Source: an uncultured delta proteobacterium (GTDB lineage Bacteria; Desulfobacterota; RBG-13-43-22). Taken from it: 64,000 bases of DNA. A program made the position numbers and the translations under genes. A model generated the notes under the pieces. The model was not told the DNA's origin, did no database searches, and worked only from the letters and a program-made list of their open reading frames with translations. Numbering within the stretch: position 1 is the first letter of the stretch; each line of letters starts with the position of its first letter. Of this stretch, positions 1-64,000 are shown one piece after another. Where the stretch lies: contig CAWBOS010000013.1 of assembly GCA_963790475.1 (NCBI GenBank), positions 256,001 to 320,000 on the forward strand. The letters are read 5' to 3'.

Positions 1-3
1 ATA

Positions 4-732
4 ATGATCTATTGGTTTAATGGAAGTTTAGATAAATGCTTGGGGTGCACTCAAGAGGCCTTGCAGCTCGCTCTCCAAGCCGATGACCTATATCTGAAGG
101 GTTTGGCATATTCTAATTGCGGTATTGCCTTTTTAAAAAAAGGTTTATTTCCGGAAGCGGAACAACACATGAAACTGGGTATTGAAATGTGTCAGAAAAC
201 TGATCATGCCAGTCTGCTGCGTACTACCTTTCATAATTTAGAACTACTTTACTATGAGATTGGCAGGTATCAAGAGGCTCAGGAATGCGGAGTCGCCGCT
301 CTTATGCTGGCTGAACGTGTTAGGTTTTATCCTTCTATTGACCGAGTATGGCAACTCCGGGAAGTTGCGTTCGAGGTTCAGAGTGGCCTCAATCCCTCAC
401 TTGATAGGGTTCAAAATTTTGATCTTCGGGAGATAAGAATGAAAATTGCGCAAGGAATGGCAGCTCAGGCCATGGGAGAAATTTATCTCTATCTCGACGA
501 TAAGCACATGGACGAGGCTGAGGACTGGATCAGAAAAGCCATCGATGGGGATGAACAAAACCGGATGCCCTGGGATCTGGCCAGGGATTACGCCCTCTAT
601 GCCGAATTCTTTAAGAAGAAGGGTGATCCAGCACAGGCCAAAGAAAAGCTGAGTAAGGCCATAGAACTGATGCGGGGGTGCGGCGCTGATGGGTGGACAA
701 AGAGATATGAGGAGAGGCTGGCAGGGATGTGA
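4..732 (+). CDS. C-terminal TPR region of a cyclase-STAND-TPR protein (5' part outside window)
   Basis: TPR-like helical repeats; C-terminus (LSKAIELMRGCGADGW) resembles that of the adjacent 769..4146 protein. Confidence 0.7.
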   Translation: MIYWFNGSLDKCLGCTQEALQLALQADDLYLKGLAYSNCGIAFLKKGLFPEAEQHMKLGIEMCQKTDHASLLRTTFHNLELLYYEIGRYQEAQECGVAALMLAERVRFYPSIDRVWQLREVAFEVQSGLNPSLDRVQNFDLREIRMKIAQGMAAQAMGEIYLYLDDKHMDEAEDWIRKAIDGDEQNRMPWDLARDYALYAEFFKKKGDPAQAKEKLSKAIELMRGCGADGWTKRYEERLAGM

Positions 733-768
733 TGAACCAAGTTTCTTCCTACTGATGGAGGGATAAAC

Positions 769-3700
769 ATGAAATGCTTTAAGTGCGGTTTTGAGAACAG
801 GAACGGGGCAAAGTTCTGTGGAAAGTGCAGATCAAAGCTCACACAGTTCTGTCCCTCATGTAACGCAGAAAATCCACCGGAGACCATCTACTGCGATCAA
901 TGCGGCCAGGCCCTGGGAGAAGCCCTTCGCACCTCTCCAACGCCGACCGCTTTTGATAAGGCCCAACCCCAATCCTACACCCCAAAACATTTAGCCGAGA
1001 GGATCCTGAACATCCGCAGTGCCCTGGAAGGGGAGCGTAAGCTGGTCACGGTCATGTTTGCCGATGTGGTGGGCTTCACCAGTCTCTCGGAGAAGCTCGA
1101 ACCAGAAGAAGTGCACCTGATTATGGAAGGCTGCATCAAGATCCTGATGGATGAGATCCATAAGTATGAGGGGACGATCAACCAGTTCACCGGGGATGGG
1201 GTTATGACCCTGTTCGGTGCCCCCCTGGCCCATGAGGACCATGCCCAGCGCGCCTGTTATACGGCCCTGGCCATCCAGAAGGACCTGGCCGAATACAACG
1301 AGAAGATCCAGAAGGATTACGGCCAGGAATTCCGGATGCGTATCGGCCTCAACTCCGGTCCCGTGGTCGTCGGTTCCATCGGGGACGATCTGCACATGGA
1401 TTATACGGCCATCGGAGATACCATCAACCTGGCCTCCCGTATGGAAGGCCTGGCCCAACCCGGGACCGTTCTTCTCTCCAGGCACACCCACCGCCTGGTC
1501 AAGGACTACTTCGATCTGAAACCAATGGGTCCCTTGGAAGTGAAAGGTAAGGAAGAGCCCCAAGAGGCCTTTGAGCTGGTCAAGGTCGGGGGAGCGGCTA
1601 CCAGGCTGGAAGCGTCTATGGCCAGGGGGCTTACCCGGTTTGTGGGCCGACGACGGGAGATCGAAACCCTCCGGGAGGCTTTTATTAAGGTCCAATCAGG
1701 AGAGGGCCAAGTCATGGGCCTGGTCGGCGGAGCCGGGGTGGGAAAATCCAGGCTGATCCTCGAGATGAGGAAGATGTTTCCTCAAGAAGGATATCTTCAT
1801 CTCCAAGGAAGGTGCCTTCACTATGGAAGCTCCATCGCCTTCTCGCCCCTGTTGGACATCCTGAGGTCTTACTTTGAGATCAAAGAGAGCGATCCGGAGT
1901 ATTTAATCAAGCGAAGGATGAGAGAGAAAATCCTTGCCCTTGATGAAAAGCTAAACAATATCCTCCCACCTTTCCAGGAACTTTTATCCCTTATTGGGGA
2001 AGAGGATGCCTATCTGAAGCTTGAGCCCAGGCAGAAAAGAGAAAGGATCTTCGAGTCCCTAAAGGATCTTTTTGTTCGGGAGAGCCAGAACCAGCCCGTG
2101 ATCCTGGTTATAGAGGATCTGCACTGGATCGACAAGACCTCGGAAGAGTTTCTGGATTATTTGATCGGCTGGCTGGCCAATACCTCCATTTTTTTGATCC
2201 TTCTTTACCGGCCCGAGTACATCCACCGCTGGGCCAGTAAATCCTATTACAATAACCTCGGCCTGGATCAATTGTCCGTCAAGGCCAGCGCCGAGTTGGT
2301 TCAGTCCATCCTGGGGGAAGGAGAAATCGTCCCCGAGCTGAAAGACCTGATCCTGGGGAAAGCCGAGGGTAACCCTCTTTTTATGGAGGAGCTGACCCTT
2401 AGCCTGCTGGAGAACGGTTCTATCCTGAAAACCGGAGATCAATATGTTCTGAGCAAAAAGGCTTCAGACATTCAAGTCCCTGATACCATCCAGGGGATCA
2501 TCGCGGCCCGGATAGATCGTTTGGAGGAGAGTCTGAAGAGAATCATACAGGTAGCCTCGGTCATCGGGAGAGAATTTCCGTTCCGTATCCTTCAGGCCAT
2601 TGTGGAGATGAAAGAAGAGTTGAAATTCCACCTCATCAATCTTCAAAGCCACGAGTTCATCTACGAGAAGAGACTTCTCCCGGAACTGGAGTACATCTTC
2701 AAGCATGCCCTGACCCGGGAAGTGGCCTATAACAGCCTGCTTTTAAAAAGGAGAAAAGAGATCCACGAGAAGACCGGCAAGGCCATAGAAGGGCTCTATC
2801 AGGAAAGGCTGGAGGAGTTTTATGAGGTGCTGGCCTATCATTATTCCCGGAGCGATAGCCTGGACAAGGCCTGCCAGTATTTGAAATTATCCAGGAAGAA
2901 GTCCACCCAGAACAATTCTGTTTGGGAGGCCTATCGTTTTTACCAGGAAACACTTAGCCTCCTCAAGCAGATGCCGGAAACGGAGGAAAACAATAGGGAG
3001 CAGGTCGAGGTCATTCTATTAATGGCGGTTCCGATGAGAATGCTGGCTTATCCGGGAGATTCCTTCAAGTTCCTTCAAGAGGGGGAGAGGCTGGTCAAAG
3101 AGCTTAAGGATGGAAAAAGCAGGACATACTTAAAAAACTTCATAGGCCTATATTATTCCCAAAGAGGGGATCCCCTGCTGGGAAGAAAATATCTGGAGGA
3201 TTCTTTTGCCGAGGCCGAAAAGATACAGGATATTGAGATAATCGCCCCGGCCAGCATTGGCCTTTGTGTTTCTTATACAGTTGAAGGAGAGTATAAAAAA
3301 ATAGTACTTATAGCTCCCAAGGCCATCGCCCTGCTGGAGAAAACGCACCGGGAGTCTGAATTTTTTGGGTCAACTGGCAATCCATATTCGCAATTGCAAG
3401 GCTGGTATGGGCGTAGCTTGGCAGCTTTGGGAGAATTCAGGACCGGAGAGCAGTTATTGGAAAAGGCCCTTTCTTCTGCGCAGAAGAGCAATCATCTCTT
3501 TAGCATTGGCGGGGTAGAATTGCAGTATGGGATTCTATTTATGTTTAAAGGGGATGGAGAAAATATCATAAAACATTGTCAGAGTGCCATTGAATATTTT
3601 GAAAAATCGCAAGCGGTTGTCCTTTTACCAAGTGTCTGGAGTTTCATCGGTTTTGGATATTATTTTTTGGGCGAGCTTACAAGCGCTTTAGCGTTCATGG

Positions 3701-4146
3701 AAAAAGGCCTTAAGATGCAACAGGATATCGGATTACCCCTCTATTTGTCCTTGATTCATTCCTGCTTAAGTATGTTTCATGGTGATTCAGGCCATTGGGA
3801 AGAAGCCAAGGTCCAGGCAGAGCAGGCGCTGAAGTTCGCCCAAACAAATTTTGAAAAATTTTTTGAAGGGTTATCATGGCTTCTTCTGGGAAGGACCGTT
3901 GGAAAAATGGAAAAAGCACAACTCGATATAGCAGAGGAGTATATCCTAAAAGGAATGAAGATATTGGAGGAACTGGGGATCAAACCAATTCTTTCCATAG
4001 GCAATTTTTACTTCGGGGAGCTTTATGCCGATGCGGTTCAGAAAGAAAAAGCCCTGGAACACCTAATGAATGCCGAAGCCTTGTTTCAGGAGATGGGAAT
4101 GGATTATTGGCTGGGGAGGACCCGGGAGATGTTGGGGAAGCTCTGA
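769..4146 (+). CDS. Double zinc ribbon + class III nucleotide cyclase + AAA_16/STAND ATPase + TPR protein
   Basis: Four CxxC pairs; FADVVGFT, FTGDG, GDTINLASRME; Walker A GGAGVGKS; Walker B VIEDLHWID; GNPLF; TPRs; GGAGG RBS. Confidence 0.92.
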   Translation: MKCFKCGFENRNGAKFCGKCRSKLTQFCPSCNAENPPETIYCDQCGQALGEALRTSPTPTAFDKAQPQSYTPKHLAERILNIRSALEGERKLVTVMFADVVGFTSLSEKLEPEEVHLIMEGCIKILMDEIHKYEGTINQFTGDGVMTLFGAPLAHEDHAQRACYTALAIQKDLAEYNEKIQKDYGQEFRMRIGLNSGPVVVGSIGDDLHMDYTAIGDTINLASRMEGLAQPGTVLLSRHTHRLVKDYFDLKPMGPLEVKGKEEPQEAFELVKVGGAATRLEASMARGLTRFVGRRREIETLREAFIKVQSGEGQVMGLVGGAGVGKSRLILEMRKMFPQEGYLHLQGRCLHYGSSIAFSPLLDILRSYFEIKESDPEYLIKRRMREKILALDEKLNNILPPFQELLSLIGEEDAYLKLEPRQKRERIFESLKDLFVRESQNQPVILVIEDLHWIDKTSEEFLDYLIGWLANTSIFLILLYRPEYIHRWASKSYYNNLGLDQLSVKASAELVQSILGEGEIVPELKDLILGKAEGNPLFMEELTLSLLENGSILKTGDQYVLSKKASDIQVPDTIQGIIAARIDRLEESLKRIIQVASVIGREFPFRILQAIVEMKEELKFHLINLQSHEFIYEKRLLPELEYIFKHALTREVAYNSLLLKRRKEIHEKTGKAIEGLYQERLEEFYEVLAYHYSRSDSLDKACQYLKLSRKKSTQNNSVWEAYRFYQETLSLLKQMPETEENNREQVEVILLMAVPMRMLAYPGDSFKFLQEGERLVKELKDGKSRTYLKNFIGLYYSQRGDPLLGRKYLEDSFAEAEKIQDIEIIAPASIGLCVSYTVEGEYKKIVLIAPKAIALLEKTHRESEFFGSTGNPYSQLQGWYGRSLAALGEFRTGEQLLEKALSSAQKSNHLFSIGGVELQYGILFMFKGDGENIIKHCQSAIEYFEKSQAVVLLPSVWSFIGFGYYFLGELTSALAFMEKGLKMQQDIGLPLYLSLIHSCLSMFHGDSGHWEEAKVQAEQALKFAQTNFEKFFEGLSWLLLGRTVGKMEKAQLDIAEEYILKGMKILEELGIKPILSIGNFYFGELYADAVQKEKALEHLMNAEALFQEMGMDYWLGRTREMLGKL

Positions 4147-4270
4147 TGAGAAGAGAACCAATGTCCGGATTAGAAACGGCCCATTTTTTTTGCACAGTTC
4201 AAATAGTAAGTGTTAATTTTTCGGAGTGGCAAGATAAAGCATTGTAGGTGTAAGCGATTGAAGAGTTATC

Positions 4271-4298
4271 TTGACACTGTCCGTCAACCCCAAATACT
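4271..4298 (+). promoter_or_regulatory. Putative sigma70 promoter upstream of leader copy 1
   Basis: TTGACA-N16-AATACT. Confidence 0.45.
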
Positions 4299-4323
4299 GG
4301 TCAGAACAAAAAATTTTAGTAAA

Positions 4324-4425
4324 CATCCCAACCGAACCCCAACCTTTTTGGAGCGGGAAATGAAGTGGGAGTTTCAGAAAGTACCAATATGACGCCTCCA
4401 TGAAGGGTCATCCCTTTGTGGAGGC
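4324..4425 (+). ncRNA. Repeated leader element copy 1 (candidate riboswitch/attenuator; uORF MKWEFQKVPI 4360-4392)
   Basis: CATCCCAAC...GGAG...ATGAAGTGGGAGTTTCAGAAAGTACCAATATGA followed by GCCTCCA/TGGAGGC hairpin; weak T tail in this copy. Confidence 0.6.
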
Positions 4426-4537
4426 TCTCCGGTTGGTTCGGTGGAAACCAATGGTTCAAATAGCATAAGGATGAAAACAAACCGACATTCATATTACCTA
4501 TCCCCCTAAGAGTGGTGGAATTGAAAAGGAGGTAAAA

Positions 4538-4828
4538 ATGGGAAGATATTTACTAATATGGGAAGCCGATGAGAGCAAAATTCCTATTAATCCTGAAGAG
4601 CGCAAGGTTGGATGGTTGGCTGCGATTGAAATGACAAAGCAGGATATTAAGACTGGGTTGACCAAGGATTGGGGATCATTTCTTGGACAAACCAAGGGAT
4701 TTAGTATCACTGAAGGGACTGAGGACGATGTTATTAGGGAAACCCTGAAGTATATCCCCTACTTTCGATTCAAATTATACCCTTTAGTATCCATTGAAAA
4801 ATTAGAAGCAGCCATAAAAGCTATATAA
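4538..4828 (+). CDS. Small alpha+beta barrel protein (DUF3303/muconolactone isomerase-like)
   Basis: AGGAGG RBS; 96 aa; clear paralog of 5919..6212 (YLLxWEAD, PxER, KDWGxF, EGTE, YIPxxxF). Confidence 0.7.
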   Translation: MGRYLLIWEADESKIPINPEERKVGWLAAIEMTKQDIKTGLTKDWGSFLGQTKGFSITEGTEDDVIRETLKYIPYFRFKLYPLVSIEKLEAAIKAI

Positions 4829-4889
4829 TTGGTTGAATGAAACTATGAACCTTAGGCAGGGTCAAAAGGCCCTGCCTGTAATCCTTGTG

Positions 4890-4970
4890 AAATGGGCTAT
4901 GAAGTGGGAGTTTCGGAAGGTTCCATTGTGAAGCATCTTTGGGGAATCAAACCCTGTAGAGGCTTTTTTG
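4890..4970 (+). ncRNA. Repeated leader element copy 2 (uORF MKWEFRKVPL 4899-4931, terminator 4931-4970)
   Basis: ATGAAGTGGGAGTTTCGGAAGGTTCCATTGTGA, then AAGCATCT...AGAGGCTTTTTT. Confidence 0.55.
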
Positions 4971-4998
4971 CTTTAACCATTTAAGAAAGGAATGAGAC

Positions 4999-5286
4999 AT
5001 GAGTGCATATGTAATCTTCGATGTGGAAATCCGCGACCTTGCACGTTATCAGGAGTATATGAAAGCTGTGAAGCCCGCCGTCGAAGCAGCTGGAGGAAAG
5101 TATCTTTCACGAGGAGGAGCACATAAGGTTTACGAAGGGGACTGGCAGCCAAGGCGAGTTGTGCTTCTTGAGTTTCCGTCCATGGCAGCAATTGAAGATT
5201 TCTATAATGGATCCATATACCGCGAACTCAAAAGCATGAGAGACGAGTGCAGTTCTGCTCGGGCCGTAAGTGTTGAAGGCATTTAG
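4999..5286 (+). CDS. DUF1330 domain protein (dimeric alpha+beta barrel)
   Basis: MSAYVIFDVEI, GGKYLSRGG, EGDWQPRRVVLLEFPS motifs. Confidence 0.9.
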   Translation: MSAYVIFDVEIRDLARYQEYMKAVKPAVEAAGGKYLSRGGAHKVYEGDWQPRRVVLLEFPSMAAIEDFYNGSIYRELKSMRDECSSARAVSVEGI

Positions 5287-5319
5287 TCAAAATATCACGC
5301 CAATGGCAACAGTGATGCC

Positions 5320-5420
5320 TAACTCAAACCTATTTGAAGAGGGAATGAAGTGGAATTTTCAGAAAGTACCAATACGAAGCCTCCATGAAGGGTTATCCCT
5401 TTGTGGAGGCTTATTTTTTT
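5320..5420 (+). ncRNA. Repeated leader element copy 3 (terminator 5377-5420)
   Basis: ATGAAGTGGAATTTTCAGAAAGTACCAATACG then AAGCCTCCATGAAGGG...CCCTTTGTGGAGGCTTATTTTTTT. Confidence 0.6.
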
Positions 5421-5488
5421 AATAACTAATTCTTCTTAATCCCATTTTACATTCAAATTTTTCCATTTAAATGAAAGGAGACAAAACA

Positions 5489-5809
5489 ATGCCTTAACTG
5501 ATAACAACCTTTTTATATCCAACCGATATAGTGCCTAAGGTGAGGGAGAGATATCAAGAAGCGTCAACAAAATATCCTCCTGATGAGAAATTGTATACCA
5601 CGCTTGTTCCAGTCGCTGCAAAAGCAACTCATGAAGGCATGCAGACAATAAATATTGTAGAAGTCAAGAAAGGAAAACTGGATGAAGCCTATCTTTATTT
5701 AGGAAAGATCATGAATATGTTCCAAAGTATCCAGGGTATTGAATACAGACTAGACATTTATGCTACGCTGGAAGATGGGACTAGTATGGTCCCAACTGGG
5801 CAATACTAA
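5489..5809 (+). pseudogene. Small barrel-like hypothetical protein with TAA at codon 3 (ORF track starts it at GTG 5531)
   Basis: AAGGAG RBS, then ATG CCT TAA CTG ATA ACA ACC... in frame with 5531..5809. Confidence 0.6.
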
Positions 5810-5918
5810 AATAGAAGACAAGGGGAAAACGCATAATTGTTTTGTATATATGTAATCGTCATCCGGGCTGTGACATTTACCTATAATTATAGATGACCTT
5901 TAAAAGGAGAGAAAAATC

Positions 5919-6212
5919 ATGGGAAAATATTTACTTTGGGAAGCTGACTGGACGAAAGTAGCTGTGGATCCGAAAGAGCGAGGAACTGGATGGAGTGTTG
6001 CGCAGGAAATGGTTTTGCAAAACCTTAAAAAAGGTATAATGAAAGATTGGGGATGCTTCGTATCGGAAGTTAACGGGTATGCCGTCGCTGAAGGAACTGA
6101 GGTTGAAGTTACGAACATGGTACTACAGTATATTCCTTTCTACAAGTTCACGGCAAAACCAATCGCTTCAATCAGTCAAGTAATGGAATCAACAAAAGCC
6201 ATGATGAAGTGA
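5919..6212 (+). CDS. Small alpha+beta barrel protein, paralog of 4538..4828
   Basis: AGGAG RBS; aligns end to end with 4538..4828. Confidence 0.72.
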   Translation: MGKYLLWEADWTKVAVDPKERGTGWSVAQEMVLQNLKKGIMKDWGCFVSEVNGYAVAEGTEVEVTNMVLQYIPFYKFTAKPIASISQVMESTKAMMK

Positions 6213-6282
6213 ATGTGCAGTTTCACCGATTGAGCGAGTGATTTTTTTCTGTCCGGATAATAGTAAGCAAACTCTTTTAAGG

Positions 6283-6314
6283 AAGGCAGAGTCATCCTGG
6301 CTCTGCCTTTTTTT
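6283..6314 (+). terminator. Intrinsic terminator
   Basis: AAGGCAGAG...CTCTGCCTT followed by T-run. Confidence 0.8.
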
Positions 6315-6523
6315 GCATATTTGAAATGGTAATCCTTAATTTTTAGTCCAGCTCCCAAGCAAGAGTTGTAGGTGTAATGGGTTAATTGGGGGGAGAACGC
6401 AATTTCTCGAGTGATTTAAAGTAGTTCTTCCTGAAATCCTCAAACTAACAATGTGAAAAAAACGCAAGAGTTTAAACCGTAATCAACCTCACTATTCGAT
6501 TAGCCTTCCTTTTTCTCTTAATG

Positions 6524-7830
6524 TTATCGGTTTGGTTTTTGTTGAAAACTTAGATCCGCTCCATAGGATGTTCCTGCACTGTTGGTGGCCACAAGGCGGT
6601 AATGATAAACGGTATAAAATCTCAGTCCGGTTATTCTGGCCGTAGCAGCAACATAACCTGTCCCGCTTCCGGCTGAATTAACCGTCGTGGCAGACCCGTA
6701 GGAAGTGGTCCGCCCCCACTGAAAGATATAGGTCGTTGATAAGCCGTTGGGATTAACCGTTCCATTCAAAGTGGCGGAATTAAAAATCACAGACGAGGCC
6801 GCGCCGGTATTGGCCACCGGTGCCTTGGTAACCGCAGAGAAAGTTGCTGTCACATTGAGATTCGAGTTCATGGTTACCCGGCAGGTGGACAATGTTCCAG
6901 AACAGGCACCTGACCATCCTCCGAAAACAGAGGTGGCATCAGGAATAGCTGTTAAGGTGACTCCCGTACCAGAAGCGAAAGTGGTCCCTACCGGATTAGT
7001 GGAGACATTGCCATTACCTGTCCCATTTTTGCTAACAGTGAGGGTATAAGTTGCTGAGGAAATAAGCGAAAAAAAGCTGCTATGGTGTGATTGGCGCTTA
7101 CGGAAGAAAAGGTGTAGGAAGTAATCGATCCTTTTGAGACACCGTCCACATTCACATTGGCAACCTTGTAACCGGAATTGGGGGTAATAGTGAATGTCTG
7201 TCCGCCCCCTGCCGGAACAGAAACCTGTCCGGAAGGGGAAATAGTCCCGCCAGATCCGGCCGAAGAAGTGATAATGTAAGCGGCCGAACCGTTTTCACTC
7301 ACCGTAAACACATTCCCGGCGACAGTCAGACTGTCTGAGCGGGTAATGCCGGTGTTGGGAGAAACCGTATACCTCATTGTTCCACTTCCAATACCGGACC
7401 CCGAATTAATCGTTATCCAGGAGGCAGAAGCCGAAGTCCCCCAATTACAACCAGCCTGAGTAGTGATGGACACACTTCCCGACCCACCGGAGGAGGGAAA
7501 AGAGGCACTTGAAGGGGATATGGCGTAGGTGCAGGAAGGGACCGTATAAATTACCTCATTGGAGAACCCGCTCTCTAACCCCTGGCTATTATAAGCAGTA
7601 GCCGCAATATAGTAAGTCAGTCCCAAAGTCAGGCCATTTAAAATGTAGGTGGTTACGTTACCCACATCTATTCTATTCTGGTAGTTTCCTGATTGCGTCC
7701 CGGAATAGATCTTATAACCGGCCAAGTCCGATTCGCTGTTGGGATCCCAAGTAAGTGAGACCTGAGCACAATGACCTGGCGGGCCAAGATTAGAAAAAAG
7801 TACTTCTATTTGTAAAGTACGGCCCGGCAT
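6524..7830 (-). pseudogene. Surface/secreted protein with FN3, BACON-like and InlB B-repeat-like domains; +1 frameshift at A7 run 7049-7055; N-terminus replaced by a repeat
   Basis: WDPNSESDLAGYKIY (FN3), CTYAISP...CNW (BACON), TITPNSGYKVANVNVDG; removing one base joins 6988..7830 to 6524..6892 through GGWSGACSG. Confidence 0.75.
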
Positions 7831-7911
7831 AATCCCGTTTTCTTCAGAAGACCCCCTCCACCCCCCTGCCTTCTTTTTTTTCTTGAGCTTGCCTTTCCCT
7901 TGTTATAGACT
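7802..7911 (+). repeat. ~90 bp promoter-bearing repeat, copy A
   Basis: Near-identical to 9778-9872; ends in TTGAGC(7883)-N17-TAGACT(7906). Confidence 0.85.
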
Positions 7912-7982
7912 GATTCTATTAAAAGCAATCTCTTATCAAAAATTCATCAGGAGGCATAACAATAAAAAAAGGAGGAAAAAAT

Positions 7983-9698
7983 ATGAGCCCAAAGACCTTT
8001 TATCCCGAGTACAGTAAAAATTACCCTCTTCTGATCACGAACTTTATGAAAAGACCGCTAAGCATGTATCCGGATGATATCGCTACCGTCTATCGGAACG
8101 ATGATGGCAAGTATTTCCGGTTCACCTGGAGGGAATGGTACGCGCGCACCTGCCAGCATGCCCACCTCCTCAAGGCCTTAGGGGTTAAAGAGGGTGACCG
8201 GGTCGGCGCCATGGCGCTGAATCACCACCGCCATCTGGAGAACATTTTTGCCACCGTTGGCATAGGGGCGATTTCCCACCCCATCAATATCAGACTTTCA
8301 TTGGATCATATTGGCTACGTCATCACTCATGCCGAGGATTATGTCATCTTTTTTGATGAGATCCTCCTGCCTTTGGTCGAACTCCTTTACGACCGAATCA
8401 AGCCGGCCGTGAAAAAATTTGTCTATATGTCCGATAAACCGGGCCTGCCCAAGACCAAGATCGAGCCTCTGGTCGAATTCGAGGCCTTATTGAAGGAACA
8501 GCCGACCACCTTCGATTGGCCGGAATTGAGTGAAGACACGCATGCTGCACTTTATTACACCACCGGCACGACCGGTCTGCCTAAAGGGGCGCTGTACACC
8601 CATCGCCAGATTTATCTGCAATGTATTCATTCACTAGAAAGGGTGGGCAATTCGGTAACGCTGCCTGACGACCCGCCGCGACCTAATCAAACAAATTTTT
8701 TCGCAGTTATCCCCTTTTTCCATATCCATGCCTGGGGAACGCCCTTCATGATGGTTCATTCGGCGGCCAAGATGGTTTTTTCGAGCAAATATACCCCGGA
8801 TAGTTTCTGCGAGCTCATTCAGAATGAAAAAGTAAATGCCGCTGTGATGGTGCCGACCATGCTGGCCATGCTTTTGGAATACCCGGATCTCGATAAGTGG
8901 GATCTTACCAGTCTGGCCAGCATAACCATCGGAGGAGGCGCCTTACCACTTGGTTTAAAGAACAAAGCCGAAAAGCTTTTCCCCCATATGAGGGCCTCAT
9001 CCGGCTACGGTATGTCGGAAACGATGGCCGGTGTTATCACCGCCGTATTAAAAAGAGACATGGAGACTTGGCCGAAAGAGGAGATTGACAAGGTCCTGGT
9101 CAAGACCGGATTGCCGATGCTTCCTGCGATAGACGCCCGTGTCGTTGATGAGAACGGCAAGGATGTGCCTCACGATAACGAAACGATCGGCGAGATCATC
9201 CTGCGGGGCCATTGGATAACGGAACAGTACTTCAAAGATCCGGAGAAGACGGCCGTTGCCTGGCGGGGCGGTTGGTTCCACACCGGCGATGCGGCCAAAA
9301 TTGATCGGGACGGCTATATTATCATCGCGGATCGAATAACCGATGTCATCAGAAGCGGCTCCGAAATGGTACCCACGGTTCTTCTAGAGAATTTGACAAG
9401 CAATGCCGATTTCGTCTTGGAGGCCACCTATGTCGGTATCCCTGATGAAAAGTGGGGAGAAATACCGATGGCCCTGGTAAAGACAACGACCGGATCGAAC
9501 AAGAAAGAGGAGGATATCCTCAGTTTCCTCCAGGAAGAGGGCGTTGACAAAGGAAAGATTACCAAATGGATGCTTCCTGTATATGTCGCCTTTGTCGACG
9601 ATATCCCCAAGACAAGCGTTGGCAAATACGACAAGATAGCCGTCAGGAAGCAAATAGAGGAGTTTAAAGCCAAAGCCAAAAAGGTGCGTTCGGTATAA
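7983..9698 (+). CDS. Long/medium-chain fatty acid-CoA ligase (AlkK-like)
   Basis: YTTGTTGLPKG, GYGMSET, WFHTGD, PKTSVGK motifs; AGGAGG RBS. Confidence 0.92.
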   Translation: MSPKTFYPEYSKNYPLLITNFMKRPLSMYPDDIATVYRNDDGKYFRFTWREWYARTCQHAHLLKALGVKEGDRVGAMALNHHRHLENIFATVGIGAISHPINIRLSLDHIGYVITHAEDYVIFFDEILLPLVELLYDRIKPAVKKFVYMSDKPGLPKTKIEPLVEFEALLKEQPTTFDWPELSEDTHAALYYTTGTTGLPKGALYTHRQIYLQCIHSLERVGNSVTLPDDPPRPNQTNFFAVIPFFHIHAWGTPFMMVHSAAKMVFSSKYTPDSFCELIQNEKVNAAVMVPTMLAMLLEYPDLDKWDLTSLASITIGGGALPLGLKNKAEKLFPHMRASSGYGMSETMAGVITAVLKRDMETWPKEEIDKVLVKTGLPMLPAIDARVVDENGKDVPHDNETIGEIILRGHWITEQYFKDPEKTAVAWRGGWFHTGDAAKIDRDGYIIIADRITDVIRSGSEMVPTVLLENLTSNADFVLEATYVGIPDEKWGEIPMALVKTTTGSNKKEEDILSFLQEEGVDKGKITKWMLPVYVAFVDDIPKTSVGKYDKIAVRKQIEEFKAKAKKVRSV

Positions 9699-9740
9699 AA
9701 CGCATCTTCCGACATTCACATTATTTAACTTGATAAGCTC

Positions 9741-9774
9741 AAAGCCGCCATATTAACCTATGGCGGCTTTTTTA
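9741..9774 (+). terminator. Intrinsic terminator
   Basis: AAAGCCGCCATA...TATGGCGGCTTTTTT. Confidence 0.85.
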
Positions 9775-9777
9775 TTG

Positions 9778-9892
9778 ACTTCTATTTGTAAAGTAAGGCC
9801 CGGCATAATCCCGTTTTCTTCAGAAGACCCCCTCCACCCCCCCTGCCTTCCTTTTTTTTCTTCTTGAGCTTGTACCAACCTTTCCTTATACT
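9778..9892 (+). repeat. ~90 bp promoter-bearing repeat, copy B
   Basis: Near-identical to copy A; ends in TTGAGC(9864)-N17-TATACT(9887). Confidence 0.85.
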
Positions 9893-9998
9893 CTTTCCAC
9901 CAAAACAATTTGTTTCAAATATTAAACCTGTTTGTTTCGCGGCAATAGACTCACGACTTATTAACCAATAATTTAAATGATAAAGCGAGGGATTGGAA

Positions 9999-10508
9999 AT
10001 GGCGAGAATAGCTTATGTGGAGAAAGAACAGGCGACTGAGAAAACCCGAGATATCCTGAATAAGAACAACTGGAGCAATATCTTTCGTATGCTCGGGCAT
10101 TCGGAATCACACCTTTATAACTATTGCCGGCTGGGTAATGCCATTCGTTTCAAGGGCGAGCTTGATCCGGGTTTGCGGGAAATCGCCATTACCCGGACCG
10201 GCATACTTTGTCATTCAGATTACGAAGTCATAGCCCACAAGCGTCTGTGTGCTGCCGCCGGGGTCTCACAAGAAAAAATCGACGCCCTGGAAAAAGGGGC
10301 TGAGGCGGATGTGTTTACCGATGCCGAAAAGGATGTCCTTCGTTTTACCGACGATGTGGTTAAAAACGACCGGGCTGGCGATGAAACCTTCAATGCCGTG
10401 GCGAATCGCCTGACCCCCGGGGCACTGGTCGAACTCCACCTGGCCATCGGATTCTACATCATGACTTCGAAATTCCTGTTGACCTTTGATGTTGATTTGC
10501 AGTCCTGA
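9999..10508 (+). CDS. Carboxymuconolactone decarboxylase / AhpD-like protein
   Basis: MARIAYV, NIFRMLGH, LREIAITRTGILCHSDYEVIAH. Confidence 0.85.
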   Translation: MARIAYVEKEQATEKTRDILNKNNWSNIFRMLGHSESHLYNYCRLGNAIRFKGELDPGLREIAITRTGILCHSDYEVIAHKRLCAAAGVSQEKIDALEKGAEADVFTDAEKDVLRFTDDVVKNDRAGDETFNAVANRLTPGALVELHLAIGFYIMTSKFLLTFDVDLQS

Positions 10509-10657
10509 GACCACCCCCTCTTCGTAGGGGAGAGGGAGTATCTCCGGACGAACTTTACCTGGTCATTGAAGAACCGTTATATTCCACCCTTTTAATTATA
10601 TTGACAATTTTCTTCAAAAATGCGACAGACTTATTCCTATACTAAATTATTGAATAA

Positions 10658-10772
10658 CATCCCAACTTAACCCCAACCTGCCTGGAGTGGGTAATGAAGT
10701 GGGAAGTTTCAGAAAATTCCAATATAAAGCCTCCCATGGGTCTTTCAGTTCCATAGGAGGCTTCTTTTTTTA
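10658..10772 (+). ncRNA. Repeated leader element copy 4 (terminator 10727-10772)
   Basis: CATCCCAACTTAACCCCAACC...GGAGTGGGTAATGAAGTGGGAAGTTTCAGAAAATTCCAATAT then AAGCCTCC...GGAGGCTTCTTTTTTT; TTGACA at 10601. Confidence 0.62.
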
Positions 10773-10803
10773 CCAACATTTCATTTCTAAGGAGGTATCA
10801 AAA

Positions 10804-11109
10804 ATGATCAAAGTCAGCGTGTTGTATCCGAATGAAGAGGGCAAGAAATTTGACATGATCTATTACTGCAATAAACACATTCCCATGTGCCAGGAAAAGT
10901 TAGGGTGTATTCAAGTGGCTGTAGAACAGGGATTGGCCGGTGCGGCCCCGGGAACCCCAGCTCCTTATATCGCCATGGGCCATCTGTATTTCGATTCCCT
11001 GGAGGCGTTGCAGGTCGCCTTTGAACATCACGCCGCAGAGATCATGGCCGATATTCCCAACTACACTGAAATCGCCCCTGTGATGCAGATCAGCGAGGTA
11101 AAAATGTAG
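10804..11109 (+). CDS. EthD family protein (dimeric alpha+beta barrel)
   Basis: MIKVSVLYP, FDMIYYCNKHIP, IMADIPNYT; AAGGAGG RBS before ATG 10804. Confidence 0.92.
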   Translation: MIKVSVLYPNEEGKKFDMIYYCNKHIPMCQEKLGCIQVAVEQGLAGAAPGTPAPYIAMGHLYFDSLEALQVAFEHHAAEIMADIPNYTEIAPVMQISEVKM

Positions 11110-11306
11110 CTATACCGGATACTGGATAATCCGAATGTCCTGGTTTTGCTTCAAACGGGGACGTCAGAGGCGGGGCCATCCTGGCCCTGCCTCTTTCCCA
11201 CATTTCAATCCGTAATGCTTAACATTTCTTCAAACTCCATAGGCTTGACTCGTAGGTGCAAGTTCCCAAGCAGGAAGAGTCTGCTTCTTTCTTTCCTCTT
11301 ACCCCA

Positions 11307-11422
11307 TTCGATATGTAAAGTCCGGACCGGCAAAGTTCCATTTTCTTCACAGGACACCCCTCCGCCCCCTGGCCTTCTGCTGTATTTTCTGCCATAATTC
11401 TGCCTTTTCCTTCAATTATACT
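11307..11422 (+). repeat. Diverged copy C of the promoter-bearing repeat
   Basis: TGTAAAGTCCGGACCGGCA...TTTTCTTCACAGGACACCCCTCCGCCCCCTGGCCTTC aligns to copies A/B; TATACT at 11417. Confidence 0.65.
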
Positions 11423-11450
11423 CTTCCCATCAATAAAAAAATCCTTCCGG

Positions 11451-11624
11451 ATGAACAAGTATTCAAAGGACCAGACGCTGGTCTTCTACTGTGCCTGACC
11501 GAACGAGGCGACGAGTGCCAGGGTGGCACGGCAATTGACGACCAAAGGGTATTCCAAGGTTTACGCTTTGAAGGGAGGCTGGCATGAATGGTTCAATGCC
11601 AAATTCCCGATAGAGAATAAATAG
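11451..11624 (+). CDS. Rhodanese-like selenoprotein, 5'-truncated (57 aa, Sec TGA at 11496-11498)
   Basis: MNKYSKDQTLVFYCA-U-PNEATSARVARQLTTKGYSKVYALKGGWHEW; rhodanese similarity continues past the TGA. Confidence 0.8.
11515..11529 (+). promoter_or_regulatory. Putative bacterial SECIS hairpin
   Basis: GTGCCA-GGG-TGGCAC stem-loop with G loop 22 nt after the TGA. Confidence 0.7.
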
Positions 11625-11668
11625 AACCTACTCCCCGCTCTCAAGAACAACTTCCTCATTTTTACCCA

Positions 11669-11908
11669 CTAACGAAGCAGTTCCTGTTTTAATTGGCTGG
11701 CCATGATGGTCTCATACAGACCCGGAGCCAACCGGGAAACCCAATAAGTCATTTTTCCCACCGGGGTGAGCACCAGTATCCGCTTTTTCTTATTAACACC
11801 CCGAAAAACCATTTCGGCCACGTGCTCCGGTGTATCCTCCCGGCCCACCTTTGATTGCGGATGCCAGGTTACCTCTCCGTTTCCGTCGAGAGCCCGATCC
11901 TGGAGGTT
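11669..11908 (-). pseudogene. C-terminal fragment of an SDR oxidoreductase
   Basis: NLQDRALDGNGEVT...TPEHVAEMVFRGVNKKKRILVLTPVGKMTYWVSRLAPGLYETIMA...stop; begins right after the MFS stop with no start codon for the full segment. Confidence 0.7.
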
Positions 11909-11911
11909 TGG

Positions 11912-13216
11912 TTACCTTTCCTCCAGGCCGATGGATATTTTTTCTACTTTAGCCAGATCCCTTTCATAAAAGTGAGAACCGGCATAGAAAAAAATTCCGG
12001 CCAGGATGGGAGATAAAGAGACCAGGATCAGAGCGGTCCTGATATCGTACCGGTCCGAGATAAATCCGGTAAAGATCGGACCCAAAGAACTGCCCAGTAA
12101 ATTTTGAACGATGACGCAAAAACTGTAGGAAGTGGCCCTTAGGCCCGGATGAACTACGTCTTGAGTAACGGCGATGGCCGAAGAAGCAAAGGCAATGGCC
12201 GAAATTCCGCCCAGTAAAAAAAAGCCGTATTGAATGTTTCCGGAAAATAAAACGAAGGCTGAAACAAAGATAACGGCGGTTACGATAGAGGAAAGGGCGC
12301 TGAACAACAAACGGGCATTGGCCTTCTTCTTGAGCCATTTATCCGCCAGAAATCCGCCCAAAGGGGAACCGACAATGGCCATCAGCAAGACCAGACTGCC
12401 TTTAAAGGAAGCCTTTTCCATGGGCATATCTTCGAAACGGTGAAGGAAGGTAGGCAGCCAGCTCAGGATGGAGGTGGTCAGGAAGGTGCTGCCGGCAAAA
12501 CCGATATACGTAAAAAGAAGGGAGGGGGTTCGGCTGAATTCCCGGGCGATATCCCAGGTCTTCATTTTCAAGGGTTCCGGGCCATCGGCTTTCTGTCCCT
12601 GAGATTTAATCAGTTGTACGGTTTTATAATCTCGGATAAAAAAGAAAAGCAGGGCAATAATCAGGCCGGGCAAAGCCACCAGTCCGAAGGCCTGCCGCCA
12701 TCCGTAGCGGACGGCAATAAAGCCGCCCAGGGCCACTCCCAGGGCACTGCCTAGAGGAATGGACATATTCCAGATTCCGACCAGCATGGCCCGTTTTTTT
12801 TCAGGGAACAAGGCCGAGATCATGGCTGTTCCTCCCGGGGCATAACCGGCTTCTCCGATGCCTATGGCTGAGCGGGCGACAAAAAGATGAGTAAAATTTT
12901 GGGCAAAGGCACAGGAGGCGGTGGCTAAGCTCCATAAGATCGCCATTAAACCGATACTTCTTTTTCGACTCCAACGGTCTATGATTATCGAAACGGGAAA
13001 GGAAAAAAGAACGATTGACCAGTAAACCGCCGACACCAGCATACCGCATTGGGTGTCCGTTAGTCCCCAATCCTTTATTAAGTAAGGGAACAGGGAAACC
13101 ACCACCAGGCGGTCGATATAGTCGAACATGTATAAAAGAAAGAGCAGGGAAAAGATATAATAAGATTGGCCTTTGGAAAGCAAATATCCTTCGGCCGGGC
13201 TGTTATTCTTTGGCAT
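11912..13216 (-). CDS. MFS transporter (spinster-like)
   Basis: About 12 TM segments; FDYIDR, IDRWSRK, GIGEAGYAPG. Confidence 0.9.
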   Translation of the reverse strand: MPKNNSPAEGYLLSKGQSYYIFSLLFLLYMFDYIDRLVVVSLFPYLIKDWGLTDTQCGMLVSAVYWSIVLFSFPVSIIIDRWSRKRSIGLMAILWSLATASCAFAQNFTHLFVARSAIGIGEAGYAPGGTAMISALFPEKKRAMLVGIWNMSIPLGSALGVALGGFIAVRYGWRQAFGLVALPGLIIALLFFFIRDYKTVQLIKSQGQKADGPEPLKMKTWDIAREFSRTPSLLFTYIGFAGSTFLTTSILSWLPTFLHRFEDMPMEKASFKGSLVLLMAIVGSPLGGFLADKWLKKKANARLLFSALSSIVTAVIFVSAFVLFSGNIQYGFFLLGGISAIAFASSAIAVTQDVVHPGLRATSYSFCVIVQNLLGSSLGPIFTGFISDRYDIRTALILVSLSPILAGIFFYAGSHFYERDLAKVEKISIGLEER

Positions 13217-13241
13217 AACCCCTCCTTAAAAGACAGCGTTT

Positions 13242-14936
13242 TTACGCCTTATAGGCCCCCAGATTGGCCAGGGCCACGCTGCCCGGACTGATGGTCGTTG
13301 GATCGGTCATGACATTAATGCAGGTCGTCTTCCCGGAAGCAAAGGCCTCTTCCAAAGCCGGACGAATATCCTCCGGATGTTCAACCAGCATTCCTTTACC
13401 GCCCAGGTCCTCCACCAACTTATGATAATTGACCCGGCCGATATAGGTGCCATCAGGAATAGCATGCCCTATTTTCAATTCCTGGCTGTGCCGGATCATG
13501 CCCCAGCCCAGATCATTACTGATCACCGCCACAATAGGCAGGTTCTTGCGTATGGCCGTTTCAAACTCCATAAAATTGAAGCCCACCGATCCATCACCGA
13601 TAATCAGGCAGACCCTTTTCCGGGGATAAAGATATTGGGCGGTGTTGGCATAAGGAATTCCAACTCCCAGGCAGCCATATAGGCCGGAATCGAGATAGTG
13701 GCCGGACTGCCGGACCGTCCGGGTCATGCCCATCCAGATCTGGGTATCACCGCCGTCGGCTACGACAATATCATCTTCCCGGTCCATAAAGTGATTGATC
13801 TCGGCCGCCAGACGTAAAGGGTGGATGGGGGTTTCGGTGCTTTCCCACTGGGTTTTGGCCTCGGCTTTTCCGTCTTGTCCGGCCTTTCTTAAGGTAGAGA
13901 CCCAATCTTCAAATCTTTTTTGAAGGCCCGAATTAAGATTTTTTCCCTCGATGAGGCGGTTGCAGACAGCCAGCAAGCCTTGAATATCGCTGACTACCGA
14001 TAGATCCACCGAACGATTTCTTCCGATTTCTTCGGCTTCAATATCCACCTGGATAATTTTGGCTTCCTTGTTAAAAAGCTCCCCGAAGATATAAAAGAGG
14101 CTCATGCGCGCCCCCAGAAACAGGACCAGATCGGCACTCATATTGGCAAAAAGGGCCGCACCGGGGCGAACGGCCAGAGAGGATTCAAAACATAGCGGAT
14201 GGGTGTCGGGAATAGTCCCCCGGCCGAGAGAGGAGGTGAAGGCCGGTATTCCGGTCTTTTCCACAAATTCAATCAGCTCCTGCCCGGCCCCGGAATACCA
14301 GGTCCCGCTGCCGGCAATGACGATAGGCTGGGAGGACTGTTGAAGCAACTCGATGATTTTCTGGCACTGGTCCAGGTCCACCGGATGAGATTGGATCACA
14401 CTGTAGGTCCTTTTAACGGCTGTCGGATCAGTCTGGGCGTTAAGCACATCCACGGGCAGTTCCAAATAGACCGGTCCCGGGCGACCGCTGGCGGCAATAC
14501 GATAGGCCAGGTCAATAAACTCCGGGATCCGCTCCGGCTTATGACAAACCAGGGCCTTCTTGACCATGGGCTCGATTACCGGGGCCTGACGCATGTCCTG
14601 CAAATCCAGCTTTTCGATGCATTCCACGCCCACGCACCCTGAAATAAGGACCAGCGGTGAATTGGCCAACCGGGCATTGGCCACAGCCGACAGGGCATTG
14701 GTGAAACCCGGCCCGGCTGTGACCATGGCCGTTCCCGGCTTTCGCCTCATTCTCCCCCAGGCCTCGGCCATAAAAACCGCGCCCTGCTCGTGGCGGGTAT
14801 CAAACAGCTTAATGGGTGAGTCCTCCAGGTATTGGTAGATCGGGGTGATATGTCCGCCGCTTAAGGTAAAAATCGTTTCCACGCCTTGCCGAATCAAGGC
14901 TTCGGCCGTGAGTTGTCCTCCGGAAATTTTTCCCAT
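13242..14936 (-). CDS. Thiamine pyrophosphate-dependent enzyme (IlvB-like / 2-hydroxyacyl-CoA lyase-like)
   Basis: LSGGHI, TRHEQ, TAGPG, GDGSVGF...ND TPP motif. Confidence 0.88.
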   Translation of the reverse strand: MGKISGGQLTAEALIRQGVETIFTLSGGHITPIYQYLEDSPIKLFDTRHEQGAVFMAEAWGRMRRKPGTAMVTAGPGFTNALSAVANARLANSPLVLISGCVGVECIEKLDLQDMRQAPVIEPMVKKALVCHKPERIPEFIDLAYRIAASGRPGPVYLELPVDVLNAQTDPTAVKRTYSVIQSHPVDLDQCQKIIELLQQSSQPIVIAGSGTWYSGAGQELIEFVEKTGIPAFTSSLGRGTIPDTHPLCFESSLAVRPGAALFANMSADLVLFLGARMSLFYIFGELFNKEAKIIQVDIEAEEIGRNRSVDLSVVSDIQGLLAVCNRLIEGKNLNSGLQKRFEDWVSTLRKAGQDGKAEAKTQWESTETPIHPLRLAAEINHFMDREDDIVVADGGDTQIWMGMTRTVRQSGHYLDSGLYGCLGVGIPYANTAQYLYPRKRVCLIIGDGSVGFNFMEFETAIRKNLPIVAVISNDLGWGMIRHSQELKIGHAIPDGTYIGRVNYHKLVEDLGGKGMLVEHPEDIRPALEEAFASGKTTCINVMTDPTTISPGSVALANLGAYKA

Positions 14937-15000
14937 ATTTTTTACTTTTCAGATCAATATCGAAGATTCGTAACAGTTTAGCTTCTTGAAATAACTGTTT

Positions 15001-15178
15001 CCACCGCAAAGGCGCAAAGGGCGCAAAGAAGAAGATATATTATTGATTGTCCCGCGGGACAATCAATAACCCCCGCTACCCTGCGGGTAATTGTTTGGCC
15101 GGAGGCCAGAGCTGTTTTATTCAATCCCGCCTCTCACGGGATTGAACAATAATGATTCACTCTGCGTTCTTTGCGTCT
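15001..15178. repeat. ~190 bp MITE/REP-like element family A, left part (right terminus at 16777-16787 beyond the IS110)
   Basis: CACCGCAAAG terminus; internal hairpins TTATTGATTGTCCC-GC-GGGACAATCAATAA and TTCAATCCC...GGGATTGAA; reverse-complement match to 18873 and 62611 copies. Confidence 0.88.
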
Positions 15179-15234
15179 GGTTTATTGTTGTCAAGAGTTT
15201 TTTAAATATTATTAAACAAACTGGTAACTATCTT

Positions 15235-15395
15235 AGAGTGACACCTTGCCCAACTCTGGTAATTTGAGAGTCTCAACAGAGCTCTAACCTTGCTTTATTG
15301 GGGTTAAGGTGCAAGCGGAGAGTTATTTAAGCTCTGCGAGAAGGTCGACTTAGTCGCCTTAGATGCCGCAAACGATAATCTCTCCGCTTACACGC
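15235..15395 (-). ncRNA. Predicted IS110 bridge RNA with target- and donor-binding loops
   Basis: Two stem/internal-loop/stem modules; loops contain TTTGCGGC and CGCAGAG (target) and AGCAAG and ACCAG (donor). Confidence 0.7.
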
Positions 15396-15404
15396 TAAGA
15401 AGGT

Positions 15405-16664
15405 CTAAGCAGCCAGTTTTAACGTTGCTCCTTTTGAATAATTTTCCATATATTCGTTATGATCACGCACCAAGGCAAAAATAACACCGAGAAGCTTCCG
15501 GGCAATGGCTACCAGGGCCTTGATCTTGGGCATTCCTTGATCCAGATGCCTTTGATAGGCCGTATGCATCACTCCCCCTTTTCGAACCGTATTGATAGCG
15601 GCAAAAAAGAGGATTTTCCTAAGAAGCGACCGGCCTCTTTTGGATATATGACGATTCCCTTGGTGCCTTCCAGAACTGATTTCAAAGAGGTTCAGTCCGG
15701 CCAACTTCAGGACTTCAGCCAGCGTATGAAATTTACGAAAATCCCCGACTTCTCCAATCAGTCCGGCGGTGGTAACCTCTCCTATCCCTTTCAAGGACAG
15801 AATCGAATGACTATAGGGGATCTCGGGAAGAAGGGCCGCCATCTCCTGTTCCGCCTTCTCAATAAACTGGTCAGAAGATTCAATCTCAGAAAGAAGTTCT
15901 CGTATCTCAAAAAGAATCGCCTTGCGGCCTTCTTGAAGACCTACGGAATGGCCAGCGGCCGCATAAAGGGCCGGGGCTCGCTCTTTATCCAGCTTCCCTC
16001 GGCTAACCCGTCTCAGCGTGGCCCTCAAGGTCCCAAGACCACATTGGATAATATCTTCCGGGCACGGATAATGCCGCAACAGATATTGGGCACTGCGGGT
16101 TTTAATATTCTTCATCACTTGCAGAAACTCGGGGAAGACAATAAAGACCAAATCCTGAATCTGGTTCAAAAGGCCCGTTCGTCTTCGTATGGCTCTCTCC
16201 CTGGCATGGGTCAGTCGGCGAAGTTCAGCTGCCGCGCCTTCGGGAATGACCACGGTAAGGGCATGACCCAGCTCAATAATATCCGCAATGACTTTGGGAT
16301 CTTTCCTATCCGTCTTATTGGGCGAGTTACCCTGGACTTCCTTCAACTTCTTCGTATGCATAGGATTAACCTGAACCAGTGTCACCGGCCGTTTCATCAG
16401 AAAATGTTGCAAGGGTTCTCCATAAGACCCGGTGGATTCAAAACCAACCACGATTTCTTCCAAGTGATTGGCCTCTTTGGCCTCAACCATCCGATTCCAA
16501 AATTTCGTAAATCCTTGATCATTATTGAAAAACTCAAAAGGTTTGATTTCCGTCCGGTCTGGACAGCGGCCATATCCCATATTGGTCGTTTTGCCTATGT
16601 CCACGGTACCGATAAGGGTTTTTTCATTGACCTTCTTAAGTTTTTTTGTTTCAATCTTATTCAT
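15405..16664 (-). CDS. IS110 family recombinase/transposase
   Basis: DEDD motifs VDIGK, FESTGSY, KTDRKD; C-terminal GIGEVT, ISSG, SKRG, ALVAIARKL. Confidence 0.95.
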   Translation of the reverse strand: MNKIETKKLKKVNEKTLIGTVDIGKTTNMGYGRCPDRTEIKPFEFFNNDQGFTKFWNRMVEAKEANHLEEIVVGFESTGSYGEPLQHFLMKRPVTLVQVNPMHTKKLKEVQGNSPNKTDRKDPKVIADIIELGHALTVVIPEGAAAELRRLTHARERAIRRRTGLLNQIQDLVFIVFPEFLQVMKNIKTRSAQYLLRHYPCPEDIIQCGLGTLRATLRRVSRGKLDKERAPALYAAAGHSVGLQEGRKAILFEIRELLSEIESSDQFIEKAEQEMAALLPEIPYSHSILSLKGIGEVTTAGLIGEVGDFRKFHTLAEVLKLAGLNLFEISSGRHQGNRHISKRGRSLLRKILFFAAINTVRKGGVMHTAYQRHLDQGMPKIKALVAIARKLLGVIFALVRDHNEYMENYSKGATLKLAA

Positions 16665-16896
16665 GGCTATACTCCTTTCCTTGGTTTGGGTTTAACCAAC
16701 TTGCAAATTGGACCTCAAATCAAGAAAGAGTATAGCCTTTTTTGTACGGCTTAACTACTTTCTAAAATATAGCAAGCTTTGCGGTGAGCAAAAACTCTTT
16801 TTCAAAAACTTAAAGTGTTACAAAAGCTCAAAGAAGATTTTGGCCCGGCAAAAGGTGTTTGGTTCTTCCTTGAACCTTGAACCTCGCACCGTTTAT

Positions 16897-17733
16897 CTAT
16901 ATTTCCATTAACTGTCCCCCGGTCACATTGACGGCCTGACCGGTCATGTAGGAAGAGGCCTCGGAGGCCAAAAAAGCCACCAGATTGGCCACTTCATCTG
17001 TGGCACCGATACGGCCCAAGGGAATCATCCGGCACATTTCCTGTTCCCGTTCTTCCGGCGTGGACCCGAAAAACCGGGCCTCCAGTTCAAATCGCCATTT
17101 TTCCAGATCAGTTTGAATTTGTCCCGGACAAACGGCATTGACCCGGATCCCGGACCCGGCCAGTTCTCTGGCCATGACCTTGGTCAGCATTATCACACCG
17201 GCCTTGGCTACGGCATAGGCGCCATTAAACAGAGGGGGGACTTTGCCGGCCCGGGAAGCGGTGTTGATGATGCTCCCCGATTTTCCGGTCATTAGAGGCA
17301 GGACGGCCCGGGAGACCCGAAAAACCCCATGGAGATTGACATCAATCGTTCTCATCCAGGCCGATTCTTCATATTGCTGAACCGTGTTGGGGACGCCGAA
17401 GGATGCCCCGGCATTATTACAGAGGATATCGATCCGGTCGAACCGGTCTTTGATCCTCTCCACCATCTCCAAAATGGAATGGTTGTCGATGACGTTTACC
17501 GGCACGGCCAGGGTCTGAACGGCGAACCGGTTATTCAGTTCCCGGGCCAGTCCCTCCATTTCCTCCAGCGTTCCGGTGCCGACTTCGCTGGATTCTTGTT
17601 GAATATTTCCCAGATCAGCCAGAATCACCTGGGTTCCCAATGACGCCAATTTTCGTCCTATAGCAAACCCGATCCCGGACCGCTTCCCGGCGCCGGACAC
17701 CAGGGCTGTTTTTCCTGCCAAATCCTGCAACAT
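16897..17733 (-). CDS. SDR family oxidoreductase
   Basis: VSGAGKRSGIG, NNAG, YAVAK; AGGAGG RBS before ATG 17733. Confidence 0.9.
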   Translation of the reverse strand: MLQDLAGKTALVSGAGKRSGIGFAIGRKLASLGTQVILADLGNIQQESSEVGTGTLEEMEGLARELNNRFAVQTLAVPVNVIDNHSILEMVERIKDRFDRIDILCNNAGASFGVPNTVQQYEESAWMRTIDVNLHGVFRVSRAVLPLMTGKSGSIINTASRAGKVPPLFNGAYAVAKAGVIMLTKVMARELAGSGIRVNAVCPGQIQTDLEKWRFELEARFFGSTPEEREQEMCRMIPLGRIGATDEVANLVAFLASEASSYMTGQAVNVTGGQLMEI

Positions 17734-17866
17734 GGAAATCCTCCTGTTGTGGGGGATGGGTTCAATTCGAAGCCTATCCTCTAACCCAAAATAATTCGAT
17801 AAGTGGATAATAGTCAATTCAATTTTATTAAGTATCTTTCTTTTGAGAAATTAGTCGATATTCTCC

Positions 17867-17895
17867 TTGACCCCTCATGGGGCATATTTTATACT
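17867..17895 (+). promoter_or_regulatory. Putative sigma70 promoter
   Basis: TTGACC-N17-TATACT. Confidence 0.6.
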
Positions 17896-18011
17896 CTCTC
17901 CACCCAAAAAGGAAATTCATGTCAAAAAGAAAACGCGAGGCTTGACGGCCTTGTCCTCCCTTATGGAAGCCCCGCAGGCGGAAGAATTGAAGAAGTGTAA
18001 AGCGTAAGCCG

Positions 18012-18752
18012 ATGCAAACTACATTTATTGTCTATGGAATCATCGTCTGTTTTTTCTCGGGTCTTATAACGGGAATAACGGCTTTCGGATTTGCTCTTGT
18101 GGCCATCCCCTTCCTCATGCTTTTTTTTGACCCTAAAGCGGCGGTGCCAATCGTCACCATAAGCAGCGTCCTGACGGGGATATATCTTTTCTTTGAATTA
18201 AGGAAGAAGATGCAGGTAAAGAAGATCATTCCCCTGATCATCGGCGGGATAATCGGCCTTCCTTTCGGCGTCTATATTCTGGTTGTTCTTGATAAGGATG
18301 TTCTGAAAATTTCAGTAGGGGCGCTCATATCGGTTTTTGCGATTTTTCTCGCCTTGGGCATTAAGAAAGAAATAAAGAACGAGAAAAACACTTCCGTATT
18401 GATCGGCATGGTAAGCGGGTTACTGAAGGGAAGCACTTCTCTGTCAGGCCCTCCAGTGGTCCTGTTCTTAATCAATCAGGACCAGGAAAAGGAGGTTTTC
18501 AGGGCCAACCTTACCGGATACTTTATGATCATGGGAACTCTGGCCGTTATCGCCCTTACCATCGGAAAACTGGTGAGTTTAACTGTCCTGGAATACTCGG
18601 CCTGGTTTATTGTCCCGACGATTTTGGGCACCGGATTAGGGTCAAAGATCTGTCCTCGTGTAAATCCCATCCCCTTCAGGTATCTTTCGCTGGCGGTTGT
18701 TATTATTGCCGGGACACTATCTATCCTTTCCGGATTGAAGGTGTTCGGTTAA
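18012..18752 (+). CDS. Sulfite exporter TauE/SafE family protein
   Basis: About 8 TM segments; GITAFGFAL, SLSGPPVV. Confidence 0.88.
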   Translation: MQTTFIVYGIIVCFFSGLITGITAFGFALVAIPFLMLFFDPKAAVPIVTISSVLTGIYLFFELRKKMQVKKIIPLIIGGIIGLPFGVYILVVLDKDVLKISVGALISVFAIFLALGIKKEIKNEKNTSVLIGMVSGLLKGSTSLSGPPVVLFLINQDQEKEVFRANLTGYFMIMGTLAVIALTIGKLVSLTVLEYSAWFIVPTILGTGLGSKICPRVNPIPFRYLSLAVVIIAGTLSILSGLKVFG

Positions 18753-18872
18753 GAATCGGCCTTTCTCCAGGAAGGGATCCTGGAGGATCGACCACGGCTA
18801 TGAAGTGGGTGGTCACGCCGGAGCAAAGTTGAAAAGAAGTGACACTTTAATTGTTTGAAGAAAGAGCTATTA

Positions 18873-19058
18873 TTCACCGCAAAGCCGCAAAGATCGCAGA
18901 GAGAATTATTTTTATTCAATCCCATGAGAGGTGGGATTGAATAAAACAGCTCAGGCCTCCGGCCAAACAATTACGCGCAGGGTAGCGAAGATTATTGATT
19001 GCCGGCCACTCACCGGCAATCAATAAAAATATTTCTTCTTTGCTCAGCGTCTGGTGAA
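18873..19058. repeat. MITE family A copy
   Basis: TTCACCGCAAAGCCGCAAAGATCGCAGAG start; same internal hairpins; eroded right end. Confidence 0.88.
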
Positions 19059-19137
19059 AATATTTATTTCAAAAAGCTAAACTGATACGAAAAGAAGAAC
19101 CCGCCCCGAAATTTATTCACGAAGACTTGAGGTAAAT

Positions 19138-20010
19138 ATGAAAATCGATTTATCGAAAGTAAAAACCATTGGATCAGGGCTTCTGAGACCGGAAGGAATC
19201 ATGGCCGCCGACGACGGCACGATCTACGCCGCGGATGGGCGGGGCCAATGCGCCCGAATTGAAAAAAACGGCAAAACGACCTTCTTCGGCGAATTGGATG
19301 GCCTGCCCAATGGCCTTTGCCTGGATAAGGAAGGCAACTGTATCGTCGCCAACATCGGCAACGGCCAGGTTCAATCCCTCTCCCCTGACGGAAGGCATAA
19401 AGTATTAATGACCGAAGCCGATGGAAAACAAATGTTCACACCCAACTTTCCTTTTATCGACCTCCAAAATCGACTTTGGGTTTCCAACTCCACCGACCAT
19501 AAGGACCTGGATGCCGCCTTGCGGGGCCCCGTTCCGGATGGGTGCGTCGTGCTTATTGAAAAAGGCCAAGCCCGCATCGTTGCCGGAGGGATTTGTTTTG
19601 CCAATGGATTGACTCCCAACGCCGATGAAAAATATCTCTATGTAGCCGAGACGATGAAAAGGAGGATTCTACGTTATCAGATCGCTCGGGACGGCTCTCT
19701 GTCCGGGGTGGAAGTGTATGGTCCGAATATCCTCGGAGCTCTGGGATACCCTGACGGAATTGCATTTGATGATGCGGGTAACTTGTGGATAACCTTTCCA
19801 AGCTGGAATGCGGTCGGATATTTGACCCCCCGGCAGGAACTGATTATGGTCCTGGAAGACCCGGAAGGAAAAATCCTCAAACGGCCGACCAATATCTGCT
19901 TCGGTTGGGAGGAAAGAAGAACCGCCTTTATCGGCAGTCTGGCTGGAACATCCATTCCCTATTTTCAGGTTCAGTATCCGGGAATGAGACTTATTCATCA
20001 AAAAAGTTAG
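19138..20010 (+). CDS. SMP-30/gluconolactonase/LRE family protein
   Basis: RPEG, PNG, FANGL, PDGIAFD beta-propeller motifs. Confidence 0.88.
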   Translation: MKIDLSKVKTIGSGLLRPEGIMAADDGTIYAADGRGQCARIEKNGKTTFFGELDGLPNGLCLDKEGNCIVANIGNGQVQSLSPDGRHKVLMTEADGKQMFTPNFPFIDLQNRLWVSNSTDHKDLDAALRGPVPDGCVVLIEKGQARIVAGGICFANGLTPNADEKYLYVAETMKRRILRYQIARDGSLSGVEVYGPNILGALGYPDGIAFDDAGNLWITFPSWNAVGYLTPRQELIMVLEDPEGKILKRPTNICFGWEERRTAFIGSLAGTSIPYFQVQYPGMRLIHQKS

Positions 20011-20398
20011 CCCATTCGAAAACGGGTAAATTTGAAAAAAGAAAATGAAAACATCCCGCGTCTTTATCCGAAAACTTCTTTCTGTATTCCTCATCAAGTT
20101 GGTAGGAGATTTAAGCCATTGGCAAGCCAACCAGATACTACACATTCAAAAGTAAAGCCCCCGCATTTCAGACTAGTCAGATTTTCGGATTCCTTTTACT
20201 TGGTTACCTAATTGTTTTAACCTTGATTTTTTCTTTTTCTTTCCTTACACTAGTGTAATACAAAAGAAAATTATAATCATAAGTTAATAATTATTGTTAA
20301 TATCTGAAATAATAATTAAATTGGGGGTTCCATGAATCCACAATGTTCTTTTATGATAAACCGATTATCACAGAAACCCATCTGACAGGAGACTTGCT

Positions 20399-21007
20399 AT
20401 GTCAAGATTGATGGTAGTGGTATTTGTATTATTCGTCTTACTGAGTTTCAATTCGGCACAGGCCAATAGCCTCATCAATAATGGCAACAACCTCATCTAT
20501 GACTTTGACCTTGGTATCACCTGGTATAATCCAAGTTCCACCAACATGACCTGGGACCAGGCAATGTCGTGGGCAGAGAACCTGGCTATAGGGGACGCGG
20601 CAGACTGGCGGCTGCCCACAGCGTTTAACAGGGATGGAAGCCCTCCCACAGGGAATTATCCTCAAGACGCAAATGAATTGGGGTATTTGTACTACAAGGA
20701 ATTGGGTAATGTTGCAGACAATGCCAACCTAAATTCAGGCCCCTTTTCCAATCTTCAATCAATCAACTACTGGACAAACACGGAAGTGACAAGTTATAAA
20801 AGCAATGCGTGGGCTTTCAGCTTCAAGTATGGCTATTTAGGCTTTGCCGATAAGAATCCGAATAGCACCATTATCCAGTACTATTCCGCTATGGCCGTTC
20901 ATTCAGGCAATATCAGCGTCACTCAAATCCCCGAACCCGCTACCCTTCTTCTTCTTGGCTCCGGACTGATTGGGCTTTTGGGATTCAAAAGGAAGTTTAG
21001 GAAATAA
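20399..21007 (+). CDS. PEP-CTERM protein with Lcl/DUF1566-like domain
   Basis: Signal peptide; TWDQAMSWA, WRLPT; IPEPATLLLLGSGLIGLLGFKRKFRK. Confidence 0.9.
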   Translation: MSRLMVVVFVLFVLLSFNSAQANSLINNGNNLIYDFDLGITWYNPSSTNMTWDQAMSWAENLAIGDAADWRLPTAFNRDGSPPTGNYPQDANELGYLYYKELGNVADNANLNSGPFSNLQSINYWTNTEVTSYKSNAWAFSFKYGYLGFADKNPNSTIIQYYSAMAVHSGNISVTQIPEPATLLLLGSGLIGLLGFKRKFRK

Positions 21008-21049
21008 TTTCATCATCATCTCTTTACTCAAAGGGATGGTCATTTTCAG

Positions 21050-21445
21050 ATTCCCGAAGGGCTCAAAGATCTACGCTGCCTGCGTTTGTTTTTTGATGCC
21101 GAAGACTCTGTAAAGCGAAAAAAAAGCCTGTTTGAAAAGGAATATGGGGTTGTGCCGGAATTTAAGGCCGGGGTGCACTGTGGAAAAGTCGTGTCGGGGG
21201 AGATGGGCAGTACCAAGATGGAAATTGCTTTCCTGGGAGACGTCATTAACACTGCTGCCCGAATCGAAGGTGAATGCAATCCTCACCGGAAGCCATTGCT
21301 AATTTCGAATGATCTGCAGCAAAAATTGAGTCTGGAGAAAGAGTATCGGAGTGAGAAGATAGGGAATATCAACCTACGGGGCAGGATGGAAAAAATCGAA
21401 TTGTATGCCATCGAAAGGGATCCCGCGCCGCAGGGGACGTTGTAA
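21050..21445 (+). pseudogene. C-terminal half of a class III adenylate/guanylate cyclase
   Basis: KAGVHCGKVVSGEMG, FLGDVINTAARIE, LRGR present; both metal-binding Asp motifs missing. Confidence 0.75.
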
Positions 21446-21639
21446 CCTCCAGGCGAACCTACTGCTCTTGAATTTCAGACAGACTCAGCAGATTCAGCTT
21501 CCTTCCACCTCGTTTCCGAATTGCTTTCACCTTGACCGAGTCTTTTTCTTTTCTTATAATCTTTTGATCAAAAAGAAATTTCTCACCAAATCGTACTTTA
21601 GTAATTCTACGATCAATATGAATATTTACTAAGTGGAGG

Positions 21640-22860
21640 ATGAAATTTTCGCCTGAAAGGAAAAAGGCAATGAGAATCGGAATAAACCTGCTCTTGGCCA
21701 TAATGCTGTTGGTCTGTGTTTGTTCAAGCCAGGCCCGGGAGGCGTCAGTACCGAGGTTATACCGGGATCTTTATCAGAGCCTGGACGCGAAACTAACCCA
21801 GGCGGCGCGAGTTTTCGGGAAACCGGATAAAGCATTTCAGCCGACATTTGGTGTTGAGTTGACCGCGGCTAATGGCAATCGCGGACTTCAGTTGCTGAAC
21901 CCCGGTATACGGCAGGGGGTTTCGCTGAACCTTGACGCCTTTCAGTCAATGGGGGTGACCGGCGTCACGGTGGCTGTCTGTTTTCCAATGTTCTTGAAGG
22001 ACTTCCCAAACTCGGCTGACTATCTGGCTTTCTATAAGTGGGTCATTACCGAGGCCCGTCAGCGCCACCTCAAGGTTCTCTTCAAGATTGGCGAGGCCTT
22101 TCATGATCCCGTGCATGGTCACCTGCCCGTCAGCGAATTTTACAGGAATCTAACGCCGGAACGCTTCATGCGCCAAAAACGGGAAATGATCGAGATCGCG
22201 CTCCGTGAATTACAGCCGGATTTTCTCACCGTGGCCAACGAACCGGACACTTCGGCCATGAACACCTCTCTTGATTTCTCGCCGGATCACTATATTCGAT
22301 ATGTGCAGGCCTTCACCAAAGGCCTGACGCGTGGAAAGACGAAGATCGGGGCCGGTGCGGGAACCTGGAGTCCGTTGACCTATTGGACCCGACTGGCCCG
22401 GGAAACGGATGTGGATTATCTGGATATGCACATTTATCCGGTAAACTTTGATTTTTTCGCAAGTCGGCCGCTGGAAGTCGCCGACTTGGCGGCGAAAAAC
22501 AACAAGTCGCTCGTCATCGGTGAAGGCTGGCTTTACAAAAGCCGTGACAGAGAACTCGGCAAGTCCGGGTTGAGCTATCTGGAATTATATTCCCGCGATG
22601 TGTTTTCCTTCTGGGCACCTTTGGACTCCAAGTTCATTGGCGATCTGGTCCAATACAGCCGCGCCCATCAGGTCGAATATATGTCCCTCTTCTGGGTGCA
22701 GTATCTTTTTGGTTACCTGGATTACACACCGGCCCTGGCCCAGGCAGCGCCGGGCGAGTTGCAACAGCTCGGCGTTCGATCAGCCGTCGGCAATATTGTT
22801 GCCAAGAAGCCCTCGTCAACGGGAAAGGCCTATCAAGGTTACATCTCTGGGCCACAGTAA
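21640..22860 (+). CDS. Secreted glycoside hydrolase-like TIM-barrel protein
   Basis: Signal peptide; ANEP, DMHIYP and VIGEG motifs resemble clan GH-A. Confidence 0.6.
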   Translation: MKFSPERKKAMRIGINLLLAIMLLVCVCSSQAREASVPRLYRDLYQSLDAKLTQAARVFGKPDKAFQPTFGVELTAANGNRGLQLLNPGIRQGVSLNLDAFQSMGVTGVTVAVCFPMFLKDFPNSADYLAFYKWVITEARQRHLKVLFKIGEAFHDPVHGHLPVSEFYRNLTPERFMRQKREMIEIALRELQPDFLTVANEPDTSAMNTSLDFSPDHYIRYVQAFTKGLTRGKTKIGAGAGTWSPLTYWTRLARETDVDYLDMHIYPVNFDFFASRPLEVADLAAKNNKSLVIGEGWLYKSRDRELGKSGLSYLELYSRDVFSFWAPLDSKFIGDLVQYSRAHQVEYMSLFWVQYLFGYLDYTPALAQAAPGELQQLGVRSAVGNIVAKKPSSTGKAYQGYISGPQ

Positions 22861-23027
22861 GATTTAAAAAAAGTGAAGAAATTAGTTTCAAATAGAGGTA
22901 TAGTTGTGCACCATCAAAAAAAAGTCTTTTGTAACAATTTAGACCTATGAAAAAAAGTATTTAGAATTTCCAAAAGACAAACAGATACATTTCTTCTATA
23001 GTACCGGGAGGAACCTAAGAAATCAAA

Positions 23028-23699
23028 ATGCAATCCGAACTGGAAAAGGATCTTGTTTATTTAGGGCTGATGGATAAGGCCAGAGAGATCTATGATGAGC
23101 TGGGAGAGCAGGCGGCTCTATCTTATATCAAGTCCAGCTATCGTCTTCTCAGCAAAGTATATCATCCCGATTTGAACCCCTTGAACGGAGAGAAGGCCCT
23201 GAAAGCGCAACAAAGACTAAACCAGATCAGTGAACGGATCAGCCGGCTGAAAGATGAAGAGATTATCGAGGTTCTTTTAAAAAGAGAAACTCCGGCCATC
23301 GTTCAGGACGTTCAAGAAAAACAGGACAAAAAAAAGATCCTGGTCGTGGAAGACGAATTTGGCCTTCATGAAATTTTCCGAGAAATTTTCCACATGGAGG
23401 GCTACGAGGTTCGGATCGCTACCAATGGCCTGGAGGGTTTTGAAATTTACAAGCAGTTCAAGCCGGACCTGGTCTTTACCGACATTATCATGCCTGAAAT
23501 GGACGGACTGGAGCTGGTCAGTAAAATAAGGGAAATTGATCCGCGAATAAAAGTCATTTATATGAGCGGTTTCTTCGGAATAAAGAATTTAAAGGAAAAA
23601 ATTAGAGAAGACGTTGAACAATATGGTTATCTTACTTTTTCAAAGCCATTCAAACTCAGCACTATGCTCGAAATTGTCAAAGAATATCTAAACCCTTGA
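23028..23699 (+). CDS. J-like (HPD) domain fused to a response regulator receiver domain
   Basis: IKSSYRLLSKVYHPDLN; ILVVEDE, DIIMPEMDG, SKPF. Confidence 0.8.
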   Translation: MQSELEKDLVYLGLMDKAREIYDELGEQAALSYIKSSYRLLSKVYHPDLNPLNGEKALKAQQRLNQISERISRLKDEEIIEVLLKRETPAIVQDVQEKQDKKKILVVEDEFGLHEIFREIFHMEGYEVRIATNGLEGFEIYKQFKPDLVFTDIIMPEMDGLELVSKIREIDPRIKVIYMSGFFGIKNLKEKIREDVEQYGYLTFSKPFKLSTMLEIVKEYLNP

Positions 23700-23701
23700 G
23701 C

Positions 23702-23851
23702 CTCTTGTAAAAGTCGAGAAAATATGAATTTCTCATTCAATAGGGCAGCCCCGCCCAAGCGGGTCTGACATCTATTGATTTCAACCCATTGTCAGGCAAT
23801 CCCGCCAAAGGCGGGACTGACCTATTTTAAAATAATGGACTTCTGCAAGAG
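23702..23851. repeat. MITE family C with internal REP-like palindromes
   Basis: TIR CTCTTGTAAAAGTC / GACTTCTGCAAGAG; CCCGCC-AAAG-GCGGG hairpins. Confidence 0.7.
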
Positions 23852-23943
23852 ACTACCTGGAATCAAAAAAACCAAGAAGTTCCCGATTCACCAGTGCCGA
23901 GAGAAAGAATCGGTTTTGATGAATTGAAGAATATCACTCTTAA

Positions 23944-24540
23944 ATGGAGGAAGAAAAAGTGGAAGAAAAGTCATCGAAAAAGCAGGTCCTGGTCATTCTC
24001 GGAAGTCCCCGGAAAAAAGGGAACAGCGCCATATTGGCCGAACAAATTTCCAAGGGAGCCCGGTCTACCGGGGTAAAAGTGGAAACCATATTTCTGCAGG
24101 GCCTTAAGATCGCTCCCTGTCAGTCCTGCTATGCCTGCCAAAAACATAACAGCAAGGGTTGTGCGATCAAGGACGACATGCAGTCTATATATTTAAAGCT
24201 GATTAAAGCGGAGGCCTGGGTCATCGCCAGCCCGGTTTACTGGTTTACCATGTCCGCGCAAACCAAGATTTTTATGGACCGTTGTTTCGCCCTGGCCGCT
24301 TATGCCAAAAATGCCTTTTTAGGCAAGCGTATTGCCATCGCCATGAGTTACGGCGATACGGATCCCTTTTCTTCCGGGGGGGTGAATGCCCTGCGCACTT
24401 TTCAAGATGCTTTCCGGTATACCGGCTCCAAGATTGTCGGGATGGTCTATGGGAGTGCCATGAACGCCGGGGATATTAAATTGAATGAGGTTTTGATGCA
24501 AGAAGCGGAAAATCTGGGGAAACGGTTGGTTAAAAATTAA
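23944..24540 (+). CDS. Iron-sulfur flavoprotein (flavodoxin family)
   Basis: GSPRKKGNS, CQSCYAC...C, ASPVYW. Confidence 0.9.
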   Translation: MEEEKVEEKSSKKQVLVILGSPRKKGNSAILAEQISKGARSTGVKVETIFLQGLKIAPCQSCYACQKHNSKGCAIKDDMQSIYLKLIKAEAWVIASPVYWFTMSAQTKIFMDRCFALAAYAKNAFLGKRIAIAMSYGDTDPFSSGGVNALRTFQDAFRYTGSKIVGMVYGSAMNAGDIKLNEVLMQEAENLGKRLVKN

Positions 24541-24553
24541 AAGGCGGCCGAAA

Positions 24554-25171
24554 ATGAATAATCCGGTCAGGGCCGATCAGTTTTATGTTTGGTTTGACAC
24601 CGAGTACTCCACTTTGGAACTGGAAACCGCCTTACTGCTGCAAGTGGCGGCCCTGGTCACCGATACCTCGCTCCAGCGGGTGTTGCCCCCGGAGCAGGAT
24701 ATCCGGTTGACCATAAAGGTCCCTGCCGGTGGAACACTCAGCCCCTGGGTTGAGCAGCATCTGCCGGATTTAGTTAGGGCCAGCAGATCTTCAGAGGCGG
24801 TGGATATCGAAGTTGCCGATAGACGCCTTTCCGCCTATGTGGATGCGGCGGTTGGTTTTCCTGCCGAGCGGGAGAACCAGCGACCGGCACTGGCAGGTAA
24901 CACGATCCATGCCGACTGGTGGTTAATCCGCCGCTTCCTGCCCCGATTCCTTAGCCGCTTGCATTACCGCCATCTGGATGTGACCGCATTCAAATTGGAA
25001 TGGAAGCATCTCCATCCCGAAAAGGAATTTGAAAAGGAAAATCCGGAGATCATCGGCCGCTATTTTCCCGAGGCCGTTTTACCTGCTTCAGACGGGCGCC
25101 ATGACGCCTACTATGACCTGCAGGCCTCGGTTGCCGAACTGGCCTTTTATCGCCGGTTTCTCTTTCGGTAG
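24554..25171 (+). CDS. Oligoribonuclease-like DEDDh exonuclease
   Basis: VWFDTEYS, LAGNTIHAD, LHYRHLDV, HDAYYD. Confidence 0.75.
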   Translation: MNNPVRADQFYVWFDTEYSTLELETALLLQVAALVTDTSLQRVLPPEQDIRLTIKVPAGGTLSPWVEQHLPDLVRASRSSEAVDIEVADRRLSAYVDAAVGFPAERENQRPALAGNTIHADWWLIRRFLPRFLSRLHYRHLDVTAFKLEWKHLHPEKEFEKENPEIIGRYFPEAVLPASDGRHDAYYDLQASVAELAFYRRFLFR

Positions 25172-25277
25172 ATTACCTTTACGCTTGACTATCCCCCCAC
25201 CTGGTGAGGTATAATTTTATCCTCAACGTTGCTTAGACCTGAAATTATTTTTATCCTAAACAGGATATTATGTATCT

Positions 25278-25718
25278 ATGAAAAATCCCGAAACTGGACT
25301 GATGGAAGATAGACGGAAAAAACCGACCCCCATGCTGAGTCCCTACACCTTGAACGGACGAAGAAAGGGATTCTCTAACCAAAATGGTTTTCCAAAAGAG
25401 GGGTATGTGGATCACTATGGTCCCACATTGCTGGTTTTTTTGGTTTTGATCTTAGGGTTGAATTGTCTTGACTCCTTCTTCACCCTGAAGATTCTGCAAT
25501 ATGGGGGCCGGGAATTGAATCCCATTATGGAATCGATCATTGCTCTTTTGGGTGAAAAATTTTGGGTCTGGAAATTTGCGATCATTTCCTTTTCTTCCAT
25601 TATCCTTTGTCTCCACAGCCAATATAAAGGGGTCAAAACCGCCATCTGGCTGCTTTGTTTTATATATATCGGATTAATAGGCTACCAGCTTATCGTCATC
25701 ACGATCAATAACCTTTAA
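25278..25718 (+). CDS. DUF5658-like membrane protein
   Basis: LDSFFT...GGRELNPIM motif; 3 TM segments. Confidence 0.7.
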   Translation: MKNPETGLMEDRRKKPTPMLSPYTLNGRRKGFSNQNGFPKEGYVDHYGPTLLVFLVLILGLNCLDSFFTLKILQYGGRELNPIMESIIALLGEKFWVWKFAIISFSSIILCLHSQYKGVKTAIWLLCFIYIGLIGYQLIVITINNL

Positions 25719-25873
25719 CGTCAAGAATTGTCTTCGGGAAGCAACACTTCCTTTAATGCTGATGTCTTGTTTTCCTCCTTCCCCCTTCATAGGATTTATT
25801 TGTTGATCTTCGAGCCACTTGCAAAAGTCCATTCTTTTTAAAATAGGTCAAATAGATGTCAACTCACCGAACC

Positions 25874-26302
25874 TCAGGTAGACGACCCGACCGATCCTGA
25901 CGAATCATCAATTTTAATCATCAGGGCTATCGTATGCAGGTCTTTAGAAACCGGCCGGGTTTGGCCTAAAGACCATTCCCCAAATCCGAAACCATTCCCG
26001 AGGAGTTGTTCCAATTCTTTAACCAACCCCTTGATATTGATGATCGGGTGACGGGAAAAGACTTCCGGAAGCCCATAGGTGAGATTACAGACCAGACATT
26101 TTCCCGGTCGTTCTTTCAATTCCAGCTCAAACAGGAGTATTCCGCGGGTTGAATCATATTTTTTGAACTTCAAGCCGATGGTATAGGCCCCCTCCTGGAT
26201 GTCTCCGTAAAGGGCCTCAAAGAATTGATCCGCCCGAGCCTCCGGAAAAATATTCCCCAATACCTGATCTGAAAAAATTGCACTGAATTCCTTTCCTTCC
26301 AT
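25874..26302 (-). CDS. Conserved hypothetical protein
   Basis: GGAGG RBS; FFEALYGD, RPGKCLVCNLTYGLP. Confidence 0.75.
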   Translation of the reverse strand: MEGKEFSAIFSDQVLGNIFPEARADQFFEALYGDIQEGAYTIGLKFKKYDSTRGILLFELELKERPGKCLVCNLTYGLPEVFSRHPIINIKGLVKELEQLLGNGFGFGEWSLGQTRPVSKDLHTIALMIKIDDSSGSVGSST

Positions 26303-26334
26303 GATTTATCCTCCATCCCCCTCCTGGTCCACAA

Positions 26335-26493
26335 TCATCTGGCAGCCATGCGCATCCCGTCATCCAGGCGGATGACCTCACCGTTCAACAGGGGATTCTC
26401 GATGATATGGGCAGCCAGCCGGGCATATTCCACGGCCCGCCCCAACCTTTTTGGAAAGCCGGTGATTAAAGCCACCCGATCTTTGATTTCCAT
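26335..26493 (-). pseudogene. HSD10-type 3-hydroxyacyl-CoA dehydrogenase collapsed by an in-frame internal deletion (52 aa)
   Basis: [21 protein letters not shown] fused directly to [40 protein letters not shown]-stop. Confidence 0.8.
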
Positions 26494-26620
26494 CAAGTCT
26501 CTCCTTCCCCATTTTTCGCTTGCTTCAGGCCGGCGCCTATCTTATACTTCTTCGTTCCAAAAGCCAATTATTTTCATTCCCCAAATTGAGTCACCAGCCC
26601 TGACAACGACAGGAGGTTTA

Positions 26621-27781
26621 ATGAAATATCGAAAATTTGGAAAACTGGATTGGGAGGTTTCTGCCCTGGGTTTCGGGGCCATGCGTCTGCCGGTCCTGGG
26701 CCAGAACCCGGCAGCCGGAAATCCGGATATCAATGAACCCGAAGCCATCAGGATGATTCGTCAGGCCATCGAACAGGGTGTAAATTACCTGGATACGGCC
26801 TATCCCTATCACGGCGGGAAAAGCGAGGTGGCTGTTGGTAAGGCCTTAAAGGACGGTTACCGTGAAAAAATAAAACTGGCCACCAAAATGCCATCCTGGT
26901 TTATTTTAGAATATACGGATTTTGATAAATATTTAAATGAGCAACTGACAAAACTACAGACCGACCGTATTGATTTCTATTTATTACACGGTTTGAATAA
27001 ACAGCATTGGCCGAAATTGCGCGACCTGGAGGTCTTGAAGTGGGCTGACAACACCATCAAAGACGGCCGGATCGGCTACCTCGGCTTTTCGTTTCATGAT
27101 GACCTGGCTACTTTCAAACAGATCATTGACGGTTATGACCGCTGGACTTTTTGTCAGATTCAATACAATTTTATGGATATTGAATACCAGGCCGGAACCA
27201 GCGGATTGAAATATGCGGCCGATAAAGGCCTGGCCGTGGTGATTATGGAGCCTTTGAGGGGCGGACAAATATCCAAAGAGCCGCCGGATTCCGTTAAAGA
27301 AATATGGAAAAGGTCACCGATAAGAAGATCAGCGGCGGATTGGGCCTTGCAGTGGCTTTGGAATCAGCCGGAGGTATCCGTGGTCCTCAGCGGAATGACC
27401 ACCATGGAGCAGGTTATTGAAAATACTGCCAGCGCCGAACACTCCGCCATCGGTTCCCTGGGGGCTGAGGACTTGGCGCTGATCGATGAAGCCCGTAATC
27501 AATACCGAAAACTCAGCCCCATCCCCTGTACCGGCTGCGAGTATTGCATGCCCTGTCCGAACGAGGTAAACATTCCCCATGCCTTTCATTACTACAATGA
27601 TGCCATAATGTACGATGACCCTCGAACGGCCAGATTCCGCTATCGTGAGAAATCCAGGGAAGCCTGGGCGGACAATTGTATCGAATGCCTCGAGTGCGAG
27701 GAGAAATGCCCCCAGCAGATCCCCATTGCCGAATGGCTTAAGAAGGCCCATGAATATCTGGGACCCAGGAAAAAAACATAA
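26621..27781 (+). CDS. Aldo/keto reductase with C-terminal 4Fe-4S domain
   Basis: LGFGAMRLP, DTAYPYH, CTGCEYCMPCP, CIECLECEEKCP; AGGAGG RBS. Confidence 0.92.
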   Translation: MKYRKFGKLDWEVSALGFGAMRLPVLGQNPAAGNPDINEPEAIRMIRQAIEQGVNYLDTAYPYHGGKSEVAVGKALKDGYREKIKLATKMPSWFILEYTDFDKYLNEQLTKLQTDRIDFYLLHGLNKQHWPKLRDLEVLKWADNTIKDGRIGYLGFSFHDDLATFKQIIDGYDRWTFCQIQYNFMDIEYQAGTSGLKYAADKGLAVVIMEPLRGGQISKEPPDSVKEIWKRSPIRRSAADWALQWLWNQPEVSVVLSGMTTMEQVIENTASAEHSAIGSLGAEDLALIDEARNQYRKLSPIPCTGCEYCMPCPNEVNIPHAFHYYNDAIMYDDPRTARFRYREKSREAWADNCIECLECEEKCPQQIPIAEWLKKAHEYLGPRKKT

Positions 27782-27819
27782 GAATATCCTCAAGAGAGTG
27801 ATTTTAAACAACGGATTGA

Positions 27820-27893
27820 AGGGCTCAGTTTTTAGTTTGGAGTCTTTAGTTCGGAGTAAAAACTCAATACCCCGAACTCTGAACTAATCACTT
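27820..27893. repeat. Hairpin of degenerate 7-mer tandem repeats
   Basis: AGTTTTT/AGTTTGG/AGTTCGG arm versus CCGAACT/CTGAACT arm. Confidence 0.6.
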
Positions 27894-27960
27894 ATCTGCA
27901 AACCAATTGATGGAAAAACCAAACTATAAAACAAAAACAGTTAAGAAACGGGAGGAATGA

Positions 27961-28833
27961 ATGAATTGGGTAACGATAGATCAGGAAAAATGCAACCAAT
28001 GCGGGATATGCGCCAGAAGGTGTCCGCGGTGTTATACGAATACCGACGGAGTGATTACCGTTCAGGCCGATGAAGAATGCTGCAACCTGTGCGGTCACTG
28101 CGTGGCCCTTTGTAAAACCTCGGCCATTACTCACAGCCGGATGGACATGGACAATTTCCCTCCGGTCGGCGCTCCGGTTCCATTGGAAGCGGATGATTTC
28201 ATCCGATTGGTCCGACAGCGAAGAAGCTACAGGGCCTATAAGAGCAAGGCCGTTCCCCGTCAGGACCTGGAAAAATTAATGGAAATGTGCCGTTATTGTC
28301 CCACCGGGAGCAACCTCCAGACCGTGCAGATCAAGATCATCACCGACGGTGGAAAGATTAAAAATTTATCCGATCTTACGGTTGACTATTTTATGGAGAT
28401 GATCAATCAGGTGGATAGAATAATAATGGAGATGACTTCGCAGGGCCGGAAAATTCCCAAGGATCTGGCTGAACAGAAGTTTTTCGTCGATCGATATCGA
28501 CGGCTGGAAATGGCCAAGGAACTGGGGATCGACCCCATTTTACATAAGGCCCCGGTGGTGTTGATTTTCCACTCACCCCCCAACCCCAGTACACCCAAAG
28601 ATGATTGTGTGATCGCCGCCCAGACCGTGGTCCTGGGCGCGATGACTATGGGTCTGGGTACCTGTTATATCGGTCTCTTGACCAAGGCCGCTATCGACTA
28701 TCCCCCGCTTCAAAAGGCCCTGGATCTGCCTCCGGGAAACACGGTCCATAGTGTCCTGGTTCTGGGGTATCCCCGGCTCAAGTTCCAGAAAGCCGTGGAT
28801 CGAAAACCCTTGACGATTCAGTGGGAAGAATAG
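27961..28833 (+). CDS. Nitroreductase family protein with N-terminal ferredoxin
   Basis: Two CxxCxxCxxxC motifs; RRSYRAY, CPTGSN. Confidence 0.92.
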   Translation: MNWVTIDQEKCNQCGICARRCPRCYTNTDGVITVQADEECCNLCGHCVALCKTSAITHSRMDMDNFPPVGAPVPLEADDFIRLVRQRRSYRAYKSKAVPRQDLEKLMEMCRYCPTGSNLQTVQIKIITDGGKIKNLSDLTVDYFMEMINQVDRIIMEMTSQGRKIPKDLAEQKFFVDRYRRLEMAKELGIDPILHKAPVVLIFHSPPNPSTPKDDCVIAAQTVVLGAMTMGLGTCYIGLLTKAAIDYPPLQKALDLPPGNTVHSVLVLGYPRLKFQKAVDRKPLTIQWEE

Positions 28834-28883
28834 ATAACCAGGCTATAGGCAAGAGGGAGTGCAGGAAGGTTGGTCATTGAAGG

Positions 28884-28953
28884 CTATCTATTGTCCCACC
28901 AACGGGACAATAGATAGATTTGTTTCTTTGCGCTCTTAGGGTTTTGCGGTGAA
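28884..28953. repeat. Partial MITE family A (one hairpin plus terminus)
   Basis: CTATCTATTGTCCC...GGGACAATAGATAG and TTTTGCGGTGAA. Confidence 0.65.
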
Positions 28954-28964
28954 TGACCAGTCTT

Positions 28965-30141
28965 CTATTTCAATTGGGTCCGATTAAATCCCAGGATCTG
29001 GCGGCAGACCACCAGCATCTGGATCTGACCGGTTCCCTCATAGATATCGTTGATCTTGCAATCCCGCATCCATTTCTCCACCAGCCAGTCGCGGGAGTAG
29101 CCGAGTGGTCCCAGCAGGGCTACGCATCTCTGGCAAATCTGGGTAATGGCCCTGCCGGCTTTGGCTTTTCCCATGGAGGACTCCAGCGAGTTTCTCTGCG
29201 CCTTGTCAAGCATCGATGCCGACTGTCTGACCAGAAGCCTGGCCGCTTCCAGGTTGGCCTCCATGTCCAGTATTTCTTTCTGAACGGCGCTCAACGAATG
29301 AATGCCCCGGTCATAGGGGAAGGTAACTCCGGCCTCTTCCAGTTTTTCCTTTGGTGAATTCTAAAGCCGCCCTTCCTACACCGATACCCTGAGCGGCCAC
29401 TCCCGGGCGGGTGGCATCAAAAGTAGCCAAAACCCCTACCTGTCCGCCTTTGGCTTCTTTGATCTCCGGGGAACCCAGAATGTTGTCATAAGGAATGCGG
29501 CAGTCTTCGAAAACGATCGAGGCCGTATCTGAGGCCCTGATCCCGAGTTTGTGCTCCAGTTTGGTCAGGGTCATCCCTTTTCGGAACTTTTCGACCACAA
29601 AACTTTTAATGGCCGCCCGACCCTTGCTCTTGTCCAGTGTAGCCCAGGCGACGACGGCATTGCATCGCTTGCCGGAGGTTACAAAGATCTTCTCACCATT
29701 CAAGATCCACTCGTTCGTTTCCGGATCGAGTTTGGCTGTTGTGGCCACTGCCGCGGTATCGGAACCAAAACCGGGTTCGGTGATGGCCATGGCGCAATGC
29801 AAATTGTCAAAACGGGCCTTTTGTTCCGGCGTAGCCACGGCCCTGATGGCGGCGTTGCCAAGACCCACGGTGGCTATGGCCCCTGCCGTTACCGGGTCTC
29901 CCCAGGAGCGTTCCTCGCCCAGGATAATATTGGTAAGGAACTGCCCTTCACCTTGTCCCGGCTCGGCCAAAGCTTTCAAAAGTGCGGCATTATTTCTTTT
30001 TAACTGTTCCTTTTCATCTTCTTTGAATTCGGCATGTTCGTTTTCGTCATAATAGCGTGCCAGAGTCCTGACATATTCAGCATTTTTATGGGCGATCTTT
30101 ACCGCTTTCAATGTTTTTGGTGATAATGAAAAATCAATCAT
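28965..30141 (-). CDS. Acyl-CoA dehydrogenase, +1 frameshift near 29350
   Basis: AITEPGFGSD, LNGEKIFVT, KLGIRASDT in one frame; EKWMRD, IYEGT in the next. Confidence 0.85.
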
Positions 30142-30190
30142 TTTCTCCCTCCATTTGATGAAGCCTACGAATGCTTCGTTCTATAATCAA

Positions 30191-30279
30191 AAGGTTTAAG
30201 GTGTACGGTGTAAGGTATAAGGTATAAGATTTTTTTGGACCTTGAACCTCAGACCTTAAACCTCGGACCGTGTACCTTT
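30191..30279. repeat. Hairpin of 7-mer tandem repeats
   Basis: AAGGTTT-AAGGTGT-ACGGTGT-AAGGTAT arm versus CCTTGAA-CCTCAGA-CCTTAAA-CCTCGGA arm. Confidence 0.75.
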
Positions 30280-30282
30280 CTT

Positions 30283-30828
30283 TCAGCCGATGGCCAGACC
30301 TTCCATGGTGTCAAAACCCCGGCCGTTTCTGAACCACAGCTCCACCGGATGTTCCCGGATATAACCGTGTCCGCCCAAAACCTGCACCCCGTAATCCGTC
30401 ACCAGCATCGTCTTGTCGGCGCAATACCTCTTGGTCAGCCCCGCATCCCGCGTGGCATCCTCATGCCGGTCCAGCCGCCAGGCCGTCCGCCAGACCATCA
30501 GCCGCATCCCGGCCACTTCTATCGCTGATTCCCCCAGCATCCAGGCCACCGCCTGCCGGCTGGCTATCGGCTCTCCAAAGGCAAAACGTTCCTTGGCATA
30601 CTTGATCGCATATTCATTCGAGGCCCGGGAAACCCCCACTGCCATGGCACACAGATTGGCCCGGGACAGGTTCAGCAGCCTCATAAAATTGATCCCATTC
30701 TCTCCGCCCAGCCGCCTGTTCAGGGGCACTTCCACATCTTTGAAGGTCACCGGAAAAAGAGGCAGGGGTTTCAATCCCATATTCTTCTCCCGTTCCCCCA
30801 CCGTCACTCCGGGGGTGTTCCGGTCGAA
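30283..30828 (-). pseudogene. Acyl-CoA dehydrogenase, C-terminal half only
   Basis: YAKERFAFGEPI, VQVLGGHGYIREHPVELWFR; similarity stops near 30828 with non-coding DNA upstream. Confidence 0.8.
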
Positions 30829-31025
30829 ATGTTTCCGAGCGCTCGTTAACTTTTGAAATATTTTTACCACAATCAAATTTCTCAAGTCAAGGCAAAAACT
30901 AATTTTAGAACCACTATTGAGCGGCTTTGGCCTGACGATAAAGAAGGAATAAAATATTGAACGGGGAAGGCTTGCAATTCTTTTTGAAAACTGCCATGAT
31001 ATATTTTATGAAGGATTACGGTTTC

Positions 31026-31167
31026 GAGACCTTTGAAAAATATTCAATTTTGTCCAAGGTCAAGGAGGACGAAAATTTTAACCACAGGAATACATTTAGT
31101 ATTTCGAGGATTAAAATTTGAGTCTGACGCAGAGATTGGGCAAAAGGGGGTGTTTTTCAAAGGTCTC
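31026..31167. repeat. ~140 bp MITE family B
   Basis: Perfect 15-bp TIR GAGACCTTTGAAAAA / TTTTTCAAAGGTCTC; second copy at 61264. Confidence 0.88.
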
Positions 31168-31310
31168 TCGTAATAAGTCGCCGAATTCCAAGCACCGTCA
31201 TATAGACGAAAGCCTGAGTCCAAGAATAATAACTTCTTATGGACCCCGGCGCCTGTCCCGGACCTGATCCGGGATTCGACGGGGTGACGACCTTGGTGAA
31301 TTTTTACGAA
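31167..31310. repeat. MITE family C copy with nested REP-like palindromes
   Basis: CTCGTAATAAGTC...TTTTTACGAA ends; GTCA...GTCCA / TGGAC...TGAC and nested CCTGTCCCGGACCTGATCCGGG. Confidence 0.65.
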
Positions 31311-31382
31311 CTTATCAAGGTTCACCCCTTCGAAATAAACAGTCTTGCCGTTCATCGGCAAATGATATGGAGAAACCATTTA

Positions 31383-31709
31383 ATGAAGATCCACTTCAAA
31401 GTCTGGCTGGAAAAAGATAACCGAGTCCTATTCGGGGAGGGCCGGAGTCAACTTCTCCAAGCCATTGAGGACTATGGGTCCCTGGCCCAGGCGGCCAGGA
31501 AGATGAATATGTCTTATCGGGCGGCCTGGGGACGGTTAAAGGCCTCTGAGGATCGATTAGGCTATCCCTTGGCTGAAAAGGATTTAGAACAAGGGAAAAA
31601 AGGGGGACTGCGGTTGACCCCTGACGGAAAAGACCTCCTTAACAAATACAAAACTATTCATCAGGCCCTGGATTCGCTGGTGAATGAATTGGAGCGGAAA
31701 TCTTTTTGA
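31383..31709 (+). CDS. Stand-alone ModE-type winged-helix regulator
   Basis: FGEGRSQLLQAI, GSLAQAARKMNMSYRAAW. Confidence 0.85.
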   Translation: MKIHFKVWLEKDNRVLFGEGRSQLLQAIEDYGSLAQAARKMNMSYRAAWGRLKASEDRLGYPLAEKDLEQGKKGGLRLTPDGKDLLNKYKTIHQALDSLVNELERKSF

Positions 31710-32197
31710 AACGGAAAAGCCAAAGCGGAATCTCGGATCTGGAAAAATCGATTATCCGAGAACTGACCGGAGATCTTCCCGTCACCTCCCAACCTTTTGC
31801 CCCGATTGCCCGACAATTGGGAATCTCTCAAAGACGTCTTTTAAATATCGTCAAGAGACTGAAAGACGAAGGTTATATCCGCCGTTTTGGGGCCACCCTC
31901 CGCCACCGGAATTCGGGGTTTTCCGCCAACGCCATGGTGGTCTGGAAGATTCCCGATGAAAAAATTAATCAAGTGGGGCAGGTAATGGCCTCTTTCAAGG
32001 AGGTGACCCATTGCTACCATCGACGGCCTGAAGGAAATTGGAATTATAATCTTTTTACCATGATTCATGGGGCCGGAGAAGAAGCCTGCCATCGCTTAGC
32101 TGAAAGGATATCCCGAGCGACCGGAGTAGTTGATTATAAGTTGCTTTTCAGTCAGAGGGAATTGAAGAAGACCACCATGAGGTATTTTTATGAATAA
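31706..32197 (+). CDS. ahbB: Siroheme decarboxylase subunit beta (AhbB/NirH-like)
   Basis: IRRFGATLRH, ANAMVVW, VTHCYHR, YNLFTMIHG, ELKKTTMRYF; adjacent to hemL. Confidence 0.85.
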   Translation: MKRKSQSGISDLEKSIIRELTGDLPVTSQPFAPIARQLGISQRRLLNIVKRLKDEGYIRRFGATLRHRNSGFSANAMVVWKIPDEKINQVGQVMASFKEVTHCYHRRPEGNWNYNLFTMIHGAGEEACHRLAERISRATGVVDYKLLFSQRELKKTTMRYFYE

Positions 32198-33488
32198 CCG
32201 TTGGCCGAAATCAGAAAGGCTCTTTGTACGGGGGCAGACCGTCATCCCCGGAGGGGTCAATAGTCCGGTCCGGGCCGCCAGGGCCGTAGGCACCATCCCT
32301 TTGTTTATCAACCGGGGCCAAGGCTCGAAGATCTTTGATGTGGATGGAAACTCTTATATTGATTATGTGGGATCCTGGGGCCCGCTGATCCTGGGGCATG
32401 CGCATCCGCTGGTGGTGGAAGCTGTCAAGCGGGCCGCCGAGATGGGAACCAGCTTTGGGGCCCCGACCGAGACCGAGATCGAACTCGCCGAACGGATCGT
32501 GGGCTGTGTCCCTGGCATAGAAATGGTTCGATTGGTCACCTCCGGAACCGAGGCCACCATGAGCGCCGTCCGTTTGGCCCGGGCCTACACCAACCGGTCT
32601 TTAATCATCAAGTTTGACGGTTGTTATCACGGGCACGGAGACAGTTTTCTGATCAAGGCCGGTTCAGGGGTAGCCACCCTGGGCATTCCCGGCAGTCCGG
32701 GGGTTCCACAAGAAATCGCCTCTCTGACCCTTTCGCTGCCCTATAATAATTTGAATAAAGTCCGGGAGACCTTCAGGACCTTAGGGGATCGGGTGGCGGC
32801 GGTGATCGTGGAACCTGTGGCCGGCAATATGGGCGTAGTACCGCCTGTTCCCGGTTTTTTAGAAGGGGTCCGGGAAGAAACCCTTCGGCATCAATCCCTG
32901 TTGATTTTTGATGAGGTCATAACCGGGTTTCGAGTGGCCCTCGGAGGGGCACAAGAACTTTTTCAAATCAAGCCCGATTTGACCTGCCTGGGCAAAATTA
33001 TCGGCGGAGGTTTGCCGGTCGGGGCTTACGGCGGGAAGAAAGAGATCATGTCCTTTATAGCCCCGGAAGGCCCGGTCTATCAGGCCGGGACCCTCTCCGG
33101 CAATCCTCTGGCCACAGCCGCCGGATTGGCGGCTTTGACTGTCCTTTCTCAAGAAGGGATTTATGAACAATTGGAGGAGAAGGCCGCCTTCTTTTTTAAC
33201 CGGCTGAACCAGCAGGCCCAATCCAAGGGGATACCTTTCATCACCACTCGTCTGGGGTCAATGGGCAGTCTTTTCTTTTCTCGGGATGACATCCGCGACT
33301 ATGCCTCGGTTCAAAAGGCTTCTTCGGAAATCTACGCCCGCTTCTACCGGGAAATGCGTTCCCGCGGGGTCTATCTGGCCCCATCGGCCTTTGAGGCTTT
33401 GTTCATTTCTCTGGCTCATTCCCGGGAAGATCTGGAAAAAACCCTGGCCGCAGCCGATGAGGTTTTTGACCTTTTAGTACAAAAGTAG
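32190..33488 (+). CDS. hemL: Glutamate-1-semialdehyde 2,1-aminomutase
   Basis: PGGVNSPVRA, GKIIGGGLP, YQAGTLSGNP. Confidence 0.97.
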   Translation: MNNRWPKSERLFVRGQTVIPGGVNSPVRAARAVGTIPLFINRGQGSKIFDVDGNSYIDYVGSWGPLILGHAHPLVVEAVKRAAEMGTSFGAPTETEIELAERIVGCVPGIEMVRLVTSGTEATMSAVRLARAYTNRSLIIKFDGCYHGHGDSFLIKAGSGVATLGIPGSPGVPQEIASLTLSLPYNNLNKVRETFRTLGDRVAAVIVEPVAGNMGVVPPVPGFLEGVREETLRHQSLLIFDEVITGFRVALGGAQELFQIKPDLTCLGKIIGGGLPVGAYGGKKEIMSFIAPEGPVYQAGTLSGNPLATAAGLAALTVLSQEGIYEQLEEKAAFFFNRLNQQAQSKGIPFITTRLGSMGSLFFSRDDIRDYASVQKASSEIYARFYREMRSRGVYLAPSAFEALFISLAHSREDLEKTLAAADEVFDLLVQK

Positions 33489-33510
33489 GGATTAATCCGG
33501 CACGCAGGCG

Positions 33511-33580
33511 GAAGGGATTCGAAGGTCCAAAGGTTTTAATTTCTGACTTATCATTTGAACCTTTGATTCTCGAACCCCTT
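33511..33580. repeat. Hairpin of 8-mer tandem repeats
   Basis: GGATTCGA-AGGTCCAA arm versus TTGAACCT-TTGATTCT-CGAACCCC arm. Confidence 0.6.
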
Positions 33581-33623
33581 AAAAAGGCCATCTGTCCTCT
33601 TGCCTTTCGTTCCATTTTTCTCC

Positions 33624-33652
33624 TTGACCGTGCCTTTGTCTTTGCCTATACT
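33624..33652 (+). promoter_or_regulatory. Putative sigma70 promoter
   Basis: TTGACC-N17-TATACT, supports ATG 33683 as start. Confidence 0.6.
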
Positions 33653-33682
33653 CCATCCCCAAAAAAGGAAATTTTTATCAAA

Positions 33683-35062
33683 ATGATCAAACCGTCTTCT
33701 CCAAAGGTCTTGTTGCTCAATCCTCCCGGAGACCGCAATTATGGCCGCGACTACTACTGCAGCAAAGTCAACAAAGCCAATTACGTCGAACACCCGGTTG
33801 ATTTTGTTTATTTAACGGGAATATTAGAACAGCAGGTGGAATACCTCATCATCGACTCTATTGTAGATAAACTGGATCCCGCGGAATGTTTAAAACGCGT
33901 TCTCGATTTTCACCCGGATGTGATCATTTTCTTGAGTGGATGGGTTTCCTGGATCAAGGACTTTCCCTTTCTGAAATCGGTCAAACAGCATTTGCCGTCC
34001 AGCCGCTTGATCGGGATGGGAGATCTTTTTTTGGATCGGGACGTTTTCTTGAAACACGAGTGGATCGATGGGGTCCTTTATGATTTTCGCAATGGCGATA
34101 TCCTTGAATATCTGAGCGGGAATGTTGAGGGCGTGACCAATATGTTGGTCCGGCATCAAGGGAACCTCATCGAAAGAAAATTGGCCAAAAACCAGGGTCT
34201 GAAAACTTTCCGGTCTTCGCTGCCGCGGCATGAATTGTTTCTGGAACACGCCTACTCCTTTCCCTTCGCCAAACGACTTCCCTTCGTTACCGTTCTAACG
34301 GATTTCGGCTGCCCGTTTCGATGCCGGTTTTGTGCCTATTCTGAAATTGGTTATCGGACAGGAGACCTTTCGGAAGTTTTTAAGGAGCTGGAACACATCC
34401 ACTCCCTCGGAGTACGGGAGATATTCTTTAAAGATCAGACTTTTTGCATCGACCGCCGGCGTGGAGAAGCCCTCTGCCGCTTCATGATTGAGAAAAATCT
34501 GGACCTTTCCTGGACTTGCTTTCTCCGGGTTACCCAGGCGACACCCGATTTCCTGAAGCTGCTCAAGGAGGCCGGCTGCCACACCATTATCTTCGGGATA
34601 GAAACAGCCAGTCAGGAGGAGCTCGACCGCTATCAAAAACAAACCTCCATCGAGGAGATTCGACGGGCCATTCGAGCCGCACGGCAAGCGGGCATTCGCT
34701 CGGTCGGCACCTTTATCCTGGGATTCCCCAATGAGGACTCCACCAGCATCCAAAACACCATTCGGTTTGCTTTAGAACTGGATCCGGACTATGCCGCTTT
34801 CAACACCTATGTCCCGAAGACGGAAGCGATGGGATTCGACCCCTCGCTGAATAACAGATATGATCAATCCGGGATTGAAAGTAACACCGATGGCGGCAAC
34901 GGTATTCTCACGGGGCAGGAGATCAGTTATTGGCGGCGGCAGGCCGTAAGACGTTTTTATCTGCGGCCGCGTTACCTTCTACGACAATTGATGCGGATGA
35001 AATCCGGCGTTGAACTCAAAATGCACCTGAAAAGTTTCTTGTTTGTTATGAAGTCGTCCTGA
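33683..35062 (+). CDS. B12-binding-domain radical SAM protein
   Basis: VLLLNPP N-terminus; CPFRCRFC; GIET, FILGFP. Confidence 0.88.
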   Translation: MIKPSSPKVLLLNPPGDRNYGRDYYCSKVNKANYVEHPVDFVYLTGILEQQVEYLIIDSIVDKLDPAECLKRVLDFHPDVIIFLSGWVSWIKDFPFLKSVKQHLPSSRLIGMGDLFLDRDVFLKHEWIDGVLYDFRNGDILEYLSGNVEGVTNMLVRHQGNLIERKLAKNQGLKTFRSSLPRHELFLEHAYSFPFAKRLPFVTVLTDFGCPFRCRFCAYSEIGYRTGDLSEVFKELEHIHSLGVREIFFKDQTFCIDRRRGEALCRFMIEKNLDLSWTCFLRVTQATPDFLKLLKEAGCHTIIFGIETASQEELDRYQKQTSIEEIRRAIRAARQAGIRSVGTFILGFPNEDSTSIQNTIRFALELDPDYAAFNTYVPKTEAMGFDPSLNNRYDQSGIESNTDGGNGILTGQEISYWRRQAVRRFYLRPRYLLRQLMRMKSGVELKMHLKSFLFVMKSS

Positions 35063-35079
35063 AAGAACTGAAAAGGCCA

Positions 35080-36669
35080 TCAAGATCCTGCCCGTATGTC
35101 CCCGGATTTCGGCGGTATCCAGCGCAGTCCCCCTTTAAAGCCGTAAGCGCGATAAAGAAAAAAGGTTTTCACTATCTGCTTTTGATCTCCGGCCCCCGAC
35201 GGCCCTACAGAAGACCGGAAAATATCCAGCTTTACCGGCGGATCCACATGTTCGAAAACCTCCTTTAAACGCCCCCAATGACTGATGCTGTCATAGGTCA
35301 CGCCGACGGCGTCCCAGCCCATCACATCTTTATCCTGCCACCAGTAGTCATAGACGTTGGGACGGGACCAGCGATTAATGGAGACGGTTCGGGGTTGAGT
35401 GGGGGTGTAAAAAGCCAGTTCGCTGGCCGTCTGGTAGTCTAAACCAAAAATAAAGGTATGCCTGGGATGGGGCATGGTCTGGACCAGGTCTGAGGTTTTC
35501 AAGCCCAACTCCCGCCATCCGCCAAGTTCGATGGCCATGCGGTCCAGATACATCGGCAGAGGCAGAAACGGCCATACCGTTTGCACCAATACCAGGGCTG
35601 TGAGAGCATACGAGGTGCCCACAGCCCAGAAGTATAAACGGCGGCCCCGGCCTTGTTTCTTTTCCCCCCAAATCCTCCTCGGCTTGCCCCCGTATAATGT
35701 GACCGTTAAAACCAGGGCGGTCAGATACGCGGCGCCCGGCCAGTTGCCATATACCCGGCTGTGCAAGCTCAAAAGGGCGAAAAAAGCAAACATCGGCAGG
35801 GAGGTATAAACGAGATAGGGATAAATCCACTCATTTGGGGGATAACGTTTTAGAATCACAGCCCCCCAGCCCATCAAAATTAAGATGAACACGATCGGCG
35901 ACAGTAGCCCGGCCTGAGAAGCCAGGTAATCCCCGATAAATTCCCAGTGGATGGCCAACAAAGCCTCGTCGCTGCCGCCAAGATGGCTTACATGACGCAG
36001 GGAATTCCAGCCGTGGGTGGCATTCCAGATAACAACCGGCAGAAACATCAGCACCCCGATTAAGCTTCCCACATAGGGCCGGATGCTGACCAGGCGGCGG
36101 CGGTGCAGCCGGGAGAATAAACCATAACCCAAAGCCGCCGGCAGAAAAATGATCATGGTATATTTGCTGAGCATGCCCACCCCGAACCATAGTCCGCTGA
36201 TCAGCCATTGGCCCCAGCCATTGTTCTCATAGGCCCGGGCCACATGATAGGCGGCAGCGGCCCAGGCCGCTGCCTGCAACCCGTCAGAGGTGGCCAACAA
36301 TCCGCCCACATTCAGAGCCAGGATCCCCTGGGTGATCAGGGCGGTTTGAAAGGCCGCTCGAGAATCCACCCAGCGGGCGGCCATGCTTACCAGATAGAGG
36401 GAGGCAACGGCTATGGCGATGACCGACGGTAAACGCACAGCCAGTTCAGTATTTCCCAAAAAATAACTGCTGAGCGAAATGGCCCAGGCGATCATAGGGG
36501 ATTGGTCATAGTATCCCCAGGCTAAATAACGACTCCACTGCCAGTAATTGGCTTCATCGGGGGCCAACGGAAAAAAATTGGCGTAGATCAATCTGAAAAA
36601 AGTAAAACCCAGTACCCAAGCCCAGGCCAGGGCAAGATCGTTTCGGTTGGTTTTCGTGGTCAGAGGCAT
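35080..36669 (-). CDS. ArnT/GT39-like membrane glycosyltransferase
   Basis: DEANYWQWS, GYYDQSP, LSKYT; multiple TM segments. Confidence 0.88.
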   Translation of the reverse strand: MPLTTKTNRNDLALAWAWVLGFTFFRLIYANFFPLAPDEANYWQWSRYLAWGYYDQSPMIAWAISLSSYFLGNTELAVRLPSVIAIAVASLYLVSMAARWVDSRAAFQTALITQGILALNVGGLLATSDGLQAAAWAAAAYHVARAYENNGWGQWLISGLWFGVGMLSKYTMIIFLPAALGYGLFSRLHRRRLVSIRPYVGSLIGVLMFLPVVIWNATHGWNSLRHVSHLGGSDEALLAIHWEFIGDYLASQAGLLSPIVFILILMGWGAVILKRYPPNEWIYPYLVYTSLPMFAFFALLSLHSRVYGNWPGAAYLTALVLTVTLYGGKPRRIWGEKKQGRGRRLYFWAVGTSYALTALVLVQTVWPFLPLPMYLDRMAIELGGWRELGLKTSDLVQTMPHPRHTFIFGLDYQTASELAFYTPTQPRTVSINRWSRPNVYDYWWQDKDVMGWDAVGVTYDSISHWGRLKEVFEHVDPPVKLDIFRSSVGPSGAGDQKQIVKTFFLYRAYGFKGGLRWIPPKSGDIRAGS

Positions 36670-36925
36670 GCTACTCCTGTCCCAAGCATACGGTATCCCT
36701 CTTGAACTCTGAGGTAGTCGTTTTTTTCTCTTTTATCATAGGTCGCCTCCAAACGCTCTTTTTTTTATCATACTTTTCTAAGGCGTCTACCGTTACTTTA
36801 CCAGCTCAGGTCGCGTTATGCAAAAAAAAGAGAGCAGCGGATTTTTGTTTTTAAATTTCAGACCGGTAAAGATCCTTTTTATTCGGAGAATCCCTCTGTC
36901 TCCTGACTTTCGCCCCTTTTTCTTC

Positions 36926-36954
36926 TTGATCCCGTCTTTTCCTTGATCTATACT
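36926..36954 (+). promoter_or_regulatory. Putative sigma70 promoter of the LPS glycosyltransferase cluster
   Basis: TTGATC-N17-TATACT. Confidence 0.5.
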
Positions 36955-37036
36955 CTTCCTTCAAAAAGCAGGCTCTTATCAACCACCGATCTGTAAGACT
37001 TTTAACGATTTCATCAAACTTGCATCACCCAGGACC

Positions 37037-37873
37037 TTGCCCGTGGAAGAAAAACATCATCCGACGGTTTCTTGTTACATCCTCGCCTTTAATGAAAAGG
37101 AGAAGATCACTGAGGCCATTGGCAGCGTGCAGTGGGCCGACGAAATCGTGGTGGCCGACTCAAACAGCACCGATGGTACCACCGAAATCGCCCGTTCCCT
37201 CGGCGCGCGGGTAATCCAAATCCCATTTTCCGGATATGGCGATCTGCGCAATCGCGCCATGTCGGCCTGCCGGGGAGAGTGGATCTTCAGCCTGGATGCC
37301 GATGAACGCTGCACTATTGAAGCACAGGAGGAGATGCTGGCTATCGTCCATTCGCCCCAAGCGCTGGACGCCTATTATGTGCCCCGCAAAAATTTCTTCA
37401 TGGGCCGTTGGATCAAGCATTCGGGATACTACCCCGACTATCGCCAGCCCCAACTGTTTCGCAAAGGGGTGCTGACCTTCCGATCGGACCCTGTGCACGA
37501 GGCCTTTGATTTGTCTTCCACCCGCATCGGTTATCTGAAAAACGCCATCTGGCAGTTTCCCTTCAAGGATTTGGAGCAGATCATCCATAAATGCAATCGC
37601 TACTCCACGTTAGGCGCCGAAAAGCTGGATGCCCAGGGAAGACGCGCCGGTATCGGAACGGCCCTGGGTCACGGCCTGTGGGCCTTTAATCACCAATACC
37701 TGATCAAACTGGGTTTCCTGGATGGCTGGCCGGGCTTTGTTCTGGCGCTGAGCCATTTTGAAGCCACTTTCTATAAGTATGCCAAACTCTATGTGCGCCA
37801 GTCCCGATGGCCCTGGCCAGGCATCCAGCCGGCCGACTCAGCCAACGCACCAACGGATAAGCGCAATGGCTGA
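37037..37873 (+). CDS. GT2 glycosyltransferase (WaaE/KdtX-like)
   Basis: AFNE, DSNSTDGT, LDADE, YPDY, GFLDG. Confidence 0.9.
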   Translation: MPVEEKHHPTVSCYILAFNEKEKITEAIGSVQWADEIVVADSNSTDGTTEIARSLGARVIQIPFSGYGDLRNRAMSACRGEWIFSLDADERCTIEAQEEMLAIVHSPQALDAYYVPRKNFFMGRWIKHSGYYPDYRQPQLFRKGVLTFRSDPVHEAFDLSSTRIGYLKNAIWQFPFKDLEQIIHKCNRYSTLGAEKLDAQGRRAGIGTALGHGLWAFNHQYLIKLGFLDGWPGFVLALSHFEATFYKYAKLYVRQSRWPWPGIQPADSANAPTDKRNG

Positions 37874-38019
37874 AGAAGATATCTCCTTTATTTTCAGAAA
37901 CGGGAATGCCCGGGTCTCGCTGCTGCCACTAATGAAATCCAGCCGGCACATGGTTTCCGGAAGAAATGCCGGAGGTCCCTTTCCCCCTAAGCGCCAGGAT
38001 AAAGACGGGAAAATGCGCC

Positions 38020-39177
38020 GTGGGTAACCGTCCAATAAAAATAGCCGTGGTGGTTCCACGCTACGGTCGCGTGGGCGGGGGTGAACGGTTCGTCATGGCC
38101 TTGACCGAACAGCTTGCCGCCATCAACGGCCTGGAAATGCATGTCTTTGCCAACCGCTGGGATACGCACAGCACCGGCGTGCACTTTCATAAGGTGCCGA
38201 TCATCAAATTCCCGCGCTTTTTGACCACCATCAGCTTCGCCTTTTTTGCCAATAAACGTATTGCCGCGGCGAACATGGACTTGATTCACACCCATGACCG
38301 CATCCTAAACGCTGATCTTTTTACGGCCCACGGCCTTCCCCATTCCACCTGGATACGGGAAGTACGTCGCAAACGCCCCAGCCTGTTCGATCGAACGACG
38401 GCCTGGGTCGAGCGGCGATTGGTTATGAGCGCCCGCTGCCGCCGGATTATGCCGGTATCCACCCTGGTCCAGGAGAAGATGATCGCAGCCTTCCCGGGCA
38501 TCGTCGAAGATAAAATCCGGGTGATTACACCAGGGGTGGATAAGACCCCCTTCGATGCCTTAAACCGCCACGAATGCCGCGCCCGGATACGACCTCAATT
38601 CGGCATCGCCGAATCCGATCGGGTCATACTCTTCGTGGGAATGAATTTCGAAGTCAAGGGGTTGGCGGCCCTTATGGCCGCCTTGGGACAACTCAAAAAA
38701 ATCCAGCCCGGGGTTGCGACCCGACTGCTGATCGTTGGCAAAGGCGACACCAAACGCTATCAGGGTCTCGCCAGGCAATTGGGCCTGGAAGAGGATGTTC
38801 TTTTTGCCGGCGTGTGGCGGGAAGAGATCGCGCCGCTCTATCTGGCCGCGGATCTGTTTGCCATGCTCTCAATCTACGACACCTTCGGATTGACGGTGTT
38901 GGAAGCCATGGCCGCGGGGCTGCCGGTCATCATCAGTCCCACGGTGGGCGCGCGGGATGTGGTGCGCAACGGCCAAAACGGCTATATCGTAGATCCCGGC
39001 CAAACCGAAGAAGTCAGCCGCCACCTGGCCATGGCCTTGGAAAGAAAAGAAAATGAACGCCTAGCCGGTTGTGCCCGGCAAACAGCCCAAGCCCATACCT
39101 GGTCGGCCATGGCCCGTAAGGTGGCCGGGATATATGAAGAATTGCTTCGCCCGGATGGAATCGAATATAACCCCTAA
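38020..39177 (+). CDS. GT4 glycosyltransferase (WaaG-like); start uncertain
   Basis: GGGER, KGL, YDTFGLTVLEAMAAGLPVI. Confidence 0.88.
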   Translation: MGNRPIKIAVVVPRYGRVGGGERFVMALTEQLAAINGLEMHVFANRWDTHSTGVHFHKVPIIKFPRFLTTISFAFFANKRIAAANMDLIHTHDRILNADLFTAHGLPHSTWIREVRRKRPSLFDRTTAWVERRLVMSARCRRIMPVSTLVQEKMIAAFPGIVEDKIRVITPGVDKTPFDALNRHECRARIRPQFGIAESDRVILFVGMNFEVKGLAALMAALGQLKKIQPGVATRLLIVGKGDTKRYQGLARQLGLEEDVLFAGVWREEIAPLYLAADLFAMLSIYDTFGLTVLEAMAAGLPVIISPTVGARDVVRNGQNGYIVDPGQTEEVSRHLAMALERKENERLAGCARQTAQAHTWSAMARKVAGIYEELLRPDGIEYNP

Positions 39178-39194
39178 GGAGGGAAATCAAAATT

Positions 39195-40295
39195 TTGGCA
39201 TCCCCGATGGTTAAAGGCGGCCCCCTAACATTCGAGAGCGTCCATCGGCTGCTTATCATCCAACTGGGTGATATTGGCGATGTTGTCCTTACTACTCCGA
39301 GTATAGTGGCCTTGCGGAAACGGTTTCCGCAGAGCGAAATAACCATAGCCGTGCGCGGTAAAGCCAAAGAACTCATGGACGATTGCCCTTTGGTCGACAA
39401 AGTAATAGTTGCGGATAAGGAAACGGGCCCCCTCCTTAAACAATGGACTGAGGTAAGGAGCCAAATCCGCACCCTGCGTAAAACCGGATTCGACCTGGCG
39501 ATCGATTTTCGCACCGGCACGCGTGGTGCCGTAACGGCCTGGCTCTCGGGCGCATCCCAGCGAATCGCTTTTTGCGCAGACAATGAAACATTCTGGCGTA
39601 ATTGGGCCTTTACCCATCTGGCGGATCTCCCTTATCAGGTAGGTACCTATGTGGCGGATTACTATCATCAGCTTCTACAGGTGGTTGGTCTTTCCGCCCA
39701 ACCCGGTCCGCTGCAGTTGTGGGTAGACCCCGGCAGACAGCGACGCGTGGATCATCTTTGCCAGGAGGCGGGATTCAACCCCCAATCCCCTTTTGCGGTC
39801 ATTCAACCCTTTTCCTTGTGGTCCTACAAAGAGCTGCCGCGGAACCACTATGTCCAACTTATTGAAGCGATTCATCGCCAATTTGACCTTCCGATGGTGA
39901 TCGTGGGCGCCCCCGCGGAAAGGGAAAAGGCCGAAGCGATCTTAGATCGCTGCCAAAGTAAAGCCTTTAATTTCGCCGGGAAGACCAGCATTGGCGAATT
40001 GGTGGCGCTGTTATCCCGCAGCCTTCTTTTTGTGGGCATCGACAGTTCCGGATTGCATATGGCCGCGGCGGTGGATTGCCCGACTGTGGGAATTTTTGGT
40101 CCTTCGGCCCCGGCCTCCTGGGCGCCTCGCGGGGAACAACATAAAGTTGTGCAACCCGACGAGCCTTGCGTCCCTTGTCGTAACAAGGGATGCGAGGATA
40201 CCGGAGTGAGCCAATGTCTACAACGGTGGCCGGTTGAAAATATCTTGACTGTAATTGAGGGGCAGTTGCATTCCTTGAAACACCACAGGGAATGA
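39195..40295 (+). CDS. GT9 LPS heptosyltransferase
   Basis: IGDVVLTTP, GKTS, DSSGLHMAAA, IFGP. Confidence 0.9.
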   Translation: MASPMVKGGPLTFESVHRLLIIQLGDIGDVVLTTPSIVALRKRFPQSEITIAVRGKAKELMDDCPLVDKVIVADKETGPLLKQWTEVRSQIRTLRKTGFDLAIDFRTGTRGAVTAWLSGASQRIAFCADNETFWRNWAFTHLADLPYQVGTYVADYYHQLLQVVGLSAQPGPLQLWVDPGRQRRVDHLCQEAGFNPQSPFAVIQPFSLWSYKELPRNHYVQLIEAIHRQFDLPMVIVGAPAEREKAEAILDRCQSKAFNFAGKTSIGELVALLSRSLLFVGIDSSGLHMAAAVDCPTVGIFGPSAPASWAPRGEQHKVVQPDEPCVPCRNKGCEDTGVSQCLQRWPVENILTVIEGQLHSLKHHRE

Positions 40296-40708
40296 GATAG
40301 ATTGGACGGCAAAGGATTTCGATTTCTGTCTCAACAGCCATCTCTTATTACTCGGGCATGTTGAGAGCGGATATCGCTTCTTTAAGGTCCGACTCGTGGG
40401 CCGGGGTCATTTCTCACCTCCAGTTATTTTGTTTCGGTCGTAGATTGACAAGGCCATTCATCGAGGGGCATGGATAATATCTAATTACGCCCTTCCCGAT
40501 CATCAGTCGCTGGTAATGGCGCCGCACACCTGGGGAGGGATTGCTCAGTTCCGGAAAGTCCGTTAATACCCTTATAATGATTTTTCACTAAGCAGGCAGT
40601 GTTAATATATCGAATGATGAGGGGCGCTTCTCCAACTCTTGGTCAAAGGTCGAAATAAAGGTCAACGATTATAATTTGAAAGGGACGCCCAGCGAAGCCG
40701 AACCCATT

Positions 40709-41986
40709 CTAACCCAATCTTCTATTCTTTTGTTTATTTTCATACATGACCTTATCCGCCTGAGCCAGCAGGACGTCGATGGAACAGGGATTTTGGGAAT
40801 TAAAACAGGTAATGCCGAAGGTCAGGGAGAGCGCAAAGGGACGCTTTGTCTGGAGATGATGGTCATTCAAGACCTTCTCGAAGCGCTCAACCAATTTTTC
40901 AGACGAAGTCTCATGGCCGTTCATGGCCAGGATGACAAATTCATCACCTCCTATGCGGGCGATGATATCCGATTCCCGAAAAGTTTCTTTAAGTACCTGT
41001 GAAATAATCACCAAAGCTTGGTCCCCTTCTTTATGGCCGAAGGTATCATTAATACCCTTCAAATTATCCAAGTCTCCGAAAATGAGTATCATCTCCGATC
41101 CCATCCGTTCGGCCGTTTTCAAAGCCTGTTCGGCCAGGGTAAAGAATCCCCGGCGGTTAAAGAGGCCGGTCAGGTCATCTTTAAGGGACAAGGTCTTGAG
41201 AGCTTCTTCGGCCTGCTTGCGCTCGGTAATGTCACGGCCAATCCCCAGGACCGAATGGGGCTGACCATTATGATGGATAATGGAGGCCTTGGTTTCCACA
41301 GTTACATAGCTGCCGTCCTTGCGCTTTAATTTATATTCGCATAATTCTTTCTGAAAGCCGGTCTGTAATATCTCATTGAAATCTTTTAGTCCCCTGGAGA
41401 GATCATCTTCGCTTAACAAAGACGCAATACTAAGACGGTCAATATCTGCTCTTTCATAGCCCAACATATTCAAGGCCGCCTGGTTGGCATCGACGAACGC
41501 CCCCTCAAGATCGACGATATATACGGCGTCATGGGAGCGGTCAAACAGGGCGATGAAGCGCTCATTGCTTTCCTTAAGTTGTTTTTCTGCCAGCCTCCGC
41601 ACCCGTCTTTCCCCGGCCTCTATCAACTCCCGCTCAATCGCGGGAATAAGGCGATACAGGTTGTCCTTCATGATATAGTCATTAGCGCCGGCTTTCATAG
41701 CCTCCACGGCGGTCTCTTCCCCGATGGCACCGGATACGATGATGAGAGGGATGTCCAGTCCGGTATCCTTAAACATTTCAATGACGGCAAGACCGTTGAA
41801 GGTTGGAAGCTTATAATCGCACAGGATCACGTCCCACCGCTTTTCCCGAAGGGCAGAGCGAATAATCTCGATTGTTTCCACCCGTTCATATATCGGATCA
41901 TACCCCCCCTTTTGAAGCTCACGGATAAGCAGCAGAGCATCATCCTCTGAATCCTCAATCAATAAAACTCGAAGGGGCTCTCCCAT
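40709..41986 (-). CDS. Diguanylate cyclase, REC-PAS-GGDEF
   Basis: LLIEDSEDD receiver; PAS; DDLTGLFNRR; RESD I-site; intact GGDEF; AAGGAG RBS. Confidence 0.93.
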   Translation of the reverse strand: MGEPLRVLLIEDSEDDALLLIRELQKGGYDPIYERVETIEIIRSALREKRWDVILCDYKLPTFNGLAVIEMFKDTGLDIPLIIVSGAIGEETAVEAMKAGANDYIMKDNLYRLIPAIERELIEAGERRVRRLAEKQLKESNERFIALFDRSHDAVYIVDLEGAFVDANQAALNMLGYERADIDRLSIASLLSEDDLSRGLKDFNEILQTGFQKELCEYKLKRKDGSYVTVETKASIIHHNGQPHSVLGIGRDITERKQAEEALKTLSLKDDLTGLFNRRGFFTLAEQALKTAERMGSEMILIFGDLDNLKGINDTFGHKEGDQALVIISQVLKETFRESDIIARIGGDEFVILAMNGHETSSEKLVERFEKVLNDHHLQTKRPFALSLTFGITCFNSQNPCSIDVLLAQADKVMYENKQKNRRLG

Positions 41987-41997
41987 TTTCTTTCTCC

Positions 41998-42160
41998 TTA
42001 CCCCCCAAGGGGGCCGGCTCATTCCGGGGAGCCCAAAAAGGCCGAAGAATTTGGCGGCACCCGGAACTGTTCAAAATCAAGGGGCTCTCGGGCCTAACTT
42101 TTGGCCCGGTTTTTACCCTTCGATCACGTTCTTCTGATCTATGGATGATGTAATGAAAAA
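41998..42160 (-). pseudogene. Decayed C-terminus of an Rcp-type single-domain response regulator
   Basis: Across frameshifts and stops reads ITSS...VIEG*K.GAKS*AREPLDFEQF...GLF...NEPAP, resembling LTSS...GANSYVRKPVDF...LGLYW...NEPPP. Confidence 0.55.
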
Positions 42161-42291
42161 CCCCACCTCTATTTTGAAAAACGGGGATTATTCCATCAGC
42201 ACTCCTTGTTTAAGGGTAGTCAGCACTAAAACAGTTTAATTTTACATAGAAATTTCTATCCCGTCCCCATCAATAAGTCAACTAAAATCCT

Positions 42292-43050
42292 TTAGAATTG
42301 GACTCTACGCGTGAGGGCGCCGTCGCAGATCAGGTTCGTACCACTGATGAAGCTGGCGGCCGGACTCGAGAGAAAGACGACCGCGTTGGCGACCTCCTGC
42401 GGCGTCCCCATGCGGCCTGTCGGGTTTCGCGAGAGCGCATTTTTGTATATCTCGACGGCCTGCTGCTGGATCCTCTGCCACACCCCGCCTTCGAAATAGA
42501 CCGTTCCCGGCGAGACGAGATTGGCCCTAATGTTATTCGGTGCAAGCTGTACAGCCAGCCCCTTGATATAGGGAATGAGTGCCGCCTTTACGCCGGAGTA
42601 GGCCTGCGGCCCCTCCACCTGGACGGCCGCAGTGGAGCAGACCACCACAATGGCGCCGGTACCGGATTTCTTAAGAAACGGCAGTCCGGCTTCCACTGCG
42701 TTGACGGTTCCCAGGATGTCCAGTTCGAACCCGCGCTTCCAGGACGCCGGGCCGGCGCCTACGTCCATGGCACTCACGTTGGGAACCAGGATGTCGAGGC
42801 CGCCCAGGGTCTTCTCCGCGCTCTCGATCCAGGACCTCAAGGCTTCCCCCTGAGCCACATCGACCGCCGAACCCGTGGCCTTCGCTCCCCAGGCTTCCAG
42901 TGCGGCCACGGCCTGCTTCACCTCGTCTTCGTGTCGCGCGCAGATCCCTACATCGCATCCTTCACGCGCCAGAGTCTCGGCGATGGCGCGTCCTATCCCC
43001 CGCGTCCCCCCGGTCACGATCGCCTTCTTTCCCTTCAATCCTAAGTCCAT
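42292..43050 (-). CDS. SDR family oxidoreductase (FabG-like)
   Basis: TGGTRGIG, YSGVK, GRMGTPQEVA. Confidence 0.92.
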   Translation of the reverse strand: MDLGLKGKKAIVTGGTRGIGRAIAETLAREGCDVGICARHEDEVKQAVAALEAWGAKATGSAVDVAQGEALRSWIESAEKTLGGLDILVPNVSAMDVGAGPASWKRGFELDILGTVNAVEAGLPFLKKSGTGAIVVVCSTAAVQVEGPQAYSGVKAALIPYIKGLAVQLAPNNIRANLVSPGTVYFEGGVWQRIQQQAVEIYKNALSRNPTGRMGTPQEVANAVVFLSSPAASFISGTNLICDGALTRRVQF

Positions 43051-43198
43051 CGTCTCTCCTTTCCCCGGCCACCGGGAACCCCATATGTTCAGCGCCTGCC
43101 TTCGAGTGCCCTATCCCCTGCCTCAGGCAAACCACTGATCGGGATTACCAGCCCACTTGATAAGATTTGTTTTTTAGTTAGAAAAATATATAAACAAG

Positions 43199-43843
43199 TC
43201 ATTCATTCACCGGTTTATTGGATAATGCCCGTTCCCTCAGGGACCGTATAACGGTAAGCGGGGTTTCCGTGATAACCATGTTATAGAGCCGTGAAGGGAT
43301 ATTCCCGCCCGGATCAACAAACCCTTCCAGCAAGACATGAACATACCCGTTTTCCATAGGTTGAACACTCCATTTTTGCCAGTATTTCCTGACCCGCACC
43401 AGATCCGGTGCTTCCGGGATAACATTAAGGAGAGGTTTTGCAAGATAGGTTCGTTCTCCGGTTACAGGATCCTCTGTAATGGTCGATTCCACCACCAGGT
43501 CGCGGTCGGAAAACGGCCAGGGTACATTGTAAATGAGGTAATACTGGATAAACTTATTTTCCTGGTGGGCGAGTACTTTTATTCCCCGGATGTCCTTTCC
43601 CCACCAGTCAAAGTTCTTTCCGTTTCCAAGCAACAAACATAATTTTTCCACTTTGGCCTGGAAAGTGGTTTCCCCTTTGAAGGATTTCAACGAACTGTTC
43701 ATTTCCTTCCTGGTAAATATTTTTATCCCGTCTTTTTCCTTAATGAAAACCCAGGGCTGACCGTAAAGATCTTTGGCCATGATAATAAATAAAAATGATA
43801 AGGTCAGGGGGATCCAAAAGTAATGCTTCATCAGGAACACCAA
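43199..43843 (-). CDS. Secreted START-domain protein
   Basis: Signal peptide; KEKDGIKIF, PWPFSDRD, DPGGNIP. Confidence 0.85.
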   Translation of the reverse strand: MVFLMKHYFWIPLTLSFLFIIMAKDLYGQPWVFIKEKDGIKIFTRKEMNSSLKSFKGETTFQAKVEKLCLLLGNGKNFDWWGKDIRGIKVLAHQENKFIQYYLIYNVPWPFSDRDLVVESTITEDPVTGERTYLAKPLLNVIPEAPDLVRVRKYWQKWSVQPMENGYVHVLLEGFVDPGGNIPSRLYNMVITETPLTVIRSLRERALSNKPVNE

Positions 43844-44150
43844 TTATTATGCAAAGTAAATTTAACCAAGTCAAGTTAACTACAAGAAACTATTTCCGAG
43901 TTGTTGGGGCCGTCCTGACGATAAAAAAGCTGAACAAAGGCAAAAAGAATCAGCAGAATAAAATCGTTATAGAAAAGCTTGAAGAATAATCCGAACTGAA
44001 ACGCCAGGGATTTATCTCCTCTGTCCCTTATTCAGTTTATGAAAAGACGTTTCTTTTGAATGGTAGAGTATAAAATACGATGGAAGATCGGTCAATTATA
44101 AAAAATAAGAAAAGACGGGGGTCTCAAGGATTTTCAAAGGCTTGAACCGC

Positions 44151-44609
44151 TTATTCTTTCCCCCGCTCCTGGCGGTCGGCTTCCCGTTTCATATCCTTCT
44201 TTTTTATGGCTTCTCTCTTGTCATACAATTTCTTCCCTTTGACCAAAGCCAGCTCGACCTTGGCCTTACCGCCCTGGAAGTAAAGTTTGAGCGGGACTAC
44301 GGTCAAACCTTTTTCCTGAATCTTCCCGATCATCCGCCTGATTTCCTGTTTATGCAGGAGGAGCTTTCGGGTTCGGGTCGCGTCCTGCTCATTCAAGGGG
44401 GAATTTTCATAGGGGCTGATGTGGACCTCATGCAAAAACACTTCCCCACCCTTGGGTTTGGCATAACTGTCTTTCAGGTTGGCCCTTCCCAGGCGGAGTG
44501 ATTTAACCTCCGGTCCGGTCAATACCAAACCGGCTTCAACGGTTTCCTGAATCTGGTAATCATGATGGGCCTTGCGGTTTTGGCAGATTATTTTTATATG
44601 TTCAGCCAT
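44151..44609 (-). CDS. smpB: SsrA-binding protein
   Basis: NRKAHHDY, GPEVKSLR, RKLLLH, GKKLYDKR. Confidence 0.98.
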   Translation of the reverse strand: MAEHIKIICQNRKAHHDYQIQETVEAGLVLTGPEVKSLRLGRANLKDSYAKPKGGEVFLHEVHISPYENSPLNEQDATRTRKLLLHKQEIRRMIGKIQEKGLTVVPLKLYFQGGKAKVELALVKGKKLYDKREAIKKKDMKREADRQERGKE

Positions 44610-44623
44610 CTCTTTTCAAAAAT

Positions 44624-44714
44624 AGGGTTCAAGGAGTCGAGGATTCAAGGGTTCAAGGGTTCGACCTTTTTAGTTTATACTTGAATCCTTGACTCCTGGA
44701 CCCCTCGAATCCTT
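44624..44714. repeat. Hairpin of 8-mer tandem repeats
   Basis: GGGTTCAA-GGAGTCGA-GGATTCAA-GGGTTCAA arm versus TTGAATCC-TTGACTCC-TGGACCCC-TCGAATCC arm. Confidence 0.78.
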
Positions 44715-44720
44715 TCTTTT

Positions 44721-46502
44721 TCAATAAAGCATCGTTCCGTTGATCCCGAAACTATCGGAGAACAATTGAAACATCTCCTGTTTGACATAGGCATTAATCT
44801 CTTCGGTTGTATTCAAGGCAAAAACTTTGTGCAAGAACTTCTTCGATTTTTTGTGAGAGGCCATGCGGATGATCCGTTTGACCCGGGGGAGGGACATGGG
44901 ATTCATACTCAGTTCATCCAGCCCCAGCCCGAGCAAGATCGGGATGTAAAGAGGTTCTCCGGCCATTTCCCCGCACATGGCCACCGGGATCCCGGCCCGA
45001 TGCCCGGCCTCAACGGTTTGCTGGAGCAGGCGCAGGATGGCCGGGTGCAAAGGCTGATACATATGGGCTACCTGTTCATTGACCCGGTCGATGGCCAGCG
45101 TATATTGAATCAAGTCATTGGTCCCGATGCTGAAAAAATCGACCTCCCTGGCCAGCAAATCGGCTATGGCCACGGCCGAAGGGATCTCGATCATGATCCC
45201 AATGGGAATTTTTGGGTCAAAAGGAATTTTTTCGGCGGTAAGGTCATCCTTGACCTCTTTAAGAATGGCCTTGGCCTTGAAAACCTCGTCGATGTCGGAG
45301 ATCATAGGGAAGAGTATCTTTAAGCTCCCATAGGGACTGGCCCGTAAGATGGCCCGTAGCTGTCGTTTAAAAATATCCACCTCTTTCAGGGAAAAGCGGA
45401 TGGCCCTCAAACCCAGGGCCGGATTCATCTCCTCGGCCAGGTCCATGTGGGAAGCGAACTTATCCCCGCCGATGTCCAGGGTTCGGATGGTCACCGGATT
45501 GGGGGCGATGAGCCGGCCTACATTCCTGAAGCTTTCAAAAAGGGTTTCCTCACTGGGCAATTCTTTCTGGCTCAAATATAAAAATTCAGTCCGGAAAAGA
45601 CCGATGCCCTCCGCCCCGTTGGCCAATACGGTGGGAATCTCTTCCAGAAACTCAATATTGGCCAGGGCCTTGATCCGGAACCCATCCAGGGTTTCTGCCG
45701 GCAGATAGCTGTATTTGGCGATCTCGTTCCGGTAGGCGGCCAGTTTTTCCTTTTTTTGTTGATAAGAATATATCGTTTCCGGATCGGGGTTCAGGATCAC
45801 CTGGCCATCGCTGCCATCCACGATAATCCAATCCCCACTGCTAATCGCCTGGGTGATTCGTTCCAGGCCAACTACGGCCGGAATTTCCAGGGACTGGGCA
45901 ATAATGGCGGTATGGGAGGTCTTTCCGCCCATGTCGGTGACAAAACCCAGAACGTTGTCCAGTCGCATCTGGGTGGTATCGGCAGGAGAAAGATCATGGG
46001 CCACAATAATGACTTGCCCTTGGATGTCGGCTAGATTCTCCACCTTCTTTCCCGTCAGATTTCGGAGGATCCTTTCTGAAACATAGACCACATCGTTAAT
46101 CCGAGCACGAAAATACTCATCCTTAATTTTGGCAAAAACTTCCTGGGAGTGTTCGACGGCCTTTCGAAGGGCCCATTCGGCATTGATCTGTTCGTCCCGG
46201 ATGAGCTCCAGGGTTTGGTCATAGATCATCCGGTCCTTTAGAATCAAGCGGTGAGAATCAATAATACCGGCATGATCTTTAATCTCTTCAGGGATTTCTT
46301 CGATGATCTGATGGAGTTGGAGATCGGCTTTGTCTACCGCCTCTTTAAATCGTTCCATCTCCGGTTCGATCTGGCTGGGATCGAGAAGGTATTGGTAAAC
46401 AACCTTGACCCGGCTGCGATCCACCAGATAGGCTTGGCCTATAGCTACCCCGCCGGAGGCCACGACCCCCTTCATAAGGACATTCATGGGTCCTTTTTCC
46501 AT
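44721..46502 (-). CDS. ptsI: PTS enzyme I
   Basis: GGKTSHTAI, GIGLFRTEF, DFFSIGTNDL, MCGEMAG. Confidence 0.96.
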   Translation of the reverse strand: MEKGPMNVLMKGVVASGGVAIGQAYLVDRSRVKVVYQYLLDPSQIEPEMERFKEAVDKADLQLHQIIEEIPEEIKDHAGIIDSHRLILKDRMIYDQTLELIRDEQINAEWALRKAVEHSQEVFAKIKDEYFRARINDVVYVSERILRNLTGKKVENLADIQGQVIIVAHDLSPADTTQMRLDNVLGFVTDMGGKTSHTAIIAQSLEIPAVVGLERITQAISSGDWIIVDGSDGQVILNPDPETIYSYQQKKEKLAAYRNEIAKYSYLPAETLDGFRIKALANIEFLEEIPTVLANGAEGIGLFRTEFLYLSQKELPSEETLFESFRNVGRLIAPNPVTIRTLDIGGDKFASHMDLAEEMNPALGLRAIRFSLKEVDIFKRQLRAILRASPYGSLKILFPMISDIDEVFKAKAILKEVKDDLTAEKIPFDPKIPIGIMIEIPSAVAIADLLAREVDFFSIGTNDLIQYTLAIDRVNEQVAHMYQPLHPAILRLLQQTVEAGHRAGIPVAMCGEMAGEPLYIPILLGLGLDELSMNPMSLPRVKRIIRMASHKKSKKFLHKVFALNTTEEINAYVKQEMFQLFSDSFGINGTMLY

Positions 46503-46509
46503 AAAAGGA

Positions 46510-46773
46510 TTATTCTTCTCCAAACTTGTCATCGATCAGCCTTTCCACGGCTTCCAGGAGTTCATCGGCATCGGGGCCGTCGGCCCGCAGTAAGATTTTT
46601 GAACCAACGGGACAGGCCAGGGTCAGAATACTTAAGATACTTTTCCCGTCCACTTCCTGCCCATCAAACCGGATGGAAAAGTCTGAGGTATAACTATTGC
46701 TTAGTTGAACCATTTGAGCGGCCGCCCGGGCATGAAGACCTAATTTATTTTTTATGACTGACTGTCGTTCCAT
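46510..46773 (-). CDS. ptsH: HPr phosphocarrier protein
   Basis: GLHARAA, DGKSILSIL. Confidence 0.95.
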   Translation of the reverse strand: MERQSVIKNKLGLHARAAAQMVQLSNSYTSDFSIRFDGQEVDGKSILSILTLACPVGSKILLRADGPDADELLEAVERLIDDKFGEE

Positions 46774-46862
46774 TACCGTTTGGATTTCGGACTGCGGATT
46801 TGTTCCCTAAAACTTAAAACCTTGTCGACCAACATCGTCTTGCCAAAACCGAACTACGACCA

Positions 46863-47552
46863 TTATTTTTCTTCCGGTGACAGTAAAAGCGTATATTCCC
46901 CTTTGGGTTCCCGGTCCGACAATTGCCGGATCAGTTCACTGACCGGTCCGGAAATGATTTCTTCATAAACTTTGGTCAGTTCCCGGGTCAAGGTAACCTC
47001 CCTCTCTCCCAAAACGGTCCGGATCTCCTCCAAAAGGTCTCCTATCCGGTGGGGCGACTCATAGAAAATGACGGTCCTTTTTTGTTCCTTCATTTCTTGA
47101 AGGATTTTTTTTCGGCGGCTTTTACGTCGGGGCAAAAATCCCAGAAAGACAAAAGAATCCCCCGGCAATCCCGAAGCACTCAAGGCACAAATCAGGGCCG
47201 ATGGCCCAGGGATGGGAACCACCATCATCCGGGCCTGGCGTGTTTCCCGGACCAGTTCCCGTCCGGGATCGCTGATACCCGGCGTCCCGCCGTCGGTCAC
47301 CAGACTGATCTGCAGTCCTTGTTTCAATCGTTCAATCAGATCCGGTATTTTCCTAAATTTGTTATTTTCATTAAAGCTTATCAAGGGACAATGAAGATCA
47401 TAAGCAGAAAGAAGTTTCTGCGTCCTTCGCGTATCCTCAGCCGCTATCAGGTCAGAACCTTTCAGCACCTCCAGTGCCCTTAGGGTAATGTCCTTTAAAT
47501 TGCCCAGCGGCGTGGCCACCACATAAAGGGTGCCCTTTTCTTTTATTTCCAT
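46863..47552 (-). CDS. rsmI: 16S rRNA C1402 2'-O-methyltransferase
   Basis: VATPLGNL, EDTR, GTPGISDPG, YESPHR, RELTK. Confidence 0.96.
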   Translation of the reverse strand: MEIKEKGTLYVVATPLGNLKDITLRALEVLKGSDLIAAEDTRRTQKLLSAYDLHCPLISFNENNKFRKIPDLIERLKQGLQISLVTDGGTPGISDPGRELVRETRQARMMVVPIPGPSALICALSASGLPGDSFVFLGFLPRRKSRRKKILQEMKEQKRTVIFYESPHRIGDLLEEIRTVLGEREVTLTRELTKVYEEIISGPVSELIRQLSDREPKGEYTLLLSPEEK

Positions 47553-47664
47553 TCCTGATGAAGCCTAAGAATGCGGGATTAAATTCAAAATAATGGAAAG
47601 ACCAGAACTCAAAAAATATTTTCCTATTTCAACCCTTCGACGGGCAGGAGCCTTCGGCCTGCCT

Positions 47665-48051
47665 TTAATACGCCAGATCAAAGGCGTTTCGGAACAGTTC
47701 TATTTTTCCCTGCTCCTGATCCAGATCAATGGCCACCACATCAAAACGGGCCGGTTGTTCCAGAAGAGAATGACTTTTTAAATAATCCAGGGCCAACATG
47801 GACAACTTCCGTTGTTTCCTGGGGCCTACCGCCCATTTGGCCGTTCCAAAATCAGAAGTCAGACGGGTCTTGACCTCCACAAAGATCACGGTCTTTCCTT
47901 CCCGGGCAATAATATCAATTTCCCCAAGAGGCGACTTAAAATTCCTTTCCAGGATTTTATACCCTTTTTTCTTGAGGAGTTCAAAAGCCAGAGCCTCTCC
48001 TGTTCGGCCCACCCGGCTTCGAGGGTCCTTAGCTAGCTTTGGGAGTCTCAC
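47665..48051 (-). CDS. yraN: YraN/UPF0102 family protein
   Basis: GEIDII, FVEVKTR, RFDVVAI. Confidence 0.93.
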   Translation of the reverse strand: MRLPKLAKDPRSRVGRTGEALAFELLKKKGYKILERNFKSPLGEIDIIAREGKTVIFVEVKTRLTSDFGTAKWAVGPRKQRKLSMLALDYLKSHSLLEQPARFDVVAIDLDQEQGKIELFRNAFDLAY

Positions 48052-48667
48052 CGGAAAACGTTCCTCTAAAACTTAAGCGATGGAGTGGACAAGGCCCGTA
48101 TTTCTTCAAGGCGACCAAATGTTCATGAGTCCCATATCCCTTATTATTGAAAAAATTATATTGCGGGAAATGGTGATGCCAAGATTCCATCAGCTTGTCT
48201 CGAACCACCTTGGCTATGATAGAGGCGGCCCCAATAGCGTGACTCAGGCGGTCACCCTGGATCAAACATTTCTGAAAAAAAGGTTGGTTCAAGGGACGAT
48301 TTCCATCGACAAGGATCAAATCGGGTTTCACCTTGAGATGAAAAACCGCCCTTTCCATGGCCGCCAATGAGGCTTGGAGGATATTCAGTCGATCAATTTC
48401 CCGGGGCCCAAGGAGCCCCAGACCTACAGTCATCGACTTCTGCTTGATCAAGAGGAAGAGTGATTCCCGTTGCTTGGGGGTTAATTGTTTGGAGTCGGCC
48501 ACACCGGGAACAAAGACCCCAGGTGGAAAAATAACCGCCGCCGCCAGCACCGGCCCGGCCAGAGGACCCCGCCCGACCTCATCCACCCCGGCGATCAGGA
48601 TGGTGCCCGCTTTATCAATTTTACGTTCGTAATAATAAAAGGACTTCGTTGCCGTGCTCACAACCAC
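48029..48667 (-). CDS. rnhB: Ribonuclease HII
   Basis: GVDEVGRGPLAGPV, DSK, AASIIAKV, KGYGT. Confidence 0.96.
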   Translation of the reverse strand: MVVSTATKSFYYYERKIDKAGTILIAGVDEVGRGPLAGPVLAAAVIFPPGVFVPGVADSKQLTPKQRESLFLLIKQKSMTVGLGLLGPREIDRLNILQASLAAMERAVFHLKVKPDLILVDGNRPLNQPFFQKCLIQGDRLSHAIGAASIIAKVVRDKLMESWHHHFPQYNFFNNKGYGTHEHLVALKKYGPCPLHRLSFRGTFSGETPKAS

Positions 48668-48699
48668 CTGATCATTAGGCTAAGGGAGGTAAAAAATCC

Positions 48700-48767
48700 G
48701 GTTCGGAGTTAAGAGTTTCGAGTTCGGAGCAAAACCAAAACTACTCCAGACTCTGAACTCCGAACTC
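48700..48767. repeat. Hairpin of 7-mer tandem repeats
   Basis: GTTCGGA-GTTAAGA-GTTTCGA-GTTCGGA arm versus CTCCAGA-CTCTGAA-CTCCGAA arm. Confidence 0.75.
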
Positions 48768-49139
48768 TTAACTCCGGGAAGCCGCCCCATTAGGGGTTAC
48801 CCTTCGTTCTTTGATCCGGGCTGCCTTGCCTTTAAGTTCCCTTAGGTAATACAATCGCGAACGGCGCACTTTCCCCCGGCTGACAATATCAATCCGATCA
48901 ATGGCCGGCGCGTGGAGGGGGAAAATACGCTCCACACCTACGCCATAGGAAACCTTGCGCACCGTAAAAGTGGCCCCGGTATTTCCTTTTCTTTTTCGAA
49001 TAACTACCCCTTCAAAAACCTGGATCCGTTCCTTTTCCCCTTCTTTTATTTTGACATGGACCCGAATCTGATCTCCGGTTTTAAAGTCGGGAAGATCCAC
49101 CCGCATCTGTTCTTTTTCCAACATGGTTAAGGCATCCAT
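48768..49139 (-). CDS. rplS: 50S ribosomal protein L19
   Basis: [30 protein letters not shown]. Confidence 0.98.
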
Positions 49140-49205
49140 TCTATTTGCTCCTTTTCTAATTCTTTACAACATGCGCCTCTTGCAACTGTTTCCAATCCTT
49201 GGCAG

Positions 49206-49940
49206 CTAATCCTTTTCTTTTAACTTCCGTATTATCTTCCGTTCTTCCGGACTCAAACAATCTTCTTCTATCAGATTGGGACGCCGTTTTAGGGTTTTGT
49301 TCAAAGATTGACGACGCCTCCAGGCTCGAATCTTTTCATGGTCCCCGGAGAATAGAATTTCGGGAACACCATGCCCTTTAAAATTTCGGGGTCTGGTAAA
49401 CTGGGGGTATTCCAATAACCCCTCTTCAAAAGATTCTTCCTTACCCGAATCGGAACAACCCATGACCTCGGGAATCAACCGGATCAAGGCGTCTAATAGA
49501 ACCAGGGCCGCCGGTTCCCCGCCGCTCAGGACATAGTCCCCGATCGATATCTGTTCATCACAGAAAAAATCGGCAATCCGTTCGTCAACCCCCTCGTACC
49601 TCCCGCAGATCAGGATGATTCGCGGACAGAGAACCAGTTCTTTCACCCGTGATTGTTTCAGGGGAGTCCCCTGAGGGGTTAAAAGGATTACCCAAGGCTG
49701 AGGTCCTGGCAAGCCTTTCAGCCAGGTTAAGGCCCGGAAGATGGGCTCGGGTTTCAACACCATCCCCGCCCCACCGCCGAAAGGCCGGTCATCCACCGTG
49801 CGATGTCGATCCCCGGCAAAGTCCCTCAGATTGAATATCCGGATCCGGACCCGCCCCTTCTCGACCCCCCGGTGAAGGATTCCTTCTCTTAAAGGAGAAA
49901 AAAAATGACCGGGGAAGAGGGTCAGAATATCAACTATCAT
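49206..49940 (-). CDS. trmD: tRNA m1G37 methyltransferase
   Basis: LTLFP, VDDRPFGGGAGM, CGRYEGVDER, SIGDYVLSGGE. Confidence 0.97.
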   Translation of the reverse strand: MIVDILTLFPGHFFSPLREGILHRGVEKGRVRIRIFNLRDFAGDRHRTVDDRPFGGGAGMVLKPEPIFRALTWLKGLPGPQPWVILLTPQGTPLKQSRVKELVLCPRIILICGRYEGVDERIADFFCDEQISIGDYVLSGGEPAALVLLDALIRLIPEVMGCSDSGKEESFEEGLLEYPQFTRPRNFKGHGVPEILFSGDHEKIRAWRRRQSLNKTLKRRPNLIEEDCLSPEERKIIRKLKEKD

Positions 49941-50466
49941 TTCCCGTATCATTACCCCAAGTGGGATCATACAAATTCCGGACCCGGATTTGTCTTTGGG
50001 GCAGGTCAACCGAAATCACGAAGTCCTCGACGGCCGGAAGCATTAATTCCTTTTTGTCGTCCCGAATGACCCAGATGTCATGAGCCGGGGTTGAAAATAT
50101 CTCCTCCAGGAGACCTAAAAATCGGCCCTGATCGGTATAAACTCGGCTTCCTATCAGTTGGTACCAGTAATATTCTCCCTCTGGAAGGGCTTGGAGATCC
50201 TTCTCGTCAATGTATAAAGAATAGCCACTTATTGCCTCAGCCTGCTCACGAGTATCCAGCCCTTGAAAATGAAGGAGCAATGAACGGGCCTGAATTTTCA
50301 CTTCCGAGATCAACAGGGCTTTCATTTCTTGGTCTTGATTCAAATAGATTTTACGCCCGACAAAGAAACTCTCATAAGAAGAGGCGTAAGAATAAACCTT
50401 CACCTGGCCGCGCAGCCCATGAGGTTTGGCCACCTTGCCGATCAACAGAAAGTCCGATTTCATCAA
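49930..50466 (-). CDS. rimM: Ribosome maturation factor
   Basis: IGKVAKPHGLRG, EYYWYQLIG; synteny. Confidence 0.95.
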   Translation of the reverse strand: MMKSDFLLIGKVAKPHGLRGQVKVYSYASSYESFFVGRKIYLNQDQEMKALLISEVKIQARSLLLHFQGLDTREQAEAISGYSLYIDEKDLQALPEGEYYWYQLIGSRVYTDQGRFLGLLEEIFSTPAHDIWVIRDDKKELMLPAVEDFVISVDLPQRQIRVRNLYDPTWGNDTGNDS

Positions 50467-50481
50467 CTCAGGATGGTTTAT

Positions 50482-50712
50482 TTATTCCAGGATTTCCAGA
50501 ACCGATCTTTTCCTGATCTTGGTGGAAGCAGCACTCAAGATAGTTCTCATAGCTCTGGCGGTTCGGCCCTGTTTGCCTATGACCTTGCCCAGATCCTCCT
50601 TGGCAACTTTTAATTCGATTACCGAAGTTTGCTCGCCTTCTATTTCATTCACTTCCACCTGATCCGGATGATCCACCAACGCCTTAGCAATGTACTTTAC
50701 CAAGTCCTTCAT
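50482..50712 (-). CDS. khpA: KH domain RNA-binding protein
   Basis: [13 protein letters not shown]; synteny. Confidence 0.93.
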
Positions 50713-50859
50713 GCCGCTACCTCCTCCTTTTGAGTTGCCGGTTTCCCATTATAGACTGATTCCGCTTAGGTACTCTGGTTATCAGTCAACCAGTGGATCT
50801 ATGCCAGTGAATCGGTTATTATCACAGGAGAGGGTGAGGTGTTTCGCCTCTACAACTTC

Positions 50860-51108
50860 TTATCCCTTAAGTACGCCGCTGCTGCGAATCAAATTTTTAA
50901 CGGTCGTGGTCGGTTCGGCCCCCACTGAAAGCCATTTTTTCAACACGTCCGGTTTCCAGGAAACCGCCGCCGGTTCCTTATTGGGGTCGTAGGTTCCGAC
51001 GATCTCAATAAAGCGGCCGTCTCTCGGGGACTGGGAATCAGCCACCACCATCCGATAATAAGGCTTTTTCTTGGCCCCCATTCGGGCCAATCTAATCTTT
51101 GCTGCCAT
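50860..51108 (-). CDS. rpsP: 30S ribosomal protein S16
   Basis: [16 protein letters not shown]. Confidence 0.98.
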
Positions 51109-51156
51109 AATAGTTATGCTCCTTTTTCCCTTCCCTTATAGTGTAACTAAAAACCA

Positions 51157-52488
51157 TTAAAAAGGCAAGTATCCTCTTTGGGCGGCTTTTCGGCCCCCCT
51201 TGCTGAATTGCTTGAGCATCTTCTGCATCTGCTCAAAATTTTTAAGCATTTTATTGACTTCCTGAACCGTGGTCCCGCTCCCCTTGGCGATACGCCGGCG
51301 CCGGCTTCCGTTGATGATCTGATAGCTTCTTCGTTCTTCAAGGGTCATGGAATTGATAATGGCTTCCGTCCGAACCAATTCCTTTTCATCGGGCTTCATA
51401 TCTTTTAAGCCCTTGACCCGGTTTATGCCCGGGATCATCTGAATCATCTGTTCCAAAGAACCCATTTTTTTAATCTGCTTAAGCTGATCTTTAAAATCGT
51501 CCAGGGTGAAGGTTTCCTTGCGAATCTTCTTCTCTAAGGCCAGGGCCTGCTTTTCGTCAAAATGGATTTGGGCCTTTTCGATCAGGGAAAGGACGTCCCC
51601 CATTCCCAGGATGCGGGAGGCCATCCGGTCGGGATGAAAAGGTTCCAGGGCATCCAATTTTTCTCCAACGCCGATGAATTTTATCGGTTTTTGGATGACC
51701 GATTTGATGGACAAAGCGGCCCCTCCCCGGGCATCCCCCTCCATCTTAGTCAGGATGATCCCGGTTAATCCCAGCCATTCATTGAATTTCTGGGCGACGT
51801 TGACGGCGTCCTGGCCAGTCATGGCATCTGCGACCAGAAGGATTTCATTAGGCCGGACCTGTTCCTTGATTTTTTTAAGTTCCTCCATCAAGGTTTGGTC
51901 AATGTGTAAACGGCCGGCGGTATCCAGGAGCAGGGGATTTAACCCATTTTGCTTCCCCCATTCCATGGCCGAAAGACAGATATCCACCGGATTATTCCGG
52001 GGATCTGAGGGATAGACTTCAACCCCGGCTTGTTCACCCACCTTATGCAGTTGGGCAATGGCCGCCGGCCGATAGACATCCGCCGGAACCAGCCCTGGTC
52101 GAAAATTTTTTTCTTTCAAATATAAGGCCAGTTTTCCGGCCGTGGTCGTTTTTCCGGAACCTTGAAGGCCGGACAGCATTATGGCCACCGGGGCACGTCC
52201 GGCCAAGTTAAGATCCTGCCTGGCCCCGCCCATGAGCTCGGTCAGCTCTTCTTGCACAATCTTAATCACCTGCTGAGCCGGGGTGAGACTGGCCAGGACC
52301 TCTTGTCCCAAAGACCTTTCCTTGACCCGGTCAACAAACTCCTTGGCCACTCTGTAATGGACATCGGCTTCGAGCAAGGCCAGACGGACCTCCCGAAGCC
52401 CTTCCTTCATATTGGCTTCGCTTAATTTGCCCTGGCCTTTCAATTTTTTAAAAGTCAGGTTTAAACGCTCAGTTAAGGACTCAAACAT
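51157..52488 (-). CDS. ffh: Signal recognition particle protein
   Basis: GLQGSGKTT, DTAGR, DGDARGGAALS equivalent, M domain. Confidence 0.98.
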   Translation of the reverse strand: MFESLTERLNLTFKKLKGQGKLSEANMKEGLREVRLALLEADVHYRVAKEFVDRVKERSLGQEVLASLTPAQQVIKIVQEELTELMGGARQDLNLAGRAPVAIMLSGLQGSGKTTTAGKLALYLKEKNFRPGLVPADVYRPAAIAQLHKVGEQAGVEVYPSDPRNNPVDICLSAMEWGKQNGLNPLLLDTAGRLHIDQTLMEELKKIKEQVRPNEILLVADAMTGQDAVNVAQKFNEWLGLTGIILTKMEGDARGGAALSIKSVIQKPIKFIGVGEKLDALEPFHPDRMASRILGMGDVLSLIEKAQIHFDEKQALALEKKIRKETFTLDDFKDQLKQIKKMGSLEQMIQMIPGINRVKGLKDMKPDEKELVRTEAIINSMTLEERRSYQIINGSRRRRIAKGSGTTVQEVNKMLKNFEQMQKMLKQFSKGGRKAAQRGYLPF

Positions 52489-52738
52489 TGGCGATCTTTC
52501 AAAAAGTTATAAATTTTTAATTTTATTATCTATTTTATATAATGTCAAGATATTTTTATTAATTTCTAATTAAATGAGGCCAACTTTGATACTCCTCATA
52601 AAAAGTTAAAAAGTAGCCTTTTAAGAGGATATCAAAGAGGTAACCCCCTTGTTTTTCCGAAAGAATTTCTTTTTAATTTGCTTAGCCCTGATATTTTTGC
52701 TATTTTCCGATATCATCGACTTAAATCAGGATGTTTAA

Positions 52739-53935
52739 ATGCCCTTTTGGAGAACCGATAACCCCGATCATATCTTAATCCCCTTTATTGAAGGAGATGG
52801 AATCGGCCCGGATATCTGGCGGGCCACCAGGCCGGTTTTGGAGACCGCAGTCCGAAAAGCCTACGGAGGACTTCGGCGAGTGGAGTGGCTGGAAGTCCTG
52901 GCCGGAGAGAAAGCCTATTCTCAGACCGGCCAATGGCTGCCGAAGCCAACCATAGACGCTATCCGTCAGTTCGGTCTGGCCTTAAAAGGCCCTTTGACCA
53001 CTCCGATAGGTCAGGGGATCCGGAGCCTCAATGTCCAGATCAGGCAGGTCTTGGATCTTTATGTCTGCCTCCGGCCGGTCCGTTATTTTGCCGGGGTACC
53101 CAGCCCCATGCGTCATCCCGAATTGGTGAATATGGTCATCTTTAGAGAAAATACCGAGGACGTCTATTCCGGCATCGAATGGCCGGCAGAAAGTGCCGAG
53201 GCCATAGAACTGAGCGAATGGATCGCCAAGAAAACCGGCAGGAAATTAAACCCTGACTCAGGGATCGGCATCAAGCCGATCAGTCGCACGGGAACCCAGC
53301 GCCTGGTTCGCCGGGCCATCGAATATGCCTTACGCCGCAACAAACCGAGTGTCACCCTGGTCCATAAGGGTAACATCATGAAATTTACCGAGGGGGCCTT
53401 TCGCACTTGGGGTTATGAACTGGCGCAGAAAGAATTCCCCAATGAAACCCTGACTGAAGCGGAATTTGACCGGCAACCCGATGGCCAACACTCTCTGACA
53501 AAGGTCATCATCAAGGACCGGATTGCCGACATGATGTTCCAGCAGGTCCTGTTGCGTCCGGCCGAATACTCGGTCATTGCCACCGGTAATCTGAACGGGG
53601 ATTATCTTTCCGATGCCCTGGCGGCCCAGGTTGGGGGCTTGGGCATGGCCCCGGGGGCCAACCTGGGAGATGATTGCGCAGTCTTTGAAGCCACCCACGG
53701 CTCGGCCCCTCAATATGCCGGCCTGGACAAGGTAAACCCAGGGTCTTTGATCCTTTCCGGTGCCCTGCTCTTGGAACATCTGGGCTGGCAGGAAGCAGCG
53801 GACTTGATTTATGCGGCTATTCAAAGGACCATCTCGGAAGGCGTGGTCACCTATGATCTGGCCCGCCAAATGGCTGGCGCCCATGAGGTCTCATGTTCCC
53901 AATTTGGTCAGTCTCTAATCGAGCGCCTGGAATAA
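52739..53935 (+). CDS. icd: NADP-dependent isocitrate dehydrogenase
   Basis: IEGDGIG, KGPLTTP, HKGNIMK, NGDYLSD, EATHG. Confidence 0.96.
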
Positions 53936-54658
53936 ATCGTTCTTGGCGGTCCGGATTCATTTCCCTCTTCTTCCCGGAGAAATGCCATTTTTGCCGTACC
54001 TTATTAAATATCCAGGGCGAAGAAATTCCCGGACTGTGCCCGGCCTGCGAAAAAGATATTCAATGGATGCTTCCCCCCTATTGTCCCCGCTGCGGCAAGC
54101 CGTTCCCCAGAGGATCGACTTCTCACTTATGTTCCGATTGCCTCCGACAAAAGCTTTCCTTTGATTGGGGCCGGGCGGCGGCCATGTATCAAGGCGTTCT
54201 GGCGGAGGCCATCCAGCGGTTTAAATATCATGGAGAGGTCAATCTTGCCGGCCCCCTAAGTTGGTTCTGGAACAAAATAAATTTAGAAGAATTTATCCTT
54301 TGAGGCCATCATCCCGGTTCCGCTTCACCCCTCCCGCCTGCGGGAAAGGGGCTTTAATCAATCCCTTCTGTTAGGAAAAACCCTGGGCAAAATTCACAAT
54401 AAAAAGGTCTTGGCCGGAGCACTCCGGCGTATCAGGAATACCATCCCCCAGGTTCAACTTGACCATTCGGAACGGGAAAAGAATGTCCGTGGGGCCTTTG
54501 CCGTCAGGAACCAGGAGGAAATAATGGACAAACGCTTTCTTTTGGTTGATGATGTCTTTACCACCGGGGCGACGGTTAATGAATGCGCCCGGGTTTTAAA
54601 AAAATCCGGGGCCAAGGAAATCATTGTTTTGACCCTGGCCCGGGTAGGAGCGGAATGA
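53893..54658 (+). CDS. comF: ComF family protein, +1 frameshift near 54292; start uncertain
   Basis: Double zinc ribbon, then [24 protein letters not shown] in the next frame. Confidence 0.82.
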
Positions 54659-55146
54659 AAAATAAAATTATCTCTCGCTCTCAGATTGCCGGATTAATCA
54701 GCGATCTCAAAAAGAAGAGACAAAAAATCGTCTTTACTAATGGATGTTTTGATCTCCTCCATGTCGGGCACGTCCGCTATCTTCAGGAGGCCAGGGCCCT
54801 GGGAGACTGCCTGGTTATCGGTTTAAACAGCGATCAATCCGTGCGACTGATTAAAGATCCGGCTCGTCCATTAATATCGGAAGACCAGCGAGCCGAGGTT
54901 TTGGCCGCCCTGGAATGTGTCGGATATGTAGTTCTCTTTGACGAGGCCGATCCCTTCGCCTTGATCGATGAAGTCAGGCCCGACGTCCTGGTTAAAGGGG
55001 CGGACTGGTCCATGGACAAAATTATCGGGGCCGACCTGGTGAGCTCCTATGGCGGGGAAGTGCGAAGGGTGGACCTGGTACCTTCGATTTCCACCTCGGA
55101 AATCATCAACAGGATTATTTCCCGCTATAGTAAAAGTGACGCCTGA
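54655..55146 (+). CDS. rfaE2: D-glycero-beta-D-manno-heptose 1-phosphate adenylyltransferase
   Basis: FTNGCFDLLHVGH, GLNSD, LVKGADW. Confidence 0.93.
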   Translation: MKNKIISRSQIAGLISDLKKKRQKIVFTNGCFDLLHVGHVRYLQEARALGDCLVIGLNSDQSVRLIKDPARPLISEDQRAEVLAALECVGYVVLFDEADPFALIDEVRPDVLVKGADWSMDKIIGADLVSSYGGEVRRVDLVPSISTSEIINRIISRYSKSDA

Positions 55147-55161
55147 GGGTCATTTCTCTTG

Positions 55162-55383
55162 TTAACGTTTGAAAAGGGAAAATAAGAGGGTTAAAAGAAT
55201 ACTGATGATGATACAGGTGGTGATAGGAAAATAAAAAGAAACTTTCTCTCCCTTAAAGAATATATCTCCGGGCAATCTCCCGATCCAGGGGATCTTGGGC
55301 CAGAGGAGGAAAATCGTACCGACCCCGACCAGGATCAGACCAATAATGAGGAGTGCCTTTCCTAAGCCATCAAAGGAATTCAA
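55162..55383 (-). CDS. DUF2905 family membrane protein
   Basis: GRLPGDI, FYFPITTCIIIS. Confidence 0.88.
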   Translation of the reverse strand: MNSFDGLGKALLIIGLILVGVGTIFLLWPKIPWIGRLPGDIFFKGEKVSFYFPITTCIIISILLTLLFSLFKR

Positions 55384-55694
55384 CTTTTCTTACATACCCT
55401 TTCCATTTTTTTATACATATTTTATTTTAACTTCTTTCCCTGCCAAGTGTCAATAACCTTTAAAATCCCCCGAGTTAGTATGAATAAGCATTCGTCAGTC
55501 AGCATCGGCGTCCTTACTTTTTGCTTCGCGGGGCCACTTCAGGCCGGCATGAGGATTTATGCCAAAATCCTTCAGAGTTTTTCCGTCACCGGAAAGAACT
55601 ATTGATTTTTTCACAATTCGTCCTTATTATACAACAAAGTTGTAACCGTTGAAAAAGGAAGTAAAAAAAGGATAAGCGAGGAGGGAAGCGGGCC

Positions 55695-56090
55695 ATGTCC
55701 GAGAATGAAGAAAAAGGCTTTGTATTTAAGGACCGCAGGAAAATGTTTTCTGAATCAGATCAAAAACCTGAGGTGGGGGAAAAACCCCCGGAGGAGGAGA
55801 AGGTTCAGGAAAAAGCTGAACAGAAAGAACCCCCTCCACACCCGCCCCTGCCCGAGGTCAATTTCTCCACTTTTATAATCTCTTTGAGCACCGAGGTCTT
55901 GTTTCATTTAGGGGAATTCCCTCATCCCGTTTCAGGGGAAAAGCAAAAGGATCTGCCCCTGGCCAAACACGCTATCGATACCCTGGCCATGCTGAAAGAA
56001 AAAACCCAGGGTAATCTATCCGATGAAGAACAACAACTCTTGGAAGGTATGTTATACGATTTGCGTATGGCCTTTATCCGAACATCATAA
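55695..56090 (+). CDS. DUF1844 family protein
   Basis: FSTFIISL, IDTLAMLKEKTQGNL. Confidence 0.88.
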   Translation: MSENEEKGFVFKDRRKMFSESDQKPEVGEKPPEEEKVQEKAEQKEPPPHPPLPEVNFSTFIISLSTEVLFHLGEFPHPVSGEKQKDLPLAKHAIDTLAMLKEKTQGNLSDEEQQLLEGMLYDLRMAFIRTS

Positions 56091-56135
56091 AAGAACCATT
56101 TCGGAATTTTCGTATTACATCAGGAGGACATTGGA

Positions 56136-57603
56136 ATGTCAGAAAATTTTAAAAAACACCGTTATTTATGGACGCTGGCCGGGGTTTCTCTGCTGTCGCT
56201 GATTGCCGGGTTAATCATCGCCGCCAACCTGAACTGGACCAATCCTCTATCAGCCAAAACTGAAGTCCCGACCGTCGGAGGACTTCCCTCTTTCGCCGAT
56301 TTGGCTCAGGCAGCCTCCCCGGCTGTGGTCAATATCAGCACCACCAAAACGGTCAAAGGGGGGGGGCGTGTCTTTGACTTCTTTCAGGGCCCGAGAGATC
56401 GAAGAAATCCAATGGATGATTTTTTTGAGAGATTTTTCGGAGGAGATATCCCCCAACCAAGAGAACACAAACAAAAAAGCCTGGGCTCAGGGTTCATTAT
56501 CGACGAGGAAGGGCATATCCTGACCAACAACCATGTCGTTGAGGACGCCGATGAAATCAAGGTTATCTTAAAAGACCACAAGGAATTCGATGCCAAAGTC
56601 ATCGGCCGGGATGCCAAGACCGATCTGGCTTTGATCAAGATTAAATCCTGGAAAGGGCTTCAACTGATAAAACTCGGAAATTCCGATGAGCTCCGGGTCG
56701 GCGATTGGGTTAGTGGCTATCGGCAATCCCTTCGGCCTGGACCATACGGTTACGGCCGGCATCGTCAGTGCCAAGGGCCGGGTAATCGGGGCCGGGCCTT
56801 ATGACAATTTTATTCAGACCGATGCCTCCATCAATCCCGGAAACAGCGGGGGCCCCCTGATTAATCTCAAAGGAGAAGTGATCGGGATCAACACGGCCAT
56901 TTTCGCCGGCGGCCAGGGCATCGGATTCGCCATCCCCATCAATACGGCCAAAGAACTTATTACTCAATTAAAAGATAAAGGTAAAGTCACCCGCGGCTGG
57001 CTGGGAGTCATGATCCAAAAAGTGACCCCGGACCTGGCCAAATCGTTTAACCTCAAAGATGAGTCCGGCGCCCTGGTCGGAGATGTTACCCCCGGAAGCC
57101 CGGCAGACAAGGTGGGCATAAAACCAGGGGATATCATCATTGAATTTGACAATAAGCCCATCAAAGAAATGAATGAACTCCCGCGACTGGTAGCGGCTGT
57201 TCCGGTGGGTAAGACGGTGGAGGTCAAGGTCTTACGAGACGGTAAGCCTCAAACCTTCAAAGTCCAGGTTCAAGAATTGGATGACAAACAATTAGCCACC
57301 GGTCCTTCACAAACCAAAGAAAGTATGGGACTCTCCGTTCGGGAGTTCACGCCCGAACTGGCCCGACGTTTCAGGATGGATTATGAACCGGGCATCCTGA
57401 TCATCGAGGTTCAGGAGGGAAGCCCGGCTGAAGAAGCTGGCATTCAAGAAGGAGATTTAATTAAAGAAGTAAACCGAAAACCGGTCAAGGACCTTAAAAC
57501 CTATCAAACCCAGATCGGCGGCATTAAAAAAGGAGGGAATGTTCTTTTCCGGATCAAACGGGGAGGGATGAATCTCTTTGTCAGTCTTCGTCTGGGAGAA
57601 TAA
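56136..57603 (+). CDS. DegP/DegQ serine protease with two PDZ domains, +1 frameshift near 56710
   Basis: LGSGFII, TNNHV, TDLAL, then IGNPFG, GNSGGPL in the next frame. Confidence 0.9.
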
Positions 57604-57644
57604 AAGATTCTCTATTAAGGAATCTTAACATTTCTTTCCAACTT

Positions 57645-57708
57645 TTCCAATTGGAGTAATGGAGTACTGATTCTATTAGTCCATTACTCCAACACTCCAT
57701 TTTTCCAA
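57645..57708. repeat. Hairpin of 8-mer tandem repeats
   Basis: TGGAGTAA-TGGAGTAC arm versus TTACTCCA-ACACTCCA arm. Confidence 0.7.
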
Positions 57709-57771
57709 CTTATTTTTTCCCTCTTTTTAGGTTCAAGGAATAATTTTCAAAAATTCATAATCCGGTTTTTT

Positions 57772-58632
57772 ATGAAACCCATATCCGAAGGTATCAAAAT
57801 CCTGGCCCCGGCCAAAGTTAATCTTTTTCTGGAAATTCTCGGAAAAAGGGCCGACGGTTATCACGAAATCCGGTCTCTGATACAGCCGATCCGTTTATTC
57901 GATACCCTCTGGATCGAAGCCGGATCCCAGGGTCCTGAAATCCATTGTCCCAGCCATCGGGAATTGGAAAATAAATCCAATCTGGCCCTTCGCGCCATCC
58001 ATCTTCTGGAAAAAGAGTTGAACCGCACTTTGCCTTTTTCGGTTCGGTTAATAAAAAAGATCCCCATCGGAGGCGGTTTGGGTGGGGGGAGCAGTGACGC
58101 CGCGGCTGTTTTAACCGGTATAAACCAATTGTTAGGGGAGCCGGTTCGACCGGAACGTTTGCGGGCCTTAGCCGCTCAAATCGGATCGGACGTCCCCTTC
58201 TTTTTATCTAGCGAAACAGCCCTGGCTTTGGGACGGGGGGAACGGATAGAGCCCTGGCCGGCCTTTCCTTCCTGGTGGTATGTCTTGATTTACCCGGGGT
58301 TTTCCATTTCAACATCCTGGGCCTACGATCATGTAAAATTCCCGTTGACAAGGGGTGAAAAATCAATTAACATTGAAAGGTTAAAGGCCACTAAAGATAT
58401 TAGGGGGAAAGAACGGTTAATAAACGATCTGGAAGAAGTCATCCGGCCTTTCTTCCCCATAGTCGGAGAAATCAAAAAAGCCTTATTGGAACAGGGGGCC
58501 TTCCAGGCCCTGATGAGCGGCAGCGGCTCTACTGTTTTTGGAATCTGGGAGACCAAGAAAAAGGCCCAGGAAGCCTATCTTCATCTGAAAGAACAAGGAT
58601 GGGGAGAAGTCTTTATGGTTAGGGGTTTATAG
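57772..58632 (+). CDS. ispE: CDP-ME kinase
   Basis: APAKVNL, GGGLGGGSSDAA, GSDVPFF, MSGSGS. Confidence 0.96.
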   Translation: MKPISEGIKILAPAKVNLFLEILGKRADGYHEIRSLIQPIRLFDTLWIEAGSQGPEIHCPSHRELENKSNLALRAIHLLEKELNRTLPFSVRLIKKIPIGGGLGGGSSDAAAVLTGINQLLGEPVRPERLRALAAQIGSDVPFFLSSETALALGRGERIEPWPAFPSWWYVLIYPGFSISTSWAYDHVKFPLTRGEKSINIERLKATKDIRGKERLINDLEEVIRPFFPIVGEIKKALLEQGAFQALMSGSGSTVFGIWETKKKAQEAYLHLKEQGWGEVFMVRGL

Positions 58633-58641
58633 AAATACAGA

Positions 58642-58716
58642 ACGCGGAGACACGGAGAAGCGGAGAGGAAGGGCCGGGAAGTATTCCCCGTGTCTCCCCT
58701 TCTCCCTATCACCGGG
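58642..58716. repeat. Hairpin of 8-mer tandem repeats
   Basis: CGCGGAGA-CACGGAGA-AGCGGAGA arm versus TCCCCGTG-TCTCCCCT-TCTCCCTA arm. Confidence 0.7.
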
Positions 58717-58753
58717 TCGGAATGATTATTAACTTTCATAATTTTTAAAGAAT

Positions 58754-58828
58754 TGGGGTGTCGGCAAGCGGTAAGCCACGGGTCTTTGGAACCCGCATTC
58801 GGAGGTTCGAATCCTCCCACCCCAGCCA
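58754..58828 (+). tRNA. tRNA-Gln(TTG)
   Basis: Acceptor TGGGGTG/CACCCCA, anticodon loop CTTTGGA, GGTTCGAATCC, encoded CCA; ispE-tRNA-prs synteny. Confidence 0.97.
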
Positions 58829-58895
58829 ATTTTTTTTCGGATTTTCGGAATCGGGTTTACAACAGTAAAATTCATCAGGGTGGTGGCCGGGAAAA

Positions 58896-59837
58896 ATGGA
58901 TAATCAAATGAAATTATTTACAGGCAATTCAAATCCCCAATTGGCGGAAAAAATCTGTTCCTATCTGCAGATGGACCTGGGAGCCATTCAAGTCAGGCGA
59001 TTCAGCGACGGGGAGATTTTTGTTGAAATAGGTGAAAACGTCCGCGGCAAAGATATTTTTGTCATGCAATCCACCTGCTCTCCGGTCAATGACAATCTGA
59101 TGGAACTTTTAATCATTATGGATGCCCTCCGCAGGGCTTCGGCTCGACGGATGACTGCGGTTATGCCTTATTACGGCTATGCCCGCCAGGACCGCAAGGT
59201 CGCACCCCGGGTTCCCATCACGGCCAAATTAGTGGCTGATTTGATTACCGCCTCCGGCACCAGGAGGGTATTGACCATGGACCTTCATGCCGGGCAGATT
59301 CAAGGTTTTTTTAATATCCCCGTGGACAACCTTTTTGCCGCTCCGGTACTGCTGGAGTATATCAAAGAAAATTTTCAAAACAATCTGGTGATCGTCTCCC
59401 CCGATGTGGGAGGGGTGGAGCGGGCCAGGGCCTTTGCCAAAAGACTCAATGCCCAGATCGCCATCATTGATAAGCGTCGAGACCGACCAAACTCCTCTGA
59501 AGTTATGAATATTGTCGGCAAGGTGGAGGGTTGCAACGTCATCCTTTTGGATGACATGGTGGACACTGCCGGGACCCTGGCCAAAGCCGCCGTGGCTTTA
59601 TCCGAACAGGGGGCAAAAAAAGTATTTGCCTGTGTCACCCATCCGGTGCTTTCTGGTCCGGCCGTGCACCGGATTATGGATTCCCCTATGGATCAATTGG
59701 TGGTTACCGATACTATTCCCTTACAGGGCAGGGCCGCTACATGTCCTAAAATCAAAGTGCTGACCGTAGCCCCTCTCCTGGGAGAGGCGATTCGAAGGAT
59801 TCATGACGAGGACTCGGTCAGTTCTTTGTTCGTTTAA
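58896..59837 (+). CDS. prs: Ribose-phosphate pyrophosphokinase
   Basis: [32 protein letters not shown]. Confidence 0.98.
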
Positions 59838-59927
59838 CAGGATACTGAAACGGTTTGACCGGGCGGTAAGAATAAGTTTTTCGTAGTTCAATACTAAAAG
59901 TATAAAAGGAAAGGGAGTTAATACATT

Positions 59928-60584
59928 ATGGAACAAGTAGCCATAGAAAGTTTTGTTAGAAAGCCCTCCGGCAAAGGCGGGGCCCGCACCTTGCGGCGAA
60001 CCGGGGCTATCCCGGCAATTTTTTACGGACCGGAGACCGAATCGATCCCTATTCAGGTAACCAAAAGCTCTCTGGAGAAAACCTTAAAAAAACAATCCAG
60101 TGAAAATATCCTTTATCAGTTGACCATCAAAGGAAATGACCCGGAGATAGTTAAAACGGCCATGCTCAAAGAACTTCAACAAAACCCTATTGATCGGGAG
60201 ATCCTCCATCTCGACTTTTATGAGGTATCCCTATTCAAGGAAATCGATGTCACGGTCGGGCTGAAGATCATAGGTAAGGCCGTCGGGGTGGAAAAAGGTG
60301 GAATCCTCCAGGAAATATCACGGGATTTGGAAATTCGCTGTCTGCCTACCAATATCCCCAATCATATTGAGGTGGATGTGACTGCTCTGGATATCGGGGA
60401 TTCCATCCATGTCAGTGATATCAAATTGCCTGAAGGAATTCTTGTCCTCTCCGATGCCCATCTCACTCTGGTTACCGTGGTTCAGCCGATAGAAGAAAAA
60501 CCCGCGGCCGAGGAGCCCGCTCCCGAACCCGAGGTGGAAGTGGCCACTAAGAAAGGCAAAGCCAAAACCGAGGCAGAGGGGTAA
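59928..60584 (+). CDS. rplY: 50S ribosomal protein L25/Ctc
   Basis: IPAIFYG, HLDFY, LDIGDSIHV. Confidence 0.95.
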   Translation: MEQVAIESFVRKPSGKGGARTLRRTGAIPAIFYGPETESIPIQVTKSSLEKTLKKQSSENILYQLTIKGNDPEIVKTAMLKELQQNPIDREILHLDFYEVSLFKEIDVTVGLKIIGKAVGVEKGGILQEISRDLEIRCLPTNIPNHIEVDVTALDIGDSIHVSDIKLPEGILVLSDAHLTLVTVVQPIEEKPAAEEPAPEPEVEVATKKGKAKTEAEG

Positions 60585-60592
60585 CCTTCCCG

Positions 60593-61174
60593 GTGTACCT
60601 GATTGTCGGCTTAGGGAATCCAGGTCAAAAATACAAAAACACTCGCCATAATCTGGGTTTTTTGACCCTGGCGGCCTTGGCCCGCCGTCATCAAATCTCG
60701 CCAGAAAAACGAAAGTTTGAAAGTCATTACGGGTTGGGAGAAATACTTCAGGAAAAGGTCATTCTCTTAACTCCCTTGACCTATATGAACCTGAGCGGTC
60801 AGGCCGTCGGCTCTTTCCTGCGATATTTTCAGATCTCATCTGCCAATCTGATCGTCATCCACGACGATCTTGATCTCCCCTGGACCCGAATGAAGATAAC
60901 GAATAAGGGTGGGGCCGCCGGACATAAAGGCCTCCTGTCCATAATAAGTCATATTCAGGCCAGCGAATTTATTCGGATACGCCTGGGAATCGGCCGTCCG
61001 CCGGAAAGAATTCTACCGGAATCCTATGTCCTGGAAGCCTTCTCGGCCGAAGAGAGAAAAGACCTTCCCCTCCTGATCGACCGGGCCTGCGAGGCTATCG
61101 AGGTCATCCTTGAACAGGGAATAACCACGGCCATGAACCGATTTAATGTCCGGGAATCCAAGGCTGAGGTTTAG
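60593..61174 (+). CDS. pth: Peptidyl-tRNA hydrolase
   Basis: GLGNPG, TRHNLG, TYMNLSG, HDDLD, GHKG. Confidence 0.97.
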   Translation: MYLIVGLGNPGQKYKNTRHNLGFLTLAALARRHQISPEKRKFESHYGLGEILQEKVILLTPLTYMNLSGQAVGSFLRYFQISSANLIVIHDDLDLPWTRMKITNKGGAAGHKGLLSIISHIQASEFIRIRLGIGRPPERILPESYVLEAFSAEERKDLPLLIDRACEAIEVILEQGITTAMNRFNVRESKAEV

Positions 61175-61231
61175 ATAGTAGATTAAAAAATTTAGAAAAC
61201 AGGCTAAAATCCATTTTCCGAATTCTTCAAT

Positions 61232-62584
61232 ATGACTGACGAACCTTTGCCCAAGACTGATTCGAGAGCCCCGAAAAATGTTCAATTTTGGCCAAGATCA
61301 AGGAAAACGAAAATTTTGACCACAGGAATACCTGTAGTATTTCGAGGATTAAAATTTGAGTTTGACAAAGAGATTGGGCAAAAGGGGACGTTTTTCAAAT
61401 TTTTCAGCTTAATCTTTTTACTCACCCTCCTTAGTTCCTGCTCCTTTTTCGTTCAAAAGCCCTCTCCCGCCGAAGAATCAATCCGTTTCCAATTGGTTCC
61501 GGAACAAGAATGGCCTATATTGGAGGATGACTTAGATCAAGAGGGTTTAGAGCAGGCGGTTGTTCAAAGTCTGACTTATCTGAAAAATCGATCCGGAGAT
61601 AAAAAATTTATTCTGGGATCGCGGGAGATATCCAATGAAGAATTTCTGGAAAGCTTAACCCTTTTTCTGGAGATTATCAAAGATAATCCGGATAAAGACT
61701 CCCGGTTAATACAGATCAAGACTCAATTTCAACTTTATCGAACAGTCCAAAACAAAGAACCTTTGCCTCTTCTGGTAACCGGTTATTATGAACCCCTTCT
61801 TCGGGGGAGCCGTAATCCAACTGATCGCTTTCGGTACCCCGTTTACGGCCTACCCGATGATCTTTTCTTCATCGATCTGGGAAAATTTTCAAAAAAATAT
61901 CAAAATCAAAAATTGATGGCCAGGATCGAGGACAACCAGGTTATTCCCTATTATTCCCGGCGGGAGATTGATCTGGAAGGCCGTCTGGCCGGGAAAAATC
62001 TGGAAATTCTCTGGGTGGATGATCCGTTAAAACTCTTTTTCATGCACATTCAGGGGTCGGGCCAGGTTCTTCTCGAAGATGGATCTACGGTCAAATTAGG
62101 CTACGAAGCAACCAACGGCCATCCGTATTATGCCATCGGACGGGAACTGATCCGTAAAGGGGTGATTAAACCTGGAGATATATCACTTCAGTCCATCTAC
62201 GCCTATCTTGCAAATCATCCGGAAGAGCAGGCGGCCATATTGAACCTGAATCCCAGTTACATTTTTTTCCAGGAGGTGCAGGGGGGACCTTTCGGCAGTC
62301 TGGGCTTACCCCTTACGCCAAACCGCTCGGTGGCCGCGGATTTTAAAATTTTTCCTCCGGGCGGACTGGCCTGGTTGGAGAGTTGGAAACCACAATTAGA
62401 TAATCAAAATCAAATCCGATCCTGGGTTCCTTTTGGACGCTGGGTCTGCCTTCAGGACAGCGGCGGGGCCATAAAAGGCCCTTCCCGGTTGGATCTTTTC
62501 TGGGGGAATGGCCAGGAAGCCGAAATAGCGGCCGGCCACCTCCGCCACCCGGGAACTATTTTTATTCTATTAAAAAAAGAGTAG
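61232..62584 (+). CDS. mltA: Membrane-bound lytic murein transglycosylase A (lipoprotein)
   Basis: Lipobox LSSC, TGYYEP, IQGSG, NPSYIFF, QDSGGAIKG, DLFWG. Confidence 0.92.
   Translation: MTDEPLPKTDSRAPKNVQFWPRSRKTKILTTGIPVVFRGLKFEFDKEIGQKGTFFKFFSLIFLLTLLSSCSFFVQKPSPAEESIRFQLVPEQEWPILEDDLDQEGLEQAVVQSLTYLKNRSGDKKFILGSREISNEEFLESLTLFLEIIKDNPDKDSRLIQIKTQFQLYRTVQNKEPLPLLVTGYYEPLLRGSRNPTDRFRYPVYGLPDDLFFIDLGKFSKKYQNQKLMARIEDNQVIPYYSRREIDLEGRLAGKNLEILWVDDPLKLFFMHIQGSGQVLLEDGSTVKLGYEATNGHPYYAIGRELIRKGVIKPGDISLQSIYAYLANHPEEQAAILNLNPSYIFFQEVQGGPFGSLGLPLTPNRSVAADFKIFPPGGLAWLESWKPQLDNQNQIRSWVPFGRWVCLQDSGGAIKGPSRLDLFWGNGQEAEIAAGHLRHPGTIFILLKKE
61264..61405. repeat. MITE family B copy inside the mltA 5' coding region
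   Basis: Aligns with 31026-31167 (ACCACAGGAATAC...TAGTATTTCGAGGATTAAAATTTGAGT...AGAGATTGGGCAAAAGGGG). Confidence 0.88.
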
Positions 62585-62610
62585 CGCTTTAGGTATTTGA
62601 AAAAGTTTTT

Positions 62611-62801
62611 TTTCACCGCAAAGCCGCAAAGATCGCAGAGAGAATTATTTTTGTTCAATCCTCCGAGAGGTGGGATTGAACAAACCAGATCTGGCCTCCG
62701 GCCAAACAATTACCCTCAGGGTAGCGAAGGTTATTGATTGTCCCGCGGGACAATCAATAAAAAATTTCCTTCTTTGCACCCTTTGGGACTTTGCGGTGAA
62801 A
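62611..62801. repeat. MITE family A, intact copy
   Basis: TIR TTTCACCGCAAAG / CTTTGCGGTGAAA plus internal hairpins. Confidence 0.9.
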
Positions 62802-62818
62802 GCAGTCTATTATCTACT

Positions 62819-64000
62819 TGTTAAATGCCATGACATCGTGAACTAAATAATGTGCCATAACATCGTGAACAACGTTCTGTGACAATCGAATAGCCTCTCT
62901 GTCACAATCATGGACACCAAAACCAAAATGGAGGTGTTCATGATTGATGAGATTCAGCAACAAAGGACTTGGGCCGTACAGCGTTTTATTAACGGGGAGA
63001 AACCGGAATCCATTTGTGTCTCCCTGAGTTGCTCGAAAACGTGGTTGTACAAGTGGGTTAACCGTTTTTTAGAAGGCGATCCTTTCTGGGTAGAAAGTCG
63101 GTCCCAGCGACCTCTGATCACTCCGACACGTACCCCGCCGGAGATTGAAGAAATCGTCAAGTTGGTGCGTCTGAACCTTTACAACCGGGACTTGTTCTGC
63201 GGCGCCCAAGCCATCCACTGGGAAATGGAAGAACTCAACGTCCAACCGTTGCCTTCCATTCGGACTATCGACCGGATTCTCAGTCGCCAGGGTCTGACCC
63301 ATCGTCGAACCGGCCGCTATGAATCCAAGGGCACAGCCTATCCGAAGCTGCCCTCCTTGGTGCCGAATCAAACCCATCAGGCGGATTGGGTCGGTCCGTG
63401 TTATTTAACAGGACCCTTACGCTTCTATAGCCTCAATGTGGTCGATCTGGCTACGGGCCGCTGTGGGGTACATCCATCCGTCTCCAAAGCGGGCCAGAAT
63501 GTCATAGATGCCCTCTGGGCTATTTGGAAACGTCTGGGGATACCGGATAACCTCCAAGTGGATAATGAGATGTCTTTTTTCGGTAGTCCCATCCATCCTC
63601 GCGGTATGGGGCCACTGATCCGGTTGTGTCTGCATCACGGAGTCGAACCGTGGTTCATCCCCATGGCCGAACCCTGGCGTAATGGGGTAGTGGAGAAATT
63701 CAATGACCATTACGAACAACGGTTTCTTGCCAAAGATCCTTATGGCCACGCCGACGGATCTGCTATCCGGGTCACTGGCCTACGAGCAGAGGCACAATAG
63801 CACCTATCGTTACAGTAAACTGGGCGGCAAAACGCCACTGAAAGCCCTGGAGGTTGCTAAGCGAAGGCTACGTTTCCCTAAAAAAGAGCAAGCCGCCTCG
63901 GCATCGGCTCAAAAAACCTGAACTCGGACGATATCATCTTGTCCGCTTTATCCGGAGCAACCTGAAGTTGAACATCTTCGGTGAAATATTTCGTATGCCT
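62819..64000 (+). mobile_element. DDE/rve-type IS (IS481-like), left end; continues past the window
   Basis: Begins TGT; 18-bp direct repeats TGCCAT(G/A)ACATCGTGAAC at 62826 and 62853. Confidence 0.7.
62940..64000 (+). CDS. Transposase (HTH + integrase core), +1 frameshifts near 63733 and 63890
   Basis: WLYKWVNRF, PSIRTIDRIL, HQAD, LQVDN, NGVVEKFN; GGAGG RBS. Confidence 0.85.

Follow-up and report, generated by a model that had tools for sequence, protein, structure and literature searches.

A conserved ten-codon mini-gene coupled to a transcription stop signal forms a gene leader repeated across a 6.34-Mb genome and its relatives

The repeated elements in the window (the whole stretch of DNA analyzed, 64,000 nt) are gene leaders in which a conserved ten-codon mini-gene is joined directly to a transcription stop signal. 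On the sequence features set out below, we put at about even the chance that the leader acts as a ribosome-mediated leader-peptide transcription attenuator, possibly with a nascent-peptide stall. A preliminary description had proposed a new riboswitch or attenuator. Transcription attenuation was retained, given a repeated sense-strand 5' leader with an intrinsic terminator; the riboswitch part, with its RNA-only logic, was not supported. No Rfam family matched the element, which the description had not recognized as a known riboswitch class, and no structured aptamer-like domain was found in it.

The four copies described in the window (4324-4425, 4890-4970, 5320-5420 and 10658-10772) were confirmed, all on the + strand. 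The core pattern ATGAAGTGGRANTTTC (≤2 mismatches) gave five matches, these four and an unrelated one on the minus strand at 50448; 0.53 matches were expected in the shuffled window, and 0 of 100 shuffles reached five. Column identity across the four copies averaged 67%. Features of the copies and their downstream genes were as follows.

4271..4298, + strand: copy 1 sigma-70-like promoter, TTGACA, 16 nt, AATACT (consensus scan, 10/12 matches)
4322..4359, + strand: copy 1 5' module (sequence)
4324-4332 and 4337-4344, + strand: copy 1 C-rich strands, CATCCCAAC and CCCCAACC respectively (sequence)
4350-4353, + strand: copy 1 Shine-Dalgarno (SD) site, GGAG (sequence)
4360..4392, + strand: copy 1 upstream ORF (uORF), ATG to TGA, MKWEFQKVPI then stop (family-wide coding-type substitution pattern)
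4394..4425, + strand: copy 1 hairpin GCCTCC...GGAGGC, abutting the uORF stop (sequence and fold)
4538..4828, + strand: 96-aa ORF downstream of copy 1, no Pfam match
4899..4931, + strand: copy 2 uORF, MKWEFRKVPL then stop; this copy is operon-internal
4932..4969, + strand: copy 2 terminator hairpin and T-run, with the DUF1330 start codon 29 nt further on
4999..5286, + strand: DUF1330 gene downstream of copy 2 (Pfam PF07045, E 7e-29)
5345..5422, + strand: copy 3 uORF, operon-internal, with CGA in place of the stop, so that the ORF crosses the terminator (MKWNFQKVPIRSLHEGLSLCGGLFF, then stop)
5377..5420, + strand: copy 3 intrinsic terminator, 16-bp stem and T-run (terminator scan; fold z -3.68)
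5531..5809, + strand: 92-aa ORF downstream of copy 3, no Pfam match
10601..10606, + strand: copy 4 -35 hexamer, TTGACA
10656..10693, + strand: copy 4 5' module (AACATCCCAACTTAACCCCAACC; SD GGAG at 10684-10687)
10694..10756, + strand: copy 4 uORF, frameshifted by +1 past codon 4 (MKWEVSENSNIKPPMGLSVP, then stop) and still entering the terminator
10727..10771, + strand: copy 4 intrinsic terminator and T-run
10804..11109, + strand: EthD-domain gene downstream of copy 4 (Pfam PF07110, E 1.5e-8)

As reported, each of the two full copies is preceded by TTGACA, with hexamer starts 53 nt (4271) and 57 nt (10601) upstream, and a T-run follows a GC-rich hairpin in three copies (4932-4969, 5377-5420 and 10727-10771). 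Homologous promoters at a fixed distance were found in other full copies, as for copy 1, and the copy 4 spacer ATTTTCTTCAAAAATGC was similar to the conserved promoter spacer in other copies. The copy 1 hairpin has no T-run, and its stem can be extended through 4383-4388 and 4432-4437. In the minimum free energy fold of copy 1, the C-rich strands were paired with the SD region and uORF codons 2-4, with weak covariation. Gaps from element to next ORF were 29-113 nt, in agreement with the 30-110 nt first given; the copy 4 terminator and the EthD start are only ~32 nt apart, too little for a separate promoter. The DUF1330 and EthD identities were confirmed by Pfam. The label "DUF3303-like" was unsupported, as the ORFs at 4538-4828, 5531-5809 and 5919-6212 had no Pfam match even at E ≤ 5 (the first and last of these are paralogues, 44% identical). 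The proposed dimeric alpha+beta barrel regulon also found no support, the Pfam families downstream being very diverse and not barrels only.

Four copies proved an undercount, since the 6.34-Mb genome holds 14 (nhmmer, E<1e-4). Of 20 other genomes in this class-level lineage, 16 carried the family, as did 16 of 17 from a second order in the phylum; matches per genome reached 40, and copy numbers of 14-40 per genome were recorded. Among the genomes searched, four of the same genus (97-100% complete) had no copy, so the system is dispensable or mobile. Each stand-alone copy is equipped with a sigma-70-like promoter of its own and a 5' stretch rich in C and A; roughly one in three copies of this lineage is operon-internal, with neither promoter nor 5' module. 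Of 84 assessable copies, 74 had the longest downstream ORF on their own strand (8 had it on the opposite strand, 2 had none), as did 33 of 43 copies of the second lineage. Many Pfam-supported genes begin 29-65 nt past the element (29 and 32 nt in the window), too close for a promoter. The upstream neighbor was divergent in 20 copies, with the conserved promoter at a fixed distance.

Several of these observations would also suit units that do not switch at all, namely multi-copy or dual-function sRNA genes (an RNA of ~140 nt between promoter and terminator) or a promoter-terminator cassette repeat that has spread, with downstream genes expressed otherwise or through leaky read-through. In full units both the promoter, which is conserved, and the terminator are strong, homology extends at least 200 nt upstream in many copies, tandem units occur with no gene between them, and the copy number is high; a co-oriented downstream ORF is missing in 10 of the 84 assessable copies, and presence within one genus is patchy. 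The C-rich 5' motifs may also resemble the anti-SD seeds of known sRNAs. This account was nevertheless judged unlikely, given the strong co-orientation bias, the nearness of the next start codon and the operon-internal third of copies. Copies before the same gene family also inherit subtype-specific features across genomes (AhpC/TSA-type, cspA-type), and neither terminal inverted repeats nor target duplications were noticed on reading the copies.

The evidence for a coding frame in the leader comes from what the preliminary description called segment 2. As read from the alignments, this segment is made up of an SD site, separated by 6 nt from a conserved uORF of 10 codons (consensus MKWxFQKVPI; family form M-K/R-W/R-x-F/Y-Q/R-K-V-P-I/L), which the description had overlooked. 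At the conserved start position, 80 of the 87 rows from this lineage have ATG, one has GTG and one TTG; in the second lineage 46 of 46 have ATG. An SD core lay 3-11 nt 5' of the start in 46/87 and 33/46 rows, with a spacing of exactly 6 nt in 31 of the 46 and 28 of the 33, and spacer sequence was variable. The fraction of synonymous plus conservative changes in this lineage (72 of 88 rows, those with no indels) was 0.513 in the uORF frame vs. 0.291 and 0.346 in the other frames (column-permutation null 0.341 ± 0.055; reached by 1/1000 permutations), and in the second lineage 0.546 vs. 0.331 and 0.354 (8/1000), with the caveat that related rows lack independence. Internal stops in the second lineage occurred in 0/32 rows in the uORF frame vs. 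12/32 and 1/32 in the others. Synonymous changes by themselves were not enriched in this lineage (145/1000 and 639/1000 permutations reached the observed value) or in the second (428/1000 and 57/1000); the coding signal therefore comes from conservative amino-acid replacements, which make up most uORF-frame changes in both lineages. Some length changes also respected the frame: an 11-codon variant (+3 nt; MRRWGYQKMVM, then stop) in 8 copies kept frame and stop position, and one -3-nt and one +6-nt in-frame indel were seen in this lineage.

The uORF stop, mostly UGA (24/31 and 26/30), adjoins a strong intrinsic terminator at its first base pair. Around one copy in two of this lineage lacks a stop there (just 30/70 rows have one at codon 11), and the ORF then crosses the terminator; among 82 uORFs with a canonical start, the stop lay at the stem base in 30, inside the hairpin in 7, beyond it in 38 and early in 7. 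Codon 10 is nearly always ATA; GTA at codon 8 and CCA at codon 9 are frequent. All three are the rarest synonymous codons of this genome (ATA 13.5%, GTA 11.2%, CCA 9.0%). Some copies depart from the pattern, with the start lost (ATA for ATG in 4 rows, AAG in 1), a +1 frameshift (window copy 4 and L007), a -1 frameshift in a subfamily upstream of AhpC/TSA-like genes (L023, L084, L040), or, in four copies with cspA downstream, the SD missing and codon 6 a stop. Coding alone would not account for how strongly some nucleotides are conserved, the third base of ATA among them, so RNA-level constraints coexist with coding. Conservation of the 10-aa sequence across two orders would also fit a peptide that is itself the product and works as a small protein or signal, with many coding copies. 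We regard this as highly improbable, because the stopless half of the copies in this lineage would yield differing 25-40-aa products, there is no export signal, frameshifted subfamilies persist, and position is fixed relative to the terminator.

The predicted terminator stem covaried strongly. In this lineage 89.8% of cells pair, with both sides changed in 11 of 14 pairs; in the second, 93.0% were paired vs. 82.6% in shuffles (0/500 as high). Its GCCUCC/GGAGGC sequence is conserved far past the requirements of a terminator, and the genome has it almost only in the leader elements. The RNA-only model of the preliminary description added two further pairings: segment 1 with segment 2 (anti-antiterminator) and segment 2 with segment 3, the terminator 5' arm (antiterminator), so that a ligand or other factor would shift the balance between these and the terminator (3:4), with ATG and frame incidental. 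The 2:3 consensus strands are complementary, and 73.8% of cells paired in this lineage vs. 35-58% with the partner slid; the shuffle mean, however, was 73.7% (219/500 as high). No 2:3 covariation was detected in this lineage (219/500 and 75/500) or in the second (score 0.109 vs. 0.108; 229/500), where pairing was 69.0% vs. a shuffle mean of 67.4% (5/500 as high). At the terminator base CG is swapped for GC (28 vs. 12) with no mirroring change in segment 2, and segment 2 varies at codon third positions and by E/D and F/Y/I exchanges that break 2:3 pairs. Copy 4 does carry both an extra A (GGGAAG) and an extra bulged C (CCTCCC), but the "compensatory" reading of this single case does not generalize, because 2:3 does not covary and the base swap is unmirrored.

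The 1:2 pairing fared better in part, being thermodynamically plausible and weakly covarying in this lineage. Together with the C2:SD hairpin it gave a mean z of -1.8 in 40 full copies, and in 50 full copies pairing was 81.8% vs. 79.4% (0/1000) and covariation 0.192 vs. 0.163 (2/1000). In the second lineage, alifold found no consensus structure in the 5' region (mean z -0.5), and roughly one in three copies of this lineage lacks segment 1. Strands with two partners each would be expected to be highly conserved, as G2 and the terminator 5' arm are, and frame-broken copies retain the nucleotide sequence. Weighed with the lack of an Rfam match and of an aptamer-like domain, RNA-only switching appears quite improbable.

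Antitermination might instead depend on a protein or sRNA that recognizes conserved single-stranded sequence adjoining the terminator, such as a CsrA-like GGA binder, a cold-shock-type or C-rich single-strand binder, or an antiterminator of RAT/ANTAR type. A conserved, largely unpaired stretch of ~45 nt runs right up to and into the 5' arm of the terminator, GGA occurs in three motifs and a CCCAAC-like repeat twice, and the over-conserved, element-restricted stem would fit; conservation of promoter and upstream region among copies suggests a common regulon. Against this, substitutions track the reading frame, some indels are in frame, and a constant SD spacer length with variable sequence is the signature of an SD-start pair and not of a binding site. 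The terminator arm has no overlapping covarying hairpin, and no candidate factor was identified. Such a trans-acting factor is rather unlikely.

Leader-peptide attenuation has close precedents. In the ribosome-mediated attenuators of E. coli pyrBI and Tn916 tet(M), the leader ORF overlaps or abuts an intrinsic terminator. In B. subtilis bmrB-bmrCD, the terminator lies inside the leader ORF of a ribosome-mediated attenuator, and a rare-codon effect is reported (PMC4191407). The present family shares with these systems a short SD-led ORF, an intrinsic terminator at or inside the ORF end, rare codons near that end, and a proposed role for ribosome position in deciding terminator formation. It differs in reusing one peptide and terminator at 14-40 unrelated loci per genome, sometimes as tandem pairs, in its far shorter ORF, in having neither antibiotic-resistance nor pyrimidine genes downstream, and in having no covariation-supported alternative stem-loops. 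The classical amino-acid operon attenuators (trpL, hisL, thrL, leuL, pheL) likewise place a leader peptide and then a Rho-independent terminator in the 5' leader; unlike them, the present family lacks a run of codons for a single amino acid, its proposed 2:3 antiterminator is unsupported, no biosynthetic operon follows it, and its stop codon sits at the terminator base, not in region 1/2.

Arrest peptides reported to act at a stop codon include TnaC, SpeFL, MsrDL and PepNL (PMC11890864, PMC8429421, PMC8450073, PMC10314930), of which the 14-aa PepNL blocks release at UGA (PMC11890864). The likeness lies in a very short conserved peptide 5' of regulated genes, and in the mostly UGA stop and conserved penultimate region K-V-P-I. 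No sequence likeness to these four peptides was established, and a stall in the present family is putative; its output would be an intrinsic terminator, not Rho access or SD unmasking, and it is multi-copy, with many stopless copies in this lineage. Terminator-type riboswitches are also multi-copy cis leaders before diverse genes with a terminator at the end, but here there is no conserved covarying aptamer fold or Rfam match, and the conserved core behaves as an SD and coding frame. Motifs first taken for structured RNA have reportedly turned out as regulatory short ORFs before, in the Corynebacterium ilvB-II uORF (PMC10272879) and mycobacterial polycysteine ORFs (bioRxiv 10.1101/834739). The same would apply to this conserved intergenic motif, although those ORFs are reported to be single-operon, amino-acid-specific sensors and the present family is dispersed with no cognate amino acid.

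The switching mechanism that we infer would make each copy a cis-acting leader for ribosome-mediated attenuation. A ribosome at the last codons or stop of the uORF would cover the terminator 5' arm, block the hairpin and let RNA polymerase enter the downstream gene; with no ribosome in place in time, the terminator would form and transcription would end. In this lineage the 5' C-rich strands could pair with the SD region and uORF codons 2-4, which would gate or time uORF initiation. Because the peptide is conserved, the nascent chain itself may set ribosome dwell at the uORF end. The family thus looks, from its sequences, like a ribosome-read switch placed before many unrelated genes rather than a metabolite riboswitch.

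The leader element comprises a Shine-Dalgarno site (SD), a 10-codon upstream ORF (uORF) and an intrinsic terminator. As the preliminary description had proposed, four repeats of it were present in the window, all on the + strand (copies 1 to 4 at 4324-4425, 4890-4970, 5320-5420 and 10658-10772). A 16-nt core pattern matched these four copies and one unrelated minus-strand site vs. 0.53 matches expected in the window, and at least 5 matches were reached in 0 of 100 shuffles. TTGACA was confirmed 53 and 57 nt ahead of the two full copies (those with their own promoter and 5' module), and a hairpin followed by a T-run was borne out in three copies; in copy 1 the hairpin (4394-4425) has no T-run and its stem can be extended. 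Within the 5' module of copy 1, 8 nt (ACCGAACC, 4331-4338) were complementary to GGTTCGGT immediately 3' of the hairpin. The ORFs downstream of the four copies encode 96, 95, 92 and 101 aa, and only DUF1330 and EthD were recognized by Pfam; the 96-aa and 97-aa ORFs of the window are paralogues (44% identical), both without a Pfam match.

Features of the window considered with the element
769-4146, + strand: 1125-aa protein (double zinc ribbon, class-III cyclase, AAA_16, MalT-like TPR), directly upstream of copy 1
4383-4437: copy 1 variant, hairpin without T-run; flanks ACCAAU/GGUUGG lengthen the stem across the last uORF codons
6388-6485, + strand: second repeat family, ~70 nt (GCTTCCTGAAGTCC...CCATTTTTGAAAAAAGACAAGAGTTCAAACGGTAATCG), with palindromic sub-motifs
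7802-7881 and 9778-9857, + strand: 80-nt direct repeat, 90% identical (ACTTCTATTTGTAAAGTA...CCCCCTCCACCCCCC...TTTTTT)
9741-9770: stand-alone intrinsic terminator after the AMP-binding gene, 12-bp stem, T-run

Using an HMM built from the four window copies (nhmmer, E<1e-4), 14 copies were found in the 6.34-Mb genome to which the window belongs, spread over 4 contigs. These 14 copies served to build a covariance model (R1), by which the element was detected in 16 of the 20 other genomes from the same family (first lineage; 17/21 counting the window's own). No other family of that order and class was represented in the genomes compared. Genomes of the same genus differed: four that were 97-100% complete (G001, G002, G005 and G007) gave zero matches, and nine sister genomes carried 1-11 copies. 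In another order of the phylum (second lineage) the element was present in 16 of 17 genomes, with maxima of 40 and 36 matches per genome. Two further families gave matches across the whole model (E 1.5e-11 in genome G033, 5e-6 in G054), G046 gave a weak match (E 2.7e-4), and in G036 and G039 the model was matched at its terminator end only. When 185,579 species genomes were scanned for the exact pattern, 20 loci emerged, almost all from MAGs titled 'uncultured delta proteobacterium'; locus L100, from a MAG titled Verrucomicrobiae, matched the exact pattern, yet the covariance model did not pick it up at E<=1e-6. On a 3-kb contig from a MAG with the title Spirochaetota (L109) lay a strong copy (97 bits), whose bit score and G+C equal those of the G008 copy (locus L033); this contig is probably mis-binned. 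The comparative analyses drew on 88 distinct first-lineage copies (alignment A4) and 46-47 second-lineage copies (alignment A5).

Searches against Rfam placed the element in no known family, in line with the first impression of the sequence, and the only match in the window at the gathering score was a tRNA (58754-58825). A permissive scan of 4100-11200 gave chance matches below threshold only, and the sub-threshold matches to RefA9, Yfr10 and rliA arose because of the strong stand-alone terminator listed above. Twelve related loci and 8 second-lineage loci gave no Rfam matches, and locus L138 at E<=1 gave only two miRNA chance matches.

The preliminary description had divided the leader into four pairing strands (segments 1 to 4). 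Segment 2, read in frame, is ATG AAG TGG GAG TTT CAG AAA GTA CCA ATA TGA, encoding MKWEFQKVPI*, with GGAG and a 6-nt spacer upstream. The start codon was ATG in 80 of 87 first-lineage rows (GTG 1, TTG 1, ATA 4, AAG 1) and in 46 of 46 second-lineage rows. An SD core was located 3-11 nt before the start in 46/87 and 33/46 rows, respectively, at exactly 6 nt in 31 of those 46 and 28 of those 33, and the spacer sequence was free. Both lineages share the peptide consensus M-[KR]-[WR]-x-[FY]-[QR]-K-[VM]-P-[IL], encoded by differing nucleotides (e.g. AGA AGG AGT TAC CGG AAG GTG CCG ATA), and eight second-lineage copies encode an 11-codon variant, MRRWGYQKMVM*, with an extra in-frame codon and an unchanged stop position. 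Codons 8-10 favored the genome's rarest synonymous codons (GTA 11.2%, CCA 9.0%, ATA 13.5%), the ATA of codon 10 being nearly fixed and adjacent wobble positions variable, and UGA was the dominant stop (24/31 first lineage, 26/30 second).

In the first lineage the synonymous-or-conservative fraction of codon differences was 0.513 in the uORF frame, the two alternative frames giving 0.291 and 0.346 (column-permutation null 0.341 +/- 0.055; observed value reached in 1/1000). The corresponding second-lineage values were 0.546 vs. 0.331 and 0.354 (reached in 8/1000 permutations), with internal stops in the uORF frame in 0 of 32 rows. Synonymous changes alone were not significantly enriched by permutation test in either lineage, and the rows are related to one another. 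From these alignments, the coding-type substitution pattern lends moderate support to a translated frame. Exceptions comprised the ATA start in four copies, a +1 frameshift in window copy 4 and locus L007, and a -1 frameshift subfamily that sits before AhpC/TSA-like genes; the stop at codon 11 was present in only 30 of 70 first-lineage rows, R standing there instead in 22. A rival reading, that the free peptide itself is functional, was considered alongside the shared peptide consensus. Nucleotide conservation was maintained even in copies with a broken frame. Copies directly 3' of a cspA-like gene in four genomes of the genus (G000:C10:1577063 in the window's own genome, L070, L038 and L074) lacked an SD and had a stop at uORF codon 6, with nucleotide core and terminator kept.

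The last base of the uORF stop codon adjoins the first base pair of the terminator stem. Among 82 canonical-start uORFs, 30 stopped at the stem base, 7 within the hairpin, 38 past it and 7 early; because uORFs end at, inside or beyond the hairpin, a translating ribosome would cover or cross the terminator 5' arm in almost every copy. In the second lineage 30/46 uORFs were 10 or 11 codons long and therefore stop at the stem base. The terminator (segments 3:4) has the GC-rich stem-loop, U-run and compensatory changes of an intrinsic terminator: 89.8% of first-lineage cells were paired and 11 of 14 pairs changed on both sides, and 93.0% were paired in the second lineage vs. 82.6% in shuffles (as high in 0/500), with a CG to GC swap at the base (28 vs. 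12). Its stem, GCCUCC/GGAGGC, was conserved beyond need and was almost exclusive to elements among own-genome hairpins with a T-run. Control by a trans-acting protein or sRNA is a rival that this conservation would fit; in RAT and ANTAR types a small hairpin overlaps the terminator 5' arm, whereas no such hairpin was supported in the element by alifold or pair counts.

Segment 2 had been proposed to pair either with segment 1 or, as an antiterminator, with segment 3. The 2:3 pairing was not upheld: in the first lineage 73.8% of cells were paired vs. 73.7% when shuffled (219/500) and covariation was 0.113 vs. 0.106 (75/500), and in the second lineage covariation was 0.109 vs. 0.108 (229/500) and the stem-base swap was not mirrored in segment 2. 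The 1:2 pairing stood in part, with weak support in the first lineage and no consensus 5' structure in the second. Together with a pairing of CCCCAACC to the SD region it folded consistently in the first lineage (mean z -1.8; paired probability of the codon 3-4 GGG, 0.89), and across 50 full copies a slight excess was measured for pairing (0.818 vs. 0.794; 0/1000) and covariation (0.192 vs. 0.163; 2/1000). An outer 1:2 helix, with columns 5-7 in register with 64-66, was no better than shuffles; the register first proposed (CCCAACUU with AAGUGGG) was somewhat better than this. Small hairpins within the uORF (UUUC/GAAA, UACC/GGUA) were dropped by eye, as their variation was not compensatory. About one-third of first-lineage copies lie <=70 nt after a same-strand ORF and have no 5' module. 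As the 5' structure is missing from these copies and from the second lineage, the universal module is the SD, uORF and terminator, and the 5' hairpin, a lineage-specific addition, would occlude uORF initiation as folded. An RNA-only switch is the rival to which these pairings are relevant, the slight 1:2 excess on one side and the 2:3 result on the other. No covarying ligand-binding fold was found, and RNAalifold recovered the terminator alone. The riboswitch reading was replaced by that of a uORF attenuator.

Random orientation, which the preliminary description held to speak against a regulatory leader, was not observed: the longest downstream ORF was on the same strand in 74 of 84 assessable first-lineage copies (opposite 8, none 2), and was co-oriented in 33/43 second-lineage copies. 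Of the upstream neighbors, 59 were co-oriented and 20 divergent, and 9 copies had none. The start codons of many Pfam-supported genes lie 29-65 nt past the element (in the window, 29 nt for DUF1330 and 32 nt for EthD), gaps so short that such genes are taken to be transcribed by read-through. In full copies a sigma-70-like promoter is conserved and its distance is constant (ATTGACAtttttCCtaAnAATGCTAT in the first lineage; CTTGAC, 17 nt, GAGTATTTT in the second), and homology reaches at least 200 nt upstream of the promoter in many copies. The promoter and extended homology would fit the rival that the elements are stand-alone sRNA genes or a spreading cassette; the co-orientation and short gaps speak against it. 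For MITE-like repeats, the ends were not complementary by inspection, copies were strongly co-oriented, and occurrence was patchy within the genus. An integron attC array (small cassette-like genes between repeats) was judged unlikely, as copies were dispersed and neither end complementarity nor core sites were seen by eye. The CMD gene of G005 (orthologue of the neighbor upstream of copy 4) is 93% identical, and homology and synteny stop at the CMD stop codon.

The ~70-nt second repeat gave 14 own-genome matches (nhmmer, E<1e-4), including G000:C12:1017939-1018143. Many other genomes have it 60-230 nt before the element promoter, and it is also found alone; it may represent a further repeat, or a region that acts like an operator or enhancer. 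The 80-nt repeat precedes the AMP-binding gene (7983-9698) and the CMD-family gene (9993-10508), and is conserved before the CMD orthologue in G005.

Downstream genes were very diverse. They included 7 class-III cyclase proteins, often with AAA_16 and TPR, and 5 AhpC/TSA-like proteins; the architecture of the 769-4146 protein recurs directly downstream of the element in L053, L063, L067 and L022. Others were tautomerase, cupin, DJ-1/PfpI, nitroreductase, DUF1330, DUF3303, EthD, GYD, NIPSNAP, DUF3237, esterase, beta-lactamase-fold, CoA-transferase, acyl-CoA synthetase, GroES, sigma-54 activator, solute-binding proteins, MFS, amidase and peptidases. In the second order, tandem units precede one gene, an 11-codon-class unit being followed by a conserved 100-144-nt spacer and a 10-codon-class unit.

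Tandem units in second-order loci (spacer hairpin CTCCCG...CGGGAG, without TTGACA)
L138, 12-410 and 1229-1627: tandem units
L131, 1501-1853: tandem units
L143, 1275-1630: tandem units

The best-supported reading of the element, on evidence that is all computational and from uncultured MAGs, is a ribosome-mediated attenuator, with steps that we infer as follows. A ribosome at the uORF end would mask the terminator 5' arm and permit read-through; with the ribosome absent or late, transcription would terminate. The conserved peptide (above all F/Y-Q/R-K-V-P-I) beside UGA suggests that the nascent chain or rare codons could set ribosome dwell. Copy 1 may be a translational, not transcriptional, variant of the switch. 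As in leader-peptide attenuators, an SD-led short ORF is kept as a reading frame in the leader, with exceptions, and as in the pyrBI/bmrB type, where the leader ORF ends at or crosses the terminator, 75/82 uORFs do so. The trpL type, by contrast, has tandem cognate codons, a biosynthetic operon and a mutually exclusive 2:3 antiterminator, whereas the element has no repeated residue class, heterogeneous downstream genes and a 2:3 pairing without covariation; an amino-acid starvation sensor was ruled out, as the uORF repeats no codon. In comparison with the stop-codon arrest peptides TnaC, SpeFL and PepNL, whose sequence blocks release or elongation, what was observed in the element is a conserved C-terminal F/Y-Q/R-K-V-P-I and the UGA bias. 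Precedents are bmrB-bmrCD for ribosome-mediated attenuation (PMC4191407) and PepNL for very short release-blocking peptides (PMC11890864).

A more ambitious reading, which we consider rather unlikely, is a nascent-peptide riboswitch regulon: the 10-residue arrest peptide MKWxFQKVPI and an 11-residue sister class, MRRWGYQKMVM, would hold the ribosome at the last codons or UGA on a cellular signal, masking the terminator, so that one sensor would serve 14-40 unrelated operons per genome, with second-order tandem pairs taking two inputs. The peptide string 'MKWEF' was found in no paper by full-text search, and keyword searches of the literature on leader peptides, attenuation and arrest peptides gave analogues only. 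To our knowledge, leader-peptide attenuators are one-off devices, each serving one operon and one amino acid or drug. The kind of device, leader peptide plus terminator, is already known; what is new is that a dispersed family shares a single conserved 10-aa peptide and a single conserved terminator, that in two orders it is reused at 14-40 heterogeneous loci per genome, and that units of the two classes stand in tandem.

For RNA-motif discovery the element is a caution, since an apparent terminator/antiterminator riboswitch can be an SD and micro-ORF; at only ~115 nt it permits cell-free testing despite uncultured hosts. Within two uncultured orders of a single phylum, one uORF and terminator are reused, in the manner of a riboswitch class, ahead of dozens of mutually unrelated genes, among them those for cyclase-STAND regulators, small alpha+beta barrels, peroxiredoxin-like proteins, transporters and hydrolases. 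Should uORF translation control read-through, these would form a global regulon acting via the ribosome, not a transcription factor or RNA aptamer, and, should the peptide act as a sensor, the first dispersed regulon of the arrest-peptide type.

Follow-up and report, generated by a model that had tools for sequence, protein, structure and literature searches.

An insertion sequence within a host repeat

The window analysed here is a stretch of 64,000 nucleotides. On its minus strand, between 15179 and 16776, lies an intact IS110-family insertion sequence that, as read from its sequence, appears to have been active recently. It consists of a recombinase gene between two ends of unequal length, and it interrupts a short repeat of the host. 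Its boundaries, gene and surroundings comprise the following features:

15179–16776, minus strand: IS110-family insertion sequence, 1598 bp between two CT cores, with 10 genomic copies and empty sites that join the flanks exactly
16665–16776, minus strand: left end (transposase orientation), 112 nt
15405–16664, minus strand: recombinase, 419 aa, with DEDD RuvC-like and Tnp domains (from Pfam, NCBIfam and IS621 motif alignment)
15179–15404, minus strand: right end, 226 nt
15177–15178, plus strand: core dinucleotide CT, RD-end copy, with the second copy at 16777–16778
15002–15178, plus strand: host MITE-like repeat, interrupted by the insertion sequence, with its last 8 nt (TTGCGGTG) at 16779–16786

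We set the ends of the element from its genomic copies and from empty sites, independently of the original prediction for this locus. The genome that contains the window comprises 20 contigs (6.34 Mb) and holds n = 10 full copies, all of which read LT-CT-[GGTTTATT ... TATAGCAAG]-CT-RT on the plus strand; the copy in the window ends TTTGCGT-CT-[GGTTTATT ... TATAGCAAG]-CT-TTGCGG. Since the two junctions have only CT in common, in all 10 copies, the element amounts to 1598 bp plus one core. Every insertion is site-specific at this common core dinucleotide and without a longer duplication (10/10), and empty sites are present. When the 10 copies were aligned, each with 30-nt flanks, the ends were identical and only one column varied inside the element (one SNP). 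The circle junction TAGCAAG-CT-GGT and the target motif TTTGCG(N)-CT-(T/C)TGCG that had been proposed from the window agree with the ends and empty sites obtained in this way.

The absence of obvious subterminal inverted repeats, also proposed from the window, was confirmed: when the first and last 60 nt are compared, no exact inverted repeat exceeds 5 nt, a length reached by 500 of 500 shuffles. Only AATA and TATT border the 13-bp donor TAGCAAG-CT-GGTT, a pattern retained in most relatives, and this provides the 2–3-bp inverted repeat (ATA/TAT) around the programmable donor by which the IS110 group (sensu Durrant 2024) is recognised. The AATA/TATT borders also overlap the −10 hexamer of a predicted promoter described below, and their conservation may have this second cause. 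No orphan RNA copies of the kind represented by ssr9 of ISPpu9 were found in the genome, where all 10 matches to the RNA fall within full copies.

The recombinase matched DEDD_Tnp_IS110 (PF01548, E = 2.5e-24) and Transposase_20 (PF02371, E = 5.7e-20), and scored 216 bits, against a cut-off of 140, with NF033542, the NCBIfam model for 'IS110 family RNA-guided transposase'. A profile of five relatives aligned with the solved IS621 recombinase in two blocks (a partial alignment only, E = 1.4e-11), with E76, D119/D122 and S331-G332 falling on the E, D..D and catalytic S-G motifs of IS621; S331-G332 is invariant in the five aligned relatives. D22 was assigned by motif only. Between the two aligned blocks lie ~74 extra residues, at the same region in which Siddiquee 2024 places the length variation of IS110-type transposases (PMC11187229). 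PDB relatives gave partial matches only, and the best plasmid-borne homologue is 35.6% identical; in the plasmid search, named IS110-like elements aligned over most of the length, and many enterobacterial matches covered only residues ~290–410. Metagenome homologues at E ≤ 1e-20 numbered at least 3954 among 8000 scored candidates and are named only 'transposase' or 'IS110 family transposase'. By these comparisons the recombinase is remote from IS621, and mechanistic detail carried over from IS621 is to be read as extrapolation. It is nonetheless very probable that the element is autonomous and that, as an IS110-family insertion sequence, it moves by site-specific recombination with a bridge RNA as guide and serine/DEDD catalysis.

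The flanks of the element, once joined, belong to a repeat family. Searched against the genome, they gave 66, 126 and then 148 nhmmer matches over three rounds (halves included). Whole units are short and non-coding, at 183–194 bp (~187 bp), with inverted ends of ~30 bp that finish ...GCGGTG; 19 intact end pairs fit a strict pattern, and there are ~50 ends per polarity. Each terminal inverted repeat contains three CTYTGCG heptads, and in one of these repeats the insertion sequence separates the outermost heptad from the second. Programming against a host repeat had been foreseen in the original prediction, and all 10 insertions are indeed at the same motif, 9 of them in a detected repeat. The tenth (copy C6, at about 16.1 kb) occupies a matching motif outside any detected repeat, which indicates that the motif is recognised and not the repeat as such. 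Empty matches to TTTGCG-N-CT-N-TGCG all fall within the repeat (38/38). Because this family carries the preferred site in its terminal inverted repeat, insertions land in intergenic repeats.

Identification of this repeat as a MITE stands in part. Its size, copy number and terminal inverted repeats are those of a MITE, but no target-site duplication is evident in the 19 listed copies and no autonomous partner was found in the genome, where end pairs 0.45–6 kb apart are only repeat-plus-IS units or neighbouring repeats. The safe term is therefore 'MITE-like'.

The occurrence of 9 of the 10 copies in one repeat family, together with their near-identity, is what would be expected if units of MITE plus insertion sequence had spread by duplication or homologous recombination, so that the shared flanks would reflect common descent. 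However, the repeat flanks diverge between copies within 10–30 nt of the junction and show no relationship outside the repeat, copy C6 has no detected repeat around it, and in other genomes relatives likewise keep to one kind of site, with other targets. We regard spread of whole units as highly improbable and take the copies to be separate site-specific insertions.

The predicted downstream RNA and its guides

The right end is predicted to specify an RNA of ~150 nt, 3′ of the recombinase gene, with two modules that each consist of a stem, an internal loop and a hairpin. The RNA features, and the promoter predicted at the circle junction, are as follows:

15309–15393, minus strand: target-binding loop module, with a 14-bp outer stem (15380–15393 with 15309–15322), a guide-bearing internal loop and an inner hairpin (15341–15360)
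15365–15372, minus strand: left target guide UUUGCGG plus a C pairing the core C (TTTGCGGC); it has the sense of the plus-strand left target TTTGCGT-C and pairs with the opposite strand
15330–15338, minus strand: right target guide CGCAG-AG (15332–15338), then the target-loop handshake dinucleotide CU (15330–15331)
15242–15311, minus strand: donor-binding loop module, with a stem (15300–15311 with 15242–15253) and an inner hairpin (15267–15285)
15289–15294, minus strand: left donor guide AGCAAG, matching the left donor TAGCAAG at 16770–16776
15254–15264, minus strand: right donor guide AA[UU]ACC-AG (15256–15264), then the donor-loop handshake dinucleotide AG (15254–15255)
15189–15194, minus strand: −35 hexamer TTGACA of a predicted circle-only promoter, with the −10 hexamer TATATT at 16766–16771 and a spacer of 10 + 2 + 5 = 17 nt over the junction

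The strings and coordinates originally read for the guides and stems proved exact on the minus strand: TTTGCGGC at 15365–15372, CGCAGAG at 15332–15338, AGCAAG at 15289–15294 and ACCAG, within the right donor guide, at 15256–15260, with the outer stem of the target loop formed by GTGTAAGCGGAGAG (15380–15393) and CTCTCCGCTTGCAC (15309–15322). Folding of 15179–15404 (226 nt), which had been put forward as a check, gave −67.9 kcal/mol, compared with −47 ± 4.3 kcal/mol for 200 shuffles (z = −4.9), none of which folded as well.

Relatives were drawn from two sources, namely five same-family genomes (7 of 41 genomes matched, the window's own included) and 80 loci from named metagenome-assembled genomes (Desulfobacterota, Nitrospirota, Planctomycetota and others). 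Nine of 84 loci gave no RNA region (L063, L068, L071, L095, L102, L106, L107, L114 and L125). From 65 unique RNA regions, 10 were omitted from the alignment, either as mis-registered (L085, L104) or as near-duplicates (L061, L065, L080, L083, L093, L119, L135, L034), leaving 55 non-identical aligned sequences. Their consensus contains 37 pairs in six helices and two modules, each with an outer stem, an internal loop and an inner hairpin. Compensatory changes occur in 28 of the 37 pairs, including 12 of the 13 pairs of helix 1, and 97.4% of cells are paired across the 55 sequences. None of 500 shuffles reached any of five measures, and controls with slid partners gave at most 47.5% paired cells and at most 13 pairs with a compensatory change. 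The helices are structurally conserved, and the variable parts are the loop arms.

The guides of the donor loop follow the ends of the element that carries them. The left donor guide equals its own element end in 48 of 49 relatives, 2 of them by a compensatory A-to-C change (LD ...GCACG with guide AGCACG); in the exception, L087, the guide has C against its own end. The right donor guide equals its own end in 37 of 37 parsed elements, and two more that fall outside the parsing pattern have ACCAG by eye. The donor is near-invariant across the subfamily, so that there is little to covary, and the changes that do exist are tracked by the guides: RD ...AAACA is accompanied by guide ACAAG (3 elements) and RD ...AAACT by ACUAG (1 element). 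The right donor guide, AA-UU-ACCAG against CT-GGTTT, has a split form similar to that described in the published IS621 structure (A157-U158 / flipped U159-U160).

The target guides vary together with their sites. Counts of guides and handshakes refer to the 37 of 55 aligned elements in which both flanks could be read; the other 18 are outside the counts. Left guides matched their own left targets at a mean of 6.70 of 8 positions (4.11 for non-cognate targets), and right guides matched their own right targets at 6.22 of 7 (3.99 for non-cognate). Neither cognate mean was reached by any of 2000 permuted pairings, wobble counted or not, although the relatives share phylogeny and the permutation counts therefore overstate independence. 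Guide–target covariation among homologous elements, which had been named as a means of checking the original prediction, is thus present. Three close relatives keep the donor loop and the element ends and have changed loop-1 guides and targets:

G003, protein identity 82%: left guide UUGAAUC-CU, right guide GAAAA-AG, site TTGAATC-CT-TTTTC (4 copies, 3 distinct sites)
G020, protein identity 64%: left guide CCCUCCC-CU, right guide UUUGU-AG, site CCCTCCC-CT-ACGAA (7 copies)
G013, protein identity 53%: left guide UUCUUC-C, right guide GUUAC-AG, site T(T/A)CTTC-CT-GTAA (5 copies)

Heptad-type targets were seen in 8 of the 37 relatives by a pattern that was over-strict, missing L086 and L088, which are alike by eye.

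These results bear on whether the 3′ region might be something other than a bridge RNA, such as a structured 3′ UTR, a terminator or a DNA-level recombinase site, with a resemblance to the target that is coincidental or stems from a captured repeat. Short matches of 6–8 nt do arise by chance, since full right-guide matches (wobble included) occurred in 109 of 1314 non-cognate pairs, and no Rfam 15 model matches the 3′ region (a search of 14800–17000 on both strands at E ≤ 1 yielded only a chance MIR529 match outside the RNA). Yet the guides change along with the targets in relatives, the helices are preserved by compensatory changes, and changes in the donor guides follow changes in the element ends. 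The two target matches, moreover, lie on opposite strands with a hairpin between them, unlike a captured copy. We give such alternatives scarcely any weight. The bridge-RNA reading, with its assignment of the loops and its CT core, is borne out by the common motif at 10 of 10 insertions, by structural covariation and by covariation of the guides with both target and donor.

Proposed handshake guides and the base beside the core

The left target guide is imperfect at two of nine left positions, with G opposite an invariant T at position 7, beside the core, and A where the core T would pair. The occupied site had been described as having one mismatch and one wobble to the guides, which is right for this copy (guide G against T beside the core, and an rG:dT pair in the right guide). 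Because all 10 occupied sites carry T at position 7, the mismatch is systematic and not an accident of a single copy. Among 51 empty sites of the form TGCG-N-CT-N-TGCG, position 7 is G in 24, C in 13, A in 8 and T in 6, so that T7 occurs in 10 of 10 occupied sites compared with 6 of 51 empty ones (Fisher's exact p = 9e-8). With T7 at all occupied sites and G7 only at empty ones, perfect matches to the left guide are avoided.

Published work on IS621 offers a framework for this pattern. There, two bases 3′ of each right guide ('handshake guides') are described as pairing with the other DNA, at its positions 7 and 6, once the top strands have been exchanged, and handshake pairing with the cognate DNA before exchange is described as locking the complex (PMC11208158, PMC13626964). 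In our element, the target-loop handshake CU would pair with donor positions 7 and 6 (G, A) and the A of the donor-loop handshake AG with target T7, giving 0 Watson–Crick handshake pairs before exchange and 3 after it. With G at position 7, the target would already be paired to the target-loop C before exchange, and the A:T pair that follows exchange would be lost. Across the 37 relatives, handshake pairs averaged 0.19 before and 2.41 after exchange, and 36 of 37 had more after exchange than before it. Target position 7 is complementary to the first base of the donor-loop handshake in 33 of 37 (0 of 10000 permutations reached this count) and in 4 of the 6 relatives in which this handshake base is not C. 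The exceptions are L075 and L091 (donor-loop A against a C7 target), L069 (unpaired, G opposite A7) and L067 (wobble only); in L104 and L107, outside the alignment, the handshake looks mismatched by eye. The handshake logic of IS621 could thus explain the preference for T7, a role that we infer from sequence together with published IS621 biochemistry, and the sites within this genome suggest that the base beside the core tracks the handshake guide rather than the left guide.

A different account of T7 would keep the bridge RNA and let the left guide read this base in a bulged register, in which UUUGCG pairs, GCA bulges and UCU pairs with T-CT. With this 3-nt bulge, the 5′ arm (15361–15372) would match TTTGCG-T-CT at 9 of 9 positions, and the arm is 12 nt long here compared with 11 nt in most relatives. 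However, relatives with the same CAUCU insertion (L090, and L112 for the left flank only) match their targets un-bulged, L090 at 8 of 8, and a bulged register leaves no linker before the conserved AAGG stem, present in every relative. The handshake rule, for its part, predicts T7 without an extra assumption and accounts for the 24 empty G7 sites. A bulged register therefore seems unlikely, and we retain the handshake guide as the probable reader of position 7.

The sequences establish how the element is built, how many copies exist, where they insert and how RNA structure and guides covary. On this basis we propose a mechanism in which RNA production, binding by the recombinase, the chemistry, the circle and the role of the handshakes are modelled on IS621 and the seekRNA elements. 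Excision would yield a circle, with an inferred junction TAGCAAG-CT-GGTTT, which would create a TTGACA-17-TATATT promoter driving the recombinase and then the downstream RNA. The same TTGACA/TATATT arrangement at the junction is found in relatives, and junction promoters have been described for this family of insertion sequences (PMC11187229; PMC12288879). The 5′ arm of the target loop would pair with one strand of the left half-site TTTGCG(T)-C and its 3′ arm with the right half-site CT-(C/T)TGCG on the other strand, and the donor loop would likewise read the joined ends. The recombinase–RNA complex would then bring circle and target into synapsis, with strand exchange at the CT core. After top-strand exchange, the handshakes CU and AG would pair with positions 7 and 6 of the other partner, which may make insertion directional and select T7 targets.

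How the RNA is supplied before excision is a separate matter. A promoter and terminator scan of 15000–16950, which represents the integrated copy, gave 3 promoter-like sites against 2.3 expected and placed none for the recombinase or the RNA. Read-through from an upstream gene on the same strand (16897–17817) is a possible source, and read-through of this kind has been reported for IS621 (PMC13626964). Among 20 sequencing runs (18 DNA metagenomes and 2 RNA libraries, small shares), four (X19, X20, X2 and X3) were compared with the window, and no contig in these four contained the circle junction. One 479-nt Logan contig from an RNA library (one metatranscriptome) covers 15169–15382 with 3 differences and may derive from DNA carry-over. 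Another RNA-library contig skips 15179–16783 and represents the uninterrupted repeat of some organism, at 85% likeness. Stretches left uncovered in these runs, such as the CDS in X19, carry no evidential weight.

Place among known bridge RNA elements

Taken together, the evidence supports the view that this element is well preserved, belongs to an as yet uncharacterised subfamily of IS110 and carries, 3′ of its gene, a bridge RNA directed at the inverted end of a MITE-like repeat. What is new here is the systematic T7 at occupied sites, and the locus also contributes a complete, readable set of guides with many natural reprogrammings. Bridge recombinases are under development as programmable tools for DNA insertion, and their mechanism is known mostly from IS621 and a few relatives. 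The locus adds a remote subfamily, abundant in bacteria of sediment, soil and groundwater, in which the target, the donor and all six guide segments can be read straight from genomes and dozens of natural reprogrammings exist among relatives. The selection at position 7 seen within one genome bears on guide design, in particular on handshake and 'locked' configurations. For annotation, the 226-nt tail of such 'IS110 family transposase' genes is probably a functional RNA gene, and the repeat family is the landing pad of the element.

Insertion at one position of a repeated host sequence is familiar from the REP-targeting IS110-family elements ISPpu9 and ISPpu10. IS4321 and IS5075 are said, in work of Partridge and Hall from 2003, to insert in the terminal inverted repeats of other transposons. 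In contrast to all four, our element targets the terminal inverted repeat of a non-coding repeat of ~187 bp. Among the papers listed in a literature search, none concerns an IS110 bridge RNA aimed at a MITE end and none dissects the RNA of such an element; members of the subfamily may already appear in supplementary material of Durrant 2024 and Siddiquee 2024.

The closest parallels in mechanism are with IS621 of E. coli. As described in the published accounts (Durrant 2024, PMC11208160; Hiraizumi 2024, PMC11208158; PMC13626964), IS621 has the same CT core, a two-loop RNA and a right donor guide split by two U. Its 5′ arm likewise reads one strand (the left half-site) and its 3′ arm the other (the right half-site), core included, and handshake dinucleotides stand 3′ of both right guides and form more pairs once exchange has taken place. 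Wobble to the commonest target is described there as tolerated naturally, the target is again an intergenic repeat of the host, and a promoter forms at the circle junction. The DEDD residues and the Ser-Gly motif align as well. The two differ in that the RNA of IS621 lies 5′ of the gene whereas ours lies 3′, and in that our gene and RNA occupy the strand complementary to the one on which the core reads CT. In its structure entry, IS621 has a chain of 328 residues compared with 419 here, with partial sequence similarity only; in our element no 5′ stem-loop is evident and each left guide pairs with just a single base of the core.

The position of the RNA and the order of its guides point instead to the IS1111-group elements with a seekRNA or right-end bridge RNA (ISEc11, ISKpn4 and ISPa11). 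In these, as reported (PMC11187229), a non-coding RNA also follows the transposase gene, the guide that complements the transposase-sense strand comes 5′ of the one that complements the other strand, insertion is site-specific without duplication, and there is a junction promoter. They have 7–17-bp subterminal inverted repeats and transposases of 330–350 aa, whereas our element lacks such repeats and has a 419-aa protein. Durrant 2024 places the bridge RNAs of the IS1111 group in the right end (PMC11208160), and our element has the longer, RNA-bearing non-coding end downstream of the gene that marks this group (226 nt on the right versus 112 nt on the left). The long upstream left end with a bridge RNA that marks the IS110 group (sensu Durrant 2024) is absent, the left end being the one of 112 nt. 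With a predicted two-internal-loop non-coding RNA complementary to both target and joined ends, the element has a trait by which the IS110 family as a whole is recognised.

ISPpu9 shares a further feature: read in transposase orientation, its two ends are described as carrying AG, or CT on the complementary strand (PMC12288879), and the same is found here. The same account reports that its downstream Ssr9 RNA is dispensable for transposition and that its circles form no junction promoter; by comparison, the downstream RNA of our element carries guides and a junction promoter is predicted.

The original prediction had singled out the 3′ RNA and the reading of the opposite strand as notable. Both are present here, but they are largely in print (Durrant 2024, Siddiquee 2024, ISPpu9): Siddiquee 2024 describes some IS110-type elements with a 3′ non-coding region and a reversed strand-match order in elements with a 3′ RNA (PMC11187229). 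The layout is therefore not new in principle. Rather, the element combines the traits of several systems: its 419-aa protein, like its lack of long subterminal repeats, is of the IS110 type, the RNA position and guide order are of the IS1111 type, and the guide grammar (CT core, four guides, two handshakes, junction promoter and repeat target) is that of IS621. A bolder reading, which we put forward tentatively and would not favour at present, is that these elements make up a widespread, uncharacterised third layout of bridge-RNA insertion sequences, one with a long IS110-type recombinase, no long subterminal repeats, IS1111-type RNA and strand logic and the full IS621 guide grammar. In such a layout the handshake guides would decide the base adjacent to the core (T7 in 10/10 insertions, none at the 24 G7 sites), and the targeting of the same heptad-type terminal repeat by relatives in other phyla would hint at long co-residence of an insertion-sequence lineage and a MITE superfamily.

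The host repeat and other traces of the element

The IS110-family element (IS; minus strand) is inserted in a copy of a repeat whose family is found genome-wide:

Window 15002-15178 and 16779-16786: MITE-like repeat, about 187 bp, split by the IS

The inverted ends of this repeat, about 30 bp each, consist of three CTYTGCG heptads in tandem, and the units contain internal hairpins. An nhmmer search of the element's own genome returned 148 matches to the family, and a strict pattern recovered 19 intact end pairs. We looked in the same genome for a target-site duplication of the repeat and for an autonomous partner transposon, and found neither.

Outside the full copies of the IS, the genome holds two extra 12-nt matches to the right-donor (RD) end and one extra 11-nt match to the left-donor (LD) end, counts that are about those expected by chance for 6.3 Mb. 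A contig from the RNA library X19 spans window 15057-15382 and fuses the RD end (15169-15382, with 3 differences) to the repeat (15057-15175) in the opposite orientation. This arrangement suggests that a near-identical element is present in another sample, inserted at the other end of a repeat there.

Overlapping signals within the element

In the predicted junction promoter, the -10 hexamer (window 16766-16771) overlaps the short inverted repeat and also bases 1 and 2 of the left donor; because the three coincide, conservation of 16766-16771 has at least two possible causes. Separately, we noted an open frame antisense to nearly the entire recombinase gene:

Window 15459-16754, plus strand: open frame of 431 aa

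Guides and insertion sites of relatives

The donor guides, the RNA segments that match an element's own ends, show a mismatch in a single case (1/49). In L087, from a Ca. Scalindua MAG, the left donor guide reads AGCACG vs an own left end of CTTGC...; this copy may be decaying, or its RNA may serve another copy.

The targets of the close relatives in genomes G020 and G003 look like host repeats as well. A GGGAGGG...CCCTCCC hairpin has the element at its base in all 7 G020 cases (L033, L040, L044, L048, L051, L054 and L056), and the insertions of G003 (L032, L039, L043 and L047) fall within runs of TTGAAYC-like units.

Immediately upstream of the IS, the window itself carries a tandem GGTTCAAGGTTCAAGG (16868-16883, minus strand), which is similar to the type of repeat used as a target by the G003, L116 and L120 relatives (TTGAAYC-CT).

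By a strict pattern, 8 of the 37 aligned relatives with both flanks readable have a heptad-type target. Sites very like that in the window occur at L075 (where the insertion site is CTTTGCGC-CT-TTGCGGTG), L090, L113, L115, L127, L128 and L070, and those of L086 and L088, judged by eye, are also of the heptad type. The hosts of these relatives belong to Planctomycetota, Nitrospirota and other Desulfobacterota. Such similar sites across phyla indicate either that the same type of repeat end is widespread or that the guides have been inherited.
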